From IMG/VR virus record IMGVR_UViG_3300021440_000001: a stretch of DNA of 17,498 nt, one strand, 5' to 3'. Positions 1-17,498 of this stretch are shown here, piece by piece. A program made the translations under genes and the position numbers. Source of the stretch: a virus. Lineage: Duplodnaviria; Heunggongvirae; Uroviricota; Caudoviricetes. Below the pieces are notes generated by a model, which worked only from the letters and a program-made list of their open reading frames with translations, ran no database searches and was not told the DNA's origin. Numbering within the stretch: position 1 is the first letter of the stretch; the number at the start of each line of letters is the position of its first letter.

Positions 1-190
1 CAAAGGCCTCTAGGCGCTCTGCCGCGATTGCGGAGTAGTATGTATCAGCCGATTTACTCCATTCCGCATAAAAACTGTTTGCATCGCCAGCGGGATACCT
101 GTCAGCCCCACCCCCGGGGTACGTCAGACCAGTAAGTTCCTCTGTATCTGTGTTGATGATCCCGTGCAATGGTACAACGGCTTCTGCCAT
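1..190 (-). CDS. Hypothetical protein downstream of the major capsid gene (partial, runs off window)
   Basis: AAGGAG SD then ATG at 190; open for 63 codons to the window edge (MAEAVVPLHGIINTDTEELTGLTYPGGG...). Not in the ORF track. Confidence 0.7.
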   Translation of the reverse strand, partial: MAEAVVPLHGIINTDTEELTGLTYPGGGADRYPAGDANSFYAEWSKSADTYYSAIAAERLEAF

Positions 191-192
191 TT

Positions 193-263
193 CTACTCCT
201 TTAGTAGGCCAGCCGCTTTGGCTGGCCACGTCCGTAGCACCCCCTATAGGAGGTGCCATCGGA
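193..263 (-). promoter_or_regulatory. Tandem RNA hairpins between capsid stop and next gene
   Basis: GCACCTCC-TATA-GGGGTGC (237-256) extended by TCCG/CGGA; GGCCAGCC-AAAGC-GGCTGGCC (207-227); CTACT-AAAGG-AGTAG over the SD. No U-tract. Confidence 0.55.
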
Positions 264-1277
264 TTAGTTGGACGATGTCAGTTCCACGACCAGCGCAGGG
301 CGCAGCAGGGCGTTGACGAAGTTCGATTCGCTTTCGATTTCGATCTTCGTGCCCTTGGCGTCAGCCGTTTCAAACACGTAGACTTGTTCGCCGAGCGTGT
401 TAACCAGGCCGAAGCGGTTTGCAGGCGAGAAGTACGTCTTGAACGCATCGGTTCCCATCGGAACCATGTAAGCCTTGCCAGCAGGGATCAGGCGCTGACC
501 AGCATACGTGTCACGCATTTCAACGAACTTCGTGCCGCCGAACTCAAACTGACGGTGGAGAGCCGAAGCGCCACCCAGACGTTGACGCAGGGGCTCTTGC
601 GTGCTCATGTAATACTGATACGCAGTCTTGACAGAGGCGTGCGAAATCAGCTTGGCGAAGAATTCCGGCGAAGTCAGAACAACAGTTCCGGTCACCGAAG
701 CTCCGAAGGCGTTGTCTTGAATCTGGGAGATACCAGCTTCAATCTTCGCGATCATTTCAGTCGTGCCAGTTCCGAGCAGGAAGTCAACAGATGTACGGGT
801 CACACCGAACTCAGTGTTCCAGTTCTGCGACACAGTGCCGTTCGGCGAGTACACGGTAGCGCCCGTGACTGCTTGTGCGCGGGCGAATTCCAGCGTCCAA
901 GCATGGTTTTGGCGAATACGCTCAAGCTTGCGTGCGCGCACAGCTTCGAGAGTTTCAACACCGGCAGCCGAGCCATAAGCGCGCTTGCCCTGAAGGTCTT
1001 GCGGGCTGATGTAGTCGTCATACGGGAAGTGAGGAACCGCAAAGGTATGCAGCTTGCGAGTTGCATCCTTACCTTGCGATCCACGGTCGCCACGAACGCG
1101 GTCAACGATGAGTCCGCCATCCTTGATGATTTCTTCAAAAACCACCACATGCTCAGCGACAGATTCTTCTTGGAAGAGTCCGAGCTGGCCGATTGTGCCC
1201 CATTGGTTAGGGACTACGTTGACTTCTTGGGTCCAATCGGCCACTTCAAAGCCGTTTGCAAAGCTACGAATAATCAT
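264..1277 (-). CDS. Major capsid protein (Phage_cap_E-like, HK97 fold)
   Basis: 337 aa; motifs FAVPHFPYDDYISPQDLQGKRAYG, RARKLERIR, IESESNFVNALLRP; AAGGA SD; follows protease, scaffold and decoration genes. Confidence 0.93.
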   Translation of the reverse strand: MIIRSFANGFEVADWTQEVNVVPNQWGTIGQLGLFQEESVAEHVVVFEEIIKDGGLIVDRVRGDRGSQGKDATRKLHTFAVPHFPYDDYISPQDLQGKRAYGSAAGVETLEAVRARKLERIRQNHAWTLEFARAQAVTGATVYSPNGTVSQNWNTEFGVTRTSVDFLLGTGTTEMIAKIEAGISQIQDNAFGASVTGTVVLTSPEFFAKLISHASVKTAYQYYMSTQEPLRQRLGGASALHRQFEFGGTKFVEMRDTYAGQRLIPAGKAYMVPMGTDAFKTYFSPANRFGLVNTLGEQVYVFETADAKGTKIEIESESNFVNALLRPALVVELTSSN

Positions 1278-1963
1278 GATTTAAAATCCTTTTTCACAGT
1301 TAGTGTCTGAATCCAGCCCAGCCATTCGTGGTCTATAAGCGGGTTCCAATTTTGTTTAAACTTACGATACATTCCTTGTAGGGCATACTTATTCGGAAGA
1401 CCGAAATGTTTACCCAAGCTTGTGTATCCCAAGTGAGAGTTGGCTTGCCAGAACTGGAATATTTCAGCCGCCCTGGCCCACAACGATTTATCCGCCTTAG
1501 ATACTTCCCACGGTAGCCTGTCTTTAGCAGCCTCCCGCATCTTTATTTTGGCGTCTTCAGATCGTTTTATTCCTGATCTGACTTTTGCAGCAGCTTGTCT
1601 CGCAGGGGAGTTAGAGCTTCGTCTAACGCCTTCTGCTATCTTCGCCTTGGCTTGTTCGGAATGTTTGACGTGTGCAGGCGGCTTTCCACCACCTTGTACC
1701 ACATTCCAACCAATCCGTTCTTTAGGGCGCAATCTTCGCTCTGTCTCTAAGCAGTAGTCTTCGCTTCCTGAGACAAGAGTTGTTAGAACAACTTCGTCAC
1801 CATACTTACGAATTGCTTTGTACAGTGTGTTAGAATTACCCCGCTTAGCCTCGCTAAGATGCTCCGCAAACCTGTCACTAGGACTACGCGAAGTAACTCC
1901 TATGTAACCCTCAGTCAAAAGGTTTGTGTGCGTTGGCAAGTGAATCCAGTAGACACAGCCCAC
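1274..1963 (-). CDS. Free-standing GIY-YIG (Seg-like) homing endonuclease with NUMOD3-like repeats
   Basis: VYWI...GYIGVT...RFAEH...LYKAIRKYG...E...GWN; repeats HSEQAKAKIAEG and RSEDAKIKMREAA; stop overlaps capsid ATG (ATGA); GTG start lacks an SD. Confidence 0.85.
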   Translation of the reverse strand: MGCVYWIHLPTHTNLLTEGYIGVTSRSPSDRFAEHLSEAKRGNSNTLYKAIRKYGDEVVLTTLVSGSEDYCLETERRLRPKERIGWNVVQGGGKPPAHVKHSEQAKAKIAEGVRRSSNSPARQAAAKVRSGIKRSEDAKIKMREAAKDRLPWEVSKADKSLWARAAEIFQFWQANSHLGYTSLGKHFGLPNKYALQGMYRKFKQNWNPLIDHEWLGWIQTLTVKKDFKS

Positions 1964-1971
1964 GAGATTAG

Positions 1972-2379
1972 TTAGATTGCGGCTTCGACCAGAAGGCCGG
2001 CGACAGCGAGAGCAGTCTTCACGGAGGTCACAGTATGACCAGTTCCGAGTTGCAGACCAGCGTCAGCCAGAATCACGGGACCGCGAACAAGAACAACTGC
2101 CTTGGCGTCAGTACCGCTGGTAAGGGTGATGTCGGTCGAAAGACCAAGACCGTCAGCGATGAGAACCGCAGCCGGGGTTTGTGAGCCATCAGCAGCAGCC
2201 GAGAGCGAGAGCTTGTACTTGCCGGTGGCAGTTACCTTGCCGAGAACAGCACCAACCTTCAGGTTGAGGTTAGCTGTGTCATTCAGCACCACCGATTCAC
2301 GGCAGTATGAAGTAGCAGGTTCAAACTCGTACTTCACGACGCCAGACAGGCGGGTTGAGTCAGTTGCAAAAACAGACAT
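1972..2379 (-). CDS. Head decoration protein (lambda gpD-like)
   Basis: 135 aa with LKVGAVLGKVTATGKY...ADGSQTPAAVL motif; upstream of the capsid gene. Confidence 0.82.
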   Translation of the reverse strand: MSVFATDSTRLSGVVKYEFEPATSYCRESVVLNDTANLNLKVGAVLGKVTATGKYKLSLSAAADGSQTPAAVLIADGLGLSTDITLTSGTDAKAVVLVRGPVILADAGLQLGTGHTVTSVKTALAVAGLLVEAAI

Positions 2380-2409
2380 TGATTTTCCTTTTAGCTAAAG
2401 AGGGTGCGC

Positions 2410-2946
2410 TTACTTTGCGCTGTACTTTTCACGAAGAATCTTCATTTCAGCAGATTCTTCGACCTTCGCAGCGTTAGCCTCAGCAGCTACGCCGACTTCT
2501 TTGAACATGCCCGTCTTGCCCTCGGCATCAACAGACAGGCTCAGAGCCGACACAACAGCGTCAAACGCTGCGTCATCAAGCGTTTCAGTTGCAGCCGTAA
2601 TGGCGCCAGACTTTGACGTTCCTACGGCAGCTTCAATCTTTTCCTTGCGAGCTGTGAGGCGCTTTGCAGCGGCTTCAGCTTCAGCGGCAATCTTCTCGGC
2701 GTTTACAGCTTCGAGTTGTGCCTGGAGTTCTGCTACCTTGGCGTCAGCCTCGGCAACAGCAGCGACGGCGGTTTCAAGGGCTGTAGATATCTCTTGAAGC
2801 TGAGTAGTAGCATCCGCAAGCGCAGTTTCTGAAGACGCCTTGAAGGCATCAAACTCTGCCCGAAGGGTTTCGACGCTGGTGGATACAACAGGCTCAGAAG
2901 CTCCAAGTTTCGCCATCAGGCGAGCAAGCATTGTATTTTGCTTCAT
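2410..2946 (-). CDS. Capsid scaffolding-like coiled-coil protein
   Basis: 178 aa, Ala/Glu-rich helical sequence between protease and decoration genes; function inferred from synteny. Confidence 0.65.
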   Translation of the reverse strand: MKQNTMLARLMAKLGASEPVVSTSVETLRAEFDAFKASSETALADATTQLQEISTALETAVAAVAEADAKVAELQAQLEAVNAEKIAAEAEAAAKRLTARKEKIEAAVGTSKSGAITAATETLDDAAFDAVVSALSLSVDAEGKTGMFKEVGVAAEANAAKVEESAEMKILREKYSAK

Positions 2947-3791
2947 TGCATTTCCTTTTGAATTTGAGAGACGTATGCAGCGAACTGCTTATTCGTCATG
3001 ACAGCATTTGCAAGCCCCTTCTCAACTGCTGTTGCAGCATCAAATATTTTGGCTTCAAATCCGGTGATAGTCTTTACATCAAGACCAGTGTACTTGCTGA
3101 CGTGTGTGGCAAACTCTGCATTGAGCCTGTCTACGTCAGACTGAATATCTACAAGGAACGACTTCTTGAATGAGCCATCCTCAGCAAACGGAACCTTTGA
3201 TTCCCCAGATGTGACGAAGATTCGCTTCAGTCCGGCATTTTCCATGGCCTTCGACGTATCGAGAAGGGCTACAACGCAGCCGATTGATCCGAGGGAGGCA
3301 GATGGGTTAGCGATTACTTGATCGCACACACAGATGAGGGCGTAAGCCGCAGACGCTGCGATAGTGTCTGCATATCCGATAAGTGTGATATCATTTTCGT
3401 CGCAAATTGCGCGGATGTCTTCACAAGCCTGGAATACGTGAGAGGCTTCGCCGCCACCAGACGTTACTTCCATGACAATGGTCTTTACGCCAGCTTCGGC
3501 CATGTCTTCGACTTGATTTACAAGAGACTGGTAGCTAGTACCAGCTTCCCCGCAGAGCGTCATCACAGGCTTGTATGTCAAGCTTCCATCTACACGAAGG
3601 ACGCCGAGGCCGTTTGCGTACATCGGCTCTTCTTGATCGTCTTCAGGCTCTGGGCCGTCAAAAATGTCCATCCTGTAATCCAGCGAGTTGCGGGAATCAA
3701 GGTAGTCGAGCACTACGCTGAAAGCTTCTGTCGTGATTAGATGTGGGCGATTCCAAATGGAGGCGGCAAACCTATGAAGATGATGCGCCAT
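2943..3791 (-). CDS. Prohead (capsid maturation) protease, peptidase S49 family
   Basis: SGGGEAS, AASAAY, GSIGCV and SGESK motifs of SppA/S49; AAGGA SD. Confidence 0.9.
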   Translation of the reverse strand: MAHHLHRFAASIWNRPHLITTEAFSVVLDYLDSRNSLDYRMDIFDGPEPEDDQEEPMYANGLGVLRVDGSLTYKPVMTLCGEAGTSYQSLVNQVEDMAEAGVKTIVMEVTSGGGEASHVFQACEDIRAICDENDITLIGYADTIAASAAYALICVCDQVIANPSASLGSIGCVVALLDTSKAMENAGLKRIFVTSGESKVPFAEDGSFKKSFLVDIQSDVDRLNAEFATHVSKYTGLDVKTITGFEAKIFDAATAVEKGLANAVMTNKQFAAYVSQIQKEMQ

Positions 3792-4470
3792 AAATATCCT
3801 TAAAAGCTAACCAGTTTAGATCACTACTTGGAATCCAACCGGATTTGAATTTTTGAACGATTGCAAACAACTTGGAAGCTTCTAATCCACTCATACGTGA
3901 CAGCGTGTAGTGGCTCTTTCTCGTCAACTCGCAAAATAGCGAATATAGAGTGTCTGCCGAAGCCCATACAGACTTGTCGGATTTGGCATACTCCCAAGGC
4001 TTGTGCCTAAGTTTGTCCTTTGTTTCCACAGAGTGCCGCTTACCAAAGAACGGATTCTTGTCGCCAGTCTTACCGTAGAGACCATTCCTGCGACCAGAGT
4101 TGGCTACACCTATCTTTGCTCTGGTTTCGTTTGATAGAGACTTCCCAAAGTTAGGGTGGGCCTCTCCTGTAACACCGCGCATCGGGGACTTTCCTCCACC
4201 TTCGGCTATGTTCCAACCGATGTGCCTAGACGGTCTAAGCTTGGCCTCAATACAATAGCAATACTCTTCATCCGCCTCAAGTAACGGTTGCACAATCAAA
4301 TCACTTCCGTACTTTCTAATCGCGTTGTGAACAGCGTAAGTGCTACCGCCAGCGGCTTCCTTCTTATGCTGCCTAAGTCTCTCGGACAACGTGTGTTTAG
4401 TAACGCCTATGTAGCCTTCCCTGAACATGTCTATGTGCTCAGGGAGGTGTATCCAGTAAACGTACGCCAT
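3772..4470 (-). CDS. Free-standing GIY-YIG homing endonuclease with NUMOD3-like repeats (paralog of 1274-1963)
   Basis: VYWIHLP...EGYIGVT...RLRQH...AIRKYG...GWNIAEGGG; HPNFGKSLSNETRAKIG and NPFFGKRHSVETKDKL repeats; overlaps protease start by 20 nt. Confidence 0.87.
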   Translation of the reverse strand: MAYVYWIHLPEHIDMFREGYIGVTKHTLSERLRQHKKEAAGGSTYAVHNAIRKYGSDLIVQPLLEADEEYCYCIEAKLRPSRHIGWNIAEGGGKSPMRGVTGEAHPNFGKSLSNETRAKIGVANSGRRNGLYGKTGDKNPFFGKRHSVETKDKLRHKPWEYAKSDKSVWASADTLYSLFCELTRKSHYTLSRMSGLEASKLFAIVQKFKSGWIPSSDLNWLAFKDIYGASSS

Positions 4471-4476
4471 GCTATG

Positions 4477-5988
4477 CTAAGCGGCATTGTCGGCGTTAGC
4501 CGTGGAAGTGTCCTTGCCGCCTTGCGGGTTCTTTGCTGTCCCATTTCCAGTCGTGCCTACTTCCATTCCTGCGCCAGACTTGCTAGAATTACCGGCAAGG
4601 GCAGAAGGAAGGTTTTCTTTGTCAACAGGCTCATCGTCTGGCTTCTCAGGAACTCCAAGAACCTTGCGGACGCGGTTGAGAACAGAGCGATCAACTTCAA
4701 TGGCACTTGTGGAGAACACTCGCTGCACTGCCTTGCTGAATTCTTCGAGGCTGACTTCTTCGATGTCAGAGTAGACAAACTTTGCCATCTTGCTTGTGTC
4801 CCAGCCATTCATTTCGTACAATGTACGCATGAGGTGAGAGTTAAGCACTTCAGCGACTTCACGAAGGCGGTAGTCGATTGCAAGCGCAAGAACAGAACTC
4901 TTACTCTCGGCGAGAGAAAATGAGCCAGAACCTTCAGCGCCGAGCTTGAGGATATCGACACTGAGAGCAGAAAGGATGTCACCTTGTAGGCGACGGATAA
5001 CAGACTCTGTATCGTATTTCGCACCGCCCTTGGACTCCATCAAGTCGTAGGTAAACAGCGGAAGCTTAGATTCCGGGTCGATCATGTTCGGGACAAGCAG
5101 GCCGCGCTGGGTGCCAGCGTTGTAGTTGTCGATGATCGTCTGGAATGCGGCTACTGCAGCTTTGTCTTCTGGCGAAGCATTTGGGTCAAGATATCGCGGA
5201 GGAATTGTGATCTTGAGAATACCTTGAACATCTTTTGCAATACCCACCAGCTCTTGATTTTGGAGCAGAGAAAGCTGCTTGAATGCGAGGTAGATGTTTT
5301 TGTAGATCGAATTGCCTTCTGGGTTTCCTTTTGTCGCGCTTGCCGAGAATAGTAGGAACTTCTCTCTGTCAATTTCAAGGCGTCCATTGACATTTGTGCG
5401 ATTTTGGAAACGGTAGGCGTTTTCAATGTGGGTGAGCGACTGTTCTACTTTGATAAGGTCTGCACCATCCTCAGAGAACACCCACCCACAGATCGTGTCT
5501 TGGCTGCGAGGTGCAAGCTTTTTCAGCCCAATGAGTCCATCGTTGTGCTTAGACCCGTTGCGCTTCAGTCTGCGTCGCAATACAATCTCGTTTACAGCAA
5601 AGCCATACTCAAGGTACGGGACGACACTTTCAATGAAAGACGACCAAGAGCCGTCCATGTCGTGCATCATCGTGTGGATAGCCTCTGCCCGAGCCTTGTC
5701 TTGGTCGGTGGCATCTTCAGCAGGCTCAACGCTCCACGGAACACGCGCCATCATCATTCTGTAAACATTCATAGCCGCACCAACCGTAGGGTTGTTGCGC
5801 ATTTCGTTCACTGTTGAAATGAAGTTAGGATAGCGGAAAGCTTGTTGAGCTTCTTCGAGAATTCGCTTGTTGCTGGTCTTAAGACCTAGGACACCTTGCT
5901 CGCCGAGCTTGAGTCGCGGGACGACTGCTTGCGGGTCTGGAGCCAGGGCAGCGGGGTCTACGCCCTCCGGCGTATTCGCTTCAGGCAT
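4477..5988 (-). CDS. Portal protein (DUF935-like)
   Basis: 503 aa directly after terL; YGFAVNEIV, GNPEGNSI, GSFSLAESK motifs; AAGGAG SD. Confidence 0.88.
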   Translation of the reverse strand: MPEANTPEGVDPAALAPDPQAVVPRLKLGEQGVLGLKTSNKRILEEAQQAFRYPNFISTVNEMRNNPTVGAAMNVYRMMMARVPWSVEPAEDATDQDKARAEAIHTMMHDMDGSWSSFIESVVPYLEYGFAVNEIVLRRRLKRNGSKHNDGLIGLKKLAPRSQDTICGWVFSEDGADLIKVEQSLTHIENAYRFQNRTNVNGRLEIDREKFLLFSASATKGNPEGNSIYKNIYLAFKQLSLLQNQELVGIAKDVQGILKITIPPRYLDPNASPEDKAAVAAFQTIIDNYNAGTQRGLLVPNMIDPESKLPLFTYDLMESKGGAKYDTESVIRRLQGDILSALSVDILKLGAEGSGSFSLAESKSSVLALAIDYRLREVAEVLNSHLMRTLYEMNGWDTSKMAKFVYSDIEEVSLEEFSKAVQRVFSTSAIEVDRSVLNRVRKVLGVPEKPDDEPVDKENLPSALAGNSSKSGAGMEVGTTGNGTAKNPQGGKDTSTANADNAA

Positions 5989-6012
5989 GTAATTGCTCCT
6001 TTGATTGCCGTG

Positions 6013-6041
6013 ATTGTAGCACGGCTTTATGTATTTGTCAA
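6013..6041 (-). promoter_or_regulatory. sigma70-type promoter for the portal/head operon
   Basis: TTGACA-17 nt-TACAAT with extended -10 (TGC), just after the terL stop. Confidence 0.8.
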
Positions 6042-6044
6042 GTC

Positions 6045-7406
6045 CTACACAGTTGGCACAGGACTTGCTTGTGAAAGCACGGGTACTGCGAACGTCGGGA
6101 GTTGAACTTGACGCGACAATGTGTTGAATGCGTCGGATGTGGCGTCCACCATGTCGTCATGTTGATTGCGGGAGCCTTCAAAACATTCCAGCTCTGAGAG
6201 GAAGTCCTCGTTCCAGTCTCCTCGGACTACACGGACGGCTCCACTTTCTGCAAGCGAGCAAAATGGTAGGAAGCGCTGTATCTTGCCAGATTGACCAGAC
6301 ACTACAACAGATTTTGCTGCAACGCCGTCCTCCGCCAATGCCCTGATGAAAAATGCATTAGCTACTTTACCACCCGCCCCAGGATCACGAGGAATAGTAA
6401 CTTGACAGTCTAGGCCATCAAAGTTTCTTGCCGTGTCGGATATGTCCTTGAGAACCCCGTCAGTCAACTTTCTGGTACGATGAACATGCTCTATGTAATA
6501 GATGCCGTATTTATCTCTAGACATCTTCACTCCCGCAGTCCAGTCCGGGTCTGGTGTAGACTCTGAAACGACGCTTGCAGCGATATCCCATGCTCGGACT
6601 ACAGCGACTGGATTAACAGGCGGGAAGTCAACAATCTCAACCCAGTCCCTGCGGAAGAACCCAGAACCCTCTGCGCGTGCAGTCCAAGACCCATGTAGGT
6701 ATCGGAGCTGGTTTACACGCGGCTGTGACAGCAGGTTTGCAAGATACCCAGGGTTGTTCTTCAGCAGAATCGGGTTATCATACACCGTGAGAGGGATGAA
6801 CCTGAAACTCTTTGGAAGGAATGTGATCTTGCCTTTAGACGGGTCACGATTCTTGCCTAGAGGTTGTCCAGGCTTTTCCCAAAGCTCTTCAACACTGTCT
6901 GCCCAGTACATTTTACCAGACTCGTTGAAGAAGTACCGGCGAATGTTTTCAGTTCCGTTGGCTGGGATGCCATCTGCTTCATTAAGTGAATACTTAACCC
7001 AGTCGTAAAGGAATGAGTCACGCGACGGGTTGCACGTCATCGTGATGTTCATGTGTCCCTTGTACTTTGCACCACGAAGACGTGAGAGTAGGAACAGGAT
7101 TTCCTCTTGTGTGAACTCTGCGGCTTCGTCAACGAGGATGTTCGTTGCTTGCAGCCCCTGCCACTCGCCTAGGTTGTCAGGGATAGCCGCGAACTGGATT
7201 GTAGCTCCGTTAGGAAATACCCATGTCAGGGCTTGAACCTTGAGCACACCCCCGAAGTGTGTGTAGATGCCCTTAGATTCGTCTACAAGGCCCCCAGACA
7301 GCTTCAGCATAGGGTAGCTACGTCGGACGATCATGACACGCGCTGCGGGGTCATTGATGTACTTCAACGCCTTGGTAAGGCATGCGTGCGATTTCCCGCC
7401 TCCTGC
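6045..7406 (-). CDS. terL: Terminase large subunit, exon 2 (453 aa; spliced protein 485 aa)
   Basis: Starts AGGGKS (second half of Walker A); ILVDEAAEF Walker B; TCNP coupling motif; RAWDIAAS and HDDMVDA RNase H-like nuclease motifs. Confidence 0.93.
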   Translation of the reverse strand, partial: AGGGKSHACLTKALKYINDPAARVMIVRRSYPMLKLSGGLVDESKGIYTHFGGVLKVQALTWVFPNGATIQFAAIPDNLGEWQGLQATNILVDEAAEFTQEEILFLLSRLRGAKYKGHMNITMTCNPSRDSFLYDWVKYSLNEADGIPANGTENIRRYFFNESGKMYWADSVEELWEKPGQPLGKNRDPSKGKITFLPKSFRFIPLTVYDNPILLKNNPGYLANLLSQPRVNQLRYLHGSWTARAEGSGFFRRDWVEIVDFPPVNPVAVVRAWDIAASVVSESTPDPDWTAGVKMSRDKYGIYYIEHVHRTRKLTDGVLKDISDTARNFDGLDCQVTIPRDPGAGGKVANAFFIRALAEDGVAAKSVVVSGQSGKIQRFLPFCSLAESGAVRVVRGDWNEDFLSELECFEGSRNQHDDMVDATSDAFNTLSRQVQLPTFAVPVLSQASPVPTV

Positions 7407-7648
7407 CAATGGTGTTCAAAAAGGCTTGCTATACCTTCCCCGCCCAAATGGGCCGCTGCATGTCGCCATGCAGATCAGACTATATCTTTACCTGTGATAG
7501 CAGGTAATCCCCGTTTCCACCCGCTTAGGTGTACTCTCTTTCGAGATAGTCGTTACACGTTCCGCCATTATAGCGGCTTCGCTCGGTATTGTCTCGCAGA
7601 GAGTTTCACCGAGTTAGAGGATTGTTTTTAACGTGGAGGCACAAGTTT
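7407..7648 (-). ncRNA. Self-splicing group I intron (subgroup IA2-like), 242 nt, no ORF
   Basis: 5' site after U (GGU|AAA), terminal omega-G (CCAUUG|GCA). P1 GUGGUGGU/GCCUCCAC with U.G at the splice site; P3 AAUCCUC/GGGGAUU; P4 CUCGGU/ACCGAG; P7 GACUA/UAGUC in AACGACUA and AAGAUAUAGUC; P7.1 UCUC-GAAA-GAGA; P7.2 CACC/GGUG; P8 UUACCUG/CAGGUAA; P9 CUGCAUG-GCGA-CAUGCAG. Excision restores the frame. Confidence 0.93.
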
Positions 7649-7744
7649 ACCACCACCGCAAAGCAGAATATCTGTATCATCATCCAGCAGGATCATCTGC
7701 TGCTTCAGACTACATGGTGCAAAGATTAACCTGTCGTCACTCAT
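7649..7744 (-). CDS. terL: Terminase large subunit, exon 1 (32 aa)
   Basis: MSDDRLIFAPCSLKQQMILLDDDTDILLCGGG; joined to exon 2 gives ILLCGGGAGGGKS (Walker A). ATG overlaps the HNH stop (ATGA). Missed by the ORF track. Confidence 0.9.
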
Positions 7745-8319
7745 TTATTACTCCCGTGAGATGGTTCATATACTATACCATTCGAGTTCAGCTCTTTAAT
7801 CTTCATCTCCCTGAAGGCGATGGCCATCTGCATAGCTACTTCATATCCGTACTTGTCTACACTGAAGTCTTTTGTGCGCTTTCCATTTTCTGGGTCGGAC
7901 CAGTTGGCACTGATAGTAGTGTAAATTCTGCCTGAAATCTCCCTACGACGAATCTGGACACCTGTAATACCGCTAGTATTGTTTCGCTGTTTTGAATGAT
8001 TTCTAGCCTGCTGTTCGATACGCTCCCATCGGATATTACCGTATGTGTACCAAGCATTGTTATCTATCCTACCAACACTCCAACCACTTCCTTCAGGCTT
8101 TTCTCCAATTTCTTTAAGGAAAGTAGGGAAACTTTCAACGAAATCACGATGGACAGATATACCCCTCTCGGCATAATCCTTGTATCGTTTATTTTTTGGA
8201 TTGAAGCAGCGTTTTTCCATATCTTTCCAATTACTGTAGGCAGGATTCTTACTCATTCCATGAGTCGTATTTCTCTTAGAGAGAGCAATACTTCTGCCAT
8301 TTGGAACTCTAACTTTCAT
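7741..8319 (-). CDS. HNH-type endonuclease with C-terminal AP2-like domain (192 aa)
   Basis: THGMS..Y..W..M..RC.NP....Y..Y..RGISV, RIDNN..Y..GNIRW and NNTSGITGV motifs. Start moved to ATG 8319 (GGAGGT SD) from the ORF-track start at 8484. Confidence 0.82.
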   Translation of the reverse strand: MKVRVPNGRSIALSKRNTTHGMSKNPAYSNWKDMEKRCFNPKNKRYKDYAERGISVHRDFVESFPTFLKEIGEKPEGSGWSVGRIDNNAWYTYGNIRWERIEQQARNHSKQRNNTSGITGVQIRRREISGRIYTTISANWSDPENGKRTKDFSVDKYGYEVAMQMAIAFREMKIKELNSNGIVYEPSHGSNK

Positions 8320-8341
8320 ATAACCTCCGCAGGTAAGTAAA

Positions 8342-8409
8342 TATTCTGAGTTCAACACACCAAGCCACCTGCGGACAGTGTTTACGCTAGATGCATTGAA
8401 CTCAGAATA
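8342..8409 (-). promoter_or_regulatory. Long hairpin upstream of the HNH RBS
   Basis: 14-bp perfect inverted repeat (8342-8355 / 8396-8409), extendable by G.U pairs; loop segment 8367-8375 is complementary to 8326-8334, which overlaps the SD. Confidence 0.6.
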
Positions 8410-8416
8410 CAATGTG

Positions 8417-8450
8417 AAAAACCCCGCAGCAGAGATACCTCTGAGCGGGG
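8417..8450 (-). terminator. Rho-independent terminator of the tRNA operon
   Basis: CCCCGC..CAGAG-GTAT-CTCTG..GCGGGG followed by TTTTT. Confidence 0.75.
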
Positions 8451-8457
8451 CCGTGTT

Positions 8458-8522
8458 ATCATTTAGCTCTACCTCCGAGCCCAAGGAGAAGGAGAAACAG
8501 CCAAGAGGTAGAGCTAAATGAT
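8458..8522. repeat. Perfect 18-bp inverted repeat with 29-nt spacer
   Basis: ATCATTTAGCTCTACCTC (8458-8475) / GAGGTAGAGCTAAATGAT (8505-8522). Confidence 0.9.
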
Positions 8523-8524
8523 TA

Positions 8525-8560
8525 TGGTCTGGATGGGTGGGCTCGAACCATCAACACTTG
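8525..8560 (-). pseudogene. tRNA 3'-half remnant (T-arm, acceptor 3' strand, CCA)
   Basis: GATGG-TTCGAGC-CCACC-CATCCAG-A-CCA; no matching 5' half between it and tRNA-Val. Confidence 0.65.
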
Positions 8561-8577
8561 CGTGTTTTTGCCAATAC

Positions 8578-8653
8578 TGGTGGATTCTACAGGGCTCGAA
8601 CCTGTGACCTACGCCTTGTAAGGGCGCCGCTCTACCAACTGAGCTAAGAATCC
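8578..8653 (-). tRNA. tRNA-Val(UAC)
   Basis: 76-nt cloverleaf; GCGCC-CT-TAC-AA-GGCGT; encoded CCA. Confidence 0.95.
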
Positions 8654-8657
8654 GTAT

Positions 8658-8696
8658 TGGTTGCGTGAGGTGGGATTTGAACCCACGACCGTCAGC
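8658..8696 (-). pseudogene. tRNA 3' half (positions ~39-76), Met-like, right after the nuclease stop codon
   Basis: GCTGA-CGGTC-GTGGG-TTCAAAT-CCCAC-CTC(A)CGCA-A-CCA; the preceding TAA stop sits where loop positions 36-38 would be. Confidence 0.8.
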
Positions 8697-9107
8697 TTAA
8701 ATCAGGTTAAATACTTTGTATTCGTCAGCAAACTTGATCCCTGTTCGTTGACCATTAGCCGGTTCGGATATCCTCAACGTAACTGTTTGGCTACCTTCCA
8801 TCGGCAAGTAATAGTAAGACTTCGTAGTCGGACAATATACTGCAATACCGTCTACGTCGTCCCTAGAAAGAGGAACCTGAGCAATCTTCCCTGATGAAAT
8901 AATTGCTCTGCGGAGCTGAAAAGAAATCCTGCCATTTACGACTTCTCTAGACTTAACTTGAAGTCTAGAGAACTTCCCGCAGCGATAAGCTACGACATCG
9001 AAAGGAGATACTGCGGATACTGGCATCATTACTTCATAGCCCTGACAAAGCAAGTCAGCAGTAACCATTGCAACGCCGATGTCCCCTTTTGTGGTGGTAT
9101 GATGCAC
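8697..9107 (-). CDS. PD-(D/E)XK endonuclease, PDDEXK_5 / I-Ssp6803I-like family
   Basis: HH.T.KGDIGV...DL...GY.V..P....PFD.V.Y..G.F.R.QVK motif; VDGIAVYCP.T...YYLP; strong GAGGAGG SD before GTG. Confidence 0.8.
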   Translation of the reverse strand: MHHTTTKGDIGVAMVTADLLCQGYEVMMPVSAVSPFDVVAYRCGKFSRLQVKSREVVNGRISFQLRRAIISSGKIAQVPLSRDDVDGIAVYCPTTKSYYYLPMEGSQTVTLRISEPANGQRTGIKFADEYKVFNLI

Positions 9108-9138
9108 CTGTAACCTCCTCTGAATTGCCCTTGTATAA

Positions 9139-9168
9139 CGCTGTTCTACCGGACTGAACTACTCCGCA
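9139..9168 (-). pseudogene. tRNA 5' half (acceptor 5' strand and D-arm)
   Basis: TGCGGAG-TA-GTTC-AGTCCGGTA-GAAC-A-GCG, then breaks into the nuclease leader. TGCGGAG pairs with CTC(A)CGCA of the 3' half with one bulge. Confidence 0.75.
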
Positions 9169-9175
9169 TCAATTC

Positions 9176-9252
9176 TGGTGCCCACCGCTAGAATCGAACT
9201 AGCGACCTATCGCTTATAAGCGATTGCTCTCTCCAGACTGAGCTAGGCGGGC
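9176..9252 (-). tRNA. tRNA-like gene (Ile/Met-type body) with a 6-nt anticodon loop; anticodon not assignable
   Basis: Intact acceptor (GCCCGCC/GGTGGGC, A73, CCA), D and T arms; anticodon arm ATCGC-TTATAA-GCGAT. Confidence 0.75.
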
Positions 9253-9300
9253 ATGACATGGCTTTGTACTCAGTTTTAATTCTTGTATTCTTCGCTCAGA

Positions 9301-9329
9301 AGAATACTCGCACTGATACTGTATGTCAG
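9301..9329 (-). promoter_or_regulatory. sigma70-like promoter upstream of the 6-nt-loop tRNA
   Basis: CTGACA-17 nt-TATTCT. Confidence 0.55.
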
Positions 9330-9475
9330 TGGTTACACTGAAAAGTGCAAACCAGCGTATGTCAAGTCGTAGAAATGTTGTGGACTTACGACATAGTGGT
9401 TTGCAGTATTATTGCACTAACGGAACGGAGTGGAAAGGGTCACTTTCTTGACTCCACTTGTTAATCAACAATGCT

Positions 9476-9552
9476 TGGCGCCCCGTAGCGGACTCGAACC
9501 GCTGACCTTCCCCGCGAAGGGGGGTTGCTCTAGCCAACTGAGCTAACAGGGC
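9476..9552 (-). tRNA. tRNA-like gene (Arg-type body) with aberrant anticodon loop CCUUCGC (nominal UUC)
   Basis: GCCCTGT/ACGGGGC, G73, CCA, canonical D and T arms; anticodon arm ACCCC-CCTTCGC-GGGGA lacks U33. Confidence 0.7.
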
Positions 9553-9559
9553 AGAATGT

Positions 9560-9653
9560 TGGCGGAGAAGGTGAGACTCGAACTCACACACCCCTTTTCA
9601 GGGTCTTCGGCTTTCAAGGCCGTTGCCGCTAGGCCAGCTCGGCTAACTTCCCC
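9560..9653 (-). tRNA. tRNA-Ser(UGA)
   Basis: CGGC-CT-TGA-AA-GCCG; long variable arm; G73; CCA; acceptor GGGGAAG/CTTCTCC. Confidence 0.92.
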
Positions 9654-9662
9654 ATTGACAGT

Positions 9663-9691
9663 AGTTTACTACCTTATGGCCTGACTGTCAA
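9663..9691 (-). promoter_or_regulatory. sigma70 promoter for tRNA-Ser
   Basis: TTGACA-17 nt-TAAACT, 10 nt upstream of tRNA G1. Confidence 0.75.
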
Positions 9692-9777
9692 GGCCGCAAA
9701 TCCTCAGTAGTTTTGGAGCTAGTCCCGACCCAGGACTTCGCCATCTTTCTCGTAAAGAGTGGTCATCGAAAATTCTT

Positions 9778-9851
9778 TGGAGCAGATTGCGGGGATCGAA
9801 CCCGCCTCATTAGCTTGGAAGGCTAAGGCCCAACCACTAGACCAAACCTGC
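9778..9851 (-). tRNA. tRNA-Gly(UCC)
   Basis: 74 nt; TTAGC-CT-TCC-AA-GCTAA; U73; CCA. Confidence 0.95.
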
Positions 9852-9859
9852 ATAACACT

Positions 9860-9936
9860 TGGTGCGCGAGGTGGGAGTCGAACCCACAGAACCCGGCTTC
9901 TTAGGCCGGTACGTATGCCAATTCCGTCACTCGCGC
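9860..9936 (-). tRNA. tRNA-Leu(AAG), short variable loop
   Basis: 77 nt; CCGGC-CT-AAG-AA-GCCGG; Leu-type D-arm (ACG-GAATTGGCATA-CGT); A73; 5-nt variable region; CCA. Confidence 0.88.
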
Positions 9937-9944
9937 ATAATATT

Positions 9945-10018
9945 TGGTGCCCCGCGACTGGATCGAACAGTCGATGCTGGGTTACAAAGCCAACGTTATA
10001 CCACTTAACTAGCAGGGC
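9945..10018 (-). tRNA. tRNA-Thr(UGU)
   Basis: 74 nt; TTGGC-TT-TGT-AA-CCCAG (C31.C39 mismatch); CCA. Confidence 0.85.
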
Positions 10019-10419
10019 TACGTGCCAAGACGTTCGTAACGCTGTTTGCGCTCGACCGGGCAGTATGTTCTATTTGCTCTCTTCCAAGCTCGTGCTGTTT
10101 CCAGGTGAGCTTGCTTCGCCTCTTCCCTGCTGTCGTACTTCCGATTACCCTTCGCGTCAGCAAAGTTGCAGGATTGATGACTGTATCCGATGTTCCCTAT
10201 GTCGAAAAATTTTCCAACAGGGTTGTCGCTATCTAACCACGGCTCAACGTGCTCGATTGAGAAATCTTCTCGCGTCATCGGCTTGCCACACTTGCAACAG
10301 TTTGACAAGCCTGCGTTGACGATGAAGTTCCACAAAAGGTCTTTCACAAGCCTGTGGCTCGCTGTACTGTGGTTCATGCCAAGCTGGTTAGACTTCTTTT
10401 CACTACTTGCTTTACTCAA
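10018..10419 (-). CDS. HNH endonuclease-like protein inside the tRNA array (~133 aa)
   Basis: CxxC...SIEH...N...SHQSCN (Zn-binding HNH). Start moved to TTG 10419 (GAGGG SD) because the ORF-track N-terminus runs through tRNA-Ala. Confidence 0.72.
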   Translation of the reverse strand: MSKASSEKKSNQLGMNHSTASHRLVKDLLWNFIVNAGLSNCCKCGKPMTREDFSIEHVEPWLDSDNPVGKFFDIGNIGYSHQSCNFADAKGNRKYDSREEAKQAHLETARAWKRANRTYCPVERKQRYERLGT

Positions 10420-10451
10420 GACTAGCCCTCGCTGTCGTTTGTATTTGTTGA

Positions 10452-10527
10452 TGGTGGACTGTGTGGGAATCGAACCCACCGATAACTGCTTGCAAAGCAG
10501 CCAAGAACCCCAGCTCAATCACAGCCC
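10452..10527 (-). tRNA. tRNA-Ala(UGC)
   Basis: GCTGC-TT-TGC-AA-GCAGT; G3.U70 and A73 identity elements; D-arm non-canonical. Confidence 0.85.
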
Positions 10528-10535
10528 ATTTCGTC

Positions 10536-10563
10536 ATTGTACATGACAGTGCTGATTTGTCAA
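10536..10563 (-). promoter_or_regulatory. sigma70 promoter for tRNA-Ala
   Basis: TTGACA-16 nt-TACAAT. Confidence 0.7.
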
Positions 10564-10576
10564 GTACATCATTGTT

Positions 10577-10663
10577 TGGTGGGCGCCATAGGGATCGAAC
10601 CTATCATGGCCCGTAGGCCGGCGGGGTTACAGCCCGCTCCCGCACCATTGCGGGGAGACGCCC
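10577..10663 (-). tRNA. tRNA-Tyr(GUA)
   Basis: 87 nt; GCGGG-CT-GTA-AC-CCCGC; variable arm GGCC-TACG-GGCC; CCA. Confidence 0.93.
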
Positions 10664-10682
10664 ATGTCTCTTACTTGTAGCT

Positions 10683-10710
10683 ATTCTACACGAGAATCGC
10701 TGTATGTCAA
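10683..10710 (-). promoter_or_regulatory. sigma70 promoter at the head of the tRNA array
   Basis: TTGACA-16 nt-TAGAAT. Confidence 0.7.
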
Positions 10711-10726
10711 TAGCTTCTGAAGAAAT

Positions 10727-11089
10727 TTATTCAACAGAACGAATTGTCGTGAAGTCCACCAGTGGGCGAGACTTCTGTTCCTCTACGGGAACTAGGTTGC
10801 TCTTTGGACCCTTCACCAGCTTGACCTCTGCAATGAGGCGCTGCATCTGGTCAGAGCTAAGTTCCTTTGCAACCGACACCTGAAATTCTAGCAGCTTCGT
10901 CGCTGCTGTCAACTTGATCTTTGGATCAGAGCTGTCTAGCATCGACACCAGTGCGTCGATAGCAGCCTTCGAGTGCTTCTTGATGTCTGTGTGCAGCTTC
11001 TTCAGGTCTACACTGTTCGTCAGGAAGCTCGGGGCTTCCTCTTGCATCACCACTACAACAGAGGTAGTGGAGCCGTCATGATTGCTCAT
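10727..11089 (-). CDS. Hypothetical helical protein, candidate terminase small subunit
   Basis: 120 aa from ATG 11089 (GGAGGT SD); helical A..AL..ML.S.D.KIKL.AA.KLL pattern; upstream of terL across the tRNA island. CDS is solid; the TerS assignment is inference. Confidence 0.5.
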   Translation of the reverse strand: MSNHDGSTTSVVVVMQEEAPSFLTNSVDLKKLHTDIKKHSKAAIDALVSMLDSSDPKIKLTAATKLLEFQVSVAKELSSDQMQRLIAEVKLVKGPKSNLVPVEEQKSRPLVDFTTIRSVE

Positions 11090-11116
11090 TGCTACCTCCA
11101 TTTTGGTCAGGAATGG

Positions 11117-11145
11117 ATTTTAACACGCCGCAGAGGTTCTGTCAA
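11117..11145 (-). promoter_or_regulatory. Strong sigma70 promoter for putative terS
   Basis: TTGACA-17 nt-TAAAAT with TGn extended -10; the -35 box contains the stop codon of the upstream ORF. Confidence 0.8.
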
Positions 11146-11372
11146 GAGCCGTGGGCCTCTCTAACGTCGTCCCTCTGGTGAAAGTCGACTAAAGCACACC
11201 CACACGACACGGTCGTGCCCTTCAGAAGGTGGGCTCCTCGCACCGTGGTCGATCCACCGCACGAACATCTGCACGCCCACATAGCCTGCCCGTGCCGGTC
11301 TTTACCGTCCCTGGCCACCACTGTCAGCCTCCCGAACACAAGTCCAACCATCTGAATCAAGGTTCTATCCAT
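11142..11372 (-). CDS. Stand-alone N-terminal Cys-rich module of HNH/AP2 endonucleases (76 aa)
   Basis: G..FGRLTV......W.C.C.CG....V....L..G.T.SCGC motif, ends ...AHGS*; GGGAGG SD. Confidence 0.72.
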   Translation of the reverse strand: MDRTLIQMVGLVFGRLTVVARDGKDRHGQAMWACRCSCGGSTTVRGAHLLKGTTVSCGCALVDFHQRDDVREAHGS

Positions 11373-11401
11373 CCGCCCTCCCGGTTCATTGCGCAGTCGT
11401 C

Positions 11402-11429
11402 ATTGTAGCCTATGCCTAGGCTCTGTCAA
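11402..11429 (-). promoter_or_regulatory. sigma70 promoter, leftward of the divergent pair
   Basis: TTGACA-16 nt-TACAAT. Confidence 0.7.
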
Positions 11430-11801
11430 GCCCTGTACAGGGCCAGCCCTGCACCCTACGGGTGAGAAGGGTGCAACTCTGCGAATAGCGCCTGTGGCGC
11501 CTTCCTTGCACAAACAGGCCGAAGGCCATAGAACGCTCTAGAAGCCCCTGGAACAGCCTCAGGCTACCCTGGCCTAGGCAAGGCTGTTTGGGAGCCTCCT
11601 AGGCCGTTCTAGAGCCTTCTAGGGCTATTGGCACCGATGGTGCTGGCTAGCCTAAGCATTGCCACAGTCTTTTGCACCAACCAGCGGCCTAGCCGCCCAA
11701 CGCCTGCACCGGAAGACGGACCCTGACGGGCCGGAATTCTCAACAATGAGAAATGGCCCTTCTAGGGCTTGACAAGAACGACTTCGTGCTGTACACTCTA
11801 G
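11416..11801. other. ORF-free GC-rich tract with 10 CTAG sites and nested inverted repeats
   Basis: CTAG at 11416, 11538, 11574, 11599, 11609, 11619, 11647, 11689, 11762, 11798; IRs aacagcct/aggctgtt, tagaacg/cgttcta, ctagaag/cttctag. Confidence 0.7.
11769..11797 (+). promoter_or_regulatory. sigma70 promoter, rightward of the divergent pair
   Basis: TTGACA-17 nt-TACACT. Confidence 0.72.
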
Positions 11802-11808
11802 TTATATG

Positions 11809-11945
11809 ACTAAGACAACTCCTAAGTAATACTATAGTAAATACTAAAGTATATAACTTAGACAATACTTAGTTATTTTTACTGAGAGGGTATTTAGTCA
11901 GGTAGTAAGGTGTTTACTTAGACAATAACTTAGACAATGACTTAG
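11809..11945 (+). repeat. AT-rich tract with iteron-like ACTTAGACAAT direct repeats
   Basis: Exact copies at 11856, 11916, 11928; partial ACTTAG at 11867 and 11940; variant ACTAAGACAAC at 11809. Confidence 0.8.
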
Positions 11946-11986
11946 GTATACCTCTTAATCATTAACTTTGAATGGAGGTATCATCT

Positions 11987-12121
11987 GTGCCCCGAAATCA
12001 TGACGAAGCCCCGGAGTGGGGAGACGACGATTACGTTGATCTTCACGCAGTAATCGAGCAACTGACACTTGACGACTACCTCGAAGAGGAGCCGGAAGAG
12101 ATTGTGAATGAAGAACAGTAA
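11987..12121 (+). CDS. Small highly acidic protein (44 aa)
   Basis: GGAGGT SD, GTG start, TAA at 12119-12121; MPRNHDEAPEWGDDDYVDLHAVIEQLTLDDYLEEEPEEIVNEEQ. Below the ORF-track cutoff. Confidence 0.72.
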   Translation: MPRNHDEAPEWGDDDYVDLHAVIEQLTLDDYLEEEPEEIVNEEQ

Positions 12122-12344
12122 AGCGATCCTGACTGGCAATATAGAATCGTTTGTTGTGCAAATCCTTGAGGCAGCAGACGAAGGCTGGGAACTCGACCCA
12201 TCAAATCCGCCAGCTATGTTGGGGTACAATTTCGAGTGCGTCATGCTCCGTGACAGCGACATCAAGGACGAAGTAAAGCTCACCCGTGCAGAGATTCTGG
12301 CTAACGCCAGAGCGGCAAAAGCCGCAAAGAGGGAGCAAGCATGA
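12108..12344 (+). CDS. Hypothetical phage protein (78 aa)
   Basis: Overlap-coupled to both neighbours; basic C-terminal helix RAEILANARAAKAAK. Confidence 0.75.
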   Translation: MKNSKAILTGNIESFVVQILEAADEGWELDPSNPPAMLGYNFECVMLRDSDIKDEVKLTRAEILANARAAKAAKREQA

Positions 12345-12541
12345 GTGCAGCCGTTGCAAAGTTAAAGCAACGCGTAGTTGATGCCGAACAGATGGCAGAG
12401 CACTACAGAAGTCTGTTAGAGACGTTCTTCACCGGGGATATCCCCGACAACGCAACATTCGACCACCTCATCCTTGCGAAGTGGGGGCGCAAGCGGCTGG
12501 AAGATCAAAAATCACAACCATCGTTGCTGAGAACCGATTGA
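12341..12541 (+). CDS. Hypothetical protein (66 aa)
   Basis: GGGAG SD; ATGA overlap with the upstream stop. Confidence 0.65.
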   Translation: MSAAVAKLKQRVVDAEQMAEHYRSLLETFFTGDIPDNATFDHLILAKWGRKRLEDQKSQPSLLRTD

Positions 12542-12566
12542 CTCTACCAAGTTCAAGGTGTATACT
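12538..12566 (+). promoter_or_regulatory. sigma70 promoter for phoH
   Basis: TTGACT-17 nt-TATACT. Confidence 0.72.
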
Positions 12567-12618
12567 CAGTTCAGGTCAAAGCCGTGTCGGCTTGAAATTA
12601 ACAGTATTGGAGGTGAAA

Positions 12619-13422
12619 TTGGGAAGCAAATTTAAGACCCGTCGCCAGACTCGCCGAGAAAAGATCGACGCCACACCCGATCCGCGATTCATCCGGCCAC
12701 AGGAGTACGCCTCTAACGACGCTCCAGCGCCAACTGCAACAGCAGTGCCGAAGCTGGAGCCGAAGAACAACAATCAGCGTAAAGCCATCGGTCTTCTCAC
12801 AGACGGTGTGCCCATCATCTTCCTGACTGGAAGTGCTGGTACTGGCAAGTCGATGCTTGCCGCCTACCGCGTAGCCCAGCAGTTACGCAGCAAGCGTATC
12901 AAGAAGGTCTTCCTTGTGCGTCCTGCGGTCAGTGTTGGCAAGTCAGTCGGGCTCCTTCCCGGTGACATCAAGGAAAAGCTTGCGCCTTACTTTGCTCAGA
13001 CGATGAGCCACCTTGAGAAGTTCCTTGGTGCAGGGTACGCAAAGTATTGCCTCGAAAAAGAGGTAATCGAAATGAAGCCTGTAGAGTACCTGCGCGGCAT
13101 GTCATTTGAGGATTGCATCGTCATTCTTGAGGAGAGTCAGAACTTTACAGAATCTGAGATGGAGATGTGTTTGACTCGCCTCGGTGAAAACTGCCAACTT
13201 ATTTTCACTGGAGATGAAAAGCAGAATGACTTGAGCAATAGCAGTGGGCTAATGGTGACTGTCGGACTGATTGAAAAAATGCTACAAACCCACCCCAACT
13301 ACCTTAGCTCGGACGAAATAGATGAACTAGATGCAGGGTTTGGTGTGGTCAGGTTCTCTCCTGATGATGTTGTGCGTTCGGGGCTGACTAGGGCACTCGT
13401 CAAGATGTACTATAGCAACTGA
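12619..13422 (+). CDS. phoH: PhoH-family ATPase (267 aa)
   Basis: GSAGTGKS Walker A; GLLPGDIKEKLAPY; YLRGMSF; ILEESQN; GDEKQND. Start moved to TTG 12619 (GGAGGTG SD). Confidence 0.92.
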   Translation: MGSKFKTRRQTRREKIDATPDPRFIRPQEYASNDAPAPTATAVPKLEPKNNNQRKAIGLLTDGVPIIFLTGSAGTGKSMLAAYRVAQQLRSKRIKKVFLVRPAVSVGKSVGLLPGDIKEKLAPYFAQTMSHLEKFLGAGYAKYCLEKEVIEMKPVEYLRGMSFEDCIVILEESQNFTESEMEMCLTRLGENCQLIFTGDEKQNDLSNSSGLMVTVGLIEKMLQTHPNYLSSDEIDELDAGFGVVRFSPDDVVRSGLTRALVKMYYSN

Positions 13423-13423
13423 G

Positions 13424-13936
13424 ATGGTTAAACCAATCCTCTGGCGTAAGGTGCGCGTTGCATGGAACGATGCCAAAAAGCGGTGTTACTGCACTAGCTC
13501 CGCTTTTTACCACGACTACGGTGGAAGAGGTATCAAGGTCGGGGACAACTTTGTTGACGATTTTGAATGCTTCTACACCTATGTTTCGTCGCTACCGAAT
13601 TTCGGCCTTAACTCCGCACTTGACAGGGTAGATAACGATGCTGGCTACATCTTAGGAAACATAAGATGGGCGACGCCTTCAGAGCAAGTTCAGAACAGGC
13701 GTAAGATGAAAAACAACACGTCCGGCAACACAGGGGTGACTTGGTACTACAATAAATCTGGAGGTACTAGGGCGATTGCTTGGTGGGAAGTCGATGGCGA
13801 AACGAAGAGCAAGTCGTTCCCGGAGAAGAAGTTTGGGCTTATCCCTGCCTACGCGGCGGCAGTCGCCTATAGGGCCAAAATGATAGCGCACTTAAATGCT
13901 AATGGCGCTTGCTATACGGTAAAACATGGAAAGTAA
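13424..13936 (+). CDS. HNH endonuclease with AP2-like C-terminus
   Basis: RC....Y.DYGGRGIKV; LDRVDNDAGYILGNIRWAT..EQ..NRR; NNTSGNTGV. Confidence 0.82.
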   Translation: MVKPILWRKVRVAWNDAKKRCYCTSSAFYHDYGGRGIKVGDNFVDDFECFYTYVSSLPNFGLNSALDRVDNDAGYILGNIRWATPSEQVQNRRKMKNNTSGNTGVTWYYNKSGGTRAIAWWEVDGETKSKSFPEKKFGLIPAYAAAVAYRAKMIAHLNANGACYTVKHGK

Positions 13937-13946
13937 AGGAGCATCA

Positions 13947-14564
13947 ATGCGAAAGTTTGGCGTAACGGCCACCACTCAGAAGTCTGCCGATGACTCTGGA
14001 TACGAAGACGTAAATGCCTTCCGCGTCTCGTATGTGCCAGCAAATGCTGGCGTGTACAACATCTTCTTGTACGGTCCAATCCTTGATGCGTCTCAGTTTG
14101 TTGATGCCATCCAAGCGATGAGTATTGCATCTGAACTTGACGTTGTGCAGATTCACTTGTCCACTCCTGGGGGCTCTCTCGATGCTACCGACACGCTGAT
14201 TCACGCTATGCGCGAGTGCAGTGCTAGGGTCATCGTCAAAGCCTCCGGTGGCGTGCATTCCGCTGGAAGCGTCATCTTGCTGAACGCAGACGAATTCACG
14301 CTCTCTGAGAACTTCAACTGCCTGATCCACAACGGCTCGGTAGGCCCCGCTGGGAAGTTCTCAGACTGGCGTGCAGAGACAAAGCATACAGACGCCTACA
14401 TGGAGCGCGTGATGCGCTCGACCTACGAAGGGTTTCTGTCAGAGGAAGAGCTTGACAACCTTCTCGCTGGCAAGGACATCTGGCTGGATGCAGAGAGCTT
14501 CGTTGCCCGCTGGGAAGCGCGCAATGCGGCCTATGAGGATGCTACCGCAGCGTCTGCAGACTAA
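13947..14564 (+). CDS. ClpP-like serine protease (peptidase S14)
   Basis: IHLSTPGGS, HSAGS (nucleophile Ser), LIHNGS (His), DIWLDAE; start at ATG 13947 (AAGGAG SD). Confidence 0.85.
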   Translation: MRKFGVTATTQKSADDSGYEDVNAFRVSYVPANAGVYNIFLYGPILDASQFVDAIQAMSIASELDVVQIHLSTPGGSLDATDTLIHAMRECSARVIVKASGGVHSAGSVILLNADEFTLSENFNCLIHNGSVGPAGKFSDWRAETKHTDAYMERVMRSTYEGFLSEEELDNLLAGKDIWLDAESFVARWEARNAAYEDATAASAD

Positions 14565-14597
14565 TGAAGAGGGGCGCTTACGCGCCTCGTTACAGCG

Positions 14598-14630
14598 GCC
14601 CGCCGCGCATTTTGCGTGGCGGGCTTTTTT
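14598..14630 (+). terminator. Rho-independent terminator
   Basis: GCCCGCCGCGCA-TTT-TGCGTGGCGGGC followed by T6. Confidence 0.88.
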
Positions 14631-14658
14631 ATTGCCTTCACCCCTTGAAAGGACTACA

Positions 14659-15120
14659 ATGAAGAAGGCACTCGCAGCGTTGGCGCTGCTTCTGCCCTTG
14701 GCGCTGCCCGTCAACGCACAAGAAATCTGGACAACAGCTATGATCCGGTCTTACCACTCAGACCGTTCTGCACACTTCAACGAACAGAACACTGGGTTCG
14801 GCTTTGAGTACAAGGCCAAGGATGAAGATCAGAAAGTTGTTGCAGGCGCATACAACAACAGCTACAATCGGCTCTCGATCTACGCAGGCAAGGCGTGGCT
14901 ACCGTGGTCACACGGTAACTGGTCTGCTGGCGCGATCTACGGCCTCGTAAGCGGCTATCCTCGTTACAAATATAACCTTGGACTTCTCGGTCTAGGTGTG
15001 CTACAGTACGAGAATGGCAAGTACGGTGCCAACATTCTTGTTGTACCGCCAGTCCCCGACCCAAGCGGAGACAAGCCAACAGCAGTAGTTGCTCTTCAGT
15101 TGAAGATGAGCTATGATTGA
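14659..15120 (+). CDS. Secreted outer-membrane beta-barrel protein, PagP-like (153 aa)
   Basis: AAGGA SD and ATG 14659; signal peptide MKKALAALALLLPLALPVNA; alternating beta-strands; SYH...FNEQNTG.G.EY...G.YNNSY...S.YAG...GLVSGY pattern. Confidence 0.7.
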   Translation: MKKALAALALLLPLALPVNAQEIWTTAMIRSYHSDRSAHFNEQNTGFGFEYKAKDEDQKVVAGAYNNSYNRLSIYAGKAWLPWSHGNWSAGAIYGLVSGYPRYKYNLGLLGLGVLQYENGKYGANILVVPPVPDPSGDKPTAVVALQLKMSYD

Positions 15121-15187
15121 AGTCTGACAGCGCCGTAGGCGCAAAATTCTCCCCGCCAGTGCGGGAAGCTTTCACAAAGGAGAGACT

Positions 15188-15406
15188 ATGAACCGCGAAT
15201 TCGTCTTTAAGCCCCAAGCCAATGAAGTCATCAGCCTTGACGCTGATGAGGGCTCTTTTTCGACGCCTGTGATGGACGCTGACGTTGCGTACATGTTTGA
15301 CAAGGATGACAACACCATTCGCATTGACATCCCTGGTATGTGGTTCAAGGCGGGCGACATTGACGACCTGATTTCGTTCCTGAACGCAGCAAAGGCCGCT
15401 CTGTGA
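15188..15406 (+). CDS. Hypothetical protein (72 aa)
   Basis: AAGGAG SD with ATG. Confidence 0.75.
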   Translation: MNREFVFKPQANEVISLDADEGSFSTPVMDADVAYMFDKDDNTIRIDIPGMWFKAGDIDDLISFLNAAKAAL

Positions 15407-15449
15407 AGACAAGCACGACGGAATTGAACTTGAGTTCCGTTGCGCACAG

Positions 15450-15815
15450 GTGATGTGCAACTCTCAAGACGACTACATCAGTTTTGAAGTGACAGACCCA
15501 GTTTCAGGCATCTGCATCCTCGATTTTGACATGAGCATGGCCGAGTTCGGAGCGTTGATAGCAGGTTTTGGCAGAATCAGGCAGAAGGGCTCCTTGCGTG
15601 AGCTTGACAAGATCGGTAAAAAGTGTGTTAGAGAGCAGCGTCAGCTTGAAGTGGAAGATATGGGCTACAGACAGGAAGTCTACTTTCAGTGGTTGCAAAA
15701 CAACTACAAGGAAGATGGGTGGAGCGTGGTAGCATACATGGGCGGCCGAGGTCAGCTCGGCCTTGCCAACAACGGTAAACGCATCATCAACTTCTGGGTT
15801 GTAAAGTACGTGTAG
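15450..15815 (+). CDS. Hypothetical phage protein (~121 aa; start uncertain)
   Basis: Fills the plus-strand operon; the frame is open back to 15384 without a canonical start. Confidence 0.65.
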   Translation: MMCNSQDDYISFEVTDPVSGICILDFDMSMAEFGALIAGFGRIRQKGSLRELDKIGKKCVREQRQLEVEDMGYRQEVYFQWLQNNYKEDGWSVVAYMGGRGQLGLANNGKRIINFWVVKYV

Positions 15816-15841
15816 GCTGTCAGCGCGCTATGAGTAAGCAG

Positions 15842-15870
15842 TTGACATAAGCTCAAGCCTTTGCTATTAT
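15842..15870 (+). promoter_or_regulatory. sigma70 promoter for the RNA ligase operon
   Basis: TTGACA-17 nt-TATTAT with TGC extended -10. Confidence 0.78.
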
Positions 15871-16014
15871 GCTCGCCAGTGCCGAGGTTCAGTTCTTCCC
15901 ACACGACCAAGACACTGATGCATTTCAAAATCCATCTTGCGCCTACATACCACACGCGGACGTGGTGTTTGGCGTATCTGCAGAAAATGATCCGCTTTTC
16001 AAGGAGAAATAACA

Positions 16015-17217
16015 GTGCGAAAGCTTGCATCTATTCAACGTGTGCTGTCGGTTCGACCGATCCCCGGCGCCGACCTTATTGAAGCAGTCGATGTCCTTGG
16101 CTGGACTGTCGTCTGTAAGAAGGGACGGTTCGCTGTCGGCGACCTGTGCGTGTACTTCGAGATTGACTCGTTCCTTAACGCAGACGATGAGCGTTACGCC
16201 TCGTTTGAAGACCGCTTCACTAATTGGGGCACGAAACGCGGCATGCGTCTGAAGACTATCAAGCTGCGAAAGCAAATCAGCCAAGGGCTGATTATGCCAA
16301 TCAGCGACTACTTTGAGCTGTCGCCATCTGTCCGTATGAACCCAGTTGTCGAGGGCGAAGACGTTACTGAACTTCTCAAGATTGAGAAGTGGGAGCCGGC
16401 CGAAGAAGCAACTAGCAACGCTGGCGGAATTGGCAAGGTTGCCGGCTCCAAGCCGTTCCCGTCCTTCCTGCGAAAGACTGACCAAGAGCGCGTTCAAAAC
16501 TACATTGGCGAGCTTCCGAAAGTTGCAGACCAGTCTTTCGAGGTCACTATCAAGCTCGACGGGTCTTCAATGACGATTTTCCATGTCAACAAGCTAAGCC
16601 CGCATTACGCGCATGCAGCGGAGGATATCGAAGTCCGCGCTGTCAAGCGTATGAGCTGGTTTGGCAAGAAGTGGCACGCAATCAAGAAGGCTGTCGGGCT
16701 TGTCCAGACTCCAGCGTTCATTGACGGTCTGTGCAGTCGTAACATTCAGCTCGACATCAATGATGGAAACCACTTCTCGCAGTATGTCCGTGAGCATTTC
16801 CTTCTTGAAGCCCTGGAAAACTACGGTCAAAACATCGCTGTTCAAGGCGAACTGATTGCCCCCAGCATCCAAGGTAACTATGAAAAGGTTGCAGGCTTCG
16901 AGTTTTACGTGTATGATGTCTTCGACATCGACGCTCAACGCTACCACTCACCTGAAGTCGCGCGAGAAATCGTCAAGGCACTTGGCCTGAAGTATGTCCC
17001 GGTACTTCAGCACGGTGCTATGTTGGTTGACTTCGGTTTCGCTGAAGGAACGCCTGTGCGAGACGTTGTTGACAACATCCTGGCATTCGCCGAAGGCGAC
17101 GGTATGAACAAAGGCGTGAAGCGTGAAGGCATCGTGTTCAAGTCGAACGGCAGTGAATTCAGCTTCAAGGCAATCAGCAACAGCTACCTTTTGCACAAGG
17201 AGAAGAAGGCAGCATGA
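16015..17217 (+). CDS. RNA ligase, Rnl2/DRB0094 family (400 aa)
   Basis: N-terminal RKLASIQRV...PGADLIE...GW.VVCKKG.F..GD.CVYFEIDS; KTDQERVQN; motif I KLDGSS; QGEL; FYVYDVF; REGIVFK; FKAISNSYLL; AAGGAG SD. Confidence 0.92.
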   Translation: MRKLASIQRVLSVRPIPGADLIEAVDVLGWTVVCKKGRFAVGDLCVYFEIDSFLNADDERYASFEDRFTNWGTKRGMRLKTIKLRKQISQGLIMPISDYFELSPSVRMNPVVEGEDVTELLKIEKWEPAEEATSNAGGIGKVAGSKPFPSFLRKTDQERVQNYIGELPKVADQSFEVTIKLDGSSMTIFHVNKLSPHYAHAAEDIEVRAVKRMSWFGKKWHAIKKAVGLVQTPAFIDGLCSRNIQLDINDGNHFSQYVREHFLLEALENYGQNIAVQGELIAPSIQGNYEKVAGFEFYVYDVFDIDAQRYHSPEVAREIVKALGLKYVPVLQHGAMLVDFGFAEGTPVRDVVDNILAFAEGDGMNKGVKREGIVFKSNGSEFSFKAISNSYLLHKEKKAA

Positions 17218-17405
17218 CCCCGGTAAATACTCCGCTGACGCTTGACACAGTGCAGTTTCTGAGTAATACTCTCGCAGACCTGAAGAAAGACGCAAACTAC
17301 GCCTATCCGGGCGAGTTCTACGACTCTTCAAAAGGCCATAACGCGCTCTGCATGGTGAAGGCGAAAATTGAGGTAATCTCTGCATTCCTCGCTGCGTTGA
17401 ACTGA
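17214..17405 (+). CDS. Hypothetical protein (63 aa)
   Basis: ATGA overlap with the ligase stop. Confidence 0.65.
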   Translation: MTPVNTPLTLDTVQFLSNTLADLKKDANYAYPGEFYDSSKGHNALCMVKAKIEVISAFLAALN

Positions 17406-17445
17406 GACGAACAGGGGCTACGGCCCCTCCTACAAGGAGAAACAC

Positions 17446-17498
17446 ATGTCTATCAATACTGACCTGTATTCCCACCTGACTGAAGACCTTGGAATCCC
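17446..17498 (+). CDS. Hypothetical protein (partial, runs off window)
   Basis: AAGGAG SD, ATG 17446, MSINTDLYSHLTEDLGI...; preceded by hairpin AGGGGC-TACG-GCCCCT. Confidence 0.6.
   Translation, partial: MSINTDLYSHLTEDLGI

What the first reader, a model, noticed from the sequence alone, without database searches (positions are those of the whole stretch)
8658..9168. A tRNA gene split at the anticodon arm by a bare PD-(D/E)XK nuclease gene, with no intron around it
Seen: a tRNA 5' half (9139-9168), then ~30 nt with a strong SD, a 136-aa nuclease ORF, and a 3' half starting exactly at position 39; the nuclease TAA stop occupies loop positions 36-38. The acceptor strands of the halves pair (7 bp, one bulged A). 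No P3/P4/P7 group I core is present. Known: the related I-Ssp6803I is encoded in a group I intron in the tRNA-fMet anticodon loop, and the 3' half here is Met-like (TTCAAAT T-loop, CGCAACCA). Inference: either a homing nuclease invaded and destroyed its own target without an intron, or the halves are processed and used or rejoined, possibly by the phage RNA ligase. Caveat: the anticodon-stem strands do not pair cleanly and the D-stem is not initiator-type, so the halves may come from two different tRNAs.
Basis: partly seen in the sequence, partly recalled or inferred. Interest (0 to 1): 0.8.

Follow-up and report, generated by a model that had tools for sequence, protein, structure and literature searches.

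The report
Homing nuclease gene splitting phage tRNA-Met
A small selfish nuclease gene has landed, without any intron, in the anticodon arm of a phage tRNA-Met gene and almost certainly killed it; a related phage still carries the same tRNA gene uninterrupted.

Summary
On the minus strand, 9168-9140 is positions 1-28 of a CAU-anticodon tRNA. 9139-9108 is a 32-nt leader carrying GAGGAGG. 9107-8697 is a 136-aa PF11645 (PDDEXK_5) nuclease gene. 8699-8658 is tRNA positions 36-76, so the TAA stop is T36-A37-A38.

The decisive evidence is a relative, L001 (TerL 86% identical). It carries the same tRNA uninterrupted (Rfam tRNA 43.9 bits, loop CTCATAA), including the same bulged A in the acceptor stem. 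In the window, 440 nt replace seven bases (positions 29-35). The two halves therefore come from one gene, and the anticodon is gone.

No group I core was found in the insert, although Rfam detects a group I intron in terL of the same window. L001 also lacks the window's HNH gene, two GIY-YIG genes and the terL intron, but it keeps the RNA ligase.

Every homologous nuclease gene examined close to this one lies within about 135 nt of a tRNA gene, several beside tRNA-Met. One (L034) shows the classical arrangement inside a group I intron of tRNA-fMet.

Best reading: a free-standing homing endonuclease gene inserted into its probable target and inactivated a dispensable tRNA. Rejoining of the halves is unsupported. 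This is a new variant of a known kind, of moderate interest.

The parts
9140..9168 (-). 5' fragment of a CAU-anticodon tRNA (tRNA-Met type), positions 1-28: acceptor 5' strand TGCGGAG, complete D arm, A26, G27, C28
   Evidence: 95% identical to L001:9103-9131, which is the 5' part of a contiguous tRNA scoring 43.9 bits on Rfam RF00005. Its best matches among relatives' tRNAs are tRNA-Met(cat) genes.
9108..9139 (-). 5' end of the insert: a 32-nt leader with Shine-Dalgarno GAGGAGG (9120-9114), six nt before the GTG start
   Evidence: Read directly from the sequence. Absent from L001. No promoter-like site was found inside or just upstream of it.
8697..9107 (-). 136-aa PD-(D/E)XK homing-endonuclease-type gene (PF11645 PDDEXK_5). 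Its TAA stop (8699-8697) coincides with tRNA positions 36-38.
   Evidence: Pfam E 4.1e-29. The only PDB match is 2OST, I-Ssp6803I, at E 0.097, with the D and QVK motif aligned. D37, Q50, V51 and K52 are invariant among homologues. The C-terminal motif (F-N/P-L-I) is shared with homologues, so the last codons belong to the nuclease.
8658..8699 (-). 3' fragment of the same tRNA, positions 36-76: T36 A37 A38, 3' anticodon-stem strand GCTGA, variable loop CGGTC, perfect T arm, 3' acceptor strand with one extra A, discriminator A, CCA
   Evidence: Aligns without gaps to L001:9139 onward. Its best match among relatives' tRNAs is the tRNA-Met(cat) of L005.
9176..9252 (-). Upstream neighbour: a tRNA with a 6-nt anticodon loop. 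It is context only and probably lies on the same transcript.
   Evidence: ARAGORN reports an 'anticodon (at)'. Rfam tRNA score 55 bits.
8578..8653 (-). Downstream neighbour: tRNA-Val(tac). It is context only and is syntenic with L001.

Best explanation
A free-standing homing endonuclease gene of the PDDEXK_5 (I-Ssp6803I-type) family, with its own ribosome-binding site but no intron, was copied into the anticodon arm of a phage tRNA-Met-type (CAU) gene. It replaced tRNA positions 29-35 with 440 nt.

Consequences for the tRNA (shown from sequence): the gene lacks its anticodon and half of the anticodon stem, so it cannot give a decoding tRNA.

Expression (inferred): the nuclease is translated from read-through transcripts of the tRNA operon.

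Spread (inferred): in mixed infections the nuclease most likely cuts the intact anticodon-arm DNA of ORF-less alleles such as the one in L001. Break repair from the ORF-bearing genome then spreads the gene. The carrier genome is immune because the site is destroyed.

Cost (inferred): the loss is tolerated because phage tRNA-Met is dispensable; several relatives have none. The flanking half-tRNAs are relics.
For: Shown:
- L001 holds the uninterrupted tRNA, with the same unusual bulged A. The flanks are 95% and 90% identical and exactly 7 nt replace the insert.
- The ORF is a full-length PF11645 member with the conserved D...QVK motif.
- No group I or other Rfam fold lies in the insert at E<=10, while the terL group I intron in the same window scores 70.2 bits.
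- ARAGORN in intron mode calls nothing here at its default threshold. It does call the classical intron-bearing tRNA-Met in L034.
- The other selfish elements of the window are likewise missing from L001 at clean junctions: the HNH gene, two GIY-YIG genes and the terL intron.
- No copy of the intact anticodon-arm sequence remains in the window, even allowing 3 mismatches.

Supporting pattern in homologues:
- Among the phage and metagenome homologues and the four closest MAG hits, every nuclease gene examined lies next to or overlaps a tRNA gene.
- Those associated with tRNA-Met are phage Herod, L019, L042 and the intron case L034.

From the literature:
- I-Ssp6803I recognises a 23-bp pseudo-palindromic target (PMC3384342). 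[quoted passage not shown]
- Free-standing phage homing endonucleases that cut within tRNA gene arrays are documented for SegB (PMC13096335).
Against: - Cleavage specificity is untested. The target could be another nearby site, as is usual for free-standing homing endonucleases.
- Only one ORF-less comparator (L001) was found, and its own copy is imperfect: a T-stem mismatch, no CCA, and no ARAGORN call. The tRNA may therefore already have been decaying before the insertion.
- The window's halves keep a perfect T arm, D arm and CCA. This is more tRNA-like than L001 and could hint at retained use.
- An origin by loss of a ribozyme core from an ancestral intron cannot be formally excluded.
Confidence: 0.8

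Rival explanations
1. Exaptation as a processing scaffold. The retained acceptor, D and T elements fold into a tRNA-like clamp around the nuclease mRNA. RNase P and 3'-end maturation would then excise and stabilise a discrete mRNA from the tRNA operon transcript. This would be a natural version of the laboratory 'tRNA scaffold'.
For: - The halves keep 7 acceptor pairs, a perfect T arm, an intact D arm and CCA.
- Enforcing the acceptor helix costs only 0.8 kcal/mol relative to the MFE, and the helix has about 0.32 ensemble probability.
- The gene has no promoter-like site of its own.
- Several homologues also end inside a downstream tRNA gene.
Against: - With the insert shuffled, closure probability is much higher (median 0.99), and 95% of shuffles equal or exceed the native value.
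- The native ORF contains a perfect competitor for the 5' acceptor strand at 8917-8909, and the MFE pairs the 5' end there.
- There is no sequence variation among ORF-bearing copies with which to test covariation.
- If it is real, L025 keeps the 5' half without the 3' half.
Confidence: 0.1
2. The insert is removed at the RNA level and the halves are rejoined into a working tRNA, either by an unrecognised ribozyme or by endonuclease plus the phage RNA ligase.
For: - A T4 Rnl1-type RNA ligase gene lies at 16015-17217.
- At a relaxed ARAGORN threshold, a 5-bp alternative anticodon stem (CGTTA with TGACG) gives a weak 'tRNA-Leu(taa)' model with a 434-nt intron.
Against: - Positions 29-35, including C34 and A35, are absent, so the original tRNA cannot be rebuilt.
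- The relaxed model has two acceptor mismatches, a 3-nt variable loop and a shifted stem.
- No intron family was detected, although the terL intron served as a positive control.
- The ligase is 97% conserved in L001, which has no split.
- Only 32 nt before the ORF and 0 nt after it are non-coding, which leaves no room for a ribozyme core.
Confidence: 0.03
3. Degenerate intron. An ancestral mobile group I intron in the tRNA-Met anticodon loop (as in L034 and Synechocystis) lost its ribozyme core by deletion, leaving only the nuclease gene.
For: - In L034 a homologous ORF starts 3 nt into a 622-nt group I intron in the anticodon loop of tRNA-fMet, in the same orientation, with the ribozyme core 3' of the ORF.
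- The window's 3' junction lies in the same loop.
Against: - The closest homologues (52%, 46% and 39% identity) are all free-standing between tRNA genes, with no intron.
- L034 is only 25% identical.
- L001 has the tRNA with neither an intron nor any scar.
- No residual intron signal was detected.
Confidence: 0.05

Closest known systems
I-Ssp6803I, the PD-(D/E)XK homing endonuclease encoded in the group I intron of Synechocystis tRNA-fMet (PDB 2OST). The in-session equivalent is L034.
   Same: - Same Pfam family (PF11645) and the same D...QVK motif.
- The gene sits in the anticodon region of a CAU-anticodon tRNA gene, in the same orientation as the tRNA.
   Different: - There is no intron around it. 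The 200-250-nt ribozyme core is absent and seven tRNA nucleotides are deleted, so the host gene is not rescued by splicing.
- Pairwise similarity to 2OST is marginal (E 0.097).
- The host is a phage tRNA array rather than a bacterial chromosome.
Free-standing homing endonucleases in phage tRNA gene clusters, for example T4/T6 SegB (GIY-YIG), which cuts within tRNA genes and drives inheritance or amplification of the tRNA region
   Same: - Intron-less nuclease gene embedded in a phage tRNA array.
- Presence/absence polymorphism between related phages.
- The probable target is a tRNA gene.
- The array shows deletions and chimeras consistent with break-induced recombination.
   Different: - A different nuclease fold.
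- SegB and the window's own homologues sit between genes, whereas this copy lies inside the tRNA coding sequence and destroys it.
Genes in pieces created by homing endonuclease insertion, such as the nrdA of phage Aeh1 split by mobE (from my own knowledge), and the 'fractured genes' with split inteins (PMC2677866)
   Same: A free-standing nuclease gene inserted directly into a host gene, leaving two collinear pieces on either side.
   Different: - In those cases the pieces still assemble into a working protein.
- Here the host is an RNA gene, the anticodon is lost, and no reassembly route is evident.
Split and intron-containing tRNA genes of archaea (Nanoarchaeum-type halves, bulge-helix-bulge introns)
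   Same: The two tRNA halves are separated at or near the anticodon loop.
   Different: - There is no bulge-helix-bulge motif and no complementary leader sequences.
- Nucleotides are missing rather than merely separated.
- No splicing endonuclease is known in this setting.

Membership tests
PF11645 PDDEXK_5 / I-Ssp6803I-type homing endonucleases | Full-length match to the family profile above the curated cut-off | tested here: met
   101.8 bits against a cut-off of 26.1, E 4.1e-29, profile positions 1-137 of 138. A profile search of 1.84 billion proteins finds 1364 relatives at E<=1e-10.
PF11645 PDDEXK_5 / I-Ssp6803I-type homing endonucleases | Conserved PD-(D/E)XK-type catalytic motif | tested here: met
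   D37 and Q50-V51-K52 are invariant in alignment A3. They align with the D and QVK of chain 2OST_A. That they are catalytic is taken from the family, not tested here.
PF11645 PDDEXK_5 / I-Ssp6803I-type homing endonucleases | PD-(D/E)XK fold | tested here: inconclusive
   The AlphaFold2 model has mean pLDDT 53.6, too poor for a fold search.
Homing endonuclease gene (functional definition) | Presence/absence polymorphism at a homologous site between related genomes | tested here: met
   L001 lacks the 440-nt insert and has 7 nt there instead.
Homing endonuclease gene (functional definition) | Site-specific cleavage of the ORF-less allele and gene conversion | not testable with these tools
   This needs purified protein or co-infection experiments.
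Intron-encoded endonuclease in a tRNA group I intron | A group I ribozyme core (P3-P9) surrounding the ORF | tested here: not met
   No Rfam hit at E<=10 within 8300-10800 apart from tRNAs and noise. Positive controls: the terL intron at 70.2 bits and the L034 intron at 69.5 bits. Non-coding space is 32 nt 5' of the ORF and 0 nt 3' of it.
Free-standing phage homing endonuclease (intronless homing, SegB-like) | The gene lies between host genes, near but not inside its target | tested here: not met
   This copy lies inside the tRNA coding sequence. Its homologues do meet the criterion.
tRNA (Rfam RF00005) | A complete cloverleaf scoring above the gathering threshold | tested here: not met
   The window's halves are not called. 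The uninterrupted L001 allele scores 43.9 bits against a threshold of 29.
Split or spliced tRNA gene | The halves together contain every tRNA nucleotide, and a recognisable splice signal is present | tested here: not met
   Positions 29-35 are missing relative to L001. The only intron model appears at a relaxed threshold and has a malformed acceptor and variable region.

The most novel reading that the evidence does not exclude
The half-tRNAs are not mere debris. They may be kept as a tRNA-like clamp that lets RNase P and 3'-end maturation cut the nuclease mRNA out of the tRNA operon transcript and protect its ends. More broadly, this nuclease family may use tRNA genes as its expression and termination platform, since several members place their stop codon inside the next tRNA gene.
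Probability: 0.1. Interest if true: 0.7.

Novelty: new variant of a known kind. Interest (0 to 1): 0.5.

Why it matters
Models for the origin of mobile introns assume that an endonuclease gene landing directly in its own conserved target is costly. Only copies sheltered by an intron or intein, or parked beside the target, are expected to persist. This locus is a natural, population-stable example of the unsheltered state: the sequence is identical in contigs from three other samples. The nuclease belongs to the same family, and the disrupted gene is the same kind of tRNA, as in the classical intron case.

Both the empty allele (L001) and the intron-sheltered arrangement (L034) are available for comparison. 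The cost of insertion, the target specificity and the route from free-standing gene to mobile intron therefore become directly testable.

The survey also shows that phage PDDEXK_5 nucleases are systematically embedded in tRNA arrays. These arrays carry deletions and chimeric tRNAs of the kind expected from nuclease-induced breaks.

For annotation, the practical lesson is that this is a dead tRNA-Met plus a nuclease gene, not a novel split tRNA.

Tried and rejected
- **Group I or other intron.** The Rfam scan at E<=10 found nothing in the insert. ARAGORN in intron mode found nothing at its default threshold.
- **Two different parental tRNAs.** Rejected by the contiguous L001 allele.
- **The last codons of the ORF (CCTGATT) as a diverged copy of the tRNA loop (CCTCA).** Rejected because the C-terminal F-N/P-L-I motif is conserved in homologues.
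- **Close relatives of the nuclease in IMG/VR by peptide patterns.** None were found. The alignment query gave one distant locus.
- **DNA patterns for each tRNA half in IMG/VR.** Only the L001 contig was found.
- **Metagenome scan with TerL.** It gave two further relatives, neither informative for this allele.
- **GenBank phages by blastn.** Only generic tRNA matches were found.
- **Structure prediction of the nuclease.** pLDDT was 53.6, so no fold search was run.
- **Whole-genome file.** None is held for this window.
- **The look-up of sequencing runs.** I could not look for ORF-less reads in the same samples or for RNA evidence, and read laying was therefore not used.
- **EMBO J 2007 structure paper on I-Ssp6803I.** It is not held, so the exact target and cut positions could not be quoted.
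- **Literature searches for a phage tRNA gene split by an intron-less homing endonuclease.** No precedent was found in the held library. This is not proof that none exists.

Full report
**What is in the sequence**

All features lie on the minus strand.
- The tRNA at 9252-9176 ends in CCA and is followed by an 8-nt spacer.
- 9168-9140 reads as the 5' part of a tRNA: acceptor strand TGCGGAG, TA, a D stem GTTC/GAAC around a normal D loop, A26, G27 and C28.
- 9139-9108 is a 32-nt leader with GAGGAGG six nt before a GTG start codon.
- 9107-8697 is a 136-codon ORF.
- Its TAA stop runs directly into GCTGA, CGGTC, a perfect T arm (GTGGG, TTCAAAT, CCCAC), an 8-nt 3' acceptor strand, a discriminator A and CCA, ending at 8658.
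- tRNA-Val follows at 8653-8578.

ARAGORN and Rfam call nine tRNAs in the array but nothing across this locus.

**The ORF**

- It matches PF11645 (PDDEXK_5) end to end with E 4.1e-29.
- The only solved structure it matches is 2OST, I-Ssp6803I. The match is marginal (E 0.097), but the D and QVK motif residues align.
- D37 and Q50-V51-K52 are invariant among its nearest homologues.
- A profile search of 1.84 billion proteins returns 1364 relatives at E<=1e-10, so this is a large family.
- An AlphaFold2 model was too poor to use (pLDDT 53.6).

**Ancestral state and junction**

I fetched relatives through the large terminase gene, which lies 1.7 kb away.
- Compared with all 117 tRNAs called in those loci and the window, the 5' fragment's top matches and the 3' fragment's best match are tRNA-Met(cat) genes that share the T1...A72-A73-CCA signature.
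- The closest relative is L001 (IMGVR_UViG_3300035180_001180), whose TerL is 86% identical.
- L001 matches window 9199-9140 at 95% and window 8699-8535 at 90%. The two segments are only 7 nt apart in L001.
- Read directly, L001:9103-9180 is one contiguous tRNA: the same acceptor strand and D arm, anticodon stem GCAGC/GCTGA, loop CTCATAA, and the same 3' acceptor strand with the extra A.
- Rfam scores this tRNA at 43.9 bits against a threshold of 29.

The conclusions from this comparison:
- The halves derive from one gene.
- The bulged A predates the split.
- The window has 440 nt (9139-8700) in place of positions 29-35 (AGCCTCA).
- The TAA stop can be assigned either to T36-A37-A38 of the tRNA or to the nuclease cassette, giving a 3-nt junction overlap.
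- The ORF's last residues (F-N-L-I) match a conserved C-terminal motif in homologues. They are therefore not tRNA-derived.

**No intron**

- Only 32 nt before the ORF and none after it are non-coding.
- Rfam at E<=10 finds no intron or ribozyme in the insert.
- The same library detects a group I intron at 7456-7671 inside terL (70.2 bits) and one in L034 (69.5 bits).
- ARAGORN in intron mode at its default threshold calls nothing here.
- At a relaxed threshold it offers only a malformed 'tRNA-Leu(taa)' with a 434-nt intron, two acceptor mismatches and a shifted anticodon stem.
- By contrast, it cleanly calls tRNA-Met with a 622-nt intron in L034.

**A genome colonised by selfish elements**

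Relative to L001, the window has these extra segments, each with clean junctions:
- this insert;
- an HNH gene (about 8410-7735);
- the terL intron (7649-7406);
- two GIY-YIG genes (4479-3746 and 1972-1291).

The RNA ligase gene (16015-17217) is 97% identical in L001, which has no split tRNA. The ligase is therefore not tied to the split.

**The nuclease family lives in tRNA arrays**

| Locus | Identity to the window nuclease | Context |
|---|---|---|
| L018 | 52% | Between tRNA-Ser and tRNA-Phe of a syntenic array |
| L019 | 46% | ORF reads through a compact tRNA-Met-like element and stops at the TAA of its CCCATAA loop |
| L020, L021 | 39% | Between tRNA-Val and tRNA-Ala; stop codon inside tRNA-Ala |
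| L028 | 39% | Stop codon inside tRNA-Arg(tct) |
| Synechococcus phage Sf-FR1 | 36% | Between tRNA-Arg and tRNA-Val; overlaps tRNA-Val |
| Acinetobacter phage Herod | 34% | Between tRNA-Arg(tct) and tRNA-Met(cat), near an HNH gene and terL |
| L039-L044 and L029-L032 | lower | Next to tRNA genes; in L042 directly after tRNA-Met(cat) |
| L034 | 25% | Classical arrangement inside a group I intron in the anticodon loop of tRNA-fMet |

Six more distant genomic hits had no tRNA nearby. The window is the only case found where the gene sits inside a tRNA gene with no intron.

**Mechanism**

*Shown:*
- The insertion, the loss of the anticodon, and the absence of any detectable splicing element.
- An intact nuclease ORF with a strong ribosome-binding site.
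- Identical sequence in contigs from three other samples.

*Inferred:*
- The gene is transcribed with the tRNA operon, because no promoter-like site lies in or just upstream of the 5' half.
- The enzyme cuts the intact anticodon-arm DNA of ORF-less alleles, whose stem makes it pseudo-palindromic. This matches the kind of target described for I-Ssp6803I (PMC3384342; title of Bonocora and Shub 2001, cited in PMC3984707).
- Repair of the break copies the gene into the empty allele.
- The carrier is immune, because no sequence within 3 mismatches of the intact arm remains in the window.
- The tRNA loss is tolerated. Relatives vary widely in tRNA content, and about half of those examined have no tRNA-Met.

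**Rival readings**

*Processing scaffold.*
- For: the acceptor helix is thermodynamically accessible. Enforcing it costs 0.8 kcal/mol and it has about 0.32 ensemble probability.
- Against: shuffling the insert raises closure to a median of 0.99, and 95% of shuffles match or beat the native sequence.
- Against: the ORF carries a perfect competitor for the 5' acceptor strand at 8917-8909. There is therefore no sign of selection for closure.

*Rejoining by RNA ligase or hidden splicing.* Seven nucleotides, including C34 and A35, are missing, so this cannot restore the tRNA.

*Origin from a degenerate intron.* This is possible but less parsimonious. The nearest homologues are all free-standing, and L001 shows neither an intron nor a scar.

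**Caveats**

- Only one ORF-less comparator exists, and its tRNA is itself imperfect: a G-A mismatch in the T stem, no CCA, and no ARAGORN call.
- L025, a 550-nt scaffold from another sample, is identical to the window up to about codon 47 of the nuclease. It then continues into tRNA-Trp and tRNA-Pro. This is either a degenerating allele or an assembly chimera.

**Verdict**

- This is a new variant of known kinds: an I-Ssp6803I-family nuclease gene, normally intron-sheltered or parked between tRNA genes, caught inside its probable target with no intron.
- Interest is moderate (0.5).

Noticed in passing
window 7456-7671 (-): A group I intron (Rfam RF00028, 70.2 bits) interrupts terL. In L001 the two exon matches abut with no gap (L001:9988/9989), so the intron is absent there.
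   Followed up: partly
window 9176-9252 (-): A tRNA with otherwise good arms has a 6-nt anticodon loop (TTATAA) within a 16-bp perfect palindrome. It is most similar to the tRNA-Thr(tgt) genes of relatives, differing by a 1-nt loop deletion. It is identical in L015, L016, L017 and L025. L001 has a chimeric tRNA fragment at this position that shares only the 3' end. A lesion in the anticodon loop, right next to a nuclease family known for anticodon-arm targets, might be a repair scar.
   Followed up: partly
window 8530-8577 (-): A tRNA remnant follows tRNA-Val. Its 5' part matches the fragment after tRNA-Val in L001. Its 3' part matches the end of L001's tRNA-Pro(tgg). The two alignments overlap by 16 nt in the T arm (8550-8535). 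This implies a T-arm-mediated deletion of about 420 nt that removed the equivalents of Glu, Asn, Phe, Trp and most of Pro.
   Followed up: partly
L025:1-550: This scaffold from another sample is identical to the window through the odd tRNA, the 5' half and the first 47 or so nuclease codons. It then switches to a spacer plus intact tRNA-Trp and tRNA-Pro and the terminal hairpin. It is either a truncated-nuclease variant or a chimeric assembly.
   Followed up: partly
L019:656-723: A compact tRNA-Met-like element: a 6-bp acceptor with a C-C 1-72 mismatch, a D stem closed by a tetraloop, a CCCATAA anticodon loop and a perfect T arm. It is overlapped by the C-terminal extension of a homologous nuclease ORF, which stops at the loop's TAA, the same stop position as in the window. 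No Rfam tRNA (RF00005) match was reported; the best are tRNA-Sec at 24.6 bits and a tymovirus tRNA-like element at 28.6 bits, both below their thresholds.
   Followed up: partly
L020:3443-3515, L026:2906-2977, L028:2421-2495, L039:1290-1322: Homologous nuclease ORFs end with a stop codon located inside the 5' part of the next tRNA gene. RNase P processing of such transcripts would remove the stop codon. L020 and L028 also carry phage tmRNA genes close by.
   Followed up: no
window 1274-1963 (-), 3772-4470 (-), 7741-8484 (-): Two GIY-YIG-type genes and one HNH-type homing endonuclease gene lie between the capsid, portal and terminase genes. All three segments lack a match in L001.
   Followed up: partly
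window 8909-8917 (-): A perfect complement to the 5' acceptor strand of the split tRNA lies inside the nuclease ORF. The predicted MFE structure pairs the 5' end there rather than with the 3' half.
   Followed up: partly
window 9253-9475 (-): A 223-nt non-coding stretch lies between tRNA-Glu and the odd tRNA. It has only weak promoter-like sites (9 of 12 matches) and no Rfam hit.
   Followed up: no
L029, L028, L040, L043, L044, L027: tRNA-Arg(tct) recurs as the immediate neighbour of PDDEXK_5 genes, as often as tRNA-Met does. This may point to a second preferred target or landing site for the family.
   Followed up: no
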